64,000 nucleotides of DNA, taken from positions 1-64,000 of the forward strand of contig CAVPLU010000013.1 in assembly GCA_963706285.1 (NCBI GenBank), written 5' to 3'. Under the pieces are notes generated by a model. It ran no database searches. It was given only the letters and a program-made list of their open reading frames with translations, and was not told where the DNA came from. Positions 1 to 64,000 of the stretch are shown here, piece after piece. The position numbers and the translations under genes were made by a program. Source of the DNA: Candidatus Bathyarchaeota archaeon. Lineage in GTDB: Archaea > Thermoproteota > Bathyarchaeia > 40CM-2-53-6. Numbering within the stretch: the first letter of the stretch is position 1; each line of letters begins with the position of its first letter.

Positions 1-32
1 TCTACGTTTGCGAAGATTGCAGGCCGTTATTA

Positions 33-470
33 TCAGTGCTTGGCTAGCTCGCCTATGATGATCGTGCCTGTGAGAGTTCCTGACAACACGAATACAAACC
101 AGAGTACAAGCAGGATCCAGACGCGGCCGGAAACCTGCTCGCTCTTGAATAGGATGTTCACTAGCACGAACTGCGCGAATCCGAAGATCACTCCCACCAG
201 GTTCAACGCGCTCAGTCCAAGCAATCCCAGCGTCCTAGTTGACACTTCGCCTGCTGCAGAGAACACCATGAGGTCAGAGATGAAAGTGACAGGGCCTATG
301 ATCATTAGAAGGATGAATATTGGATTGGCGATGTAAAACTGTGGTTTAAAGAGATCAGTCAGTCCGTACCTTACTTCTTTTGCCGCAAATATCCTTACCA
401 AGCTGAAGAGAAGGAACACGGTGTTCGCCAGACCCGCCCAGAAAATGGTGGTTAGGATCCTTCCATCCAA
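33..470 (-). CDS. hypothetical membrane protein
   Basis: 145-aa ORF with about 4 hydrophobic segments; no recognisable motif. Confidence 0.6.
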   Translation of the reverse strand: MDGRILTTIFWAGLANTVFLLFSLVRIFAAKEVRYGLTDLFKPQFYIANPIFILLMIIGPVTFISDLMVFSAAGEVSTRTLGLLGLSALNLVGVIFGFAQFVLVNILFKSEQVSGRVWILLVLWFVFVLSGTLTGTIIIGELAKH

Positions 471-564
471 ACTTACATTCGCCCTATTGCTTCTCGCGAT
501 AGCAGGGCTAACCTCAAAAAGTCTTTTGCACGATGTTCGGATTCTTCGAGTCTACCCAGAATGA

Positions 565-1986
565 TCAGCTATTGATGCTGCGGCTGTGTTTCCACGTCGT
601 GCCGGTAGGTGTGTCCTCAACAACTATTCCAATGGCAGCGAGCTCATTTCGCAGCCTATCCGCCGCTTCCCAGTCTTTGTCTGCACGAGCGCGATCTCGC
701 TCTTTCATGAGATGCTCGGCCTCCTCTGACAGTTCTTTGGTCTTTGACTCCTCTGCCAGGATCCCCAGAACCCTATCAAGACCGGAAAAGAACCGCTGGA
801 TGGCGAAGATGTCTCTACTGGATAGTCCGCCTTCGTCCATCGCTCGATTTGCGACCCGGGCGCCGCGGTGAATTGCCGCCAGAGCTCTTGATGTGTTCAA
901 GTCGTCGTCCATTGCTTTTTCGAATTTCATTCGCTCTGCGGATAGTGCCTTTTGCAGTGCGCTATTCTCTTTTTTGGTTGTGGCGCCGATCTTTCTCGCT
1001 CGACGGTCGGTTCCTCGTAGCGCTTCGAGTGCCTTGGCAGCGTCCACAAGCGCTTCCTCTGAAAAGTTGAGTTGCGCTCGATAGTGCGCTGACATGAGCA
1101 AGTACCTTACTGCTAGCGGATCGTGGCCCTTGGATAGCAAGTCTCTGAGTGTGAAGAAGTTACCGGATGATTTTGCCATCTTCTTACCGGCAACAAGAAG
1201 CATTCCCGAGTGAAGCCACATCTTTACGAATCTCTTGCCGGTCGCTGCTTCTGACTGAGCGATCTCGTTTTCATGGTGAGGAAAGATTAGGTCCTCTCCT
1301 CCAGAGTGTATGTCAAATGTTTTCCCAAGGTACTTCATAGACATGGCAGAGCATTCTATGTGCCAACCAGGTCTGCCTTTCCCAACCGCAGTCTCCCAGA
1401 AGTTTTCACCGTCTTCTGGACGCCATCCCTTCCAGAGAACGAAGTCTCTTGCTTCATCCTTGTTGTATTCGTCCGAGTCGATCCTTGCTCCCGCCTTCAG
1501 CTCTTCTAGCCGCGTTCCAGAAAGTCGTCCGTATTTTCTGAACTTTGAGATGTCAAAGTAGACTGACCCTTCTGTTTCATAGGCGAATCCTTTGTGAGCG
1601 AGTTTCTTGATCAGCGCGACCATTTGTTTGATGTGCTGAGTTGCTCGGGGATAGTGTTCGGCCGGTTCGATGTTCAGGGCCTTGAGATCCGCAAAGTAGG
1701 CGTCCGTGTACTTCTTGGTGTACTCGCTGAGGGTCACACCTGTTGCTTTGGACTCGCGAATTGTCTTGTCATCGACATCCGTAATGTTCGTTGCTTGAAT
1801 AACCCTGTAGCCCTTGTACTCAAGATATCTTCTTAGCATGTCCTGGAATACGTATGTGCGAAAGTTGCCGATGTGAGCATAGTCCCAGACAGTGGGTCCG
1901 CAAGTATACATCCTCACGGTATTCCCCTTCAGCGGAACAAACTTCTGCAGCTTCTTCCCGTAAGTGTTCATTAGCCTGAGTGTCAT
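565..1986 (-). CDS. cysS: cysteine--tRNA ligase
   Basis: CGPTVWDYAHIGN (HIGH), GRPGWHIECSAM, FPHHENE and KMAKS motifs. Confidence 0.97.
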   Translation of the reverse strand: MTLRLMNTYGKKLQKFVPLKGNTVRMYTCGPTVWDYAHIGNFRTYVFQDMLRRYLEYKGYRVIQATNITDVDDKTIRESKATGVTLSEYTKKYTDAYFADLKALNIEPAEHYPRATQHIKQMVALIKKLAHKGFAYETEGSVYFDISKFRKYGRLSGTRLEELKAGARIDSDEYNKDEARDFVLWKGWRPEDGENFWETAVGKGRPGWHIECSAMSMKYLGKTFDIHSGGEDLIFPHHENEIAQSEAATGKRFVKMWLHSGMLLVAGKKMAKSSGNFFTLRDLLSKGHDPLAVRYLLMSAHYRAQLNFSEEALVDAAKALEALRGTDRRARKIGATTKKENSALQKALSAERMKFEKAMDDDLNTSRALAAIHRGARVANRAMDEGGLSSRDIFAIQRFFSGLDRVLGILAEESKTKELSEEAEHLMKERDRARADKDWEAADRLRNELAAIGIVVEDTPTGTTWKHSRSINS

Positions 1987-2224
1987 TTCGAGACTCCTTG
2001 ACTGGATGCGATTGGGGATTGTTCGCTGCCCTCGGACTCGGGCAGCGTACCTTCCAGGAATATGAGGTCGGCAGTTACTTTAGCTTCACGGACGAGGGAC
2101 GCATTGAGACAGAAAACGTGCAATAATAGTCAATTCCCAAGCCTCGACTTCGTCAGAAGCAGGGCGTTAATGTCTCAGACATTTTCAGAAATAGTTTCTT
2201 CGAGTAGGACCAATGGGGCAATGT

Positions 2225-2740
2225 TCATAGTTTGTAGCCAATCTTTCTCAGAAAGCTTTTCCGATCCTCAACATCTTTGGCAGTTTCGATCTCCTTGGGC
2301 TTTGAGCCATCAATAACGCCCATTATTCCTCTACCTTGGTCTGTCTCCGCTATCACAACCTGAAGAGGATTCGCGGTTGCGGCATAGATCGAGCATACTT
2401 CAGGAACCGCCTTGATCCTGTTGAGGACGTTGATCGGGTACGCGTCTTTCAGAAAAATGACAAACGAGTGTCCAGCACCGAGCTCTAGAGCCACCTTCCC
2501 TGCGAGTTTAGAAAGCTCTTGATCATTGCCGGATATTCGGACAAGGCAAGGACCACTTGATTCATTGAATGCTATCCCAAACTTCGCATTGGGAACAGTG
2601 TCTACAATAGCTTCGTGTATGTCCTCAATTGTCTTTATGAAATGGCTTTGTCCAAGTATCAGGTTGGCGCCTTCTGGAACGTCTATCTGAACAACTTTCA
2701 TTTCCATTGTGCGAGTCCCTAACATAGAAATTGTTGCCAT
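2225..2740 (-). CDS. adenosine-specific kinase family protein (DUF355)
   Basis: [35 protein letters not shown] and IGYKL signatures; true start probably slightly downstream. Confidence 0.85.
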
Positions 2741-2771
2741 GCGTATTAGGCTTGCACGCTTGAGCGCATGC

Positions 2772-3998
2772 CTAGATCGAAAGTTCCTTCTCTAGGGGGG
2801 TGAGGTTGTCAATACCATGCTTCTTGATCAGGATCGTATCCTCGATTCTAACGCCCCCTACTCGTGGCTCATACAGACCTGGCTCCACGGTGACAACCTG
2901 GTTTGTTCTTAGTGTTTCAGAATTGAGTAGGTTGAGGTTGGGTCTTTCTCCGATCGAGAGGCCTACACCGTGTCCTAGAGAATGAATGAAACCTCGCGAA
3001 GTGGCGTCCTTATCGCCTTTCAGCAACATCCTCAGAGTTTTGAAGCCGTTTCTTTCGAAAATGTCGCATGCCAAGTTCATCAACTTGTTGGCTTGTACGC
3101 CCTCTTCGATCAAATCCAACATTTTGGTCTGGACGTCTCGAACGGTTTCATACATTCTGCTGACTCTTGGAGGAACCTTGCCCACAACGTACGTCCTCGT
3201 GAGATCAAACCAGTACCCGTCGGTCCCAACAGGGAATAGATCAAACACAATTGGCACGCCAGCTCTCACTGGCGCAGAAGCAGTCCCCATCTCGTGTGGA
3301 TCTGCCGATTTGGGGCCCACTGCAAAAATGGTGCCCTCCGGGGTCATGAGATCTTGTTCTGCGAGGAGAACGTTGATTCTGGACTTGACCGCGCCGATTG
3401 TAAGCACCTTTGCTTTCAATCTGAGTTTCCCCGAACGCACGTTGCAGTCACGCAGCATCTCTAGAATGTCTTCAACTACGCATGCGGCGTGTTCGCCGAT
3501 GCTTCGAATTCTCCTGATTTCGTTGATATCCTTGGTTTCTCTCAGAGACTCAATCAGAGAGGCATCAGGTTCTCCAGCTACTTTGTATCCGAGCTTGCGC
3601 AGCGAGTCCGTGAGTGAGAGAAGATGTGAGAACTCGTTACGGCTGTATATTCCGACTCTTCCACGAGTTCGGAAAGACCGCAAGAGTGAGTCAATCAACA
3701 TTATGTAGCCTCTTTCTCGGCCGTATCGGTTGACGAGTTTCTCATACCTGTGGTCGCTGTAGGTTCGGACGTCTCTAACTCGGCCTCGTCTTGCGTTTCC
3801 AAGATCGATATTGCTAACGATCAGGAGAGGTTGTTGCCCTGTTCGTTTGAGGAAGATTCCTCCTCGAGGAATCATCGCCCCCGTTGCGTACGCGAGCTCG
3901 GGATTGCCTAGCGTGCTTTCGCCAATGACTAGGACGGTGTCTAGTCCACGTTTCTTCATCTCGTTGTCGAAGTCGGCAAACAACTGATTCAGGTCCAA
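2772..3998 (-). CDS. Xaa-Pro peptidase family (M24)
   Basis: [22 protein letters not shown] and GVRIED metal-binding motifs. Confidence 0.9.
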
Positions 3999-4003
3999 AG
4001 AAG

Positions 4004-4306
4004 CTAGACTTTATGCGCCTTCGGGGGCCTATGTTCAGCGTCCATGGTCTCGCAGACGCGTCTCCAAGTTGCTGCAAAGCGCAGAAACGAGTTCACCATA
4101 GCACGTAGTGCAACGAGGTCCGCAGCGTAGAACCTGATCCTTGTGATTTTTCCGCGTCTCGTTACCCTCACAGCTGCCCTGGTTGTCCCGTGAGCGCCTG
4201 TTTCTGGACCCAAGGCACGTTTCATAGCTTCGGCATCGGGTGCGGTACGGAAATCTATCGATGCTTCGGCTTGTGCCCTGTAGTATTTCAAATCTCTTCT
4301 CCTCAC
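4004..4306 (-). CDS. pcc1: KEOPS complex subunit Pcc1
   Basis: ALGPE...AADLVALRAMVNSFLR motif; conserved position after L37Ae. Confidence 0.85.
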   Translation of the reverse strand: MRRRDLKYYRAQAEASIDFRTAPDAEAMKRALGPETGAHGTTRAAVRVTRRGKITRIRFYAADLVALRAMVNSFLRFAATWRRVCETMDAEHRPPKAHKV

Positions 4307-4363
4307 GCCCGGAATTGGCTGATCAAAGAGACATCGGGTGCAGGGTTGAAGCGTTGTTGCATA

Positions 4364-4795
4364 CTATTCGGTTTGTTCCTCGCTAGGGGTTTGTTCTTCA
4401 CTAGGAGTTTGTTCTTCGGTGGTCTGCTCGGTCTTCTTTCTTCGTCGTCTTCGTTTCTCGCGAGCTGCTGCTGCGGCCTTTTCTTCGTTTGCACGTGCTT
4501 CCGCTCGCTGTTTGAGTTCCGCAGCTAACACTCCTGCAGCCAGTCCTTGTCTGGCAGCACGCTTGGAGATATTACCTAACTTCGTTACCGGAAGATACGC
4601 GCCTCCAGCGAATTTTACGCCGCATTTTCGGCAGCTCCACACCCCAACAGTAATTCGCTTCACAGCCTTAACATGACATCTCGGGCATTCGTGAGGGATG
4701 CGCATACCGGAGACTACTTCAGCGTATCTTCTCCTCGAGACGGTTCCGTACCTGGCGCCGAAACTTCCTGCGGGGCCTACCTTCTTGACTTTCAT
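4364..4795 (-). CDS. rpl37ae: 50S ribosomal protein L37Ae (eL43) with C-terminal extension
   Basis: GPAGSFGARYG, CPRC...WSCRKC, FAGGAYLP. Confidence 0.95.
   Translation of the reverse strand: MKVKKVGPAGSFGARYGTVSRRRYAEVVSGMRIPHECPRCHVKAVKRITVGVWSCRKCGVKFAGGAYLPVTKLGNISKRAARQGLAAGVLAAELKQRAEARANEEKAAAAAREKRRRRRKKTEQTTEEQTPSEEQTPSEEQTE
4367..4420 (-). repeat. in-frame 18-nt tandem repeat (EEQTPS, about 3 copies)
   Basis: gaagaacaaactcctagt / gaagaacaaacccctagc / gaggaacaaacc on minus strand. Confidence 0.8.
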
Positions 4796-5613
4796 CTTCC
4801 AGATGTCGCTCCTCTGATCGTCTCACGAATCTCCTTGCCCTTCTCGATTGAAGTCTTGACGGCTTGTCTGATCTCTTGGTCGGTGAAGGTTCCTTGGCCG
4901 CCTTTCTGCATTGCACAAATGTTCCCGTCGCGCCCTGTGGTGACTGTGAGTCTGGCGCTCATCACAAGCTCTTCCTCTAGGCACGGGTCTATGATCATGC
5001 GGCCGTCAATCTTAGCGGTCGTTACGGCCACAGGCTCGTTCTGTACGGGTAGTGGTGTCAGTTCGTCGCTTGTCCGTATTTCTTCCCCATGCATCTCGAA
5101 TCTTTTCATTTTTGATGTGAGTAGCGCAGACAGTGCAGATATCGCTGAGGCGTCGATCAGGTTTCCATCATGGTCGAGAACGTACACGTCAACGAAAACG
5201 ATGGCGACCTTCTTCCCTGGGGAGACACACAGTGACTCAAGTCCGATGGTTTTTGATTCTCGAATTCCTCTATCAACAACTCTGGCAAGCTCAATGGCGG
5301 TCTCGCTTGGAGGACCTGCTTCGAAGGAAGGTGAAGCGAATGGAACTAGTTCGGCATTGACCGTGAGGACGCCTTGGTTTGGTGTGTCTGGGAACGGTTG
5401 TCCTAGTTCGACTTTGACTCCAGTCATTACCTTGGTCTTACCTAGGTCTACTAGGGCCGATCCGTTTGCCTTTTGGATTAGGCCTGTCTCGATCTTCAGT
5501 GGTCGATAATCGGTCAGCTTTCGCTCGTCTATTCTTCCTTCTTTTGCTAGAAGGTCGGCGATGCTTCGCTGCTCGATCTTGCCGATTGGTGGTATTTGCG
5601 GTGTTGTTGACAT
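4792..5613 (-). CDS. rrp42: exosome complex component Rrp42
   Basis: GRIDERKLTDYR, KANGSALV, HDGNLIDAS; own ATG at 5613 overlapping a TGA (TGATG). Confidence 0.93.
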   Translation of the reverse strand: MSTTPQIPPIGKIEQRSIADLLAKEGRIDERKLTDYRPLKIETGLIQKANGSALVDLGKTKVMTGVKVELGQPFPDTPNQGVLTVNAELVPFASPSFEAGPPSETAIELARVVDRGIRESKTIGLESLCVSPGKKVAIVFVDVYVLDHDGNLIDASAISALSALLTSKMKRFEMHGEEIRTSDELTPLPVQNEPVAVTTAKIDGRMIIDPCLEEELVMSARLTVTTGRDGNICAMQKGGQGTFTDQEIRQAVKTSIEKGKEIRETIRGATSGR

Positions 5614-6378
5614 CAGGCTGCTGCCCCCTGAGATTCCGTGCTTTTCCTCGGCTTGTTCCTTGACGGACACGTACTTTCGTTTCAGTGCTTCAATCTGTAT
5701 CTCATTGATCTTCTTGCACGCTGCGATGCCCATGTCCAGCGCTTGGTTGAATTCTTCTTCGGTGAGGGAACCATCCATTTGAAGCAGTGTGACCATGCCT
5801 GATTTCGGCATGAATGCGATAGGTAGGTCAGCGTCGCCTTGTTTATCTTCGATATCAGAGGGATCCAACGCGATCTTTCCATCGACTTTGCAGACGGCAC
5901 ACGCGGCAACAATTTCTTTCAGCGGTATGCCGGCGTCTGCCAGTGCGAGGGATGCTGCAGTTATTCCTGCGCATCTGCTGCCTCCGTCTGATTGGAGGAT
6001 TTCGATGAAGATATCGATCGAAGTGCGTGGGTAGACTTCTGACATTATTGATGTTTCTAGGGATTCTCTAATGACCTTGGATAGTTCAAGTTCTCTTCGC
6101 GATGGTGCAGGAGATTTTCTCTCCTCAACGGAGAAAGGTGCCATATGGTAGCGACACTTAATCACAGCACGATCTGCAAGTGCGATGTGTTTCGGGTGGG
6201 CTTCTCGCGGACCATAGACTGCCGCTATGATGCGATTCCTCCCATGTTCAATGTAGGCTGATCCGTCAGCCTTGTCCAATACGCCAACTTCCAGCTTGAG
6301 AGGCCTGAGCTCATCAAGTCTTCTCCCGTCGGTGCGCAGGCCATTTTCGTCAACAAGCTTGATCTCGGGTTTGTTCAT
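5613..6378 (-). CDS. rrp41: exosome complex exonuclease Rrp41 (probable +1 sequencing error near 5642-5645 hides its stop)
   Basis: GLRTDGRRLDELRP, YGPRE, SDGGSRCAG; removing one A gives ...EESTESQGAAA* with the TGA overlapping the rrp42 ATG. Confidence 0.93.
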
Positions 6379-6385
6379 CTCTTTC

Positions 6386-7072
6386 TTACCTCAATCCTTT
6401 GTTCATCAACTCGCTCACGCGATCCGTGAGTCCTCGGGTGTGTGCCTCTCGTTCGATCAGGTACATTGCCGCCGCTGCGACCTGTTCATTCTTAGGCTGC
6501 CGACCTGAAACCAAAACTGTTCCGTTCTGACCTACAATTATCTCACAATTTGTTTCCTTCTTCAGTAGGCTAATCATCGATCCTTTTCTCCCGATCAGTC
6601 GCGGTATCTTCGCCGGCGATATGTGGACAACACGTCCTGAAATGACCTTCCCGAGTCCGCGACCCCTAACCGTCAACAACGGGTCCCGCGTCCTATCGAA
6701 TGCAATCACCTCTGCCATCACAAGATCTCCGACATTGAACACTTTGGCAAGATCCTTCCTTACGGCCATGCCTCTTGAGGCAGGGGTCTCTGAAAGTGGA
6801 AGGTACGCCGGGTATGGAGAAGATATGTCCATAGTCCATCCCGACATCGCGATATCAACCACGCGCCCAATGACAAAGTCGTCTACGCGTGGGATATAGC
6901 AGCCTTTCAGCGGAACGACAATGATCTTGTTAGCGACTAGCTCTGCGAGGCCTATTTTGGACGCGTATACCTTGTTGCCTTCTCTGTATGTGTTCTCACC
7001 AGGGAAGTACGATCCTTCGGCCAGCACTTCTCCAGGGGCGACTAGCTGTTTCTTCTCGGTGAACATGGTCAA
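6386..7072 (-). CDS. rrp4: exosome complex RNA-binding protein Rrp4
   Basis: VAPGEVLA, S1 domain and KH motif PRLIGRKGSMI. Confidence 0.95.
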   Translation of the reverse strand: MTMFTEKKQLVAPGEVLAEGSYFPGENTYREGNKVYASKIGLAELVANKIIVVPLKGCYIPRVDDFVIGRVVDIAMSGWTMDISSPYPAYLPLSETPASRGMAVRKDLAKVFNVGDLVMAEVIAFDRTRDPLLTVRGRGLGKVISGRVVHISPAKIPRLIGRKGSMISLLKKETNCEIIVGQNGTVLVSGRQPKNEQVAAAAMYLIEREAHTRGLTDRVSELMNKGLR

Positions 7073-7700
7073 CTATTTCATCTCAATTCTCGCGTAGCAA
7101 GGAACTGAACCACTGAGCCGGCCTACTTTAACACTTTCGTCTTAGGATTTTGGGGAAGATAACTATGCCGACAAGCTACGTTGAATCGCTATTCAGAGTG
7201 AGTGGGATTCCTCGAACGTAGTTCCGTTCTTTAGTAGTATGCGAGTGCTTCCCCTAGCCGCTTAGCGCATTTCATGCAGATCGTGGGGCCGTCACGAGAG
7301 ACCCGCCTATGACACATTGTGCAGCGAACGATTCGTTTAGGATCCGAAGTTGAGGTCATACCGACATACAGTTGCGTCTTGACTGTTGATCATAGCAGGG
7401 ACCCGTGTGGTCTGACTGAGAGTCCCGGGTGAAAGCATAGCTCCCGAAAGGTCACCTGACGACGCTGGAAGCCAAGCTTGCCCGCATCTGTTCGGTCGCG
7501 GAATTGGAGTCATGCAAACTAGAATTGCTGGGCGCGAACAAAAGCCAAGGAGATGACTGCCGCTGCACTTGTGTCGGAAGCAGAAACTGGGCCGGCACGC
7601 TGAAGTCCTCCACAATCCGTCTCGTTGTAGCCCTTGAAGGGGCGAACTCAACGAGCGCTTGTTTCGACTTGGTGAGCGGAAGATTCACTTCCAAGATTGC

Positions 7701-9294
7701 TTAGAGTCTTCGTTTTGTATGCTCGATTATCCTGAATGCTGGCAGGATGCTTCCTGCTGCTAGGAATGAGAGGACGATCCCCGCGCTGACGAACGTCAGC
7801 ATCAGGTCCAATCCAAGTAACTCTGAGATGATGAATCCGTCTAGAAGCAGGGCAATCAGAATAGCAATGCATCTCATCACTGTTCTCTGCGTTCTCCTGT
7901 CAATTCTCCGTCGCACAATCCAGAATATGCCGACCATCGGCAATGCTACGTAGACGAGTCCTATGAGCGAACTGGCCACTATACCACTTGCCAGCGCAGC
8001 AAGTTCAGGTCGCGACGCAAGCACCGAGAAGGTGACAGATGAAAGATGCAGAATACTCATCAAAGGATAGAGAATACCTCTCGCCAAAGTCCTAGCAACC
8101 TCATGCGTACCAATGAATTGGGCGACGGTTGGACTGAAAGAGTAATACCACAAGTTGAAAGCCATCATGAACTGCCTGCCAGCGCGGGTCTGAACAATCG
8201 ATTGGTCTCTGAAGTTTCTTAGGAACTGAACTTCAGGCGCAAGTTCTGAACCATACGTAGCCGTCGCAATCAAACACGGGAAGCAAGTGTGTTCTCGGAC
8301 ATCCCATTGCCCATTCAAGCAAAACTTGGTCCACTTAGGCTCTCCGGTCAAACACTTCGAGTCACTTTCTTCTACCGTGCCCTCAGGCCAGCATTGGGGA
8401 CAAGGTTTCAGGTTCGTTTCTTGAACCCAAGCTCCATTCTTACATACCTTTTCGCTGGCGATCGTTTTCGAATCGCCACACAACACGACGTCCGAGGTCT
8501 GGCCTTCAGGCCAGCATTGGGGACAAGGTTTCGGGTTATTTTGCTGCACCCAGGCTCCATTCTCGCATGTCTTCTGGGTCTTCCATGTTACTCCGTCAGC
8601 GCAATACTCGAGATCCTTGGTTTGGCCGGCAGAACATTGTGGGCAGGCCTGTGATTCCTGTTTCCAAGCTCCATTCTGGCACACTTCGCGAGTCTTCCAT
8701 GTCGTTCCGTCGGCACAGTAATCGATTATCCTCCTGTCGCCCTCAGTGCATTGTGCGCAGGCCTGTGATTCCTGCTTCCAAGCTCCATTCTGGCACACTT
8801 GGCGAGTCTTCCATGATCCATTCGGACAATTATCGATAACATTGACTGCACCTTCTTGGCACCCACCATACCCACCAGAGTAGACGCATGAACCGCTGTA
8901 GTAATCGCAAGAGTAGCCTGGACCATACGTTGCCTGACATTGAGCATTGGTAGAGCATCCGTATGCATCCTCCACCACCGCCATAGTAGACGCAGTAACC
9001 GCTGTAGAAATCGCAAGAGTAGCCTGAACCAAACGCTGCCTGACATTGAGCATTAGAAGAGCACCCATATGATCCTCCACCACCATAGGTGACGCAGTAG
9101 CCACTTGCAAAATCGCACGTGTAGCCTGCACCGAAAAAGGCCTGACATTGAGCATTCGATGTGCATGCTGCTGAGGGTTTCAGGTGCAGCTGAGGGTGAC
9201 TGGCTCCTGCAACAGCTACCAATTGTATTAGGAAGAGTGTTGCGACTGCGGTCGCGACTAGACGCGGGGTTACGTGACGGAACACCAATCTCAC
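7701..9294 (-). CDS. secreted Cys-rich repeat protein with CFI-box-CTERM membrane anchor (one +1 frameshift near 8965)
   Basis: Signal peptide in ORF 8830..9294 joins ORF 7701..9155; CLIATATYGSELAPEVQFLRNFRD motif followed by TM helices. Confidence 0.8.
8280..9170 (-). repeat. coding tandem repeats: 3 x CxxNAQCQAxxGxGYxCDxxSGxCV and about 6 x CxEG...C.DG..WKT..C.NGAW.QE
   Basis: Visible in protein and DNA (cctgacattgagcatt x3; ctccattct recurring). Confidence 0.85.
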
Positions 9295-9598
9295 CAGCCA
9301 TAGAATCTTCCTCTAAGTAGAAGAGGCTTTCCGTGAATGAAGCAATTTCTTTCGAGTCTTGGACACTTGCACGTGTTCCTGTATGTGTTAGGAATCTGGG
9401 GAAGTAGGCAGCTCGATTCTAGCTGACATGATGATTCGGGCCGAAGTGGGTCTGTCAACTTCCCGCGTGGTGGTTGGGAGTTCTAGATGATCATCACTCG
9501 TCAAACGGAAAGCACGTCAAACCGTCAAGAAAGCGGTGGGCTGACAACTCGAGTTCATGAATAAAAGGGAAAACAAGCGGCGGATCAGGAAAAGGGGC

Positions 9599-10289
9599 TC
9601 ACTTCAGCACTTTAGTCTGTACGGTGCCCTGAGTAAGTTTTGCCAAGACGATCGACAAATGAACTGTAGAGTCCGGCCGGCATCTCCACGAGCGCCACCA
9701 AGGATCCATCTGCTTGCCATTCTTCCTTCGTGATTGTTCCAAAACCTTTGATGGAACCGTATGCCTTCGCAGCATGTTCTGGGAAAACTTTGACCGCCAC
9801 TCTCATCTTGTCGATCTTGATGGGAAGGAGTGTTCGAAGTTCCTCGATTACGGCCTTCGCCTGCTCTTCCGCGGGCTTGAACGGGTCGACAACCATGCGA
9901 ATCTGGTTGAATGCTTGTTCAATTCTGAGGGGGGGATGAGGCGTACCGGTTCTAGGGTCGAGGCAGTTGCGGGATATGAAGGCTATGATCTGCTTTCGTT
10001 TGTCATCTACTAGTTGTCGTCTCTGCTCGGTTGTAAGCTGGAGCTCGCCATGTTTCATAATGTCTTCGGCGACGGTGGCTGGGTCTGTGGTTCCGAATGC
10101 CTTCTGAAGTTTCTCTTCTGATGCGTGCGTTCCCTTGCTGGCATCAGTGTAGATTTCGTCGATAACAAGCATCTGTGAGATTGGGGTAGGCTTGCCCATC
10201 TTGTAGTCTAGGGCGGGGTCGGGTTTGACTAGGATCTCGAACTTCTCGCCGCTTTTCGTTATCCTCGCTGTCGTGTATTTGTCGCTCAT
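9599..10289 (-). CDS. ribosome maturation factor SBDS/Sdo1 (+1 error near 9640)
   Basis: GEKFEILVKP, GELQLTTEQRR, PHPPLRIE; removing one A restores GKLTQGTVQTKVLK*. Confidence 0.93.
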
Positions 10290-11032
10290 TTGGTGCCAGC
10301 CTTTTTGGCTGACTCGAGCTTCTTGAGGTACTTTTCAACGTCCGCCGGAGCGAGCTTCGTGAATTTCTTTGTCGCTGCTGGGATCAGGGCGATTCTAATC
10401 TTTTGAGCGTCGATCTTGTCTTCGAGAACTTTGCTCATGCACTTCAGGGCAAGCATGACGCTGTCGTCGAGAGTTATAGAGTCCTTGTACTCTGCTTCGA
10501 GGATTTCATTGGCTGCATCTCCGCCGGCCCCAATCGCCCATGCCTTGTACGCAAGGTAGGCGCCGCTAGGGTCGGTCCAGAAGATGCGACTGCCCTTTCG
10601 GTCTATGCCTCCAAAAAGGATTGAGATTCCGAATGGTCTCACACCAGCGTGCTGCGTGTAGAGCTGCTTAATCTCACCAATTCGTCGGGTTAGAATCTCA
10701 ACGTCGATCGGTTCGTCGTAGAGCAATCGATTACTCTGCGAGTAGATTCGGGCTTGATCGATCAGAACGTGAGCATCACAGCTGAGTCCAGCCACGGCGG
10801 CGCCCACATGCTCGTCGATCTGAAAGATCTTCCACATGAAGGAAGGATCTTGAAGTTTCGAGGTTGCTCGCTCTTCCGCAGCTAGGACAACTGCTTCCGA
10901 CGAAGCAATTCCCAGAACAGTCGCGCCCCTCTTGACGGTTTCAGAGGCGTACTCAACCTGAAAGAGCCGACCGTCAGGAGAGAAGACGGTGATTGCACGG
11001 TCATAGGCTCCGGGAACAGAGAACATTGACAA
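10286..11032 (-). CDS. psmA: proteasome subunit alpha
   Basis: YDRAITVFSPDGRLFQVEYA, RPFG, TDPSG. Confidence 0.97.
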   Translation of the reverse strand: MSMFSVPGAYDRAITVFSPDGRLFQVEYASETVKRGATVLGIASSEAVVLAAEERATSKLQDPSFMWKIFQIDEHVGAAVAGLSCDAHVLIDQARIYSQSNRLLYDEPIDVEILTRRIGEIKQLYTQHAGVRPFGISILFGGIDRKGSRIFWTDPSGAYLAYKAWAIGAGGDAANEILEAEYKDSITLDDSVMLALKCMSKVLEDKIDAQKIRIALIPAATKKFTKLAPADVEKYLKKLESAKKAGTK

Positions 11033-11221
11033 TCATTTTCACCTTGCGAACTATTCACATTCGCAACCTTGAGTCCCAAACCCGCAATTGTGCGGGGATG
11101 ATACTTGGTCGCGATCTCCCCTTAGTCTATTAGCCGACTATCTAAATACAGCGCTTTGGATAGAAAGAAGACCGTTACGTCAGCGCCAATGTTGCGACTA
11201 TTCATGTGCGGTGTGGGAGCA

Positions 11222-11549
11222 ATGATAGAGATCGAATGTAAGGAGTTCCATGGGGATCGAGACGCCTTGGCGAGGTTCTTGCGAGAGAGACTCAAAGCCG
11301 AAGTGCGAGTCGATCGTAATGTGTTCCGGATTGGATCTATCGACCGACCAGGAACTCAGCCCAGTGCACAGGAGGTCAAGGATATGGTCAAGCGGGCTCT
11401 TCACCACATGCGATTGGACGAATACCACGTTGTCGTCCAAGAAGACGTTCTCAGCATCAGAGCAACGAAAAGGTCACGAACACCATGAAAGAAAAAAGGG
11501 ATCTGCTCCTTCGGTTCGACAAACCGTGCCCTATTTCTTCCCTGGCTGA
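11222..11549 (+). CDS. eL22-like small protein (frameshift near 11460)
   Basis: LARFLRERLKAEV...VKRALHHMRLDEYHVV resembles archaeal L22e-like proteins; ORFs 11156..11488 and 11250..11549 join. Confidence 0.5.
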
Positions 11550-12128
11550 AGCTCCAGTGATACTGGACACTCTCTAGGCTGCGTAATGATGCTCGAGTTC
11601 ACTTGGATACATTGGAATTCGCCAGTCTCAGCGACTGTGATACTCTCTAGGCGCTAACTTGAGAGAAGGGGGTCCGACCGTCGCAGAGTTCGTCATCGCC
11701 CCTCAGCATCGAGGCATCTGCCTGGGACTGGCGTCGTCATACCCGGGCTTGACAATGGAATTGCAGGTTCTATAAGGTGTCGTTCGAGGAGGCGATTGTT
11801 CTCTTCGAACTCGACGTTGTTTGGAGCCTAGTGCTAGGAACTATTGGTGGCGGAGCGGGATCCAACGGCCCAGTTCGGAGCGCTGGCAAGAGGGAATCAT
11901 TCGATTTCCGTTGCGAATTTGAGCGGTGTTCCTGTTCTCTTGGATTCTCCTCACGAAGTCAAACCCACTTTCCAAACGCCCGTTTATTGAGAAAGTTCAC
12001 GAATATCTTCTGGTTCATGCAGCTTCTTGCGTGGCTCTCGGTCCTTGTCACACACGTTTAGGGAGGAGAGTCACACGATGCTTACTCGTGTCGCTCGAGA
12101 TTGTATGCTTGTGTGATAGTGATCCGAG

Positions 12129-12411
12129 ATGGGCTTCGACGTGGTCGATGCGGTCTGGTCCGCGATGAAAGACGCCGAGTATTATAGCCCTAATGATCTG
12201 GCGAATAGTCTTGAACAGCCGGTGGAGTCGGTCACTAGAGTCTTGAGGTTCTTGGAAAAGTACGAGTTCGCAGAGCAGATCACGAAAAGTGAGATGATCT
12301 TCAGAAAGCGTCAACAGTGAACTCAATCCAGCTGAGATTCTGGGTGCTCTACACTCCGTGCTGGGTAACCCAGTCCCGGACAATTCAATGCCAGGCAACG
12401 AGATGCCTTAG
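12129..12411 (+). CDS. small winged-helix-like protein (probable +1 frameshift near 12305)
   Basis: YSPNDLANSLEQPVESVTRVLRFLEKYEF has HTH-like spacing. Confidence 0.4.
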
Positions 12412-12565
12412 ACCGCACACAGCAAGTCCGTTCGTACCTGGCCGCCGGTTCTTGTCGGAGTCTGAACGAGGTCGGGTCATCTTATTTGATGTCTCTAGGA
12501 AAGCGCAAGTCTATTGAGTCATGTTTGCAGATCGTACCGCATATGTGTACTCTAGGTGATGAGAT

Positions 12566-13762
12566 TTGGAGCTCTCAAGAGAAATCGATTTCCTTTCCCG
12601 GCTTGTTGAGATCGATACGGACTCGAACCTGAAGACCGGATACTCGGCTTGTGCGGAGATTATCAGGAAGGAGGCCGAGTCTATCGGGCTGAGGACTGAG
12701 ACATATGACTCAGTCGAAATCTCTCCAGACAAGAAGCCTAGGCCAAGCATAATCGCTCGCCTTGATGTGGGTGCGCAGGAAACGATTCTTGTAGCAACGC
12801 ATTACGATGTCGTGGCTGCGGGTACAGGCTGGCGCCACAATCCGTACCAACTCAGTGTGGAAGGTGAGAGAGCTTTCGGACGCGGGGCCGCCGACGATAA
12901 GGGAGCCATCGCATGCGCGATGGGAGCGCTACGCGAGTTGAAAACCATGTCCCCGAAGGCGAATGTCGTCTTCATGGCATGTCCGGACGAGGAAGTGGGA
13001 GGGGAACTAGGCCTCGGATATGTAGTCAACCATGCAAAGATACGCGGGGAGGCAGCAATTGTGCTTGATGCTTCGCCATCGGTTGTTTCGATGGGTGCCA
13101 GCGGCCTACTGTGGGGCAAGGTTACCGTGAAGGGGAGACAAGGCCATGCCGGGTATCCACATCTAGCACAGAACGCAATAGATGAAGCGATTCCATTTCT
13201 CGAAAAACTCTCCAAGTATTCGAAGATCCGAGAGCGAGTTAGATCCAAGATCTCGGCACCTCCTGGATCTCCTCACAAACAGATTTGGGGAAGGTTCTCC
13301 ATTACCATGCTGAACGCGGGCGAGAAAGAGAACATCATTCCAGGAGAATGCGAAGCAAGGTTTGACATGCGCGTATGCCCTGATGAGAACTATGAAAAAG
13401 CGAAGAGAAACCTAGAGAAGTACTTCATGAAGATTCGATCTTCACAGAAAGTGAAGGCGACGCTTGAGTTCACGCAGCAAACGCCGTCCAACTACTTCAC
13501 AGATCCTAAAGATCCAATTGTACGTGGGTTCTCTCGAGCAGCGAGAGAGGCCTATGGGAGAAGAATTCCCGTGGCGGGAGAACTCGGTGGAAACGACGGC
13601 CACTTTTTCCGTAAGGTTGGAATTCCGGTCGTTAGTTTCGGTCCAATTCGTGACGATTGCAGATTTCATGGCGTAGACGAATTCGTCTATCTCAAAGACA
13701 TCGAACTTGTCAAGAGGGCACTCGTGAACCTATTCATCAATTGGGGCGACAGGGCCGCATGA
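12566..13762 (+). CDS. M20 family metallopeptidase (ArgE/DapE-like)
   Basis: THYDVV, GRGAADDKG, DEEVGG, GHAG and HGVDE motifs. Confidence 0.92.
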   Translation: MELSREIDFLSRLVEIDTDSNLKTGYSACAEIIRKEAESIGLRTETYDSVEISPDKKPRPSIIARLDVGAQETILVATHYDVVAAGTGWRHNPYQLSVEGERAFGRGAADDKGAIACAMGALRELKTMSPKANVVFMACPDEEVGGELGLGYVVNHAKIRGEAAIVLDASPSVVSMGASGLLWGKVTVKGRQGHAGYPHLAQNAIDEAIPFLEKLSKYSKIRERVRSKISAPPGSPHKQIWGRFSITMLNAGEKENIIPGECEARFDMRVCPDENYEKAKRNLEKYFMKIRSSQKVKATLEFTQQTPSNYFTDPKDPIVRGFSRAAREAYGRRIPVAGELGGNDGHFFRKVGIPVVSFGPIRDDCRFHGVDEFVYLKDIELVKRALVNLFINWGDRAA

Positions 13763-13791
13763 AGCATATGTCTATTGGGCAAAATTCATCT

Positions 13792-14118
13792 TTACCGTCG
13801 TTGAATCCGGACCCCAAGTCCAAGTCCCTTTATCGTGCCTGATGATCGGACAACCATCGCTGCAGCAGGCTCTCCGCCGACACGCGAGATCATCGCGAGT
13901 GCAGCCCGCAGTTTCTGCACCGATTTCGCTGAGCAACGAATCACAGCTTTCTCGCCTGTCGAGTTGAGGCCGATCATTCGCGTCTTTATCTCTGCAGATC
14001 CAAACTTGCCGTAACTCTGCTCAACCGAACGATAGACGGCTTCTTCGAAGGTTTGTACCGAGGCTGGGTCCTTGGTTAGAACTCTAACGAGCAGGTATCG
14101 ATGCCCTGTTCTATTCGT
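13792..14118 (-). CDS. rnp2: RNase P protein Rpp14/Pop5 (apparent ACG at the expected start)
   Basis: RYLLVRV, GKFGSAE, VIRC, LRAALA, RSSGTIK. Confidence 0.8.
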   Translation of the reverse strand, partial: TNRTGHRYLLVRVLTKDPASVQTFEEAVYRSVEQSYGKFGSAEIKTRMIGLNSTGEKAVIRCSAKSVQKLRAALAMISRVGGEPAAAMVVRSSGTIKGLGLGVRIQRR

Positions 14119-14824
14119 TGTTTGTCGACCTCTTAATGATCTTGACGCCTTCGTCCACTTGTGGATCTCCAATTCTCAGACGGTTCTCATTGACAATCGC
14201 GACGGGCGTCTCTGAGACGCTTTTCAAAGCAGCTTCTGGAGGTAAACCAAGCATTTCTAGGATGGCGGCCACGTCCTTTGGAGCCCTCAGCCCGAACGAG
14301 TTTGAGGCGTTGGTGGACCCAATGACTCGGGTGCTCGTTTCGGCTGCAATCTCGATCTGGCGCCTCAATCCATGAAGTCTCGTTTCGAATTCAAGCGATT
14401 GAGTCAGCTCGGACATGTCTATCTCTAGTGCGGCGCGGCAGGTGCTAGCCAAGTTTCTTCGAAAAGTGCTTCCCGACCTCTGTTTTGGGAACCGCACGAT
14501 GTCGACTCGTTTGTCTCGCACCGCGACTCTAGAAACAGATGGGGTAGTACATTCAACTGCGATTATCTCATATTTGCTCCTGAGCTTGCGCAGGCTTCTC
14601 AGTAGCTCCTCACGAGATCTAGGCTTCAAGTTCAATCGCTTGGCCACATCAATGCCCACGTCCCTAAATGAGTTCAATGCCGGCGGCGTCGGCGTCAACC
14701 TGTCAGGGGAAATCACCAACCCGACAATTCCGGTCCGAATCTCCTTGAGAATACCAGCCATAGAGTGTGCGTTCGCAACATCGTCCAATAGAGGGCAGAG
14801 GTGCAGGTCAGCGTAGATTCTCAT
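14111..14824 (-). CDS. rnp3: RNase P protein Rpp30
   Basis: YADLHL, EIIAVEC, DKRVDIV, LRAPKD; operon position. Confidence 0.85.
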   Translation of the reverse strand: MRIYADLHLCPLLDDVANAHSMAGILKEIRTGIVGLVISPDRLTPTPPALNSFRDVGIDVAKRLNLKPRSREELLRSLRKLRSKYEIIAVECTTPSVSRVAVRDKRVDIVRFPKQRSGSTFRRNLASTCRAALEIDMSELTQSLEFETRLHGLRRQIEIAAETSTRVIGSTNASNSFGLRAPKDVAAILEMLGLPPEAALKSVSETPVAIVNENRLRIGDPQVDEGVKIIKRSTNNE

Positions 14825-15276
14825 GATGCGAGTCCACTCTCCCTGCAGAGATCAACGATCTTGGCAGCGTCGTATCCGGGAATAAACCGCAGTTTCATTC
14901 GAATGGGATCGGCTTGGTGAAGCTTGATCCTTTGCAAGCAAGCCTCTTGCTTGTCAAACCGGAGGTAGAGGTTACCATCCTCGTCCACACAGCTTCTGAT
15001 CTCGCTGCCGAGGAACTCACTGTCCGACTCCGAAAGCTTCTGCGATAGGAGCTCGAGCGCGTCTGTGCGCAGCCCTCTTGCTGCGAGTCTTGCCGTTATC
15101 GTAGTGATTACGTTTCCATGATGCCCTTTCACGTATTGCCGGGTGAGGTTGACTTGGCCTCTTGCGATGACCTGAACGACAAAAGTTGCAGCGTCTTCCA
15201 CTCTTTTGATATCTTCCGTTGCGTGGGCGACCACGCTGAACTGTGCCGAGAGAAATGGTGTCTTCTCAGGTACCAT
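14821..15276 (-). CDS. predicted exosome-associated RNA-binding protein (DUF54/COG1325)
   Basis: AHATED, GHHGN and LYLRFDKQ motifs. Confidence 0.85.
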   Translation of the reverse strand: MVPEKTPFLSAQFSVVAHATEDIKRVEDAATFVVQVIARGQVNLTRQYVKGHHGNVITTITARLAARGLRTDALELLSQKLSESDSEFLGSEIRSCVDEDGNLYLRFDKQEACLQRIKLHQADPIRMKLRFIPGYDAAKIVDLCRESGLAS

Positions 15277-15481
15277 CGCGGAGCCCGACTTGGGGAACGC
15301 TCTTGTCTAGGTGCCTTTTACTAGTTGCTACATTGAAGTCGCCAACGAGGGTCTAAGGTGAACAAGTTGACTGAACCCTCAAACGAAACCTGTCTATGTT
15401 GGCGAGGCGGCCATTGGCGATCGCTTTCTGAGGTGTGGAACCTGTGAGCGAGGCGACGCCTAGACGTGAAAACAGAATATT

Positions 15482-15503
15482 GTTGGGGCTCGGTCGCCCC
15501 AAC
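15482..15503. terminator. GC-rich hairpin downstream of the 15523..16044 gene
   Basis: GTTGGGGC-6 nt-GCCCCAAC perfect 8-bp stem. Confidence 0.3.
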
Positions 15504-15522
15504 TGCCCCCTGTACTATTAAC

Positions 15523-16044
15523 TCATGGACCTACAAATACGAGATCGTAGCAGAACCATAGAATCAAGACTTCCAGAACAAACGATATGATCGTCAGTAA
15601 TCCGCCGCGTTTGTCGGCAAGCGATGCGAACCATGTTGCCCAAGGATTTTTCTTGCGTACCCAACTGTAGGCGGCTGAATGAAGCCTGAACGTCTCTCGT
15701 TCAGGGGAAATATAGCCCTTTTCCAGATCCTCCTTGAGACTAGTTGCCATTAGCGTTTCTCTGTTCGAGGCAAGGGAGTTGGCCACCAATATAATTGCGT
15801 GAGAAAGATGCCCCCAATAGAGAGTGCGTCCAAGAGTTCTGACAAATGCTGCAATCACAATCGAAAGGCCGAACACAAGGGCCAATTTCTGCAACTTCAA
15901 TCCCGCAATCGCTAGGCCGACTAGGGCAAAAGTAAGGAGAAGCGTGACATGAGCAGCTGCCTGCATGGAGTAGTGTCCGAGAAGCGCATTTCGCGTATTC
16001 CACTCTTCTTCTGAGCTCACTTTCTCAAGCCTCGCCTTTAACAT
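15523..16044 (-). CDS. hypothetical membrane protein
   Basis: 173-aa ORF with about 3 TM segments. Confidence 0.6.
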   Translation of the reverse strand: MLKARLEKVSSEEEWNTRNALLGHYSMQAAAHVTLLLTFALVGLAIAGLKLQKLALVFGLSIVIAAFVRTLGRTLYWGHLSHAIILVANSLASNRETLMATSLKEDLEKGYISPERETFRLHSAAYSWVRKKNPWATWFASLADKRGGLLTIISFVLEVLILWFCYDLVFVGP

Positions 16045-16060
16045 AAATCCCCTTTAGTTG

Positions 16061-16777
16061 TTATTTGGCTTGTTCGGCAGGTTGTGCCGTGATTCTGTCT
16101 TGTGCTTTGCTTAGGACTTTGAGTAGAAAATCAACGAACATTATGATTTCAACGATCTCGGCACCTGCGAACCCTTCCAAGTATCGGTGCGAAGGAGGGT
16201 TTCGGAGCATCATATACGCGGACCGAAAGATTTGGTGAACCGCCTGCCTCTCGGACGACGTCTCTCCAAACACTAGCTTTCCTCTCTCCGGGTGGAACGC
16301 GTCTTCCATTAGGTCTGTACCGACTCGTTCGGGTCCAGCGTTTATTCTGTTTCGTACACGAACCTCAAGCACGAGGAAAGCTGACCTTATGGCATCTTCA
16401 TACGATTTGTCAAGACATGAACGAGCGAGTTCAGGGTCGATAATCTCCGTAAGTTGAGAAACGAAAGCTCGATCAACTATTCTTTCGAAAAGGTCGCTGG
16501 CTTCGGTTACCTTCCCCAATGTGGTCAGCAAATACAGATCCTGGATGGGATCTCTCATTATCAGGTTCCGTAGTTGCAGCAGCTGGAAAGCCTCTTGGGC
16601 GACGAGTAGGTCAAGGTCGTTGAAGTGGTGCGCACTACTTTTCCAAGGGCGTGAGGCATTAGGCTGATTCTTCTTGAACTCCTCGAAGATCCGACGGGCT
16701 GCTTTCTTGATGTCAAGACTTGACAAGTAGGGTCTGCATAGATTTCCTGGATGAGTCCGATATATGCCTGAACCCAA
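16061..16777 (-). CDS. TIGR02391/Ymh-like domain protein
   Basis: DAIRSAFLVLEVRVR, GTDLMEDAF, ERQ and LRNPPSH motifs; start uncertain. Confidence 0.75.
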   Translation of the reverse strand: MGSGIYRTHPGNLCRPYLSSLDIKKAARRIFEEFKKNQPNASRPWKSSAHHFNDLDLLVAQEAFQLLQLRNLIMRDPIQDLYLLTTLGKVTEASDLFERIVDRAFVSQLTEIIDPELARSCLDKSYEDAIRSAFLVLEVRVRNRINAGPERVGTDLMEDAFHPERGKLVFGETSSERQAVHQIFRSAYMMLRNPPSHRYLEGFAGAEIVEIIMFVDFLLKVLSKAQDRITAQPAEQAK

Positions 16778-17008
16778 AAGGAACGGAAAACCTGGGCCAA
16801 ACAGCTCAGCCCTATGTGGAGCGTTTTGTTCAGAGCGCTCTACCGTCGCCGTTCCTCATTCTCCTGCGACGGAATCAATACCATTCATAGCCAATGAGAG
16901 AATAGAAGTCAATCAGCAGGCGCGGCCGAAACTAGCCCTTCGTACAAGTAAGGAAACCCTTACTTTCAGCTAGATCGAAGGTTTGGGGCTCTATGAAAGG
17001 GATTCTGT

Positions 17009-17371
17009 ATGGATGAGTTTCAGTTCAAGCAGGTAATCGCTGTCAGACGAGACTTGGAAATGGGGAAGGGCAAGACTGCTGTTCAAGTTGCTCACGCTGC
17101 CGTTTCGGCTGCTGAAGAGGCCCGCAAGAGGTTCACGGACTGGTGGGAGACATGGATGAGAGAGGGCCAATGCAAGGTGGCAGTCAGGGTTGGCTCTGAG
17201 GAAGAAATCCTTCAGTTGGAGAGGAAATCAAGGGAACTGCGTCTACCCTTGGCCCTAATTAGAGATAGGGGCTTGACCCAAATTGAGCCGGGAACGACAA
17301 CTTGTCTTGGAATAGGTCCAGCTCCATCTTCAGTGATCGACACGCTGACAGGGAATCTGAGTCTACTTTGA
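17009..17371 (+). CDS. pth2: peptidyl-tRNA hydrolase Pth2
   Basis: KQVIAVRRDLEMGKGKTAVQVAHA, DRGLTQI, GIGP. Confidence 0.95.
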   Translation: MDEFQFKQVIAVRRDLEMGKGKTAVQVAHAAVSAAEEARKRFTDWWETWMREGQCKVAVRVGSEEEILQLERKSRELRLPLALIRDRGLTQIEPGTTTCLGIGPAPSSVIDTLTGNLSLL

Positions 17372-17374
17372 CTG

Positions 17375-18175
17375 TCACTTCTTGGGAAGTATGGTGGTCC
17401 ATCTCCCATGCTTGCCTTCTAGGATCGGCAAGAGATTCTCAGGCTTCCTGAGATTCATGATCACGACGCGCACCCCACTTCTGGCAGCACGCTCCGCCTC
17501 GAAAAGCTTGCCCTGCATCCCTGCAGTAACGTCAGGCATTCTCGACATCAGAGCCGATCCTGCAAAATTCCGTATGTCATGACAAGGAATAGTGTCTAGC
17601 AGCGCGGCATCTCTGCATATTTTTGGATCTGAGGAGTAGAGACCGTCCACATCGGTTCCGTAGATTATCATCGAGGCTCCTACTCGCGGAGCGATCCAAG
17701 ATGCCATCTGGTCCGCCGATATTACGCTCCAGCCTTGGTCCAAATCTGGAACCAAGTCGCCGCCGAAGATTGGAACAAGACCCAAGTTCAAGAACTGGCG
17801 GATCGGAGCGATCTCGGATCTGTACAGTCTGCCTGATCGGGCCACCATGAAGCTGGATGGAGTGAACGGCACAACGGGAATCCTGTGACTGCACAAGACC
17901 GATGCCAGTATCTCCTGCAGTCTTAGGAGTTGCAGTTTTGTCGCTGCAAGGCTTTGTATCTTCTTTTTGCTGAAACCTTTGTCGAGTCCTGAACGCTTCA
18001 CTGGTATGTGCCCAAACGAGCCGGCGCCGTTCAGAAGAATGAGTCTGGTTCGAATTTGTGCAAGTGTTCTCGCTATTTTGTGCATTGAACGGTAGTTCGC
18101 CTTGAAGGCTAGTCTCTTGTCCGTTATTACGGATCCGCCAAGTTTGATAATTACGGTTCTGACCTTGCGAGCCAA
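17375..18175 (-). CDS. isopentenyl phosphate kinase
   Basis: IIKLGGSVITDK, GAGSFGH, SADQ, DVTAGMQGKL; TTG start at 18175. Confidence 0.88.
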   Translation of the reverse strand: MARKVRTVIIKLGGSVITDKRLAFKANYRSMHKIARTLAQIRTRLILLNGAGSFGHIPVKRSGLDKGFSKKKIQSLAATKLQLLRLQEILASVLCSHRIPVVPFTPSSFMVARSGRLYRSEIAPIRQFLNLGLVPIFGGDLVPDLDQGWSVISADQMASWIAPRVGASMIIYGTDVDGLYSSDPKICRDAALLDTIPCHDIRNFAGSALMSRMPDVTAGMQGKLFEAERAARSGVRVVIMNLRKPENLLPILEGKHGRWTTILPKK

Positions 18176-18234
18176 TCGCGGCTTACCGGAGGTATGTTGG
18201 TGGTTTAGGAAAAATAAGGGCTCTGCTCTGCCGC

Positions 18235-18586
18235 CTACCGTTTGCGCTTCGTCTGCTGCCTTGGTCCGAGGCTTGGCTCTCTTCTTACTTGGTGTGGCGC
18301 TTCTCTTTGGTTTGGCGACAAGACTAGGCGCTTCCACTGAAGGTTCGGGCGCTTCAGTCTTGTGGGTCAGAGAGGCTAAGAACGCGGTAAGGGATGATAC
18401 GTTCTGTGCATGAACGGTCGATCTGCGTGGGTCTATCCTGATTCCCATCGAACGCGCCTGCGATTCTTGAAGCCCAGCTTGTTTGAGCTCATCTACCGAG
18501 AAACCTCGACCCTTCCTAAGCTTGTTTCTTCCATGCAGAAATCTTGAGACCAATGGAGACGGCGGTGGTGCTGTTGACAATTCCAT
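18235..18586 (-). CDS. rpl13e: 50S ribosomal protein L13e (+1 error near 18260 hides its stop)
   Basis: RKGRGFSVDELKQAGL...GIRIDPRRST; shifted frame ends KQQTKRKR* at 18235. Confidence 0.85.
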
Positions 18587-18592
18587 TCACTC

Positions 18593-19060
18593 TCATGCAT
18601 GAAGCGCTAGGGCGTGCCTAATTGTCCCGTCCTTCTTGACGGAAGGATGGTTCGAATCAACCAGCACCACTTCAAACCACTTGCTCGTCCCGTCTTCCCA
18701 CAAGTAGTAGGAATTCAGAACTGAAAGGTTGGGAAAGTGCTTCGCCACTCGCTCCTCTGCTATGCGCTTGAGGCTCTTTGCTCTCGTAAACTTGGTTACA
18801 CCAAGTGCTCTTGGTCTTCGTCCCGACGATGGGCGCTTCTTTCTAGCCCCGCCCTTTCTGACGCGCACCCTTGCCACGACAAAGCCTTGCTGTGTTCGGT
18901 ATCCCAGACTCCTCGCGCGGTCAGGTCGAGTCGGGTATTGTATACGCTTGATGACTCTGTCTCTCCTCCAAGAGATCGCGGCTTGGCGAAGGTGTTGATC
19001 GAACTCAGTATTCTCGCGCTTCTTCCACGCCTTGGACATATGCTTGTATGCACCCATCAT
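18593..19060 (-). CDS. rpl15e: 50S ribosomal protein L15e
   Basis: PTRPDRARSLGY, IAEERVA, VLNSY, KWFEVVLVD. Confidence 0.96.
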   Translation of the reverse strand: MMGAYKHMSKAWKKRENTEFDQHLRQAAISWRRDRVIKRIQYPTRPDRARSLGYRTQQGFVVARVRVRKGGARKKRPSSGRRPRALGVTKFTRAKSLKRIAEERVAKHFPNLSVLNSYYLWEDGTSKWFEVVLVDSNHPSVKKDGTIRHALALHA

Positions 19061-19260
19061 ATTTCGCCGACCTTTAGCCTTCCTGTCTCAACGTTACGGA
19101 TTGTCACCACACATGAAAACCGCTCGATAAAGCTTGTCCCAACCGAATATCGGGCTCTTGGCTTTGCTCGTCGCAGTCGCATCCGCTCGCGGTACGGCGG
19201 GTGAAACAAAGACATCATTAGGCAATTCTACACATCTTGTAAGAGAAAATGTGATGCAAT

Positions 19261-20469
19261 GTGGGCTTCTGCGTAGGAGTCGTCGGAAAACCTAACGTTG
19301 GCAAAAGCACATTCTTCAGCGCAGCGACACTCGCGCATGTGGCAATCGCCAACTACCCGTTCACCACGATCAAACCAAACAGAGGAATGGCCTACGTTAG
19401 GAGTCCTTGCGTATGCAGGGAATTCGGAGTTCAGGATAGCCCCGCCAATTCTGCATGCATTGACGGGATACGGCTGATTCCTGTGGAGCTTGTTGACTGC
19501 GCAGGACTGGTGCCAGGCGCATGGCAGGGAAGAGGCTTAGGTAACCAGTTCCTGGACGAAATTCGACAAGCTGATGCGCTCATACACATAGTCGACGCGG
19601 CCGGGGCGACGGACATTGAGGGAAAACCTTGCAATGTCGGTGCACATGACCCCCGAGAAGATGTCGAGTTCCTTGAAAAGGAGCTTGACATGTGGCTTCT
19701 TCAGATCGTCAGGAAGGATTGGGATAAGACTGTAAAGAGGGTCGAAGGGATGAAGGAAGATCTTGCTTCGGTCCTTGAGGAGAGACTGAGCGGGCTTGGT
19801 GTCAGACGAGGCCACGTCGCTAAGATTCTGAACGATCTTAGCTTAGATGCAGCGCATCCAAGTAGATGGACGGATGACCAGCAGCTGAGGTTCGTTCATG
19901 AGGTAAGACGGGCTACAAAGCCGATGCTCATAGCTGCTAACAAGATTGATGTCCCAATTGCGAAAGAGAATACAGGAGTCCTAGAGAAGCTCGGTTACCC
20001 GGTGATTCCGTGCTGCGCGGAAGCAGAGTTGGCCCTGAGGAGGACTGCTGAGAAAGGCTTAACGGACTACAGGCCTGGCGACAGCAACTTCAAGGTCTTG
20101 GGCCAAGCCATGTCTGCCGAACAACAGGCAGCGTTGGATAGGATACGAGAGAAGATACTGATACCATGGGGATCTACTGGAGTTCAAGCCGCAATTGACT
20201 ATGCTTTCTTCAATATGTTGACAATGATTACTGTGTATCCCGTTGAGGACTCTGAGAACCTCGCGGACCACAAGGGGCGAGTACTGCCCGATGCGTACCT
20301 TGTCCCGTTCGGCACTACGGCAAAGCAGTTCGCTGGAATGATCCACTCGGACTTGGGAGAAGGTTTCCTGTACGCGATCGAAGTAAGATCGAAAATGAGG
20401 ATCGGTGAGGAACACGTGTTGAAGGATCGCGATGTCATTTCGATCGTGAGTGCGAAGAAACGAGGATAG
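19261..20469 (+). CDS. ychF: YchF/Ola1-like GTPase/ATPase
   Basis: GKPNVGKST, YPFTTIKPN, DCAG, NKID, C-terminal TGS domain. Confidence 0.93.
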   Translation: MGFCVGVVGKPNVGKSTFFSAATLAHVAIANYPFTTIKPNRGMAYVRSPCVCREFGVQDSPANSACIDGIRLIPVELVDCAGLVPGAWQGRGLGNQFLDEIRQADALIHIVDAAGATDIEGKPCNVGAHDPREDVEFLEKELDMWLLQIVRKDWDKTVKRVEGMKEDLASVLEERLSGLGVRRGHVAKILNDLSLDAAHPSRWTDDQQLRFVHEVRRATKPMLIAANKIDVPIAKENTGVLEKLGYPVIPCCAEAELALRRTAEKGLTDYRPGDSNFKVLGQAMSAEQQAALDRIREKILIPWGSTGVQAAIDYAFFNMLTMITVYPVEDSENLADHKGRVLPDAYLVPFGTTAKQFAGMIHSDLGEGFLYAIEVRSKMRIGEEHVLKDRDVISIVSAKKRG

Positions 20470-20485
20470 CGTCCGATCTCAGGCG

Positions 20486-21746
20486 TTAGATAGGCGGCGA
20501 CATCACGTCTTCAGAGACGACGACCCCAGGCGGGATTGTTGCACCAGAAGCGATTCGGATACCTGGCATGATGGACGAGTTTATGCCGGTCTTCACGTTG
20601 TCGCCGGTTATCGTGCCCAGCTTCCTCAGATCCGTGTCGACGAGCACGTCCTTTATCCTCATGCGCACAGTCTTGTCGTTGAACTTGAGGTTCGCAACGA
20701 TGGTTCCAGCGCCTAGGTTGCAGCGTTCTCCGATAATGCTGTCTCCAACGTAGGAGAGATGCTCGATGCGCGTGTGATCCATAATTATGCTGTTCTTGAT
20801 TTCGCAGAAGTTGCCGATCTTGACTCCTTTTCCAATAGACGTGCCTGCACGCACGTGTGCAAATGGCCCCAAAATCGCGTCTTCTCCGACCCAAGCTGGC
20901 CCTTCGACGACTGTTCCTGTTCTGATAATGGCCCCCCTTTGGATCGCCACGCTGGCCTATGATTTTGGCACCTTTCTCGATTTTCCCAGCGCTCCTTCGG
21001 CGCGATCGCGCGAGAAGTTGGGCGTTTGCCAACAATGCCTCCCAAGGTCTTCCGATGTCAAGCCAGTCAGATTTTTCAATCATTGTCCAAGTTACAGGCG
21101 TTTCGCTTCTGGCCATGGAAGATATGGTGTCCGTTATTTCAAACTCACCTCTTCCTGATCGGACTGTTCTCTCCAGGTGATCAAATATGGATGGATTCAA
21201 CACGTAGATTCCAGTGTTAGCGAGGTTGGTTGGACTTCCTGATTGATCGGGTTTTTCAATGATTTCGATAAGTCGATCTCCCGATGTCTTTGCCATTCCA
21301 TAGGACTCGGGGTGCATAACTGGAACCAGTCCGACAGTGGGTTTGCCCCCTTTCCTCCGGTATGCGTCAACGACGCGCCGGATTGCGCGTGGGCTAACCA
21401 CAAGGTCGCCGTAAACCACTAGGAAGTCGTGACTCCCAACTCGATCCTTTGTCACGGAAATTGCATTGGCAGTCCCGGAAACATCAGCTTGGTTGACGTA
21501 CTCAACGGTGACACCCAGTTTCGCTCCGTCACCAATGTGTTTCTTGATGAGTTCGCCCCTGTATTGAGTAACGACTACAAGTGAGCGTATCCCTGCAGAC
21601 TTGATAGCGGATATGACATGCTCTATTATCGGCCTGCCGGCGATTGGTATCATGTGCTTTGACCTGTTTTCGGTTAATGGCCAAAGACGCACCCCCTTCC
21701 CTGCAGCAAGCACGACCGCCTTGAACGCCCCATTGGCATGTCTCAC
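20486..21746 (-). CDS. glmU: bifunctional sugar-1-phosphate nucleotidylyl/acetyltransferase, GlmU-like (+1 error near 20953)
   Basis: LAAGKGVRL, EKP, RGEFEITD; hexapeptide repeats and HLSYVGDS in the adjoining frame. Confidence 0.88.
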
Positions 21747-21832
21747 GCCTGATCCTCTCAGTACTATAGATTAGGATCTGATAGATGTCATTTGCCGAGT
21801 CATTTGACCGTGGCTCTTAAAAGCGCCGCAAG

Positions 21833-22123
21833 TTGAAAGCCTGCTTCTCCGGGAGAAAACGCTCATTGGCCTTCGACCTCGTCTCGTTCGTAGCGGGCAT
21901 TGCAGCAGGAGCGTTGATTGGCGTGCTTGCTGGATACCTTCACGAGACAGAGACCATCGGGGAGCTCCAAGAACGAGTTCGCATGGCCATGGTGCAGGTT
22001 GAGAGAATTACCTCTTCGACTCGCAGCAAAGCTGACGAGGGAACCGTCAGCTCAGATCTGCGACGGCAACTTCTGGATCTCCAGGACGAGATCAAAAAGC
22101 TGTACCGTAGGGAAGCCCGCTAG
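21833..22123 (+). CDS. small protein with N-terminal TM helix and coiled coil
   Basis: FVAGIAAGALIGVLAG followed by heptad-rich region. Confidence 0.6.
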   Translation: MKACFSGRKRSLAFDLVSFVAGIAAGALIGVLAGYLHETETIGELQERVRMAMVQVERITSSTRSKADEGTVSSDLRRQLLDLQDEIKKLYRREAR

Positions 22124-22758
22124 GCTTCTACAGCCTTAGGCTCTTCCATGATCTCAGCGGACTTGGCCACCACGCCCTCAGGGATCACGAGGAGCCTAGA
22201 CTTCCTGACTCCCACATGTCTCAAGGGGGAGACCTTCTTGGCAAGGTTGTAAACCTCGGAACCGAATATCCCCAGGACCATCTCGTGGCAGAGTTGGTCA
22301 TACGATAGATTAGTTGCCTTCTCTTCTACAGTCTTCCTCATTATGCTCCGGATCAGATGTTGTTGGTTAGCATTGACCCGATCTCTTGTGAACGCTACAA
22401 CCGACGCACGGGTAACGTATTGATCCTTGGAAGTCACGCTGAAGATTGCATCTATGCGAGTACTTCCTCGTCTTACCAAGCTACGAAGGTAGTCTGCTGA
22501 GTACTCATGTCCCTTCAGAATAGTCTCCGCTCGGATTCCCTTCACTTTCACGGCAAGAAAGTAGAGTTTGTGTGACTGGTGAGAGAAATCATTTGTAATA
22601 TCATATAGAGTCGTCTCGACCACTCGACCAATCAGCCTGCTTGGATCGCTGCAGGGAATTGACGCGACTTTCTTCTCACCGAAGTATGCAGGCGCGTAGA
22701 CATCATACCATTCTTTAGCCCGCCACTTATCCCTGACTTTCTTGGTAGCCTTGGACAA
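22120..22758 (-). CDS. rps3ae: 30S ribosomal protein S3Ae (eS1)
   Basis: DKWRAKEWYDVYAP, GRVVETTL, DYLRSLVRR. Confidence 0.96.
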   Translation of the reverse strand: MSKATKKVRDKWRAKEWYDVYAPAYFGEKKVASIPCSDPSRLIGRVVETTLYDITNDFSHQSHKLYFLAVKVKGIRAETILKGHEYSADYLRSLVRRGSTRIDAIFSVTSKDQYVTRASVVAFTRDRVNANQQHLIRSIMRKTVEEKATNLSYDQLCHEMVLGIFGSEVYNLAKKVSPLRHVGVRKSRLLVIPEGVVAKSAEIMEEPKAVEA

Positions 22759-22830
22759 TCTGTTATCACTGAGCGAAAACGCAGCATCCTCCGAAGGCTA
22801 TTAAACCTTTGGCGCGTCACAGCAGCCCGG

Positions 22831-23100
22831 TCAATGTCTCGCGCGTGCCTTGGATCTTTTCCATTTGGGTGACGATATCAATCCGTCAACTGCAATCAAA
22901 CAGAGCAGCAGGTCGTCAATAGTGGTCAGCAATGATTCGATGTCTTGTGCACCGGTTATCGCTGAGATCACTCGCCTTCCTGAAACTCGTGATCTGACGT
23001 AAAGGGGCTTGGGCGCAGCCCTGTTGTCTGCCTTCAAGGCCGCATCTATTGATCTTGCGGTCGAGAGATCAGGATAACGCATGCTGACTGTTGCTTTCAC
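22831..23100 (-). CDS. Pcc1-like protein (second paralogue)
   Basis: ALKADN...SLLTTIDDLL; conserved position between the DHH gene and rps3ae. Confidence 0.7.
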   Translation of the reverse strand: MKATVSMRYPDLSTARSIDAALKADNRAAPKPLYVRSRVSGRRVISAITGAQDIESLLTTIDDLLLCLIAVDGLISSPKWKRSKARARH

Positions 23101-24535
23101 CTTTTTTCACCTGCTCCAAGATCAAGCTGTCTATCATTCGATAGAACTCTACAATGTTTGTGGAGCGCACATGAGCTCCTGCCGCCACGTTGTGTCCTCC
23201 CCCGAAGCCTCCGTGAGCAGCTGCAGCTTTCTGAAGGACAAGACCGAGGTCTACTCCCTTCTTGAGCAAGGTTTGAGGCGCCCTTGCAGATATTTTCACC
23301 CCGCCGTCTCTGGATTTTGTCCCGACAATCGTTGCTTTGTTGGGTTTGAGATTCCCTGCGGAAGACAGAATCGATGAGAATGCGCCTGTCATGTTTTCTG
23401 CAATCTTCTCTTCTCCCCTCACCACGCAGACGGTCTCGAGTTCCATGATCGCAGAGGGTGTCTCGGCGAGCCATTCCATGTACTCCGCCAGCGTCTTTCG
23501 ATAGCGACCAACTACATCCTGCACCTCGTCCAGTACAGCACCCCGTTCCCCAAGACAGATCGATGCTGCTAATCCCTGTCGATCCATTCTGCCGCAGGCA
23601 TTCAGCATTGATGAGAATTCGCGTGCGTCTCGGGTTAAGCTTCCCGGGGGCTCGTTTATGATCGTGTACACAGTTCCAATAAGTTCGAGCGCTTTGTTTC
23701 CTTTGAAACCTTTTGACACAAGCAGGTCTACTATCGCGCTGAGCAGGGTTTGCTTCTCCTCGCGACTCAAGTCACTAGTCGTTCTCCATCGTTCCCCCAC
23801 TTTCAATGGTATTTTGTGAGACGCAAGCAATGCTGTACAGTTGTCTTCTTCCCCGCTCAGGTGCGGTAGGTAGGGAGTTGTCGTAAGCGCAAGTGCACGA
23901 TGTATAGGCCTGGTCTCTCTCCCGAAGAATAACAAGTCCTTGTCGGTTTTCAGGCATCCGCAATCAATTGCGTCTTGGACTGCGAGCTCGTTTGGGCCAC
24001 GAAGACGCCGCTCATTGTTCTTGTCCTGCATGTCACCAAGTGCCCCAACCACTGCGAGCACTGAGAGATCGGCGTTTGTTGAGGACATGTTACGAGCGAC
24101 AAGATAAGCAAGCCCAGCGGCGCTAATCTCAGTCGCCCCGTCGATTCCAAACTCATGAGGATTCACTTGGAACATTCCTGCCGCAGCATCTCCTGTGGGA
24201 GGATGATGATCGATGACTACGACCTCATGTTCTCCAGCGATTTTCGCCAGGGTGTCCAGGTACCCGCTACCTATGTCTGTAAGTACAAGCATGTCAGGCT
24301 CACATCGGAGGGCCTCATCCAGCGTTTCAGGATCCAGTTCTTTTATGACCCGGAGCTGGAAATTCGCTTTGGCCCGCGCGAGACTTGATCCCACGATACC
24401 GACCGCTGCCAATCCGTCGGCATCGTAGTGAGAAAGCAGAAGCATCTTTGAACCGTGAGAAGCTCTGTCCTTGAGGATTCCGGCCGCTTCTGCGGCCTTG
24501 GAAAGAAGACCTTCTAAATCAGGTTGAGACGACAT
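23069..24535 (-). CDS. RecJ-like DHH family phosphoesterase
   Basis: HYDADG, TDIGSG, IDHH, GALGD and GGGHNVAAG motifs. Confidence 0.92.
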   Translation of the reverse strand: MSSQPDLEGLLSKAAEAAGILKDRASHGSKMLLLSHYDADGLAAVGIVGSSLARAKANFQLRVIKELDPETLDEALRCEPDMLVLTDIGSGYLDTLAKIAGEHEVVVIDHHPPTGDAAAGMFQVNPHEFGIDGATEISAAGLAYLVARNMSSTNADLSVLAVVGALGDMQDKNNERRLRGPNELAVQDAIDCGCLKTDKDLLFFGRETRPIHRALALTTTPYLPHLSGEEDNCTALLASHKIPLKVGERWRTTSDLSREEKQTLLSAIVDLLVSKGFKGNKALELIGTVYTIINEPPGSLTRDAREFSSMLNACGRMDRQGLAASICLGERGAVLDEVQDVVGRYRKTLAEYMEWLAETPSAIMELETVCVVRGEEKIAENMTGAFSSILSSAGNLKPNKATIVGTKSRDGGVKISARAPQTLLKKGVDLGLVLQKAAAAHGGFGGGHNVAAGAHVRSTNIVEFYRMIDSLILEQVKKGESNSQHALS

Positions 24536-24537
24536 CG

Positions 24538-24996
24538 CTAGGCCACGGAGGCGGCCATCGGTTTGTATTCCCACTCCGGCTCCAGTCTGCCACGTGCCTT
24601 GTAATACTTCACGAGTCGATGAATCTTGGACTCCACTGTTGCTAGAGATCTTTTGTTATGGTAGTCCTTGCGGTTCTTTTCCATGTGCTTCCGCAATATT
24701 TGGGCTCTGCCGAATAGATTGTTAAGGTCTTCAGGGACTTTCGGATTCTGACCAGAAGCGCGAGCCAGCTGTGAGACCGTCTTACCGGTTACTGGTTTGA
24801 CGAGGGGGACCCCATGCTTGTCTCGGAGGATGGCTCCGATTAGACTTGGAGCGTTTCCTTCTTTCGCGAGTTTGGCTATTAGAGCCTCGACTTCTTCCGG
24901 CGTATACTTGAACCATGACGGAGGTTTCTTGTTAACGGGCCGCGTCGATCCCGATCGGCCTCGTTTGCTCGTATACAATCTAGCTAAGTTGGACAC
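24538..24996 (-). CDS. rps15: 30S ribosomal protein S15 (uS15)
   Basis: GRSGSTRP, IGAILRDKHG, PEDL, ESKIHRLVKYYK. Confidence 0.96.
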   Translation of the reverse strand: MSNLARLYTSKRGRSGSTRPVNKKPPSWFKYTPEEVEALIAKLAKEGNAPSLIGAILRDKHGVPLVKPVTGKTVSQLARASGQNPKVPEDLNNLFGRAQILRKHMEKNRKDYHNKRSLATVESKIHRLVKYYKARGRLEPEWEYKPMAASVA

Positions 24997-25108
24997 ACTC
25001 CAAGGATGTTCCAGTTCTGGATTTCGGTATTCGACCGCCCTGCTCTATTTAAGTCGTTCCCGTAGGCAGTTCAGATGAATCTACAATCAGGCGTTCTCAC
25101 AGTAAGAA

Positions 25109-25693
25109 TTACAGCAAATGGACCTGCGAGGCCAATAGCCATTTGGAGAGCTTCCTAAACGCGGCGGCTCTGTGAGAAAACTTGTTCTTCTCCTTGACAG
25201 TCATCTGAGCGAATGTTCTACCATTTCCCTTTGCTGGTTTGAAGATGGGATCGAATCCGAATCCGCCAATTCCTTGAGGACGTGAACCGATGTTCCCGGC
25301 CACTGATCCTGTGAAAAACCTGGGGCTACTCTGCGGCTCACAGAATGCTGCCACAGACAGAAACTTCGCGTTCCTGCGCGAAACGTTTTCCATCAACTTG
25401 AGAATTCCCTTCATGCCGAGACGTTTGTAGATGTCTGACGAGTACGGACCTGGAAATCCCTTCAGTTCATCTATGAAAAGACCTGAATCTTCAGCCACAA
25501 CCGAGATGCCAAGCCGGTTGGCTGCTTCCTCAACTGCATATGCAGCAATTTCAGATAGACTGTCAGACTGAATTTCGATCTTCGGAGCAGCAAGCATTCT
25601 TAGCTTCAGTCCCGAAACTGCAGCCACCGCTGCTGCTTCTCTGAACTTCCCCTTGTTAGAAGTCAGGAACCAGACTCGCTTGTGTTCTTTCAC
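25109..25693 (-). CDS. rdgB: non-canonical purine NTP pyrophosphatase (RdgB/HAM1)
   Basis: TSNKGKFRE, EDSGL, GFPGPYS, GFGFDPIF, SHR. Confidence 0.93.
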   Translation of the reverse strand: MKEHKRVWFLTSNKGKFREAAAVAAVSGLKLRMLAAPKIEIQSDSLSEIAAYAVEEAANRLGISVVAEDSGLFIDELKGFPGPYSSDIYKRLGMKGILKLMENVSRRNAKFLSVAAFCEPQSSPRFFTGSVAGNIGSRPQGIGGFGFDPIFKPAKGNGRTFAQMTVKEKNKFSHRAAAFRKLSKWLLASQVHLL

Positions 25694-26312
25694 TATACCT
25701 ACCTCTCGTTTCAATCTCATGCATCTTCTTTAGGACGAACCCTGCCTCTTCTCTCCCTGTGATTTGCTGATAACCATCGATTATGGCCTCGAAGGCTTTA
25801 TGATGCAACGCGAAATGTGTGCTTTTGAATGCTCTGCTCATCAGAAGTAGGTCCACACCTTTCGCCTCTACCTCGTTCGAGTAGTCACTCAATCCAAAGT
25901 CAATGAAGAACAGCTTTGCGTCACCTCGTAGTATCATATTCGATGTGGTGAGATCGCCATGTACAATGCCGCTCGAATGAAGGCGGCCAATCAGCGATCC
26001 AACAAGCACACACGTTCGCTTCAGAGCTGAATGATCCATCTTCGGGAGTGCCTCCTTCAGACGCGGGCCCTCTAGGTATTCCATTATGATTGTGCAGGTT
26101 GCCATGTCCATTTGATACACCGTGGGTGTGGGGACGCCCGCACGTTTCGAATCGTGAAGGATATGTGCTTCACGCGATGCCCGAGCTAGCCTAATTGAAG
26201 AATCGAGACGATCGACCCTGTACGATTTCGGGAGGCGAGTCTTCATGATCACCGGCTTGCCATGCCACTCCTGCAAGAATATGCTGGCCTCGGCTCCCTT
26301 GCGAATCAACAT
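25656..26312 (-). CDS. bud32: KEOPS kinase Bud32
   Basis: KGAEA, HGDLTTSN, IDFGL, VDL, RGRY. Confidence 0.95.
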   Translation of the reverse strand: MLIRKGAEASIFLQEWHGKPVIMKTRLPKSYRVDRLDSSIRLARASREAHILHDSKRAGVPTPTVYQMDMATCTIIMEYLEGPRLKEALPKMDHSALKRTCVLVGSLIGRLHSSGIVHGDLTTSNMILRGDAKLFFIDFGLSDYSNEVEAKGVDLLLMSRAFKSTHFALHHKAFEAIIDGYQQITGREEAGFVLKKMHEIETRGRYSERTQASLVPDF

Positions 26313-26319
26313 GACGGCC

Positions 26320-27333
26320 TCACCTCCATGGTATGTCTACTTCATCCAGTCGCCAGCGAGGCTTGACTTGACTTCGTTCAATCTCGATGAATAATTGAGA
26401 CCCGAAAGCCAACGTTCCTGTCCACGAAATCTGAGCGCCGCAGTCTCCCGCGAACTTGGGATCTACAGCTCGGAACGAAGCTGAGTGTTCTCCTGCGACA
26501 ATCTCGAGTTTCTTTCTGAGAACGGAATTGGAGGCGACGCCTCCTACGAGTAGAATCTCTCCTTTCTCGGTGTGTGCTAGGCTTCGCTCTACAGCTTCTG
26601 CGAGCATGGAGAATGAGACCTCTTGCAGCGAATAGCATAGATCCTCAACCGGCCGGCCTGACTGTAGTAGTTTCGTCGCGGCTGTGAGTAGGCCTGAATA
26701 GGAGACGTCGTTTCCTTTCACCGTATATGGAAGCTCTATGAAATTGCTGCTCGCAGCCGCGAGGCGTTCGATTTCCGGACCTCCCGGTGACGCAAGCCCA
26801 GCCGCACGGGCAAACATATCCAATAGATTTCCGAGGGTGATGTCTTCGGTTTCGCCATAGATTCTCCATCGGCGGTTCGCAAACGCGGCTATTGTGGTGT
26901 GCCCCCCAGAGAGCAAGACAACCAGCGGATCACGGGAACCAGTTGTGAGTGCACCGATCTCTATGTGACCGATCGCATGATGTACAGGAATCAACGGGAT
27001 TCGGAGTCTCGAAGCAATTGCCCTCGCTAGAGTTGCACCGATTCGTAGGGTTGGCCCAAGACCTGGGCCCAGCGCGATCGCGACCCCATCAAGTTTCTGT
27101 GCTGCAACTTTCGCGTCTCTGAACGCGTCTCGAATGACGGCGTCAGCTATTGATGAGTGATGCTGAGCTGCTTCTCGCGGATGTATCCCATGACCCTTAA
27201 CTGGGATGTATATGCGCTTGGCATCGGAGAGAATGCGACCTTCGTTGCTCGCAATGCTCGCACCGAATGTATGTGCTGTCGACTCGATGCCAAGGATCAA
27301 CGAGGCCATCTTGTTTCTCTCGTCTTGATTCAT
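26320..27333 (-). CDS. kae1: tRNA t6A37 threonylcarbamoyltransferase Kae1
   Basis: GIESTAHT, GIHPREAAQHH, HHAIGHIE, SGGHT. Confidence 0.96.
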   Translation of the reverse strand: MNQDERNKMASLILGIESTAHTFGASIASNEGRILSDAKRIYIPVKGHGIHPREAAQHHSSIADAVIRDAFRDAKVAAQKLDGVAIALGPGLGPTLRIGATLARAIASRLRIPLIPVHHAIGHIEIGALTTGSRDPLVVLLSGGHTTIAAFANRRWRIYGETEDITLGNLLDMFARAAGLASPGGPEIERLAAASSNFIELPYTVKGNDVSYSGLLTAATKLLQSGRPVEDLCYSLQEVSFSMLAEAVERSLAHTEKGEILLVGGVASNSVLRKKLEIVAGEHSASFRAVDPKFAGDCGAQISWTGTLAFGSQLFIEIERSQVKPRWRLDEVDIPWR

Positions 27334-27532
27334 TTCTCGTGATGAAGGCTAAATAGAAGTTGTCCGAGGTATAAGTTGGCCGCGGGTGGCTACTGTGACA
27401 GGTGACCGAGAAATCGAATTTCTTGCCTAGTTCCGCCCCTCCCAAATACATATCCGAGCCCGCAAGGTGTTGCAACACTGCTACCTTGAGTCTGCAGCAC
27501 GCAACGAGGATGCAATGTTTGGATGATCTGAT

Positions 27533-30500
27533 TTGAAACATGAGATCGGAGCAATAGCAAAGAAATACGAATGGAAAAAGCTCGAAGAGACCGTTCTCAG
27601 CCTCTGGAAGAAGACCAGAGCGTATGACCGAGTGAAGAGACAGAGATCTCGAGGTTCGAAGTTCTACTTTCTCGATGGCCCGCCCTTCCCTTCGTCAGAC
27701 ACGCCACACATTGGTACGTGCTGGAACAAGATCGTCAAGGATGTCGTACTTCGGTACAAACGATCGAGGGGTTTTGATTGCCGAGATCAGCCGGGATACG
27801 ATTGCCACGGCTTACCAATTGAGCTTGCGATCGAGAAGCAACACGACTTCAAGCAGAAACGAGATGTCGAAGCCTACGGTCTTGACAAGTTCGTTTCTGA
27901 ATGCAAGAATTTTGCGAACAATAACTCGAAAGCAATGAGTCGAATATTCTTCGATCTCGGAGTGTGGATGGATTGGAGCCATCCGTATCTCACGCACAAC
28001 GATGCATACATTGAATCTGCGTGGTGGACAGTCAAGAAGTCATACGAAGATGGCCTGTTGGAGCACGGCTTGAAGGTCGTGCACTGGTGTCCGCGATGCG
28101 AGACCGTCTTGTCAGATTATGAAGTTGTCTTAGAGTACCGAGAGCTAAGAGATCCATCGATTTATGTGAAGTTCCCAATCGAGGGACGCACGAACGAGTA
28201 CATCATAATATGGACCACCACACCTTGGACACTCCCATCAAACACCGCTGTCATGGTCCATCCCGAGTTTGAATACGCACGCGTGAGATGCAATGATGAA
28301 GTCTACATCATGGCAAAGGAGAGAATTTCACATGTCTCAGCCGAGACCGGAGCGAAGCTTCAGCTCATAGAAACCTTCAAGGGAGAAACGATCGACGGTC
28401 TGCGATATAGATCGCCCATCTCAGATATCGTTCCTGCACAGGCTCATCTGACGGGCGGTCACCGGGTGGTGCTTAGTGCCGAGTATGTGACTCTCGAGGA
28501 CGGAACCGGATGCGTGCATTCCGCGCCTGGCCATGGCGAAGAGGACTATGAAGTTGGCCGCCGAACCGGGCTGCCAGTTCTCATGCTGGTTGACAACCAA
28601 GGCAAGTTAGTTGCCGAAGCAGGCAAATATGCAGGGAAGTACGTCAAAGACGCAAACCCTGAGATAGTTGAGGATCTCAAGAAGAGAGGAGCCCTTCTCT
28701 TCGCCGGTGAGATAGTTCACAGGAGTCCTGTCTGCTGGCGATGCCACACACCGTTAATCATACGCGCCACGGACCAATGGTTCATCAAAGTCACCCAAAT
28801 GCGAGACAAGATGATTGCAGATATCGAAGCTACTCGATGGATTCCTGATTGGGCTGGGGCGAATCAGTTCCGCAATTGGCTTCAGGGACTACGAGACTGG
28901 GTCATTTCGAGGCAGAGGTTTTGGGGCACACCCCTGCCGATCTGGGCATGCGAGTCCTGCCAAAACAGACAAGTCATCGGCTCGCTGAAAGAACTCAAAG
29001 AAAGAAGTATTGGCACAAGAGTTCCGAAAGAACTCCACGTGCCTTGGGTTAACGAGGTCAAGCTCAAATGTGGCTGCGGAGGCGAGATGAAAAGATTGCC
29101 CGACGTGATGGTGGGCTGGTTCGATTCGGGAATCTCATCCTATGCCTGTCTCGGATATCCCAGGAACCGACATGAAGCGAAGAAATGGTGGCCGGCCGAC
29201 TTCATTGTAGAGGGACGCGATCAAATCTCAGGTTGGTTCTTCTCATTACTAAAAGCCGGGCTGGTCGCTTTCGGTGAGACCCCATACAAGACGGTGCTGA
29301 TGCACGGTTTCATGCTCGACGAGCAGGGACGCGAGATGCACAAGTCTCTCGGAAACTTCGTCGTCCCACAAGAGGCGATCACGCGATTCGGGCGTGACGC
29401 GCTTCGATTGTACGTGCTGCAGAATACGCCGTGGGAAGATCTGCGGTTCTCCTGGAAGATTCTTGAGCAGATCGCTGGGGACCTCCAAACGATCTGGAAT
29501 GTCTACGTGTTTGCTAGCACCTACATGAGCCTAGACATGTTTGATCCAACCAAACATCCGCCTGACAAGATGAGGTCGCAGATGAGAGACGAAGACCTTT
29601 GGCTCATGAGCCGCACTGAACGTACGATCGAATCTGTCACATTAGCAATGGAAAGTTATCGAATCCACGAGGCCGTCAGGGCCTTGAGGAGTTTCTTGAT
29701 CGATGATCTTAGCCACAGCTACATCCGGCTAGTAAGAAGACGGACATGGATTGAGAAAGAAAATCCTGACAAGCTGGCCGGCTACTCCGTCCTGTCCTAT
29801 GCACTTCGTCAAGCCGCAGTAATGATGGCGCCGTTCACTCCATTCGTCGCTGAGGCGCTTTACCAGGGAATGTTTCGACCGACCGAATCCAAATCTCACT
29901 TGACTATTCATGCACTTGATTGGCCAAGACCTAAAAGTGGTTGGCGGAACGAAAAGTTGGAGAAGCTATTCGACACTTCCCAGCGCATCATTTCTGCTGC
30001 AGCCATGGCGAGAATGAAGGCAGGTCTCAAGCTCAGGCAACCAGTAAGAACCGTTACCGTCGTAACGAGCAACGATGAAGTTCGCGACGCCGTGCAACAG
30101 ATGAAGCCCCTTCTACTTGATCAATTGAACTCTCGATCGTTGAATGTGGTTCCACCATCGGAATCAAGAGAGAAAGTTGTTGTCCGGGCTATTCCGAATA
30201 TGTCCATACTTGGCCCTGAACTCAAGTCACGCGCTGCAAAAGTGGCCGAAAACATAGCATCTATCGATCCCGTCGATCTCAGAAAGAGGCTGACAACGGG
30301 GAAGACCGAGATCGAAGTGGATTCTGAGAAGCTGACGATCTATGACAGGTACGTGAGTTTCGTCGAGGAAACGAAGGAAGACTCAACCCGCAGCTGACTT
30401 CGAGGGAGGGAGCGTGTCAATTGATACACTGCTGTCTTCAGAAGAGATAGCGGACGGACTCGCGCGTGACCTGGTGAGAAGAATCCAACAGATGCGCAAA

Positions 30501-30857
30501 GAGATGGACCTGAAGGTGGATGCTTTCGTCGATATCGATATCGTGGCACCAACAGCCGAAGCAGCATCATCAGTTCAGAGCAGAAAAGAGTACATCTCAG
30601 GCGAGGTTAGGGCGAGGGAACTTATGGTCCGAGAGTCCGATGCTGCGAGAGGGCACGGCCAACTGGTTAGGGACTGGTCAATCGGGCAAGACGCGTTCTC
30701 GATTGGGCTAACCAGGCACAAGGAGCACCCAATTTCTCGTCGCCCAACTCACCACCCTCACACTCGCCAGGCATCAAGCATCCGGTGGTCGCAAACGCAG
30801 AGCCTAACCTCACCGTTACAGCGAGAGCGGAGTATCAAGTCTATGTTTTTATCTTGA
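27533..30857 (+). CDS. ileS: isoleucine--tRNA ligase (+1 error near 30388; C-terminal end uncertain)
   Basis: DGPP..HIG, WTTTPWTLPSN, GTGCVHSAPGHG, DWVISRQRFWG, EMHKS; GLARDLVRRIQQMRK in the next frame. Confidence 0.95.
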
Positions 30858-30895
30858 CAGCGTACTTGCGCGGTCTGATATGTGGCTGGTGCGTC

Positions 30896-31816
30896 ATGAC
30901 CCGTCGGCGAAGAATCAGAGTGTCAAGTCTCGCTGCATTGGCCATGCTGGTCATCATGACGGCAGCGACAGGGGTTCAAATTGGACACGCGGCCACCTCA
31001 TCAAACCTATCGGTCACTTCCTCGGGAACTGTGTTTACGGCATCTCGAAACAACACACTGGCAATGGAGATATCCAACGTTGGCAAGTACCTGAAAGATC
31101 TCGATATTGCTCTCGCAATACCGCCGCCGCTGGTTCTGTTTGGCGACAACCACTGGATCAGGTCATCATTCTCCCCAGGAGAGTCAATAGATGCCAATCT
31201 CACGGTGTTTGCTCCGTCTTCTGCTGCAGGCCTTACGCTGCAAGGTAGCATAGTGGCCACTTACAAGGTCAGTGGCGAGACAACGCCGTCAACAGAGACA
31301 CATGCAATTTCCTTCTTGGTTCGCGGATGGATCGACCTCAAGGTGTACGAGATTATCGTGGAACCGGATCCTGTGTTGCCCGGTCAGGAGATAACGATCT
31401 CAGGAAACATTCTAAACCGGGGAGTGATCGCCGCAATGTATGCAAACGTCACTATGGATCCTGATCAGACCTTTTCTGAGGGATCTGTTAAGCCAACATA
31501 TGTTGGACAAATCGATCCGAACGCACCAGCGCCATTCAGCGTGACAGCTGTAGTCGATTCAACATTGTCCGAAGGAATCCACGAGGCGACAATCTCAGTG
31601 TATTTCAAAGATGACGTTCAGATTGATCATGCTATCCAGATTCCGATCAGTTTCACCGTCGTCTCGAAACTCCCGACCACAGAAACAACAAGAACAAGCA
31701 TAACGAGTGAGTTGCTCTCAAACCAAGTCGTCATGCTCGGTCTTCTGGCAGCCATCATCCTTGTCATTATCGGCGTATTCTTGCGCAGAAAGCGTAAGCG
31801 TACGGATTCCAACTGA
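30896..31816 (+). CDS. secreted Ig-like/S-layer domain protein (COG1361-like) with C-terminal TM anchor
   Basis: Signal peptide, ISGNILNRG..A, YVGQIDPNAPAPF, TM helix plus RRKRKR tail. Confidence 0.7.
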   Translation: MTRRRRIRVSSLAALAMLVIMTAATGVQIGHAATSSNLSVTSSGTVFTASRNNTLAMEISNVGKYLKDLDIALAIPPPLVLFGDNHWIRSSFSPGESIDANLTVFAPSSAAGLTLQGSIVATYKVSGETTPSTETHAISFLVRGWIDLKVYEIIVEPDPVLPGQEITISGNILNRGVIAAMYANVTMDPDQTFSEGSVKPTYVGQIDPNAPAPFSVTAVVDSTLSEGIHEATISVYFKDDVQIDHAIQIPISFTVVSKLPTTETTRTSITSELLSNQVVMLGLLAAIILVIIGVFLRRKRKRTDSN

Positions 31817-32173
31817 CACGAGAATCCTTAGGAGCCGCTCACAAAAAGAGCCCGTTCGTAAGTCGAGTCAACTCATGTTGACATCGCAGACTCCGTTCAG
31901 AGATGCGATGACAACTGTAGCCACATTCCCAGCAGTCTTTGTTGCATCATCGATAGTTCATGCATTTTCAGCTGCTGACTAGGTTTCTCCTGGGAGCATC
32001 CTTGTGCAGACCAGGCGATGAGCGTAGTCAGAGACACATCAAGTAATCAACCTGCTGGCGATAGGGTCTGCACAAGAGGCGCAGGTCTCTATACAGCGCA
32101 TATTATAGGCCGCTCAAGGCAATTCGCGTTGAGCATTCTATTGCAGCAAGCGTCGAGAAAACAGAAAAGTGAA

Positions 32174-33130
32174 CTACATTGGCACTTCGATAAAGAGCCT
32201 CTCAAGAAGCTCCTTGTAGCGATTTCGAATTGTCACTTCCGTGACGTTAGCGATTTCGGCAATCTCACGTTGCGTCTTACGTTCGTTCGTCAAGACCGCA
32301 GCGATATACGTTGCCGCAGCGGCAATTCCGGTGGGACCCCTGCCACTTGTCAATTTCATTCGTGTCGCTGTTTCGAGGATTCTAATCGCCATCGCCTCAG
32401 CCTTTCCCGAAATAATCAACTTGTTGCTGAAACGGGCGGCGTAATGCCGACTTGTTGATGGAGGAACAAATGTTTCGAGCTCTCGAACCATGAATCGGTA
32501 GCTTCTGCCTATGTCTTTCTTGCTAAGGCTACTTGCACTCGCAATCTCATCTAAAGTTCTCGGAACACCGCACTGGCGACAGCTCATGTAGATCGCCGCT
32601 GCGGTCACATTGTGGATTGATCTTCCTCTGATCAACCTCTTCTTTATCGCGCGTCTGTAGATGACCGAAGCAGTCTCGAGAAGGTTCTTTGGAAGGTTAA
32701 GTGAAGAAGCGAGCTTGCTCAATTCGGAGAGCGCAACAGCCAAGTTACGCTCTGTTGCGTCCGAGACGCGCACTCTTCTCTGCCACTTGCGAAGCTTGTA
32801 CATGTCGAGGCGCTCATTCGCCGTCATCTGGCGACCGCTTCCTCTGCGATCACGCCAGTCGATCACCGTTGACAGGCCTTTGTCGTGAATCGTGTACGTC
32901 AACGGAGCGCCGGTGCGTGCTCTCTTAGCTTTCTGCTCCTCGTCAAATGCACGCCATTCTGGTCTGCTGTCGGACAGTTTCTCATCAATGACGCACCCAC
33001 AGGTGACGCAGACTATTTCTGCGGCTTCGTCGTCGCGCATCAATTTCGATCCGCCGCATTCTGGGCAGACTCTGACTTTCGGTTGTGATTGTTCGGATTC
33101 GCCTAGATCTGTTTGTGTTTTTTCCACCAT
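32174..33130 (-). CDS. tfb: transcription initiation factor IIB
   Basis: CPECG Zn ribbon, PEWRAF, HDKGLST, RTLDEIA, TEVTIRNRYKEL. Confidence 0.97.
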   Translation of the reverse strand: MVEKTQTDLGESEQSQPKVRVCPECGGSKLMRDDEAAEIVCVTCGCVIDEKLSDSRPEWRAFDEEQKAKRARTGAPLTYTIHDKGLSTVIDWRDRRGSGRQMTANERLDMYKLRKWQRRVRVSDATERNLAVALSELSKLASSLNLPKNLLETASVIYRRAIKKRLIRGRSIHNVTAAAIYMSCRQCGVPRTLDEIASASSLSKKDIGRSYRFMVRELETFVPPSTSRHYAARFSNKLIISGKAEAMAIRILETATRMKLTSGRGPTGIAAAATYIAAVLTNERKTQREIAEIANVTEVTIRNRYKELLERLFIEVPM

Positions 33131-33143
33131 CTCTCCACCATTA

Positions 33144-33377
33144 TCAGTCTTCAAGCGCATATACTGTTCGTCCGACGACCGATTCTGGCTTCGTGATCGT
33201 TGGCCTCACGGAGACGTAGGGACCTGTAACCGGTCCCAAAATGTCCATCACGACACCAACGCTCTTCAACTTGCTATCACAGGCTCTTATGCCTGCTCTG
33301 ACAAACTTCGGAGCATCAAGCTTCACGATGAGGGCATGGCTCTTTGACACATGAAGGACCTTGCCCAGTTTCCTCAA
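33144..33377 (-). CDS. gar1: H/ACA RNP component Gar1
   Basis: LGKVLH...VGVVMDILGPVTGPYVSV; conserved position upstream of tfb. Confidence 0.85.
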   Translation of the reverse strand: MRKLGKVLHVSKSHALIVKLDAPKFVRAGIRACDSKLKSVGVVMDILGPVTGPYVSVRPTITKPESVVGRTVYALED

Positions 33378-33790
33378 ATCTTCGCCGTCACTTCCGCGAA
33401 GGCACGTCTGCAACGACGTTACATCTTATATAAACGTCTCGTCTCGCTTGAAATCAACAACACCCACACCTTGTTAATGTTTTTTCCATTGTCTGAAACG
33501 GGAATTCTGCACAACGCTCATCGAAGCAAGGCCAACAACGAACCCGCATAAGTCTTCGCCGATAGCACATTATGATAGCGAGCCTCAGCGATCAGTCATG
33601 AAGAACGATTCGCCAGGATCTGAATCATAGATGAGGAATTCTATGCGGACCCCCTCAATGTGCAATTGAAATGTCTTCAGACCCGCCCTTTCTGGGACTG
33701 AGCCACGTGTCGTGTCCGATGAGCTTGATGGAACCCCGAAACTTTTTACCGAACTGAAGGGTTCGCTACCCGACCCGGAAGATCCCATGG

Positions 33791-35767
33791 ATGATCAAAG
33801 GCATAGCTCTGGCGAATTTCATGTCGTACGAAAACGCGTACGTCCCCCTAGAGTCAGGGCTGAACTTGATTTGCGGACCTAATGGAGCAGGAAAATCCTC
33901 TATACTCCTTGCAATATCAGTAGTGCTGGGTCAAACCTACACGGAACGTGCTCGCCGGCTAAGCGATTTGATAAGATGGCACGCCGACGAGGCACGGATC
34001 ACCCTTCAGCTCGACAATCGCCCTAGAGAAGGAGGCAAACCATTTTCTCAGTACCATGTCGACACGGTCAGCGTAACACGAATCCTGAGGCGAAACGGCA
34101 GCTATCAGTACCTAGTTCAGGGCCATCCAGTGACGAAAAATGAAGTCACGAGCGCCCTTACACGTTATGGGTTGAACCCCGACAACATCCTCGTCATCAT
34201 GCACCAGATGATGGTTGGCAGGTTTGCTACCATCTCTCCGATAGAGAAGCTCAAGATGCTTGAAGAGGCAGTTGGATTCCAATCCTACCGATCTAACGTC
34301 CTCGAGGCACAGGAACGTCTGACGAAGGTTGCAGGAGAAGAAGAGTCTCTTGCTCAAGTGTTGGAGTCCACAAAGGAGACCCACGAGTACTGGCGAAGAG
34401 AACACGAACGATTCCTCATGAAGAAGACATTGGACAGCAAACTAGGTGAACTGAAGAGAGAGATGGCTTGGGCGCGAATTCAGAAGCGAGAGGAAGCGCT
34501 GCTCCGTATCCAAGATAAGATAGAGTCGCGTACCAGAATGATTGCAAACGCTGACCAGAAGCTCCTCGAGGCAGATGAATCTCTCAAGCGGCGCCAAGAG
34601 AGATATGACAAGCATCTGAAAGATAGATTCGAGCTGTATGAGAAGTATCTTGAACTAGTTCGTCACGACGCCACCGCGGCATCTACTCTACAATGGCTGC
34701 AGAGATTCTCAGAAGAGACTCGGAAACGTCTCCTCCAGGCCGCGAATGACCAGAACACTGACCAGTCAGACGTGCAGATTGATCGCCCCGGTCAAGCCAT
34801 AGGGATACCACCTGCAATGATGGAGTGGCTCGATGACTTGGGTCGAATCCAAAGCGATACAAAAGAGGAGCTCGGTCGGACTCGTGAAAGGCTTCAATCA
34901 GAGGAGACCGCACTTCATGACATTGACGTGCGTGTTGAGGTTGAACTTGCTCGGCTGATAGACGCGAAGGTCGATACTCAAGTTCTTGGCTTCAAGAAGA
35001 AACTTCTCAACGAAGATCTTGCAGACCTCGAAACCCAACGAAGGATGCTGAAGGAAGAGATCGAGCCGCTTCAATCAAATGCTGGACAGATGGGTTCACG
35101 ATTCGAGAATCCTAGAAAGATCACTGACATAATGATGGATATCGGTGCTGCTGAGGAACAGCTTCGACCGCTTGCTCATCTCTCCGAGGACGTGGAGAAG
35201 ATGTACAGCTCGTACGCCACTATGTACGAGGACCTCCGCGGGAAAACGGAACAGCTAACGCGTAATAGGCAGGAGGTCATCGCAGAGGTCGAGAAACGAC
35301 TTGAACGATGGAGAAACGTCGTATCGACATTCCTCGATTCCCTTGAAACCCGCTATAATGAGATACTCCAAGAAGTCGGAGCGACTGGCGAACTGAAGCT
35401 CAGCGTCGGAAAGAAAGTAGACCAAGCGGGACTTGACATCATGGTAGGATTCAAGGGTGCGCCACCCACTCGACTCGACTCCTTAACCCAAAGCGGAGGC
35501 GAGAGAAGCATCGCACTCATGGCTTTCCTGCTCGGATTGCAGCAGCATATTGCCTCTCCCTTTAGGGCCATTGACGAGTTTGACGTTCACCTAGATCCGA
35601 AGAATAGAGAGGTCATCTCCAAACTCATTGTCGCTAGCGCAAGCGAGTTGGGAGAAACACAATACCTCGCCATAACTCCTGGACAGGTGAATGTTACTGA
35701 CACCAATGTTCACGTGGTCGTGATTCAGAACATCGAAGGGAGTTCCATTGTCTCGCAGGTGAAGTAG
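33791..35767 (+). CDS. short SMC-like ATPase of SMC5/6 (coalescin-like) type
   Basis: NFMSY, Walker A GPNGAGKSS, coiled coils, QSGGERS signature, PFRAIDEFDVHLD Walker B/D-loop. Confidence 0.88.
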   Translation: MIKGIALANFMSYENAYVPLESGLNLICGPNGAGKSSILLAISVVLGQTYTERARRLSDLIRWHADEARITLQLDNRPREGGKPFSQYHVDTVSVTRILRRNGSYQYLVQGHPVTKNEVTSALTRYGLNPDNILVIMHQMMVGRFATISPIEKLKMLEEAVGFQSYRSNVLEAQERLTKVAGEEESLAQVLESTKETHEYWRREHERFLMKKTLDSKLGELKREMAWARIQKREEALLRIQDKIESRTRMIANADQKLLEADESLKRRQERYDKHLKDRFELYEKYLELVRHDATAASTLQWLQRFSEETRKRLLQAANDQNTDQSDVQIDRPGQAIGIPPAMMEWLDDLGRIQSDTKEELGRTRERLQSEETALHDIDVRVEVELARLIDAKVDTQVLGFKKKLLNEDLADLETQRRMLKEEIEPLQSNAGQMGSRFENPRKITDIMMDIGAAEEQLRPLAHLSEDVEKMYSSYATMYEDLRGKTEQLTRNRQEVIAEVEKRLERWRNVVSTFLDSLETRYNEILQEVGATGELKLSVGKKVDQAGLDIMVGFKGAPPTRLDSLTQSGGERSIALMAFLLGLQQHIASPFRAIDEFDVHLDPKNREVISKLIVASASELGETQYLAITPGQVNVTDTNVHVVVIQNIEGSSIVSQVK

Positions 35768-35803
35768 ACGACATCCTCCGACCAGAAATCGGAACGAGTC
35801 AGA

Positions 35804-36604
35804 TTGCCATCCGGAAGAAAGGATCTTCGTGAACTGATCCAGACATGTGAAGCCATTAGAGAGCGAAAGTTCAACCCGTTCTTCTTGGACGTTGGCCTGG
35901 CAGTTGACACACTCCGCAAGTATTTTCCATTCTGGGACTCTCTAGATGATAACTGCTTAGATGCCGAGACGATCAGGGATTTGGCGGAGGTCCTTGGCCT
36001 TCAGAAGAGTCAGCTCCGATATCAGTCGAGCGCACTCTACACGAGTCCTGAGATGTTGGAGAAGAAGTTACGTTCGCTGTCCACTAAGCGGCTGGGCGAG
36101 ATCTTTCTGAAATCTTGGCATCCGATCGTAGAGAGAGAGCAGCTTACACTCGACGCCATTCGTGAAGGGCTGTTCTACTGGAATCAGCTACTCTCTTATG
36201 AGGAGAGACGGAAGAGACTCGCCCTAGGAAGAGCAATTCCGCCGAAAACGGCCGACACTGACTCGCTTGTCAAGTCCGGTATTCTGACCCGTGAGGAATT
36301 CGCGAGAAACCTCCGAGGGTTATGGGAAGAACTTCGTGCACAGACTAACGACATTAGCCCTATTGATTACTGGTCGTTCGTTCGACGCGACACGTACCAA
36401 GAAACCGTTCACCGAGCATACTATGTGAGTTTTCTTCTAACCTATGGCTTCGCCCGAATGCTACGGGACACCAAGGAAATCAAGCTAATGTCTGTTGCTA
36501 CGCCAACTGAGAGGACTGCCGCTGGATTGGTGAGTTTCCCTATTGCAATATCCAAGGGAGAGAACATTCAGGCATCATCAAGATCGCTCCGTGGAAATGG
36601 GTGA
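35804..36604 (+). CDS. putative kleisin (ScpA/Nse4-like)
   Basis: Between the SMC and KITE genes; N-terminal NPFFLDV helical region and C-terminal wHTH-like RAYYVSFLLTYGF. Confidence 0.55.
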   Translation: MPSGRKDLRELIQTCEAIRERKFNPFFLDVGLAVDTLRKYFPFWDSLDDNCLDAETIRDLAEVLGLQKSQLRYQSSALYTSPEMLEKKLRSLSTKRLGEIFLKSWHPIVEREQLTLDAIREGLFYWNQLLSYEERRKRLALGRAIPPKTADTDSLVKSGILTREEFARNLRGLWEELRAQTNDISPIDYWSFVRRDTYQETVHRAYYVSFLLTYGFARMLRDTKEIKLMSVATPTERTAAGLVSFPIAISKGENIQASSRSLRGNG

Positions 36605-36610
36605 GGTACA

Positions 36611-37192
36611 ATGGAACAAACCGGCGATGAAAAGCGCTTCTACAGTGACAAGTTGAAGCACGCAATTCACCTTTTGCTGTTCAAACGAGGTAAGATGCCA
36701 GGAGCTAAGGAATGGGAATTGAAAGCCAGCATTGGCAAGAACTACAAAGAAGTTCTCAAGCAGGTCGATGCTCTTTTGGCTGAGCTTGATCTCGAAGTCA
36801 AGCGCGTCGAGCCTGAACACTCACAGACGCGGCAACTGGGGGAAACCACGCTTGCAGAGTATGAGGAGGACGCCCGATACTTAGTCACTCTGAGAGGAAC
36901 ACTCACGCCCAAAGAAGCGCGGCTCTCTGGATGGCGAATCGACAACCTCGCTGCATTAACCGTCGCAATCGCGTATGTCGTGACCAAACAGGGCAAGGCT
37001 CCGCGCGAAGAGGTGGAGAAGCTCATTGCAGAGAAGGCTGGAAGATGGAAGACGCTTACGCTTCTTGACGCCTTCATTCGAAACGGGTATTTGAAGGAGG
37101 ATGAAGTGGGATCTTTGTCCCTCGGTTGGCGCACAAATTCTGAAGTGAACCTTAGAGACCTAATGACCTTCCTTGCGGAAACGGGGCGCTAG
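36611..37192 (+). CDS. KITE-family tandem winged-helix protein (MAGE/Nse3-like)
   Basis: LLLFK..PGAKEWEL...IGKNYKEVL, APREEVEKLI and FIRNGYL...LGWRTNSE...FLAE align by eye to MAGE-domain motifs. Confidence 0.65.
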   Translation: MEQTGDEKRFYSDKLKHAIHLLLFKRGKMPGAKEWELKASIGKNYKEVLKQVDALLAELDLEVKRVEPEHSQTRQLGETTLAEYEEDARYLVTLRGTLTPKEARLSGWRIDNLAALTVAIAYVVTKQGKAPREEVEKLIAEKAGRWKTLTLLDAFIRNGYLKEDEVGSLSLGWRTNSEVNLRDLMTFLAETGR

Positions 37193-38307
37193 GACTTTTT
37201 TTCAGATTCAAGCGATTTCTTAAGTTCGCTGACGAACATGTTTGCATACTTCTTCGTCTTTATCAGCCGACCGTACTGGTGTTTGCGTATGCTCTCGGAG
37301 GTTTTCTTCAGTTCATCTTGCTGTGCGTAGTGATCGTGGACTTTACTGCGACTCAGGACCGTGAGGACTTTCCCAACATAGAACCCATCGAGGTCCTGGC
37401 CTTTGCACATGGGGCACGTGCAGGTGAGCTTTTTGCCATGAAGCCCGGTCCATTCTTTTCGCTTGAAAACGCCCCAACCTGACTTGTCGAAGACGTTGAT
37501 CTTGTCCTTTGTGAGAGGAACTGGTGGCGGAGGCACTACCCACCTTGAGTAGCTGTCCACTCCGAAGTACGGCATAAGCATGCCCTGAGAGCTCGAAAGC
37601 ATGTGTCGTGCAAACCTGATCTTTGGAGGAATCTGGAAAGCGTGAATCCAAGCATCTGGGTTCTTCTTCTTGATCTTCTCTACGGCTCTGAGAGTGTAGT
37701 AGTGGAAGCCGCCCCTCATGTCCACTCCCAGCAGACGAACCTTACTCTTGATTGCTGGCGCAGAGAAGAGCTCAAACTCCCGTTGAGTCTCCGTTGCTCG
37801 AATTACTGGCATTATCGGCTTGTCGATCCCCCTCTGATCCATCCATCTCCGTGCAAACTTCAGTAGCGAAGCGAAATCCTCCGGGCTCATGCTAGAGGTC
37901 TGCTGGACCGTAATGACGTCCACATCTGCAAAGTATTGGAGGTCGAGCAATGTCCTCAGATCTTCTGCTTCAGTATAGGATGCTTCCCCTTTGAAGACGA
38001 GAAATAGCAGTCTGGCGACATCCTCGAATCCTCCTGCCTCGCGCGATAACCGGCGTGCGAAGTTCCGCAGAGAATCATCTTCTTTCAGGAGTTTATTTAG
38101 CGAGTCCGGATACATGAGCTTGGCAGAGACGACGACATCTCCGGGAAGCGTATCTTTTGCGCCTACTACGCGTGTCGCGTTCAGCTCAGTTGTTGTGGCA
38201 AACTTGTTGGGCAGTGCAGCCGAGACTTTGCCGATTCGTAAGATTCCAGCGTTGGCTGAAGTCTCTTCGTCTCTCGCTTGATCTTGAATGGATATCTCAA
38301 CCATCAA
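37189..38307 (-). CDS. tRNA-guanine transglycosylase-fold protein
   Basis: TIM-barrel-like size, WIHAF, GVDSYS, CTCPMC...H Zn site typical of the TGT fold. Confidence 0.55.
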   Translation of the reverse strand: MMVEISIQDQARDEETSANAGILRIGKVSAALPNKFATTTELNATRVVGAKDTLPGDVVVSAKLMYPDSLNKLLKEDDSLRNFARRLSREAGGFEDVARLLFLVFKGEASYTEAEDLRTLLDLQYFADVDVITVQQTSSMSPEDFASLLKFARRWMDQRGIDKPIMPVIRATETQREFELFSAPAIKSKVRLLGVDMRGGFHYYTLRAVEKIKKKNPDAWIHAFQIPPKIRFARHMLSSSQGMLMPYFGVDSYSRWVVPPPPVPLTKDKINVFDKSGWGVFKRKEWTGLHGKKLTCTCPMCKGQDLDGFYVGKVLTVLSRSKVHDHYAQQDELKKTSESIRKHQYGRLIKTKKYANMFVSELKKSLESEKKS

Positions 38308-38608
38308 AGTTCACCTGCCGGCTATGTCCCATGTTTGAGTCAACTGGAGCTTAAGTAGGCTCTCCTTCCTTCTCGGAGCACCAAATGGATTCCAAGTTCT
38401 TACTTGCCTGTTGTTTTCACCGGAGTAACTGTGGAATCTCAACGTGCGGGCGATGACTAGTCATTTGTTGCCTGGAAACGACACTATCCTTCCCTCCAAT
38501 ATCGTCACGTCAGGCAACTTTCTGAGGATTCTCGTCCGAGTCGTGGGCTCTTGAAACGCTTATCTATGCGCATAGAGCTACGAGCAAAACCTCTCACTAC
38601 TTCAACTG

Positions 38609-38983
38609 GTGGAATTGATGAGCGAAGGAAACGAACTTACGCCTCAAGTTCAAGAAGAGCTGGTCAGGCTACAACAACTACAACAGACACTTCAGGCCGT
38701 GGCCTCCCAGAAGCAACAGCTAGAGATGGACATGTCAGAGACTGACAGAGCCCTAGCCGAACTTGAGAAAATCACCGGCGAAACCCCCGTGTACAAGAGC
38801 GTCGGGAACATCCTGATCAAAGCACACAAAGATGAATTGCTGACGGAGCTGAAGGAGAAGAAGGAACTGCTCAACACACGAGTAACCGTGCTAGGAAGAC
38901 AGGAAGAACGAACCCGCGAAAGACTCAAGGACATGCAGGAGAAACTGCAAGAGAAGCTACGAGCTCCCAAGTCTTCGCAATAG
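38609..38983 (+). CDS. pfdB: prefoldin subunit beta
   Basis: QLQQTLQ...ALAELE...VYKSVGNILIK coiled-coil/hairpin. Confidence 0.95.
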   Translation: MELMSEGNELTPQVQEELVRLQQLQQTLQAVASQKQQLEMDMSETDRALAELEKITGETPVYKSVGNILIKAHKDELLTELKEKKELLNTRVTVLGRQEERTRERLKDMQEKLQEKLRAPKSSQ

Positions 38984-39025
38984 TTTCTAAGCAACCATAA
39001 TCTCTCTTCCTAAGCGGGATCAAGC

Positions 39026-39328
39026 GTGGATATTGAACTCCGCAGAGCTCCTACTGACGAAGAGTTGGAGCTGATCTGCGCTGCGGCGGAAGAGACTGCT
39101 CGGAAATTCATATTGTCAAAAATCTCCCTGCAGAAAATGGAAGACTTGAATCTCTCAGTAGAAGCTCTCGGTGACAAGCCACTTTCCCTCACCGTTGAGG
39201 TTGGTGTAGAGACCGATTCTGAAGACCCCGAGCTTCGCACAATCATTGACAGCGCCGCAGATGCAGCACTTGCAGCTGCAGAGGCAAAAGTCCGGGAGCT
39301 GAACCTGTGCGAGGCTTCAAACAACTAA
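39026..39328 (+). CDS. DUF3194-like protein
   Basis: Acidic 100-aa ORF (ICAAAEETARKFILSKI) in its usual position after pfdB. Confidence 0.7.
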   Translation: MDIELRRAPTDEELELICAAAEETARKFILSKISLQKMEDLNLSVEALGDKPLSLTVEVGVETDSEDPELRTIIDSAADAALAAAEAKVRELNLCEASNN

Positions 39329-40311
39329 CGAAAACGGCCAAGGCCTCCAGGAAGATCCTGATAGTCGGCCATCAGAATGCCGACCCTGACGCCGTGTGCT
39401 CAGCATACCTCCTGTCCAGAGCACTAAAGCACATCAACAGACGACTCGAAATAACCGTCGTATCCCCCGATGGCGTAAGCAAGGTTTCTGCCCGAGTCTT
39501 AACGCAGCTATCCTTCGAAGTGGCAGATACCGCAAATCCGGATGATTTTGACGCCATCTTCACAGTTGACACGAACACGCTGCAACAACTGGGCAGTCTC
39601 CAGCAGCCTATCGAGAAGTTCGGTAAACCGCTCATTGTGATCGACCACCATGCTATTCACCCCGAGACAAGGACTCGTGCCGATGTCCTCATAGCAGATG
39701 ATGAAGCCACTTCTGCATGCGAGGTGGTGCTTGAAATATGCAAAGCGGCGAAGCTCCGACTGACGAAAAAGGACGCCCTCGCTGCCTTCCTCGGTCTCGC
39801 ATACGAGACGGGCCACTTCGCGATCGCAACAACAAGATCTCTGAAGCTGGCTTGCAGGCTTCTCGACCTTGGCGTCGATGGAACAGAGGCGCTGAAGATC
39901 ATTCGCGTTCCTATGGACAATTCGGAGCGAATTGCTCGATTGAAATGTGCTCGGCGCATGAATTGGGAGAGTATCGGCGGATGGCTCGTTGCATCTACCG
40001 TCGTAGGTTCATTTCACGCGTCCGTCGCACGCTCATTAATCGGTTTGGGCGCACATTTCGCCATCGTCGGTGGAGAAAAGAAGGATAGATTAACACTCAG
40101 TTTCCGTTCTACTGGCGAGTTCTTTGCCGGAACGAACTTCCACCTTGGCCGTGACCTTGCGACGATTCTAGGCGAAACAAACAACGGAGCTGGCGGAGGT
40201 CATTCCACAGCTGCTGGCGCAACGGTCCAAGGAAACTTGGATGAAGTGATCAAGAAATCTGTTGAACTATTCAGAACCTATCTCGAGAGAGGCAAGTCAC
40301 TGGTCGAATGA
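39307..40311 (+). CDS. DHH family phosphoesterase (NrnA-like)
   Basis: HQNADPDA, VDT, IDHH and GGGHSTAAG motifs. Confidence 0.9.
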   Translation: MRGFKQLTKTAKASRKILIVGHQNADPDAVCSAYLLSRALKHINRRLEITVVSPDGVSKVSARVLTQLSFEVADTANPDDFDAIFTVDTNTLQQLGSLQQPIEKFGKPLIVIDHHAIHPETRTRADVLIADDEATSACEVVLEICKAAKLRLTKKDALAAFLGLAYETGHFAIATTRSLKLACRLLDLGVDGTEALKIIRVPMDNSERIARLKCARRMNWESIGGWLVASTVVGSFHASVARSLIGLGAHFAIVGGEKKDRLTLSFRSTGEFFAGTNFHLGRDLATILGETNNGAGGGHSTAAGATVQGNLDEVIKKSVELFRTYLERGKSLVE

Positions 40312-40431
40312 AAACCAATACGTGCGACTTGCGCCATAAGGCCGTGCGCACTTACTCTTCTTACTTGACGGGTCTAATTGCACCTATTCTGGCGTTTGTT
40401 TTCGAGTCATGTCGGCGCGGGATCCCATATC

Positions 40432-40638
40432 CTATGGGTCACCTGACAACTTCGCCACAAAAGGCATAGGAAAGCGACCGTTATCGTTTCTACTGAAGGT
40501 TCGACCGCACATCTTGCATTGGTTACGTTGTATCTTGTGCATTCTAGGTCGGGATGCTAGATAGTATCCGATTTTGATGGTTCTGCGTGACCTACAGTGA
40601 GGACATTTCGGGTTCAGTTTCAGTTTCTTAGCTTTCAT
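40432..40638 (-). CDS. small Zn-ribbon protein (InsA-like pattern)
   Basis: CPHCRSRRTIKIG...QRNQCKMCGRTF. Confidence 0.5.
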   Translation of the reverse strand: MKAKKLKLNPKCPHCRSRRTIKIGYYLASRPRMHKIQRNQCKMCGRTFSRNDNGRFPMPFVAKLSGDP

Positions 40639-40950
40639 TCATCCACAAACCTTGTTCTCGCGGTGCGAATATGTCGTTGTCGGCACATAGTTTTGGGTTA
40701 CGTATTTGTTTTTCTCGTGTGTTACCTGACGACGCTGCCGCAGACTAGACTGAGGAAGCTGCTTTCATGCTCGCCCTTGAATCGAACAGCAGCTCAAGCC
40801 AAGGATGATGACAATTGATAGGCTGGCAAAGCAAGTCACGTGAGCCAGTACTATTCGACTTCAAGAAAAGCAGATAATGGTCGTGCAGATGGCAGTTCAA
40901 GCGTAGCTGCCAAAGTGTTTTATGGGGCTGAAGCGATTCCATAAGTTGAT

Positions 40951-41223
40951 GTGATATTGAGTTTTCTTCGTAGATCGAAAGTGATTCGAGTTGAGGCTCT
41001 TTCCTTGAAGCCGGGTCCGACGCAGAGTGGAGTTCCTGCTCACCCTCCGCCCGCCCAGCCGCCGGTGGGTGGGGAAATGTTTGCAGTGGATAAGCTCTCA
41101 GTGTTCATGTCCAACTACTGGTTGGCCGTCATCCTACTGTTGCTACTGCCGCTTGCTGTACTATTCTACAAGAAACGCGAGTTGGCGTTGAGGCTGTTCA
41201 AGCCTCTTCTACTCCGACTCTGA
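40951..41223 (+). CDS. small membrane protein consisting mainly of a PVGG-type C-terminal anchor
   Basis: Pro-rich linker, PVGGEMFAVDKL, TM helix, KKR. Confidence 0.55.
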   Translation: MILSFLRRSKVIRVEALSLKPGPTQSGVPAHPPPAQPPVGGEMFAVDKLSVFMSNYWLAVILLLLLPLAVLFYKKRELALRLFKPLLLRL

Positions 41224-41479
41224 TAGACGCTAGTATCGTATCCATTTCACATCTGGGCATCTTAGCTGGTCAAGCATCAAGCTCTCACGTCACGCAGGCA
41301 TCCCAAATACCCTAAGAACCCTCTAGAACAGCCTCCAAAAACGCGGGTTTGTTCTACTGGGGCACTGGTATTACTGATTTTGACAGGGTGGCTGGTCTGG
41401 TATTGCAAGCCTAGGGGTGTAGGTGGCTGCTTATGGGTTCTGCTAGGTATAACCTGCCCTGTTGTGAGACCATGATGCC

Positions 41480-41677
41480 GTGAAAATGCGTAATGGCTTT
41501 AAGACAAAGGAAGCTGTCGTGGGTCAGCGGAGATCGTCATTGTCATCTGCTTCTAGGACCTGTATTAATTGTAAGAGAGAAAACTCAGCCCAGAATAAGT
41601 ATTGTGACAAGTGTGGTTCGCCTCTGCAAATGGCGGGACAATGCGGGTGCGGATGCCACTCCGGCTCCTGTTGCTAA
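41480..41677 (+). CDS. small Zn-ribbon protein with Cys/His-rich tail
   Basis: CINC...NKYCDKCGSPL then CGCGCHSGSCC. Confidence 0.5.
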   Translation: MKMRNGFKTKEAVVGQRRSSLSSASRTCINCKRENSAQNKYCDKCGSPLQMAGQCGCGCHSGSCC

Positions 41678-41876
41678 AGTTTCTTTGACGGGCAAAGGGG
41701 TAGGCCCCCTCAGGAAAGCTGGGCTTTGCGTTCTTTCTTCTTCTCGCGTGCTTTCGCCACCTTTCTATCTCTGCTAGCCGTCCACGCTTTCTTAGCTCCC
41801 CTACTTCTGCTTGGCATACATTGGTCACCTCTCAGATACAACATAGCACTAACACTCCAATAAGCAACTTTCGACA

Positions 41877-42187
41877 ATGCGAGCCTGGGCTTCGAGTGAT
41901 AATAGTGGATCGCAGGTGCCTACCGTAGGTATCCTGTTGATGAGTGGGGTGGTATCCGTTAGATGCTACAACGATTTCTCCACAAGTGGTGCATCGGGCG
42001 ATCATTTCGCGTCTGCAGCGTTGGCACCATCTGTCGGTGCTCCCGTCGCGGCTTCCTTGATCCTGTGAACAACCTCACAGTCTTCACAGGTTGCCTTACC
42101 TTGTTCGGAACAGTCGCAGCCGTCGCGATCGTAGTCTGGAAAGAGACCAAACTGAGAACTGACAGATCTCCTATCACACAGGGGTAG
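41877..42187 (+). pseudogene. degenerate or frameshifted surface-protein remnant with PVGG-like anchor
   Basis: Joining frames gives APVA(G)FLDPVNNLTVFTGCLTLFGTVAAVAIVVWK. Confidence 0.4.
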
Positions 42188-42309
42188 TTGAGATTTACCC
42201 CAACAATGAAAGGCTATATGGCTCAGCCAGAATATGGCGCGCAACTCGGAAAATAATAGTTGCCCAGAAGCGTTACATTCATGATGGGGCGGCGTGAGGC
42301 TACAAGGGC

Positions 42310-43152
42310 TTGTCGATTATTCAGGCAAATCACCTGACCTTCACATACACCGGCGCTTCCACGGCCTCAATTCAAGATGTCTCGATCGCAGTTGCACCGG
42401 GTGAGTTCGTCGTCCTAACGGGCCCAAGCGGATGCGGGAAGACGACAATCTGCAGATGCCTAAACGGACTCATCCCGAACTTTTACTCGGGCGACTTTAC
42501 CGGCGAACTAATGGTTGACAATATGAATGTGAAAGATCACACAACGGCCGAGCTGGCAGCTCACGTAGGCATGGTTTTTCAAAATCCCGAAAACCAGCTC
42601 TTCTCACTAAGCGTCGAGAGAGATGTTGCCTTCGGACCCGAGAACCTGGGCCTGAGCAGAGAAGAGACAAGGAAGCGCGTCGACTGGGCTCTTGAAGCCA
42701 CCGGGATCACCCATCTCAAAGACAAGCCCCCCTACGAGCTCTCCGGAGGACAACAGCAACGAGCAGCGATCGCGTCGGTTCTAGCAATGCAACCGAAAGT
42801 CATGATCCTAGACGAGCCCACCTCGTTCCTGGACCCAAAATCAGCATTGGAGATTCTGGAAGTTATTTCTGACCTCAACGGGACGCTAGGGATGACCATT
42901 ATCCTTGTTGAACACCGACTTGATATTGTGTCCAAGCATGCAAATCGAGTCGTTGTAATGGATAGCGGAAAGATCGTCCTAGATGGCACTCCGAGCGATG
43001 TTTATGGCGAGCATGCCCGACTGATCGGAATAGGACTTCCCAGGGTCACGACGTTGTTCAACCTCCTACAAAGAGACGGTTTCGAATTCCCTCGAACACC
43101 GACTACAGTTGATGCAGCAGCAGACATTCTCAGAAAGATGTTGAGCAAATGA
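42310..43152 (+). CDS. ecfA1: ECF transporter ATPase A1
   Basis: GPSGCGKT, FQNPENQL, LSGGQQQR, LDEPT. Confidence 0.92.
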   Translation: MSIIQANHLTFTYTGASTASIQDVSIAVAPGEFVVLTGPSGCGKTTICRCLNGLIPNFYSGDFTGELMVDNMNVKDHTTAELAAHVGMVFQNPENQLFSLSVERDVAFGPENLGLSREETRKRVDWALEATGITHLKDKPPYELSGGQQQRAAIASVLAMQPKVMILDEPTSFLDPKSALEILEVISDLNGTLGMTIILVEHRLDIVSKHANRVVVMDSGKIVLDGTPSDVYGEHARLIGIGLPRVTTLFNLLQRDGFEFPRTPTTVDAAADILRKMLSK

Positions 43153-43971
43153 TAGAAACCCAGAACCTCACGTTCGCGTACCCGGGCTATCCCGATGTAC
43201 TTCGGGGCATCGACCTGACCATCAACGACGGTGAATTCGTTGCCATCATGGGAGAAAACGGAGCAGGAAAGACGACTCTAGTCAAGACCTTCAATGGCCT
43301 TCTCGCGCCCACCACTGGAAGAGTGAAGGTGGACGGCGTTGACACTCACGATTCCAGTGTCGCGAGACTCTCAAGGGACGTTGGGCTTGTGTTTCAGAAT
43401 CCAGATCACCAGCTCTTCTCCGAGACCGTCAGCGAGGAGCTCGCATTCTCACTTAGGAACTTCGGTTACAAGGAAAATACTATTGAACGACGGGTCGCTA
43501 GCATCCTAGAAACTCTTGACCTGACTCGTTATGCAGAATCATCCCCTTTCGTCTTAAGCGGAGGAGAAAGGAAGAGAGTTGCCCTAGCGGCAGTACTAGT
43601 GTGGAATCCGAAGCACGTAATCCTCGATGAACCAACTATCGGCCAAGACTATCAACAGAAGGACCGTCTGCGAAACTTCATAATCCAGCTGAATGCTCAG
43701 GGAAAGACAGTCATAATCATCACCCATGATGTCGAGTTCGTAGCGGAATGTAAACCTAGAATCGTCTTGCTATCGAAAGGACTGATCATAGGAGATCGTC
43801 CTGCAGAGGATCTTCTCACGGACGGACAACTGCTAGAGAGGGCATCGCTCACGCGACCACAGATCGGAGAGCTCATGTATCAACTCAGAGACTTCGGACT
43901 ATCCGCACGAGCTATCGATGTATACTCTGCGGAGAAGGCGATTCTGAGACGCACTAGGGGGACAGCGGTGA
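43149..43971 (+). CDS. ecfA2: ECF transporter ATPase A2 (+1 error near 43950)
   Basis: GENGAGKT, FQNPDHQL, LSGGERKR, LDEPTIGQD; corrected end LRALGGQR*. Confidence 0.9.
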
Positions 43972-44758
43972 GTGTCGCTCAAGATTTTCGACGGTTTCAA
44001 GTTCGCCAAGCTTCCCACACCTATTCACATGATGGATCCTCGCGCCAAGTTCATCATGACGATGGGGATATTTTCCGCTGCACTTCTGTTCTCTAACATC
44101 TACGCATTGATTGTGATCTTCCTCGTTCAACCACCGATCGTCTATCTTTCAAAGTCTTGGAAGAAATGGGTGGGATCGATGAGGGCCGGTCTTCTCCTTG
44201 CCTGTACTCATTTTCGTGATGAACTTCGTCTTTGGATCGACGTTTGTGTTCTCCGCAGCAATGACCCTTAGGTTTGTCACACTCATGTCCGCTTTTTCGT
44301 TGTTCTTCATGACTACCTCGCCCGACGATCTGGGCCTAGCTCTTGAACAAGCACACGTGCCCTACACCCTCTCGTTCACATTTACAACGGCGGTCCGATT
44401 GGTTCCGACGATGGCACTTGACGCCCAGACTGTAATAGACGCACAACGATCCAGAGGCCTAGAACTCGATAAGGGTAATTTCATGAAGCGGATAAGGAAT
44501 TACATTCCAATTCTGATCCCGCTAATAGTATCTGCTATCAGAAGGAGCATCGAGCTTGCAGAAGCCCTTGAATCAAGAGGATTCGGAGCGAGCCCGAACC
44601 GCCAACCGCTTATTGTGCTACGCATGAAATCTACCGATTACCTTGTCATCATCTTGACAGCGCTGATGTTCGCGTTGGCGGTGTACGTGTATTTCTTTGT
44701 ACCGCTCCCAACGCTTGATGTCCCGATCAAAATGCCGAAGATATTCCCGTGGTTCTAA
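43972..44758 (+). CDS. ecfT: ECF transporter transmembrane component T (+1 error near 44201)
   Basis: DPRAK, TTSPDDL, AQRSRG and ALESRGF motifs. Confidence 0.9.
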
Positions 44759-44855
44759 TTAGCAGACAATTGCACCGAGAGCTAGAGACAGTCGTTGCAG
44801 ATAGAGCACGCGAACGCAATGGCAAGAGTAAAGAGACCTTGTCTCGTTCTACCTT

Positions 44856-45470
44856 ATGATCGGTGTCTATTTGCGGCTCGAATCGTATCAGCGCGTGACC
44901 AAGGATCTCATTGAAAGTGTCAGAGAATCTCTGACCCGAGTCAACCTAGACCAAGTTGAGAAGATGATTGTGGAGATGCTCGTTTCCACCGACCGACGCA
45001 TCCTTGTCATAGGAACGGGAAGATCGGGCCTAGTTGGACGAGCTTTCGCTATGCGGCTAATGCACTTAGGCTTTCAGGTATACGTAATGGGGGAGACGAT
45101 TACACCTTCGATCGGAAGAGGCGATTTAGTCCTTGCATTGTCAGGGTCGGGCACAACCAAACTGGTGGTTACGGCAGCGGAGATTGGCAAGACTGTTGGC
45201 GCAAAGATCATAGCCGTTACATCCTACCCAGACTCTGACATAGCAAAATTGGCAGATCACATAGTAGTAATCAAAGGCCGCACCAAAGTCGCGGATGAAC
45301 AGGACTACTTCCTGCGACAGCTGATGGGGGAACATGAACCAATGGCTCCCCTTGGCACCGTCTTCGAAATCAGCATGATGACTTTCTTGGACGGAGTCGT
45401 TGTAGAACTAATGCGACGCCTCGGCCTTACCGAGAAAGAATTGAGAAAAAGACACGCGACAATCGAATAG
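44856..45470 (+). CDS. hxlB: 6-phospho-3-hexuloisomerase
   Basis: GTGRSGLVGRAFAMRLMHLG, SGSGTT, APLGTVFE, RHATIE. Confidence 0.94.
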   Translation: MIGVYLRLESYQRVTKDLIESVRESLTRVNLDQVEKMIVEMLVSTDRRILVIGTGRSGLVGRAFAMRLMHLGFQVYVMGETITPSIGRGDLVLALSGSGTTKLVVTAAEIGKTVGAKIIAVTSYPDSDIAKLADHIVVIKGRTKVADEQDYFLRQLMGEHEPMAPLGTVFEISMMTFLDGVVVELMRRLGLTEKELRKRHATIE

Positions 45471-45614
45471 CCCACGATCCCACGCAGATCGCGGATGTTG
45501 CTGGTTTCGCGATAAACGTGGAGCCAAGGACGAGTAATGGCCTGCATGCCGGTAAGGATCACTGAGTGAAAGGCTTTTTGCGGACTGAAGAGAGGTCTTG
45601 ACAACGAGCGAACC

Positions 45615-46929
45615 ATGTCTCTTCTTGTTCGTAATTGCTCTTGGATAGTGACTCAGGACGCCTCTAGAAATGTTCTCAGGAACTCCTCGGTATATGTCAA
45701 AGACGGGCGGATTGCAGAGATCGGCGAGAAGGTGTCGAGCGACGCTGATCGAGTTCTAGATGCACAAGGGATGATCCTTCTACCTGGGCTTGTCAACGTC
45801 CATACCCACGTCCCGATGGTTATCTTCAGGGGATACGCTGACGACATGCAACTACAGGAGTGGCATAGCAAAAGAATCTGGAAACTTGAGCCTAACATGA
45901 CAGGGGAGACTTGCTACTGGGGAAACATGCTTGGATGCCTAGAAATGATTTCCTCCGGTACCACGACTTTCAACGACATGTACTTCTTCGTTGAGGAAGA
46001 GGTAAAGGCGGTTTGTGAGGCAGGCCTTAGAGCAGTTCTATCTTCAGTCGTCATAGACGACACTCCTGATCCGAAACTCCGCAAAGAGAACGCTAGCAAA
46101 GTGCTTGACTTTCTCAAACGGTTGAGAAACGATCTTATTACACCTGCAATAGCACCGCACGCGATCTATTCCTGTTCAGAAGAAACGCTCCTCTGGGCGA
46201 AGGAGACAGCTGACAGGGAACACATTTCAGTTCACACCCACATGGCGGAAACGAAAATAGAGCAGGCTGACGTAGAGAACAAACGAAAGATGAAAGTCGT
46301 CGAATATCTAGACAGAATCGGTTTCCTCGGCTCCAATGTTATTGGAGCACACTGCGTATGGCTCAGCAGCAACGAGATTAAACTGTTAGGAAAATCAGGC
46401 ACAAAAGTGGCTCATTGTCCTGTGTCGAACATGAAACTCGCCGTAGGCGGGACGGCACCGGTTCCAGAGATGCTGCGAAGCGGTGTCTCTGTCGGGCTTG
46501 GCACCGATGGTGCAGCAAGCAACAATACTTTGGACATGTTCGAGACTATGAAAGTCTGTGCACTTTTGCACAAACATTCACGTTCGGATCCCACCGTATT
46601 GCCAGCTCAAATGGCTCTTGACCTCGCAACCAGAGAAGGAGCCAAAGCGTTGGGTATGGAGGAGGACTATCGGAAGCATAGAAGCAGGCAAGTTAGCCGA
46701 CATGATCCTCGTGGATACTCGCGGCCCTAACCTGATGCCGATCCACGGGAAAGACACTGTGATCTCTGATCTTGTCTACTCGGCAGGCCGCGCCAATGTC
46801 GACTCAACCATCGTTAATGGTCGCCTCTTAATGGAAAAGCGCCAGTTCACCACGCTAGATCCGAAGATGATCATGGACAATGTTGACCGAGTAACACAGG
46901 ATCTGCTCGCTCGTTCGAGCAAGAGCTAG
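45615..46929 (+). CDS. amidohydrolase (MtaD/DadD-like deaminase; +1 error near 46668)
   Basis: NVHTH, PHAIY, HTHMAET, AHCV, LGTDGAASNN; GSIEAGKLAD in the next frame. Confidence 0.9.
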
Positions 46930-47633
46930 GCGGATTTTTCGGCTAAATCGGCTCTGATAATATCGAGGTAGCCAGAGTCTCCTTTCCAAGTCGGCCGTGC
47001 TTCAGCAATTCGAATTCTTTTCGCAAAAATGGGGGCGTCTGTTACGTAGGTTTCTGCTTCGCCTCCTTCGAAGACCAGGCTGATTCCGTACTTTCTGTTG
47101 ATGTCTTTTAGTTCGTCTATGGCTTCGCTGTCGATTTTACGTCCGAGCCAGCTCGAGTCTAGGCCCATAGCCATGCATGCTGTCAGTATGAACTGGAAGC
47201 CCATCTGAACTTGCTCTCTCAGCAGGCCTTCCGGGTCTCTCCTCCACAAAGGAGCGATCGATCGGAGACCAAGCTCGCTGCAGATTCTCTCTATGCGTGA
47301 ATTCTGGTATTCACTGGCAATTGCGCCCGTTACAACACAGTCAATCTTGTGCGTGTTGGCAAGTCCCAGCAGCGCTTCCTTCATGGGTCGAAGTTCCTCC
47401 TCTTTGATGCCCGAAGCCCTTGCGGTTACTTGCGTAATGCCGATGGCCTCAGCCTGAAGGCGAGTCCACTCCAGGCCCGGATGATGAAACATCCATGAAT
47501 CGCTCCGTTCAGGAAAAATCGTGAGAAGGCATACTACCTCGTGCGCTTGATGAATAGCCCACCAGAGTGCGAAGGTGCTGTCTTTTCCTCCGCTGAACAG
47601 CACACAAGTTCGCAACCTAAGCGCCTGCCTCAT
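46926..47633 (-). CDS. dph6: diphthine--ammonia ligase (Dph6)
   Basis: FSGGKDS, SWMFH, GAIASEYQ, PLW, EGGEAET. Confidence 0.9.
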   Translation of the reverse strand: MRQALRLRTCVLFSGGKDSTFALWWAIHQAHEVVCLLTIFPERSDSWMFHHPGLEWTRLQAEAIGITQVTARASGIKEEELRPMKEALLGLANTHKIDCVVTGAIASEYQNSRIERICSELGLRSIAPLWRRDPEGLLREQVQMGFQFILTACMAMGLDSSWLGRKIDSEAIDELKDINRKYGISLVFEGGEAETYVTDAPIFAKRIRIAEARPTWKGDSGYLDIIRADLAEKSA

Positions 47634-47690
47634 TCAGTTGCCAAGCATCGATCTTGGGCGACCTAGCCAGATAGCCTTCGCATATCACGC

Positions 47691-48008
47691 TCACGTTTTG
47701 CTCCACGAATGCTGACACTTTGTGCATCTCAAGCGCTCTATTGATCTCTCTTGCCTGATCCCCGCATGCTCTCCGGCTACGGCAGAAACGCTGCGATAGG
47801 CTTCGGGATTGCCGCATTGAGGGCATGTTTCGTGAACCGTCACATACTCAGCTTCTTTCTTCTCGACCACTTCAATCCCAGAGGATTGAGAATGCTCAAT
47901 ATGTCGAACTTGGACTGCTTGATCATGAACTTGATTCCCACACTTGGGACAAGAGAACCCGCCGGATACCTTCTGCATGTATGATCCACATTTCTCACAA
48001 AACTTCAA
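47691..48008 (-). CDS. TFS/RpoM-like double Zn-ribbon protein, non-canonical
   Basis: KFCEKCGSYM..CPKCG and CPQCGNPEAY...RCTKCQHSW; lacks the QTRSADE motif. Confidence 0.75.
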   Translation of the reverse strand: MKFCEKCGSYMQKVSGGFSCPKCGNQVHDQAVQVRHIEHSQSSGIEVVEKKEAEYVTVHETCPQCGNPEAYRSVSAVAGEHAGIRQERSIERLRCTKCQHSWSKT

Positions 48009-48102
48009 GCATTTCCACCAGCAATGATTCCAATCATTATCAGAACCCTCTAGACTCGCACGAACAAAGTACGGACAGGTGTTCCACTCGATAAGATGCT
48101 TG

Positions 48103-49701
48103 TCAATTAAGCATACCCTTTCTGGCAAATTGCTTGTCGTAGAGGCTTTGCAGTCGTTGCAGGGAATCTACCTCGTCGACACTCTTGTCATTTCTGATTC
48201 TTGCTATTCTTGCGAATCTCAACGCAAAACCGGACTTGTAGTGTGGGCTTCGTTGAATTTCATCGTATGCAACTTCGACTACTATACTGGGTTTAACGGT
48301 GACGGTGAAGCCTGTTTCCGATATTTTCAGTTCTCGGAGTCTGTTGGTCATCTCTCTGAACTCTTCATCGGTCAGGCCCTTGAAGGTCTTCCCTACTACC
48401 AGAAACCCACCGGCGTTCTCGTCTCGAACTGCTAGGTGATAGTTGGATAGCCAGCCAGTTCTGCGTCCATATCCCCAGTCTGCCGCAACGATGACTAGGT
48501 CCAGTGTCTCCGCTCGCTTCAGCTTGAACCATCTTTTGCCTCTTTTTCCGACCTCATATTTGCTATCCAAGGCTTTCGCCATCAGGCCCTCGTGTCCCTC
48601 GGCAAGCGCCTTGTCGAAGAGAGATTCAATCTCCGCCTCGTCTCTGGAAATTTGGCGAGGCACTAGCAGTTCCTGCGGAACATCTTGCTCCAAGATCTCT
48701 CGTCTTTCATTGTAGCTTCTATTCACTAACTCGTTGTCGCCCAGAACAAGAATGTCGAAAAGATGCAGCTGCAGAGGGATTTCAGTGGTAGCCCTCGCAA
48801 TGTCATGAACTCGCCGAAATCGACGCATGAGATCCTGGAACGGCAGAGGTCTTCCACTCCCATCGACAGCTATTACCTCCGCCTCGAGGAGAACTCGTTT
48901 GCTTCTCACACGATCTCTGGCGATCGTTACGATCTCTGGGATACTTGCGGTGACATCGCTTAGCCTCCTACTGAAGATGCGGACTTTTTCACCCTGTTTA
49001 TGGATCTGCACTCGCGCACCGTCGTACTTGTATTCGAATCCAGTGCCATGCCTGTGGCATTCAAGAACGTCTCGGATGCTACTTGCCATTTCTGCTAGCA
49101 TGGGCCTGACAGGATTGAATATGATGATCTTCGCTGTCTCCACTGCATTCGGGTCCGCGAGGGCCAGTTCTGCAATATGTCCGATGTCGCCCATCGTCAT
49201 GTAGGCCCGGCGTACCTTCTCTAAGCTGAGTTTGGAAGCGACTGCGATCGCGGCTAGTAGGACCCCATCTACTGCACCTATCTCCATCTCACCGGAGAGT
49301 AATCTGAAGACGTATTTCCTCTCAAGCTCACTAAATCTTGAGAATAGTCCCTGGAGAATATTCTCGGCTCGCTGTTGCCTATCTGGGCCGCTCAAAGAAG
49401 AAAGTGACTCGAAGGCTTTGCCCACGTCGAGTATGCTCAGCCTCGTCTCGGTCGGTAGCAAGGAAACTTGCAGGCTATCTGCTTTAGCAAGTCTCCAAAG
49501 AGCGGCAGCGCCTACACCTAGCGTTTTCATCTCCTGTTCGCCAAACACGCGACCCGTGAGGAAACGAACCGCAAATGGAACTTCGGCGGGCTGAAGACTA
49601 GAGATGAACCTCGAGATCTGCTGCACCTTTTCGCTACGGCTTCTAGTTGCTTCCAATCTCTTGCAGAGTTCAGCGAAATCCAGAAAGGAAGTTGTGGGCA
49701 C
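48103..49701 (-). CDS. lig: ATP-dependent DNA ligase
   Basis: PMLA, EYKYDGARVQIH, EGLMAK, WFKLK, ALRFAR. Confidence 0.96.
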   Translation of the reverse strand: MPTTSFLDFAELCKRLEATRSRSEKVQQISRFISSLQPAEVPFAVRFLTGRVFGEQEMKTLGVGAAALWRLAKADSLQVSLLPTETRLSILDVGKAFESLSSLSGPDRQQRAENILQGLFSRFSELERKYVFRLLSGEMEIGAVDGVLLAAIAVASKLSLEKVRRAYMTMGDIGHIAELALADPNAVETAKIIIFNPVRPMLAEMASSIRDVLECHRHGTGFEYKYDGARVQIHKQGEKVRIFSRRLSDVTASIPEIVTIARDRVRSKRVLLEAEVIAVDGSGRPLPFQDLMRRFRRVHDIARATTEIPLQLHLFDILVLGDNELVNRSYNERREILEQDVPQELLVPRQISRDEAEIESLFDKALAEGHEGLMAKALDSKYEVGKRGKRWFKLKRAETLDLVIVAADWGYGRRTGWLSNYHLAVRDENAGGFLVVGKTFKGLTDEEFREMTNRLRELKISETGFTVTVKPSIVVEVAYDEIQRSPHYKSGFALRFARIARIRNDKSVDEVDSLQRLQSLYDKQFARKGMLN

Positions 49702-49736
49702 CTTTCGTCACATCGACATAAGTTGGACCTTATTCA

Positions 49737-50765
49737 TTAGCTCAGCCAACGAACCAAGTCGAATTCCCCGCTAGGTTTGGATATCTTTCTCAAGCGTTCC
49801 AACGCAACGTTCACTCGCTCCCGTGAGAAACCTCTTTCGTCGCACAGGAAGCTCACTAGTCCCTCCTCATCAACGGATCTCTGCAGAGTTGAGTACTCCG
49901 TCGTGACATTCGGCTTTAGGAATATGTTCCGTAGGGTTCCTATATCGACTGGCAGTTTATCTTTCAGGTCATCCGGTAGGGCTTCGAGCGACTCGTAACG
50001 TTTGATTAGCTTGAGCGCAGTCTTCGGACCTATCCCCTTGACACCCTTGTTGAAGTCGGTTCCAATCAATATCGCCAGATCTACAAGCTGAGCCTGCGTT
50101 ATTCCGTGATAGCTGAGAAAGGTTGAGAGCTCTATCAGTTCAGGCCTCAATGGACGGGAGATGCCTTTGCTCGGCAGGAACTTGCGGCCAGAAATGGTGA
50201 GATATCGCACAACGCGGGGACTGCCGAACAGTATTGAGTCATAATCTTGGCTGCTGGTTGCCCAGACGTCTCCACACGAATTCATGAATGCTGCCTGTGC
50301 CTCACCTTCGCCGGGTGCCTGGACATAGGGTACACCAATGAGCGACAGCAAGCGCTTTGCATCATCTATCATTGCCTGATCGAGTTTGCTCATCATCACC
50401 GCCTTGGACCAAGCAGTGTGGAAATCATGCCTTCGCAGCGCCTCACTCCATTCCGCCCTTGCTTTTTCTCTAACAGTTCTTCTCTCAGCCAGCACCCTCG
50501 CCTTCAACGGGTGCGGTTGACCATCAAAGACGAATACCAATCTCAAATCATAGTCAAGCATGAGCCGTGTGGATCGAAACAGCAATCCAGCCAAATGTGA
50601 AGTTGTTCGACCGTTCGGATCCTTGAGCGAAACACCATTCGCTGTCCTGATCAGCGACAAAAATTGGTAGAGGGTGTTGTTGGCGTCAACAACTAGCAAC
50701 CTTCGTCGCAATTGCTCAAGCTTGATTTCCGTTCGAACAATTATTGGGCGAAGGTTGCAGCCCAA
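49737..50765 (-). CDS. fen: flap endonuclease 1
   Basis: VDANNTLYQFL, VFVFDG, EGEAQAA, SQDYDS, GTDFN..GIGPKTALKL. Confidence 0.96.
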   Translation of the reverse strand: MGCNLRPIIVRTEIKLEQLRRRLLVVDANNTLYQFLSLIRTANGVSLKDPNGRTTSHLAGLLFRSTRLMLDYDLRLVFVFDGQPHPLKARVLAERRTVREKARAEWSEALRRHDFHTAWSKAVMMSKLDQAMIDDAKRLLSLIGVPYVQAPGEGEAQAAFMNSCGDVWATSSQDYDSILFGSPRVVRYLTISGRKFLPSKGISRPLRPELIELSTFLSYHGITQAQLVDLAILIGTDFNKGVKGIGPKTALKLIKRYESLEALPDDLKDKLPVDIGTLRNIFLKPNVTTEYSTLQRSVDEEGLVSFLCDERGFSRERVNVALERLRKISKPSGEFDLVRWLS

Positions 50766-50825
50766 CTTCGAGACTTCCAATGGCGCGTGACGCAGGCGTC
50801 ATAATCTTTGTGCGAGCGTACAGGT

Positions 50826-51926
50826 TCATGAATAGCCTAGATAGCTATTGACGGATTTCACGTCGAACTTGTCGGTGTCAAGAACGGCGCGTATGAAGTT
50901 GAAGAATCGTCTCCTGTTGTCTCTCCCCAAGTTGGGATACCAGATGGGACTCGCGACAACTAAAGATCTCCAAACATAGAAGGGCTGGATCACTTCAAGC
51001 AATTCATCGTCCCTTGTCGCGTCAAAGTAGGTTTTCATAAACAGCTCGTAGAGTTGATCAAACGGGCTGGCCAGTCTGCCGTGTACCTGGATTGAGAACA
51101 AGAGATAGTTGATAGACATCGCTGCCACATCATCCGCCGCTTCGCCCCATTCTGCTCGACTCCGATCCAAAGCCGTGAAGTCGGTTCCCTTTCGGAACAT
51201 GACGTTGAAGGGATGAAAGTCACCGTGGACTCTGCTTAGAGGACGAGACTTGTCCTTGAGCTTCCACCGCCACTCAACACACTTCTTCTCAATCTCCTTG
51301 AGCTCCCCTTTCTCTAGGAAATCTGCTTCCTTTGAGTAGCTGTCAATCAGGCCCATGATGCACTCTCCGTGACCAACCAGATCCCGCACTGTCCGCACGT
51401 ACAGGTCAGGCGCTTCTCTCTTGACCTTATGAAGACGAGCGATGTAGTTCGCGAGAGCCACGCATCTTCTCAGATCCGTCTGCGTCATGACGCCTGAATC
51501 TCTGATTCTTTCAAGGTCCTTGTAGTAGCCTTCACCGTCGACTTTCTCGAGTAGGATAAAGAATTCTGAGAAGTCGCCCACGGACCTAAGTTCATTCTTC
51601 TTGGTGAACACTCCAACATCAAGAGACCGAACATGCTTCGGCAGACGATTGTACGTGCTATGAGCGAAGAGGAGTGATTGTGCTCTGTCCCATGGGAAGT
51701 TGTGACCGAACCCGCCTGGGCGCATTGTTTCTAGAACGCCGGCCTTCACGCTTCTCCCAACCTTGTATTCGATCAGATAGGGGGTCCCGTATCCGAAGCC
51801 CTTCAGTTTCCCAACAAGTTTCGTCCTCTTCGGCCTCTGAAGACCTCCCACACGCACGATCTCTACGTCTCGCTTCTCAAGCGAGCTCAAGTAGTCTCTC
51901 AATGCGTCAAGTCTCAAGTCAGCCAT
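50826..51926 (-). CDS. aminoglycoside phosphotransferase/kinase-like protein
   Basis: HGDFHPFN catalytic loop, LDRSR. Confidence 0.8.
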   Translation of the reverse strand: MADLRLDALRDYLSSLEKRDVEIVRVGGLQRPKRTKLVGKLKGFGYGTPYLIEYKVGRSVKAGVLETMRPGGFGHNFPWDRAQSLLFAHSTYNRLPKHVRSLDVGVFTKKNELRSVGDFSEFFILLEKVDGEGYYKDLERIRDSGVMTQTDLRRCVALANYIARLHKVKREAPDLYVRTVRDLVGHGECIMGLIDSYSKEADFLEKGELKEIEKKCVEWRWKLKDKSRPLSRVHGDFHPFNVMFRKGTDFTALDRSRAEWGEAADDVAAMSINYLLFSIQVHGRLASPFDQLYELFMKTYFDATRDDELLEVIQPFYVWRSLVVASPIWYPNLGRDNRRRFFNFIRAVLDTDKFDVKSVNSYLGYS

Positions 51927-51989
51927 CTTGTGTGCTTCCAGTTCAAGCAGAGCGCACATTTGCACAAAACACTAGCGTTTTGACGCCGT

Positions 51990-52547
51990 TCAATGAGAGC
52001 AATGGCTGTATCTGTCTATGATGAATCTCACTATCTGCTCCGCCGACTGGTTGGGTCTGAGCTTTGACGTGTTCACTTCAAGTTCTGGATGGAGGGGGGC
52101 TTCATATGGAACTCCAATTCCTGGAACGGTTTTGCTGGCGCCCGTTCTTGCCTTGTCATAGATCCGCGATGGTGCCCCGAAGCTTCTTTTCCGTCTTCTT
52201 TCTCGTTCCATGCAGACTTCAAGCGGACACTTGATGTAGACTTCGCCAAAACGCGGGATGCTCCGCCTTGCCGCGGTACGATACATTCGTCTATTGGCAG
52301 TGGCATCGATGATGACGTTAGTTCCATTCTGGGTGAGCATTTTGGCAACGAGTACCAGCGCTCCATAGACGATTCGCCTTTCCTCCTCAGTGTACTCTGG
52401 TTTGGGTGTGAGTGACTCTCTCACCATTTCAACTGAGAGCACCTGAGCCTGAACGCGTCGAGCAAGGAGCTTTCTCGCAACGAGGCGAGCGAGCGTGGAC
52501 TTGCCGCTTCCAGGCATTCCAGTAAGCCAGATTGCCCATCCTCTCAT
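51990..52547 (-). CDS. adenylyl-sulfate kinase-like P-loop kinase
   Basis: IWLTGMPGSGKST, EVYIKCPLEVC, PYEAP. Confidence 0.8.
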   Translation of the reverse strand: MRGWAIWLTGMPGSGKSTLARLVARKLLARRVQAQVLSVEMVRESLTPKPEYTEEERRIVYGALVLVAKMLTQNGTNVIIDATANRRMYRTAARRSIPRFGEVYIKCPLEVCMERERRRKRSFGAPSRIYDKARTGASKTVPGIGVPYEAPLHPELEVNTSKLRPNQSAEQIVRFIIDRYSHCSH

Positions 52548-52611
52548 TGTGAAACCTTCGTTGGAACTCGCGAACTCCGTTGTGAGATCTTTTCGAGTTC
52601 GGATTCGAGCT

Positions 52612-52627
52612 GGAAAAGTATAAAAGG
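52612..52627 (+). promoter_or_regulatory. BRE/TATA promoter of the EF-2 gene (SD-like AGGAG at 52666-52670)
   Basis: GGAAAAG-TATAAAAG about 50 nt upstream of the ATG at 52677. Confidence 0.6.
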
Positions 52628-52676
52628 CATCTGAAGGTTGTGCAGCCCACTTTCAAAGTGAAGATAGGAGATTGAG

Positions 52677-54894
52677 ATGCCCCGTTACAAGACAACAACA
52701 GAGATCATGAAGATCATCGAGAACAAGGACCAAATCCGAAAGGCGTAGGCTAAGGCCTCGCCCGGAATATATCGGAATCATAGCACACGTCGATCACGGC
52801 AAAACCACAATGAGCGACTCGCTCCTAGCGGCCGCTGGTCTCTTGTCCCCCAACGTTGCCGGGACAGCACTAGCACTAGACTACATGGAGGAAGAGCAGA
52901 AACGCCAAATGACGATAAAAGCAGCCAACGTGAGCCTGCTACACGAGCGCGAGGGAACCTCCTACGTCGTTAACCTCATCGATACACCGGGGCACGTGGA
53001 TTTCTCAGGCAGAGTAACCCGCTCGATTCGTGCTATTGATGGCGCCGTTGTTGTGGTGGACTCGGTTGAAGAGATTATGGTCCAGACCGAGACGGTTACC
53101 AGGCAAGCACTTGAGGACAGAGTCCGGCCAGTTCTCTACATAAACAAGATCGATCGACTGATCAAGGAACTTCGACTTTCTCCCGAGCAGATCCAGGAAA
53201 GAATCACGCGCATAATTGGTGAGTTCAATCGACTTGTGATCCTTTACGCCGAGCCCGAGTACCGTGAGAAGTGGGCCGTGAGCTTCGCGGGTAACACCGT
53301 CGCCATGGGGTCCGCGAAGGACAGATGGGGATTCAACGCAGAAGTCGCGAAGAACAAGGGCATCAAGTTCTCAGATGTCGTAGACGCCTACTTGAACGAC
53401 AAAGTCGACCAGTTACGCGAACGAGCGCCACTACATGAAGCCATATTGAACATGGCAGTTGAGGCGATGCCTCCCCCACATGTGGCACAGAAGTACCGGA
53501 TCCCGAAGATCTGGAAAGGCGATCTGGATAGCGAGATCGGCAAGGCAATGATGAACTGCGATGACAGCGGCCCTGCAGTCCTGGCGGTTGTGAATATTGT
53601 AGTTGATCCGCAAGCTGGGGTCGTCGCAGTAGGGCGTCTCTTTTCAGGCACGCTCAAAGAGGGAACCCCAATTCACCTCGTTGGTGCGCGACTGGACCAG
53701 AGAATTCAACAAGTCTGCATATTCATGGGGCCATACAGAGAGATTGTTGGCACGATCACCGCGGGCAACATACCCGCTCTTCTTGGACTTGACGCCGCTA
53801 GGGCAGGAGAGACGCTCTCGCAGCAAAAGGACATTATACCTTTCGAGGCGGTCAAGTATGTCACCGAACCAGTTGTAACAATGGCTGTCGAACCAAAGTA
53901 CAGTCGAGACCTACCACGATTGATCGAGACATTAAGAAGACTGACGATCGAAGATCCTAACCTTGTCACCAAGATCAATGAGGAGACGGGCGAGTATCTA
54001 ATATCCGGTATGGGCACGCTACACTTGGAGATCGCAAATACGCTGATAACGAAGACGGGACTCGAGATTGTCACGTCTAATCCGATTGTGATCTACCGAG
54101 AGACCGTGCGCAGCTCAGCGGGACCACTCGAGGGCAAGTCACCAAATAGGCACAACAAGATCCAGATCCAAGTTGAACCCCTTGGTGAAGAAATAATCGA
54201 CATGATCAAGAAAGGCGATATCAGCGAATACATGGACAAACACGCCTTGGCAAAGGTGCTTAGGGACAAGGGATGGCCGCCGGATGAGGCACGCGGCGTA
54301 TGGGACGTCGAAGCGTCAGGAAACATGCTCATTGAAGTCACAAAGGGAGCGCAATATCTGCAAGAGATCAAGGACCATATCCTCCATGGCTACCGTCAAG
54401 CCCTCAGAGAGGGGCCCCTCGCGTACGAGAACATACGAGGTATCAAGGTCAAGGTAACTGATATCTCAGTACACGAAGACCCAGTCCACCGTGGACCAGC
54501 GCAGATCATGCCGATGACCCAGAGATCCATCTTCGCATGTTTCATGTCAGCAAACCCAACGCTCCTCGAACCTGTCCAGAAGATCACTGTGAAGGCACCG
54601 CCGGATCTACTGGGAGCGATTACGAGCGTCATTTCTCAGAAACGTGGAAAGGTCCTCGCTGTGGATCAGAAGGGTCACCTCGTCTACGTTGTCGGCGAGT
54701 TTCCAACATCGGAGACCTTCGACTTGTCAGAAGTCATGCGTGGCGCGTCAGCCGGCAGAGCTTTTTGGGGTTTGGAGTTCTCTCACTGGGCATCGGTGCC
54801 GGGGTCGCTGATTAACCAAGTGATCGCGGACATCAGAAAGAGGAAAGGTCTGCCCCCTGAACCTCACAAGGCAGCGGACTTTCTGGAAGCCTAA
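52677..54894 (+). CDS. fusA: translation elongation factor 2, two exons join(52677..52740,52769..54894), 729 aa
   Basis: Spliced N-terminus [55 protein letters not shown], diphthamide motif HEDPVHRG. Confidence 0.95.
52741..52768 (+). other. 28-nt bulge-helix-bulge intron in EF-2 mRNA
   Basis: Central helix TCCG/CGGA, bulges AAA and ATA, inner hairpin GGCG(T)AGGC-TAAG-GCCTCGCC; contains an in-frame TAG. Confidence 0.88.
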
Positions 54895-55010
54895 GCTAAC
54901 CTATTGGCTTCACCTGGCGTCGGATTCCATTGCAGGGAGGAGAGACTCAGCAGCTGTTTTGCTGCTTTAAGTCAGCCTGTCCGAGCCTGCGTGCAAATCG
55001 CCCGAAGCGC

Positions 55011-56444
55011 TTAGAGCAGGGGCTTTAGGTACGGTCGAGTGTCGAGCTTTGAAAAATGTGACAGTTTGATACTCGCTCCGTCCTTTGCGACCGAACGCAA
55101 ATAATTCCCTGCACGTTTGTCGGTCCACCAACTAATTCCGAACAGGCTTTCCAGTTTGCGGTCTAGTTCGGCAGCCCGAACTGCTGCAACCATGTAGCTT
55201 GGCGAGTAGAGATCGAAGTCCGGCATTACGTGATGTAACTGCCAGTATTTGCCTGGGACGCGTATGCCCATGAATTCCTGTGTGTACTGCTCGTAGCGCT
55301 CGTTTGCTTGATCCATCGACAAATTCTCTTCCCAGAATTCGATTTTCATGAGCGAGTTAGCCGCATAGAATGCGAGGAAGTACAGCTCCATGAATCTTGT
55401 ACGTTCTACAGCGTCTTCGGCTACTTCTTTGGGCACCTTGAACTGTTTGGTCAGGAAAGCGCTCTTCTTCATGAGGCGCTCAAGAAGGGTTGAGAATATC
55501 TCTGCCACGCCGTTCGGGATTGTGTACTTATCCCAATAGGGGGCGTTCTCCGCGATCGCGATAAAGTGCATCCCGTGCCCATGCTCATGGAATGAGCTCT
55601 CCATGTCCGTGAACGGCTTCACTGGACGTACAAGTAGTCGCACATCGTTCGGAATCTGAATCCCGAAACATATCGGAGAGGTGTGCTTCCCGGGCCGCTC
55701 GTCAGCGTCTGTCTGTAACCTCTTTACTGCGAAGCCGAGTTTCGTGAGTACGCGTTCCGGTTCCGTGACGGGACTGTAAGTCTTAAAAGCGGAATCGAGA
55801 GGCTCGAAGATCTTCCCGCGGAAATAGTACATGTCATCATAGTATTCAGCAGGTCTATTGTTCAATTCCTGCGAGTACTGTTCAAGTAGCTCGGTAAACG
55901 GCTTCTTTGCTGCACGACCTAGTGTCTTCACGAGATCTTTGAGCTGATGGAGGGAGATGCCTTCAAGTTGCAGATACAGTTCGAGCGGCGACGTACCGTA
56001 TTCGCGTTCAACATCCCTCGACTTGTCAAACATTCCTCTAATCGTAGGTGTGACCAGATCCACCTTACTGAGAAACTCGTCGAAGATCGCTTTCCGATCC
56101 GAGGATGATTTGGCCTGGGAATTGAACTGGCGCCAGCTGTTCCACGTAACTGGTCTACCATTCACTTCATATGCTTTCGATGCGAGTTCCTGCTCGCGCT
56201 TTCGGTAGAGTTCCAGTTTCAGCGGCGTCTTGGATGCATCTGCCACATCGAAGACTTTGCCGAGAAAAAGTCGTCTTGGTTCTTTGAACTCTGAGAGGAA
56301 CTCCTTGGCATGACTGATTCGTTTCTCGGACACTGCCTTCATGAAGGGCTCGCTATAACTGAAGCCGCTGTACTGGCGCCATTCCTCATTAGCGTATGCG
56401 ATGCATAGTGCCTCGTCAACTGTGCACCAGCTCGATAGATTCAT
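55011..56444 (-). CDS. gluzincin (M3-like) metallopeptidase
   Basis: ERPGK, FHEHGH and downstream AEIFS Glu motif. Confidence 0.7.
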   Translation of the reverse strand: MNLSSWCTVDEALCIAYANEEWRQYSGFSYSEPFMKAVSEKRISHAKEFLSEFKEPRRLFLGKVFDVADASKTPLKLELYRKREQELASKAYEVNGRPVTWNSWRQFNSQAKSSSDRKAIFDEFLSKVDLVTPTIRGMFDKSRDVEREYGTSPLELYLQLEGISLHQLKDLVKTLGRAAKKPFTELLEQYSQELNNRPAEYYDDMYYFRGKIFEPLDSAFKTYSPVTEPERVLTKLGFAVKRLQTDADERPGKHTSPICFGIQIPNDVRLLVRPVKPFTDMESSFHEHGHGMHFIAIAENAPYWDKYTIPNGVAEIFSTLLERLMKKSAFLTKQFKVPKEVAEDAVERTRFMELYFLAFYAANSLMKIEFWEENLSMDQANERYEQYTQEFMGIRVPGKYWQLHHVMPDFDLYSPSYMVAAVRAAELDRKLESLFGISWWTDKRAGNYLRSVAKDGASIKLSHFSKLDTRPYLKPLL

Positions 56445-56586
56445 AATCCAACCCAAGATGCTTACCAAAGAAAACGCTTTTGGCACTCGCCCTTCGGCCA
56501 TGTAAGTGACCTTCGTGCCTACATTGTTTTATGACTGACCTCGACAGTTGTTTAGGTGCGGTCGGAAGGGCCGGATCAGGAGTGCG

Positions 56587-56608
56587 TGAGGACGAGCACC
56601 TCCACTAG
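56587..56608 (+). other. tRNA intron at 3/4 (22 nt)
   Basis: BHB: central AGTG/CACT, bulges CGT and AGG, inner GAGG/CCTC, outer GG/CC. Confidence 0.85.
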
Positions 56609-56620
56609 GCCGTGGTCCAG

Positions 56621-56643
56621 AACCACTACAACACGGTGGACAA
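56621..56643 (+). other. tRNA intron at 15/16 (23 nt)
   Basis: BHB: central GTCC/GGAC, bulges AGA and AAC, inner ACC/GGT. Confidence 0.85.
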
Positions 56644-56660
56644 CCTGGTCTAAGACGGAG

Positions 56661-56682
56661 ACGAGCACCGGTCTCGCCGCAG
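56661..56682 (+). other. tRNA intron at 29/30 (22 nt)
   Basis: BHB: central ACGG/CCGC (one A.C mismatch), bulges AGA and AGG, inner CGAG/CTCG, outer AAG/CTT. Confidence 0.8.
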
Positions 56683-57069
56683 GCTTCCCAAGCCCCAAAC
56701 CCGGGTCCAAATCCCGGCGGCCGCACCAATTAGAATTCTCGCTCGCTTGGTACCTCTCCCCCAATTGAGCGGTTCGGATGTGAATTGGCTAGTGCTCTCA
56801 AAAGGCTTCTAGGTGTCTGTTGCCTCCATTTGGAAGCTGGAAAGAAGCAGTTCAAAACAGGAATAACGAATTCGCAACAAATGGCACTGTTACCTAGGAG
56901 CGGTGAAGGGTCAAGAAAAACGCCATGACCCACTGATATTCGCTTGCTATTTGGTCCTCGAAAAAAAAGTGGCGAGCGAGTTGGGGGTCGAGTCGAGATC
57001 TGAAGTCATTAGGCCGAGAATTTGGACCTTCGAGCGTTGTGTGGTAACCATAGGCTCGAGATCTTCGAG

Positions 57070-57678
57070 CTACTTGGGCACAACAATCGTTCTTGCGAAT
57101 CTGTCGCTATACTTTTTTCTATAGTCTGTCTCAGTTGCGAGACCGAAGATAAGGTCTAGCAAGAGAAGGCCCCAATGGATCTTGCTTATGTTTCTGATCA
57201 AAGCTTTTTCCATTGTCAGCGTTTGTCCGTCATCAGTTGTGACTTTGAAACCCATGATCGACTTGCCCAACGTGTGACCGTATTGGTACTCTGTGAAGGC
57301 AAAGTAGAGCACGGAGATGATTCCCCAAAGTATAGGAAACGGACCAAAACCAACCCATGAGAAAGGCGAATTGAACTGATATCCAAAGCCATACGCAAAG
57401 AGCATTGGAAGCATTGCAATAGAAGCTAATATTCCAGCAGCCACCGACAGCATGACGGCGTCGATAACAAAAGCCAGAAGCCGTCGGCCCCAGTACTGCT
57501 GAGCCATCTGATCCTTAGTTAGCGTATCTAGACCGCTCTTTGAAGGAAAAGAAAACGGCGTGGCATCAGGTTTCGTCGTATTCTCTACAGCCGCCTTGCC
57601 AGGAACTCGAGCTCCACAATAAGGACATATCAAGGCGTCGTCCGGTATTTGCTTACCGCATTGAACACAGTAAAGCAT
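57070..57678 (-). CDS. RDD family membrane protein with N-terminal Zn ribbon
   Basis: YCVQCG...CPYCG, RRLLAFVID, TLGKSIMG, LIRNI, DRFARTIVV. Confidence 0.88.
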   Translation of the reverse strand: MLYCVQCGKQIPDDALICPYCGARVPGKAAVENTTKPDATPFSFPSKSGLDTLTKDQMAQQYWGRRLLAFVIDAVMLSVAAGILASIAMLPMLFAYGFGYQFNSPFSWVGFGPFPILWGIISVLYFAFTEYQYGHTLGKSIMGFKVTTDDGQTLTMEKALIRNISKIHWGLLLLDLIFGLATETDYRKKYSDRFARTIVVPK

Positions 57679-58087
57679 GAGAACGCCAACACTGCATGCA
57701 GCATCATTTGGCCTAAAAGACTTTTACCTCGTTGGCGAAAATTTGAACGAAGTCTGAACCACAGCACGAATCTCATAGATGGAACGTCTGGCCAAAGCAT
57801 GACTCACAGATGGATTGACAACCTCTCAATGCCAATAGCATGCACCGTGCGCTCCCCAGCCTAACCATCACAAGCCATGGCTTCCTCACGCACACCGCAG
57901 ACTGCAATTGAGGGATCTGGCTATCTGATTTCCTGTGCTTTCATAGCCGATACTATCTTCAGGCTTTCATGAAATAATACCAAGGATGCCCATTGAATTG
58001 CCTCGAATTTTACGGAGTACTGATAATTCTGTTTTGGATAGCTTGACCTAAGGTGATTCAAAGAATTGCAGGCAGAGGAAGAGAGTG

Positions 58088-59731
58088 TCAGCCCTGTCGT
58101 ACGACGTGAACGTGCTTGCCTCTTGGAATGGCCAAGAATGATATGGCGCTCGCCACTCCAACGAGCACTACGACAAGAAACACAACAGGCCATATCTGGG
58201 AAGTGCCACTCCGAACTACCAGAGTGATGTTCGTTGTTCTTTCGGCAATTCCTGTCCCTGCCACAATGGCTACGTTGTACGTTCCTGGAACAGCTTTAGT
58301 TGAAACGACGAATGTGACAACTACTTGGACGGGAGAGTCGCTCTGTACAGTAATCGTATTAGTGCTGAGAGATGCTGACACTCCAGGAGGCAATTGTGTT
58401 ATCGACAATTGGATCGTCGCCCTAAATCCGCCCTGAGGCTGAACCGTAACCGTCACCGCATGCGTGCTTCCGCTTGGAGTCATGTTCACCAACTGCTCAG
58501 AAGTAGTCAGTGAATAGTCGCCTTGTGGCCGAACGTATATCGATGCGTTCGTATACTTCGTTATGCCGAAAGTCGTCGCCGATATGGTTATCGGGTAAAT
58601 CCCAGAGGGCAAAGTGGAAGGCGCGTTGAATACCAAATCAGTGGTGGCCGGTTGGCCACCGCTTGGCGTTACAACATCGTTCTGCAAATTAGCAACAACT
58701 CCAGGTGGCACACCTTGAACGCTAAGAGAAATGGGCGGAACTATTCCCCTGCTTAGTGTGTTGACGATTATCTGCATCTTCTGATCCTGCCCTCCGATGT
58801 AGACGTTCAAAATCGATGGGTTGGCTGAGATTGTAAGGTAAGGAGGCACTACGATTGTTAGTATCGCGACCTTGAACAAACCCGCCACGTTGTAACTTGA
58901 GTAGTATGTGGGAATGAAGGCGGTTACAACAACAGCAAATTGGTACGTGCCGCTCTTCACCAAGAATTCGGGCGTCATCAGAAGAGTTGCCGAGAAAGTC
59001 GCGGGGGCGCCTCCACTACTCATTTGTGCACTCTGAGGATTGAACGAAGCTGACAGCCCAGTTGGAACATCATACAATTGCGGGGTCACACTCATGACAT
59101 CCCCGCTTCGAAGATTCCGTGCAGTCACAGTGACAGTAAGTTGACTAGTCGTCGACTGGGATATTCCACCCGGCAACAATATAGAGCCTGGGTTAAGACT
59201 AACGCTTACGTCAAGCGAATCGGTCGCATATGCGAGCACATCCACATTCACTGGAACCGTCTTCGTTATGCTCCCGCTCACCCCAACAACATTGAAGCTG
59301 AAAGTTGCCCCGTATGGGTAGTAGTAGTACCCATAGTAGTAGGGATACTGCTGATATCCCGTGTTGTAGTTCGGATAGTAGTATCCCGACGTTGTCGAAA
59401 TTGATACAGTCAGAACAGAATATGCGTCGAGATTAGGCGCTAGGACGAGAGTAGTGGGTTGAAAGGAGTATGACGCTTGAAAATCCGTTACACTTGGAAG
59501 ACCACCGACACTAAGTGTCACTGTTCCGCTGAATCCGTTGATCGAGGTCACTCGGATGGAATATCTGGCTATTCCATCAGTGCCGATTGTTGCTCGAGGA
59601 GGAGAAACCGTGACTACGAAATCGCCTCCCTGTGCCTGTGCTTGAACGCTACCGATTTGGACAGCTACCGACAAGATGATGCCCAGAAGCATCAGTAACA
59701 GAACACTGGACTTTGCATTTCTCATTTTCAT
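58088..59731 (-). CDS. secreted surface protein with about 4 Ig-like repeats and C-terminal TM anchor
   Basis: Signal peptide; repeated DF/Y.....P....GF...V.LS...LP.G.SA pattern; C-terminal TM helix. Confidence 0.75.
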   Translation of the reverse strand: MKMRNAKSSVLLLMLLGIILSVAVQIGSVQAQAQGGDFVVTVSPPRATIGTDGIARYSIRVTSINGFSGTVTLSVGGLPSVTDFQASYSFQPTTLVLAPNLDAYSVLTVSISTTSGYYYPNYNTGYQQYPYYYGYYYYPYGATFSFNVVGVSGSITKTVPVNVDVLAYATDSLDVSVSLNPGSILLPGGISQSTTSQLTVTVTARNLRSGDVMSVTPQLYDVPTGLSASFNPQSAQMSSGGAPATFSATLLMTPEFLVKSGTYQFAVVVTAFIPTYYSSYNVAGLFKVAILTIVVPPYLTISANPSILNVYIGGQDQKMQIIVNTLSRGIVPPISLSVQGVPPGVVANLQNDVVTPSGGQPATTDLVFNAPSTLPSGIYPITISATTFGITKYTNASIYVRPQGDYSLTTSEQLVNMTPSGSTHAVTVTVQPQGGFRATIQLSITQLPPGVSASLSTNTITVQSDSPVQVVVTFVVSTKAVPGTYNVAIVAGTGIAERTTNITLVVRSGTSQIWPVVFLVVVLVGVASAISFLAIPRGKHVHVVRQG

Positions 59732-59737
59732 TCTCTT

Positions 59738-60451
59738 TCATCTCCAGACGTAATCGCGTTCCCTATCAGCACCACATTTCATGCATATTCCATCGTTTGG
59801 ACCAAGAACAGCTCCGCAATGCCAGCAGAACGGGCGCAGGAAAGCTACTGGTCTCTGGACCGTAACAACTGAGGTGCCAGGTCGTGGGACTTCAACGGTT
59901 GTTATTCGGGTGTCAGTAGATTCGGGGGTAATTACTTCCTGCGTGACGTATTTCGCGTACCTTCTTACTGAAGTTCCGTATCGCGACAAGTAGGCTAAGG
60001 TGACTGCTCCTCCGCCGATTCCGAAAATAAGAAGCCAAGCTACGACACCATACAGTGTAGATGTAAAGTCTATTCCTGGCAGGTTCGCGTTCAAATATGC
60101 TGCCAACGCGATTCCGATGGTTGACCAGAGAATCAGGATTGCAGAGAGTCTCTTCGCAGCAAAGAGGCTCCATGCTGCTCCGCTGGTAAGGCCTGTGGCG
60201 GCAACAAACATGGCTGCTCCTATTGCAGCCAATGGGATGCCTTCGACATAGAGCAGGGTCTGCAAATCGAAAAGAGTCTCAAAGAATCCCTGGTTGATCA
60301 CCAAGATGCCCAAAGCTACACCGGATAGGCCGCCTACCCAATACAGTACGTTAACTATTTGCACACCAACGGGAGTATAGACTTCTACAAAGCTTTCCCC
60401 TTTCTTCCCTGCAGTGGAACGGGAAATCTGAGTCTCGGTCACAGTGCTCAT
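59738..60451 (-). CDS. membrane protein with C-terminal Zn ribbon
   Basis: 4 TM segments, FCWHCG...CMKCG. Confidence 0.65.
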   Translation of the reverse strand: MSTVTETQISRSTAGKKGESFVEVYTPVGVQIVNVLYWVGGLSGVALGILVINQGFFETLFDLQTLLYVEGIPLAAIGAAMFVAATGLTSGAAWSLFAAKRLSAILILWSTIGIALAAYLNANLPGIDFTSTLYGVVAWLLIFGIGGGAVTLAYLSRYGTSVRRYAKYVTQEVITPESTDTRITTVEVPRPGTSVVTVQRPVAFLRPFCWHCGAVLGPNDGICMKCGADRERDYVWR

Positions 60452-60653
60452 GACATCTCAAGCCTCGGTCACAGTGAACGTTGTATGTGAACCATTTTTC
60501 GCCGCTAATATGAGTATTCCCCATTACGAGCACGCACCTACATGGTCTTGTATACTCTCACATGGATGAACACTGTCGATCAACTTATATGGACGAAGGG
60601 CAAGCTCACCTGCAAGTTCTCACGTGTAAAGATCCCTCAAAGAAGATGGGCCT

Positions 60654-61158
60654 ATGACCACTGAAGCGGAGAAACTTATCAGAACAAAACACACGAACAA
60701 GATGCCCAATAAGGAACTCGAGGATCACATAGCACAATTCCTGAAAAACCAGAACATGTGCGTACTGGCTACGTGCAAAGACAACATCCCCCGCGCTACG
60801 CCAGTAGAGTACTATTCTCATGGCACAACACTTGTACGTAATGCCAACGGAAGGTCAAAAGATGGAGAACATTAGACACAACCGCATCGTCAGTGTAGCT
60901 GTTTTTGCCCCCTACGTCAACTGGCTGAGCGTGAAGGGAGTCCAGATTAGCGGCGAGGCAACCCTCCTCACGCAGGAATCAAAGGAGTTCAAAGAGGCAC
61001 TAACGGTATACAAGTGGGAGAAATCAGCGAAAGAGCTAGGAATATCCAACATTCCCAAGACCTTCAAGCTGTTGAAGATTGTCCCTCATGCAATTGAGAT
61101 ACTCGACATATCATTGAAGAATAAGGGATACGCGCCGAGACAGATGTGGTCCCCGTAG
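60654..61158 (+). CDS. pyridoxamine 5'-phosphate oxidase-like FMN-binding protein (+1 error near 60831)
   Basis: MCVLATC..NIPRATPVEY, then KMENIRHNRIVSVAV..GVQISG in the next frame. Confidence 0.8.
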
Positions 61159-61395
61159 AGCAAAGCCAACATGGCATACTAGACGAATCCCGGTAGGAAT
61201 CCAGTCTACAGTGGAGTGTACGACGGGTCACGGGTTTCGTGTCTTTCAGGACCATGAGAATTGAGCCGTGGCCATTGTGGATTTGAAAGAAATATGTCAC
61301 CGTAGAGAGTCATACGTGCATCAGTGTTTGGCGACGGGTACGCATACGTGCATTATGCAACGAGCAATTTTGGCGAGTTACACGCTCAATATAGC

Positions 61396-64000
61396 TCACT
61401 TCAGAGCTAGCTCGACCCATGCTGTCCCGTCGTTCGAGTCGCGTCTGTGAAATCCTAATTCTTCACATATTCTGAGCATCGCTTGGTTGTCGGTTAATAC
61501 GAACCCGTAGATCTTCTCAAGCTCTTTCTCTTGACCTATACCTATGACCATGTCGACAAGCTTGTAGCCTAATCCTTTGCTCTGATAATCGTCGTGCACA
61601 ACAACGGCGAATTCGCCCTTCTTGAAATCCGTCTCGACAATCAATCTTCCAATGCCAACTATTCTCCTCTTCTCTCCCTGTCTCACTTCTGCCACAATCG
61701 CTATCTCGCGATCGTAGTCGATGTTGCAGTATCTCAGCACCATCTCATGACTGACCTTAGTGACTTGGAAGAACCTGCCTCTAAGCGTCTCTTCACTAAG
61801 TGTTGTAAGCATCTCAAATTCCAAAGGCTCGTCCTCAGGCCTAATCGGTCTCAGAAGGACTTCTGTGCCATCTGTCATCTTCCAAGGGGTCACGTATCGC
61901 GTCGGGTATGGAGAAATAACCAAATGCGAATACGGCGACGGCCTCGCAAGGGCATTCTTGTCGATTACTATTCTTGCGTCAAGGGCGTACGCTTTCCCCT
62001 CCGATATTGCGAGTGGGTTTACGTCTATCTCAGCAATTTCCGGAAAGTCCACGATTAGATTTGAGAATCTGACAATTATCTCTTCCAACTGCCTCATGTC
62101 GGCTCCGGCTTTTCCTCTAAAGCCTTGGAGCATCTTGTGAACTTTGGTGTCTTCCATCAGTCTCCGTGCTAATGTTTGATTCAGAGGTGGCAATCCAATA
62201 GAGAAATCTCTGATTACTTCGGCGCCCGTACCGCCGTATCCAAACAGTATCACTGAGCCGAAATCTCGGTCTTTTCTAGCTCCAAGTATGAGCTCGTAAT
62301 CTATCTTCTCGATCATCTTCTGAACTGTCACGCCTGATATCTTAGCTTCTGGGTGTTTGGTCTTGACGCGTTGCATCATAGCCTCATATTCTGACCTCAG
62401 TTTCTTCTCCGAATCTATTCCAGTCACAACGCCACCGACGTCGGTCTTGTGGATGATCTGAGGAGATGCGATCTTGAGGACAATGGGATATCCGATTTCA
62501 TCCGCTAGACGGACCGCGCCGTCGGCATTATGAGCCAAGTATGGTTTGGTCGTCGGGATTCCGTAGTTGCTGAGGAATCTCTTAGAATCCTTCTCACTGA
62601 CTGCGGTTGTCCCTTCCTTTGCGAGTCTTGCTATGAGTGCTTTCAAGTTGCTTTTTGGAGGTGCCTGATCTACGGAAAGTTCAGCCGGAGTCTCGTACAG
62701 TAGCTCGAGATTCCTTCCGTATTTGTACATGTAAACATAGGTTTTGACTGCATCTTCGGGTGTATCGTAGGCCGGTATGTTGCTCTTCGCGAAGACTGTC
62801 CTTGCCTCACGAACCCCCTCTCCGCCCATCCATGTAGCGAGTATTGGCTTCCAAGCATTCTTTGCCACTTCAACAATCTCTCTTGCAAGATCTAGCGGCT
62901 TGGCTGCACCTTGAGGCGTGTATACGACAAGAACTCCATCCACCTCAGGATCGTTCAGGCACACATTCAACGCGTTGACATATCTGTCAACGCCCGCATC
63001 TCCAAGGACATCAATTGGGTTACCCCGACTCCAATAGCCTGGAAGGACGGAATTGAGCTGTCTTATGGTTTCATCTGAGAGCTTCGCCAGTTGGCCTCCC
63101 AGCTCGATCAGCTCGTCAGTCGCCATCACGCCAGGTCCGCCGGCGTTGGTGACGATTCCAAGCCTTTGCCCACGGGGCAAATGCTTTGAGTCAAGCACTG
63201 TTGCGGAGTTGAACAGATCACCTACTTCTTTCACCCTGACTACGCCCGCCCTCTTGAAGGCGGCATCGTAGACCTCGTCGTCACTTGCCATAGCGCCAGT
63301 GTGAGAAAGTGCTGCTTTGGCGCTTTCCGCGAATCTACCCGGTTTCACGACAATTATCGGTTTTGTACGCGCGAATCCTTTGGCGGCACTCATGAATTTC
63401 CTTGCGTTCCCAACACCTTCCATGTAGATCATGATGCTTCTAGTGTTCGGGTCGTCACCGAGGAAATCGATCAGATCGCCAAAATCCACATCAATCATTG
63501 AACCGAGCGAGGCAAACATGCTGAAGCCTATGTGCGAGTCTACGGCCCAATCAAGCATTGCGCTGCCTAACGCACCGCTTTGCGAGATGAATGCGATATT
63601 GCCGCGCTCCGGTCGAGTCTTCAGAAACGATCCGTTCAGATCGATATTTGGGCGAATTATGCCAACGCAGTTGGGCCCGATGATTCTCATCCCGTACTTT
63701 TTCCGGATCTCCGCTATCTGATCTTCGAGTCGTTTTCCGTCTTCACCAATCTCCTTGAATCCAGCTGAAATTATTACTGCACCCGCCGCGCCAGCTTTTC
63801 CGCACTGTTCTACCACCTCCGGCACGATACGCGCGGGAGTCGCTACCACTGCAAGATCAATTTGATCCGGCACTTGGGAGATATCTGGATAACACTGGAT
63901 TCCCAACACCGCGCTTCTGTTCGGGTTGATTGGATAGATCTTCCTATTCTTTGAAAGCAGGAGATTTTCCATGATAGCTCTTCCGACGCTGCCTTCCTTC
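61396..64000 (-). CDS. NDP-forming acyl-CoA synthetase / GNAT acetyltransferase fusion (PatZ/Pka-like), 5' end beyond the window
   Basis: IIGPNCVG, SQSGALG, SHTGA, TNAGGPG, NPIDVLGDA, HKTDVGGV, C-terminal GNAT (YQSKGLG). Confidence 0.92.
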   Translation of the reverse strand, partial: KEGSVGRAIMENLLLSKNRKIYPINPNRSAVLGIQCYPDISQVPDQIDLAVVATPARIVPEVVEQCGKAGAAGAVIISAGFKEIGEDGKRLEDQIAEIRKKYGMRIIGPNCVGIIRPNIDLNGSFLKTRPERGNIAFISQSGALGSAMLDWAVDSHIGFSMFASLGSMIDVDFGDLIDFLGDDPNTRSIMIYMEGVGNARKFMSAAKGFARTKPIIVVKPGRFAESAKAALSHTGAMASDDEVYDAAFKRAGVVRVKEVGDLFNSATVLDSKHLPRGQRLGIVTNAGGPGVMATDELIELGGQLAKLSDETIRQLNSVLPGYWSRGNPIDVLGDAGVDRYVNALNVCLNDPEVDGVLVVYTPQGAAKPLDLAREIVEVAKNAWKPILATWMGGEGVREARTVFAKSNIPAYDTPEDAVKTYVYMYKYGRNLELLYETPAELSVDQAPPKSNLKALIARLAKEGTTAVSEKDSKRFLSNYGIPTTKPYLAHNADGAVRLADEIGYPIVLKIASPQIIHKTDVGGVVTGIDSEKKLRSEYEAMMQRVKTKHPEAKISGVTVQKMIEKIDYELILGARKDRDFGSVILFGYGGTGAEVIRDFSIGLPPLNQTLARRLMEDTKVHKMLQGFRGKAGADMRQLEEIIVRFSNLIVDFPEIAEIDVNPLAISEGKAYALDARIVIDKNALARPSPYSHLVISPYPTRYVTPWKMTDGTEVLLRPIRPEDEPLEFEMLTTLSEETLRGRFFQVTKVSHEMVLRYCNIDYDREIAIVAEVRQGEKRRIVGIGRLIVETDFKKGEFAVVVHDDYQSKGLGYKLVDMVIGIGQEKELEKIYGFVLTDNQAMLRICEELGFHRRDSNDGTAWVELALK

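Follow-up and report, generated by a model that had tools for sequence, protein, structure and literature searches.

How can a complete elongation factor be produced from a gene whose reading frame is broken close to its start? In the window, by which the whole analysed stretch of 64,000 nucleotides from a Candidatus Bathyarchaeota archaeon is meant, the gene for the essential factor aEF-2 is, as read from the sequence, interrupted after codon 21 by a frame-shifting stretch of 28 nt with an in-frame TAG, and EF-2 cannot be read unless this insert is removed. No intact fusA was found elsewhere; the genome search returned one EF-2 only, and the interrupted copy is the sole one. It is highly probable that a relaxed-type BHB intron of 28 nt interrupts the aEF-2 coding sequence and is removed by the tRNA splicing endonuclease EndA, with the exons joined by RtcB. 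This reading was put forward in the first-pass annotation of this DNA, where the EF-2 mRNA was said to contain a candidate tRNA-type (BHB) intron cut after the second base of each bulge. It is supported by conservation and covariation in 49 relatives, the junctions of intron-less relatives, the presence of EndA and RtcB genes and the known cbf5 intron, and on this comparative footing the insert is regarded as genuine, a BHB intron conserved in an mRNA. In the literature searched, no EF-2 intron was reported; it would be the second known BHB intron inside an archaeal protein-coding sequence.

Layout of the EF-2 gene

The features of the locus are collected in Table 1. Upstream of the start at 52810 in the open reading frame track, an ATG with a Shine-Dalgarno-like sequence is found, as annotated in the first pass, and the AGGAG of the latter is kept among same-genus relatives. 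The broken frame with its in-frame TAG was equally recovered, and the joining of 52740 to 52769 with removal of the 28 nt gives 21 + 1 + 707 = 729 codons, in agreement with the 729-residue EF-2 predicted upon excision. The insertion point lies within the Asn codon of the I-R-N-I-G motif, codon 22, which is located 11 codons 5' of the P-loop lysine.

Table 1. Features of the interrupted EF-2 gene and of the predicted intron fold
Feature	Positions	Strand	Remarks
Putative TATA-box-like element	52619..52626	+	TATAAAAG, about 50 nt 5' of the start codon, read from the sequence
Shine-Dalgarno-like AGGAG	52666..52670	+	6 nt 5' of the ATG
EF-2 exon 1	52677..52740	+	ATG at 52677; 21 codons and base 1 of the Asn codon
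Helix H, 5' strand UCCG	52735..52738	+	exon-1 Ile and Arg codons; pairs with 52763-66
5' bulge AAA	52739..52741	+	unpaired; predicted cut between 52740 and 52741
Predicted intron	52741..52768	+	28 nt; homologous inserts in relatives
Inner hairpin h'	52742..52762	+	8 bp, one bulged U (52746), UAAG loop
In-frame TAG	52746..52748	+	ends translation of unspliced mRNA after 23 residues
Helix H, 3' strand CGGA	52763..52766	+	within the intron; pairs with UCCG
3' bulge AUA	52767..52769	+	unpaired; predicted cut between 52768 and 52769
EF-2 exon 2	52769..54894	+	starts with bases 2-3 of the Asn codon and includes the stop codon

The frame of exon 2 is open from 52711, with no ATG, GTG or TTG in that frame between 52711 and 52810. 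The latter position lies behind the P-loop AHVDHGKTT, and the start placed there by the ORF finder leads to a product of 694 residues without P-loop; annotations of such MAGs therefore probably give EF-2 in truncated form or mark it as broken. As EF-2 is a common marker gene, this loss has a practical consequence in these MAGs. With the aEF-2 profile TIGR00490 a score of 874.7 bits was obtained (curated cut-off 738.45), and since the match of exon 2 spans model positions 22-720 of 720, what exon 2 lacks is precisely model positions 1 to 21. The N-terminus of aEF-2 in the intron-less relatives has its homolog in exon 1. Among the 49 relatives, exon 1 differs far more often at third codon positions (11502 differences) than at the other two (5362 and 4053), and single-base codon differences are synonymous in 6568 cases versus 2594 nonsynonymous ones. 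Exon 1 thus evolves as coding sequence, and both flanks of the insert are under purifying selection.

These observations bear on the view that exon 1 is a separate upstream ORF for a leader peptide, with EF-2 translated from a non-standard codon 3' of the insert or from the ATG at 52810 and with the structure in between acting as a regulatory hairpin. Exon 1 indeed encodes a peptide of 23 residues, because it possesses its own start codon, Shine-Dalgarno-like sequence and stop. Its product is, however, homologous to the first 21 residues of the intron-less aEF-2 and supplies the very TIGR00490 positions, 1-21, that are missing from exon 2, a standard start codon is absent between 52711 and 52810, and initiation at 52810 would cost the P-loop in a genome with no second EF-2, which makes a leader peptide very unlikely.

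Fold and conservation of the insert

When the region 52728-52778 (51 nt) was folded, the arrangement described in the first-pass annotation was reproduced, with the UCCG/CGGA helix (H), the AAA and AUA bulges and the 8-bp hairpin (h') with its UAAG loop. The energy of this single-sequence fold is modestly unusual compared with shuffles (z = -2.58). With the context extended to 81 nt (z = -1.87), 52772-76 takes the place of 52763-66 in the minimum-energy fold, an alternative closing helix that arises because CGGAAU is present twice. That the structure goes beyond chance is demonstrated by the comparison with relatives, not by the folding energy.

For this comparison, 99 loci with readable P-loop were available, 25 of 30 from one set of relatives and 74 of 80 from another. 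An insert of the standard type is found in 63 of them, an insert shifted by one base in 2, and the remaining 34 are intron-less; the 63 standard inserts collapse to 49 distinct sequences, on which the alignment statistics are based. At the level of genomes, 57 of the 401 sampled from the class contain the insert, all of them belonging to one order. The hosts, archaea of wetlands and soils, are Bathyarchaeia together with a few MAGs labelled as Nitrososphaeria. MAGs labelled Thaumarchaeota or Nitrososphaerota have the insert in this codon too, in one case displaced by a single base, where another Arg codon forms the helix. Throughout the 49 distinct relatives the homologous inserts occupy the same site and are 25-44 nt long. 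The alignment of fusA from related genomes, recommended in the first pass, consequently displays both presence and absence of the insert and, in the 49 distinct relatives, covariation of the helices.

Two 3-nt bulges on opposite strands across a 4-bp helix, the geometry of a BHB motif, characterise the fold. In all 49 relatives helix H is paired; C-G is replaced by U-A in 3 of them and U-A by U-G in 5, and the minimum-energy fold includes the helix in every one of the 49. The columns of the bulges are unpaired in the alignment, the 5' bulge reading AAA in 40, UAA in 5 and AAU in 4 relatives (n = 49) and the 3' bulge following the pattern A-N-A in 46 of 49. At the base of hairpin h', the four pairs are paired in 93.9% among the 49 relatives, and changes on both sides occur at three of the pairs in 19, 13 and 9 of the 49 sequences. 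The covariation score of 0.248, compared with a shuffled mean of 0.115, was reached by none of 500 shuffles, a count that overstates independence because the compared sequences are related; equally, every slid register scored worse than the actual one. RNAalifold, applied unaided to the alignment of the relatives, predicted the same helices.

The outer, exon-side helix (h) is weak, as had been remarked in the first pass, with 56.6% of cells paired among the relatives and the second pair mismatched in 48 of 49. A canonical hBHBh' motif is described with at least two Watson-Crick pairs in both outer helices (PMC7714728). Hairpin h' agrees with this description and the exon-side helix does not, and due to this weak helix the motif is of the relaxed rather than the canonical kind.

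A cut after the second base of each bulge restores the frame together with R-N-[I/M/F]-G in 49 of 49 relatives, and at the 34 intron-less loci the predicted joined sequence is present uninterrupted, exactly as in the predicted spliced product. An in-frame stop is found in 49 of 49 inserts (TAG in 42, TGA in 5, TAA in 2), in 47 of them as the third intron-side codon. Furthermore, the exon nucleotides co-vary with the intron: in L084 and L089, with AGG as Arg codon, the helix becomes CAGG/CCUG with a shift of 1 nt, in L070 and L077 UUCG pairs with CGAA, and in L074 UUCG pairs with CGAG via a U-G pair. The choice of the Ile-Arg codons is restricted in intron-bearing genes, in 40 of 49 of which ATC CGA is used, while the 32 intron-less genes examined use 16 different pairs.

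Comparison with relatives also addresses translational recoding, that is, frameshifting, stop readthrough or bypassing across the insert with the hairpin as recoding signal. A stop shortly 3' of the break followed by a stable hairpin would suit such an event and, with the exon-2 frame open from 52711, a full-length product would result if the ribosome shifted by +1 anywhere from 52711 to 52745. However, the insert lengths modulo 3 are 0, 1 and 2 in 14, 19 and 16 of the 49 relatives, so that frameshifting fits some relatives and readthrough others, but neither fits all; moreover, the exon-2 frame is closed within the insert in L007, L010, L012, L019, L020 and L024, and no single recoding event of a fixed kind serves across the homologs. 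Bypassing would have to land on CGG at 52763-65, the only Arg codon near the 3' end, which is one base out of the EF-2 frame. Recoding would add 9-15 variable residues beside the P-loop, with none in the intron-less relatives, and gives no account of a 4-bp helix between two 3-nt bulges in 49 of 49 sequences. Its probability is accordingly rated as very small, comparable to that of a leader peptide.

Splicing enzymes and other interrupted genes of the genome

If the insert is a BHB intron, the respective enzymes should be encoded. The genome search identified two EndA paralogs (PF01974), encoded at C12:148962-149519 and C6:75176-75697. The catalytic one can be aligned over its whole length to the catalytic subunits of 2cv8, 3p1z, 3ajv and 2zyz, is ungapped in the loop region and carries Lys where A. 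pernix has K44 and R46; the second paralog is without the catalytic Tyr. By homology, the organism possesses a crenarchaeal-type two-subunit EndA with a broad-specificity loop. A gene for RtcB is equally present. It is broken by a single-base frameshift in the assembly, which we read as an assembly error; the idea that this break might be a further intron was rejected, as only a single base is concerned.

The insert might still be removed from RNA by other means than EndA and RtcB, either by self-splicing or by a different nuclease and ligase, and the weak exon-side helix leaves some room for such machinery. Group I and group II ribozymes are, however, far longer than the 25-44 nt of the inserts, the Rfam search of 52400-53000 gave no match at E values up to 1, and EndA substrates have the very geometry and cut sites seen here; this explanation is considered marginally less probable still than recoding. 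Single-base frameshifts such as that in RtcB could suggest that the long-read assembly, rich in errors, has produced an artefact, or that the gene is a decaying pseudogene. This explanation is practically negligible, since 49 distinct sequences, obtained in many independent assemblies with various assemblers, share the site of the insert (a comparison of assembly with assembly), both flanks are under purifying selection and the EF-2 gene is the only one.

The preferred reading of an EndA-processed intron can be viewed together with other interrupted genes of the same genome. The cbf5 gene contains an insert at the published site of the cbf5 mRNA intron, as do 30 of the 30 loci read in relatives, and the EF-2 intron is therefore additional to a cbf5 intron. 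Among 16 Rfam tRNA matches, 13 are full-length and span 88-129 nt, by which the tRNA genes are almost all interrupted. ARAGORN with the intron option delivered 26 predictions, 25 with introns, some of them implausible (one of 1,366 nt), and was discarded as a count.

A genome-wide scan required a 4-bp helix, 3-nt bulges and a 4-bp hairpin base and subsequently the repair of an ORF upon removal. It narrowed 50,665 structural candidates to 2,444, 342 and finally 260, and a looser version went from 586,267 candidates to 5,270, 1,141 and 217. Even the EF-2 intron was lost in the filters, since the insert leaves the exon-2 frame open, and cbf5 was absent from the candidates retained in the looser scan. 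Assembly frameshift errors mimic split genes in such a scan. Of the suggestion made in the first pass that similar mRNA introns are hidden genome-wide, the cbf5 insert is thus an instance, and beyond cbf5 the scan is too unspecific to add to it.

Search of metatranscriptomes

Among public sequencing runs, none contained more than 0.46 of the sampled words, and RNA runs contained at most 0.11. Four metatranscriptomes, with no transcript of this organism among them, were compared with the locus at 85% likeness and returned only pieces of 33 to 217 nt from GTPase motifs of other organisms. Pieces at 52769-52818, directly adjoining the intron on its 3' side, run on into dissimilar sequence of the sort seen in bacterial BipA-like GTPases. 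In these four data sets without transcripts of the organism, neither joints nor a contig across 52740/52769 were observed.

Proposed mechanism and implications

In the pre-mRNA, the exon-1 Ile-Arg codons (UCCG) would pair with CGGA of the intron, close to its 3' terminus, with a 3-nt bulge after either strand of the helix so formed and a hairpin made of the remaining intron; the helix on the intron side would be strong and that on the exon side weak. The two-subunit EndA would then cleave after the second base of each bulge, and ligation of 52740 to 52769 by RtcB would rebuild the Asn codon and the frame of 729 codons. The intron-borne stop at its fixed place may serve to halt translation of unspliced transcripts after about 23 residues.

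Tentatively, and on balance doubtfully, the reading can be extended further. In Bathyarchaeia and neighbouring Thermoproteota, EndA might splice a larger group of mRNAs, of which EF-2 and cbf5 are the two visible so far, with an EF-2 intron that is either old or re-inserting at the same site. A checkpoint might thereby exist, in which full-length EF-2 arises only from transcripts processed by EndA and RtcB and the intronic stop silences unspliced ones, tying the elongation capacity to the maturation of a heavily interrupted tRNA set. With EF-2, a core translation factor, there would be an example beyond the hyperthermophilic Crenarchaeota of a protein-coding gene that relies on the tRNA-splicing machinery. 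Dozens of natural variants provide material to define what a relaxed BHB motif requires in an mRNA, and the conserved intronic stop codon is a directly testable feature.

Comparison with known systems

The nearest relative in kind is the crenarchaeal cbf5 pre-mRNA intron, to which a study by Watanabe in 2002 is reportedly tied. According to PMC2738675, this intron occurs in the crenarchaeotal Desulfurococcales and Sulfolobales, its BHB motif is often unconventional or relaxed with cleavage attributed to a hetero-oligomeric EndA, and the EndA cut falls between the second and third bulge residues. Like the EF-2 intron, it is described there as a short BHB intron in a coding sequence which splits a codon in a catalytic region and whose length differs between species, some lengths being multiples of three (PMC2738675). 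The EF-2 intron differs in its host gene, aEF-2, in its distribution over Bathyarchaeia and a few Nitrososphaeria-labelled MAGs and in its position at codon 22, near the start codon; the in-frame stop at a fixed codon in 47 of 49 relatives has no counterpart in the descriptions of cbf5 in the parts of the published accounts considered here.

In 2020, cbf5 was named as the only other archaeal mRNA BHB intron besides that in the 5' UTR of Haloferax volcanii HVO_1309, an EndA substrate confirmed in vitro (PMC7714728). An EndA substrate in an mRNA, as predicted for EF-2, is common to both, whereas the HVO_1309 intron is situated in an untranslated leader and in a euryarchaeon (PMC7714728).

With the BHB introns of archaeal pre-tRNAs the EF-2 intron shares two bulges of 3 nt at a distance of 4 bp, the positions of the predicted cuts and the use, as proposed, of EndA and RtcB. 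Unlike in those introns, a tRNA body is lacking, mRNA codons make up the helix and splicing alters a reading frame.

Among mechanisms at the level of translation, bypassing in phage T4 gene 60 requires matched take-off and landing codons in frame. It resembles the EF-2 locus in a brief interruption of the coding sequence, with a stop at its beginning and a hairpin inside it, but fitting in-frame take-off and landing codons are absent at EF-2, and gene 60 is without BHB geometry.

In eukaryotes, the IRE1-dependent processing of HAC1/XBP1 employs an endonuclease and a tRNA ligase to excise a short mRNA intron non-spliceosomally. IRE1 splicing is also named in PMC13149111. Nuclease and recognition motif are different, and HAC1/XBP1 is a stress-regulated switch; common to both systems would be that only the spliced form gives an active protein, as is proposed for EF-2.

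The interrupted EF-2 gene

The source genome amounts to 2.13 Mb in 21 contigs, of which C13:1-64000 constitutes the window, and its nearest public relatives are metagenome-assembled genomes (MAGs) labelled Candidatus Bathyarchaeia or Bathyarchaeota. The first-pass annotation had described an EF-2 reading frame starting at 52810 without most of the G1 motif and an upstream ATG at 52677 followed by a frame break, both of which are seen. Inspected from its opening, the exon-2 frame holds neither ATG, GTG nor TTG upstream of 52810, and this first start codon lies downstream of the P-loop. Translated from Ile 52771, the exon-2 product is aEF-2 (TIGR00490, 874.7 bits, model positions 22-720 of 720), lacking exactly the N-terminal 21 positions of the model. 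An intact EF-2 elsewhere, which had been named, together with transcripts that are never spliced, as evidence against an intron, was sought throughout the genome and no second EF-2 gene is present.

Folding of 51 nt (52728-52778) reproduces the previously proposed helix, bulges and inner hairpin of a motif of the bulge-helix-bulge (BHB) type, with UCCG 52735-38 pairing with CGGA 52763-66 (helix H), AAA 52739-41 and AUA 52767-69 as unpaired bulges and positions 52742-62 as a hairpin of 8 bp that has a single bulged U and ends in a UAAG loop. The gain in fold energy over shuffles is modest (z = -2.58), and in an 81-nt context (z = -1.87) the best fold takes a second CGGA copy at 52773-76 instead, because CGGAAU is present twice within 52763-52778, 10 nt apart, at the intron 3' end and in exon 2. 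This modelled pairing between exon 1 and the copy in exon 2 may compete with the BHB fold, and the window sequence by itself would not make the case for an intron.

Features of the EF-2 gene, the cbf5 insert and the predicted splicing enzymes in the source genome (window coordinates unless a contig is named)
Feature	Position	Strand	Basis or remark
TATA-like TATAAAAG upstream of EF-2 ATG	52619-26	+	read from sequence
AGGAG before EF-2 ATG	52666-70	+	read from sequence
ATG start, exon-1 frame	52677	+	read from sequence
In-frame TAG closing exon-1 frame after 23 residues	52746-48	+	translation
Second (exon-2) EF-2 frame	open from 52711 to 54894	+	ORF reading
cbf5 insert, 20 nt	C13 about 129535-129554	-	between GHGGTL and DPIVTG; outside window
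First PF01974 protein	C12:148962-149519		closest to entries 2cv8, 3p1z_B, 3ajv_B, 2zyz_B; end-to-end alignment
Second PF01974 protein	C6:75176-75697		divergent; His at first protein's catalytic-region Tyr position
RtcB, two frames	C4:105729-107043	-	single-base frameshift at ...PAMAC/AACNFAW...

Structured inserts in related genes

EF-2 loci were taken from 40 relatives of the same order and from 80 public contigs, two sets with overlapping genomes; of the loci in these sets, 25 of 30 and 74 of 80, respectively, had a P-loop that could be read. Alignment of related genes had been proposed as a check on the intron, and it favours it in presence and absence as well as in covariation of the helices. 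An insert occupies the same site in 63 loci with a readable P-loop, is displaced by one base in two (L084, L089) and is lacking in 34. The 49 distinct standard inserts measure 25-44 nt, with length classes 0, 1 and 2 modulo three represented by 14, 19 and 16 inserts. In their MAFFT alignment, all cells of helix H form standard pairs, C-G being replaced by U-A in 3 sequences and U-A by U-G in 5, and the four basal hairpin pairs are 93.9% paired with double-sided changes in 19, 13 and 9 of the inserts. Covariation scores 0.248, versus 0.115 in shuffles, a value reached by 0 of 500 shuffles and by none of the slid registers, all of which score lower than the true one. Run without a supplied structure, RNAalifold likewise predicts both helices, separated by three columns that stay unpaired, and helix H is part of the minimum-energy structure of 49/49 inserts. 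The exon-side helix is weak (56.6% paired), as had been noted for the window.

Intron-bearing Bathyarchaeia-type EF-2 also occurs on L039, L041 and L049, contigs of MAGs labelled as the bacteria Acidiferrales, Methylomirabilota and Acidoferrum, which are probably mis-binned archaeal contigs.

Predicted junction and intronic stop codon

The tRNA splicing endonuclease EndA cuts between bulge residues 2 and 3, according to PMC2738675. Applied to the window, this second-base rule joins ...CGA A + AU AUC... into R-N-I-G as predicted in the first-pass annotation, and in 49/49 inserts, across all length classes, it recovers both the reading frame and R-N-(I/M/F)-G. The predicted junction is present uninterrupted in intron-less relatives, some of them of the same family (L014, L025, L027, L028). 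Exon 1 behaves as translated sequence, since a start codon lies 21 codons 5' of the junction in 44/49 and differences among the 49 relatives show an excess at third codon positions (11502 versus 5362 and 4053) and of synonymous over nonsynonymous single-base codon differences (6568 versus 2594). The Ile-Arg codons forming the helix are ATC CGA in 40/49 intron-bearing genes, and 16 different codon pairs occur among 32 distinct intron-less genes; as judged from these comparisons, the exon bases of helix H are constrained in intron-bearing genes. In L084 and L089 the Arg codon is AGG and the helix CAGG/CCUG, with the cut sites displaced by one base and the structure kept.

The exon-1 frame meets a stop codon in every one of the 49 inserts, and in 47 of them this stop is the third codon past the 5' cut (TAG 42, TGA 5, TAA 2). 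Two stop-codon columns are more than 90% conserved with adjacent stem positions free to vary. That the triplet, where it varies, remains a stop codon suggests that termination as such is under selection. The intronic stop would block aberrant EF-2 synthesis from unspliced transcripts; inserts of a multiple of three, if translated, would give an EF-2 with 9-13 added residues adjoining the P-loop.

Ribosomal recoding across the insert fails as an explanation because the length classes are mixed, such that neither one frame change nor readthrough would suit all of them, and because several relatives lack an open exon-2 frame through the insert. Equally, exon 1 as a separate leader ORF fails because it is homologous to the N-terminus of EF-2 and the insert is not followed by a start codon (ATG, GTG or TTG, sought up to 52810). 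An assembly artefact fails because the 49 distinct inserts stem from many independent assemblies. Four metatranscriptome runs yielded no sequence from this organism across the EF-2 site, and the insert is filed, on comparative sequence evidence, as a predicted EndA-type intron within coding sequence.

Distribution across the class

A strict DNA pattern of the intron-bearing junction, run on 401 sampled genomes of the class, matched 57, all in the window's order (56/104 plus the window's genome), with 0/296 in genomes of other orders and 0 for a reversed-pattern control. A covariance model of the intron gave single matches in 27/151 genomes, two of them outside the order, in G043 (family f13) and G082 (family f29). 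The uninterrupted-junction pattern occurs in 70/151 genomes. Of these, 6 belong to genera g2 and g3 within the window's family and 64 lie elsewhere, and the remaining families of the order give 0/23; one of the 64, G082, was rejected as a chance match on the intron 3' end. The divergent G082 intron (L162, C39:3250-3470) has helix UGCG/CGCG, a 5' bulge AGA and borders ambiguous owing to a 4-base repeat, and the second-base rule would yield Asp, not Asn, at its junction.

A quick, unrooted FastTree built from 82 distinct EF-2 proteins, after exclusion of duplicates and of four short rows, requires the intron state to change at least six times. A single clade takes in most of the intron-bearing genes and has intron-less genes nested within it, which suggests intron losses, and three intron-bearing MAGs labelled Thaumarchaeota or Nitrososphaerota are placed elsewhere; the order of events is not drawn from a tree of this kind. 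One EF-2 gene (L165, G019:C20:32560-34620) combines the BHB intron with an intein of about 600 residues 11 codons downstream, immediately after the P-loop Lys, with Intein_splicing and LAGLIDADG_3 domains. Open frames of 1200-1320 residues in the relatives L015, L029 and L030 probably contain the same intein.

Splicing enzymes and tRNA genes

The two PF01974 proteins of the genome are taken, from their sequences, to be a crenarchaeal-type two-subunit enzyme. The first has Lys at the K44 and R46 positions (A. pernix numbering, on the 3p1z_B alignment) of the loop that gives the enzyme broad specificity, such that bulge-helix-loop motifs are cleaved as well (PMC3241643). The break in the ligase gene rtcB is read as an assembly error; an intron was rejected here, the single-base frameshift being of the indel-error kind named in the first-pass annotation. 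Across the genome, ARAGORN with no introns allowed predicts 3 tRNAs and the Rfam tRNA model has 16 matches, 13 of them full-length and extending over 88-129 nt, indicating that nearly all tRNA genes are interrupted. As 16 matches are far below a full set, many tRNAs may carry several interruptions or be split.

Comparison with known mRNA introns

Full-text searches of the openly readable literature, main texts only, turned up no EF-2 gene reported to have a BHB intron. PMC7714728 (2020) gives cbf5 as the sole mRNA example apart from the 5'-UTR intron that it describes. The expectation of similar hidden introns is borne out for cbf5 itself, which carries a BHB-like insert at the published site. 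A second-base cut in its two AGA bulges splits the catalytic Asp codon between letters 1 and 2, the same site as in the crenarchaeal cbf5 intron (PMC2738675). The site is occupied in 30/30 loci, the window genome and 29 order relatives (L117, L121-L149), by inserts of 19-23 nt (16 loci measured by script) with compensatory changes in helix and hairpin. The cbf5 intron was previously known only from Desulfurococcales and Sulfolobales, according to PMC2738675, and these predicted introns extend its range to Bathyarchaeia.
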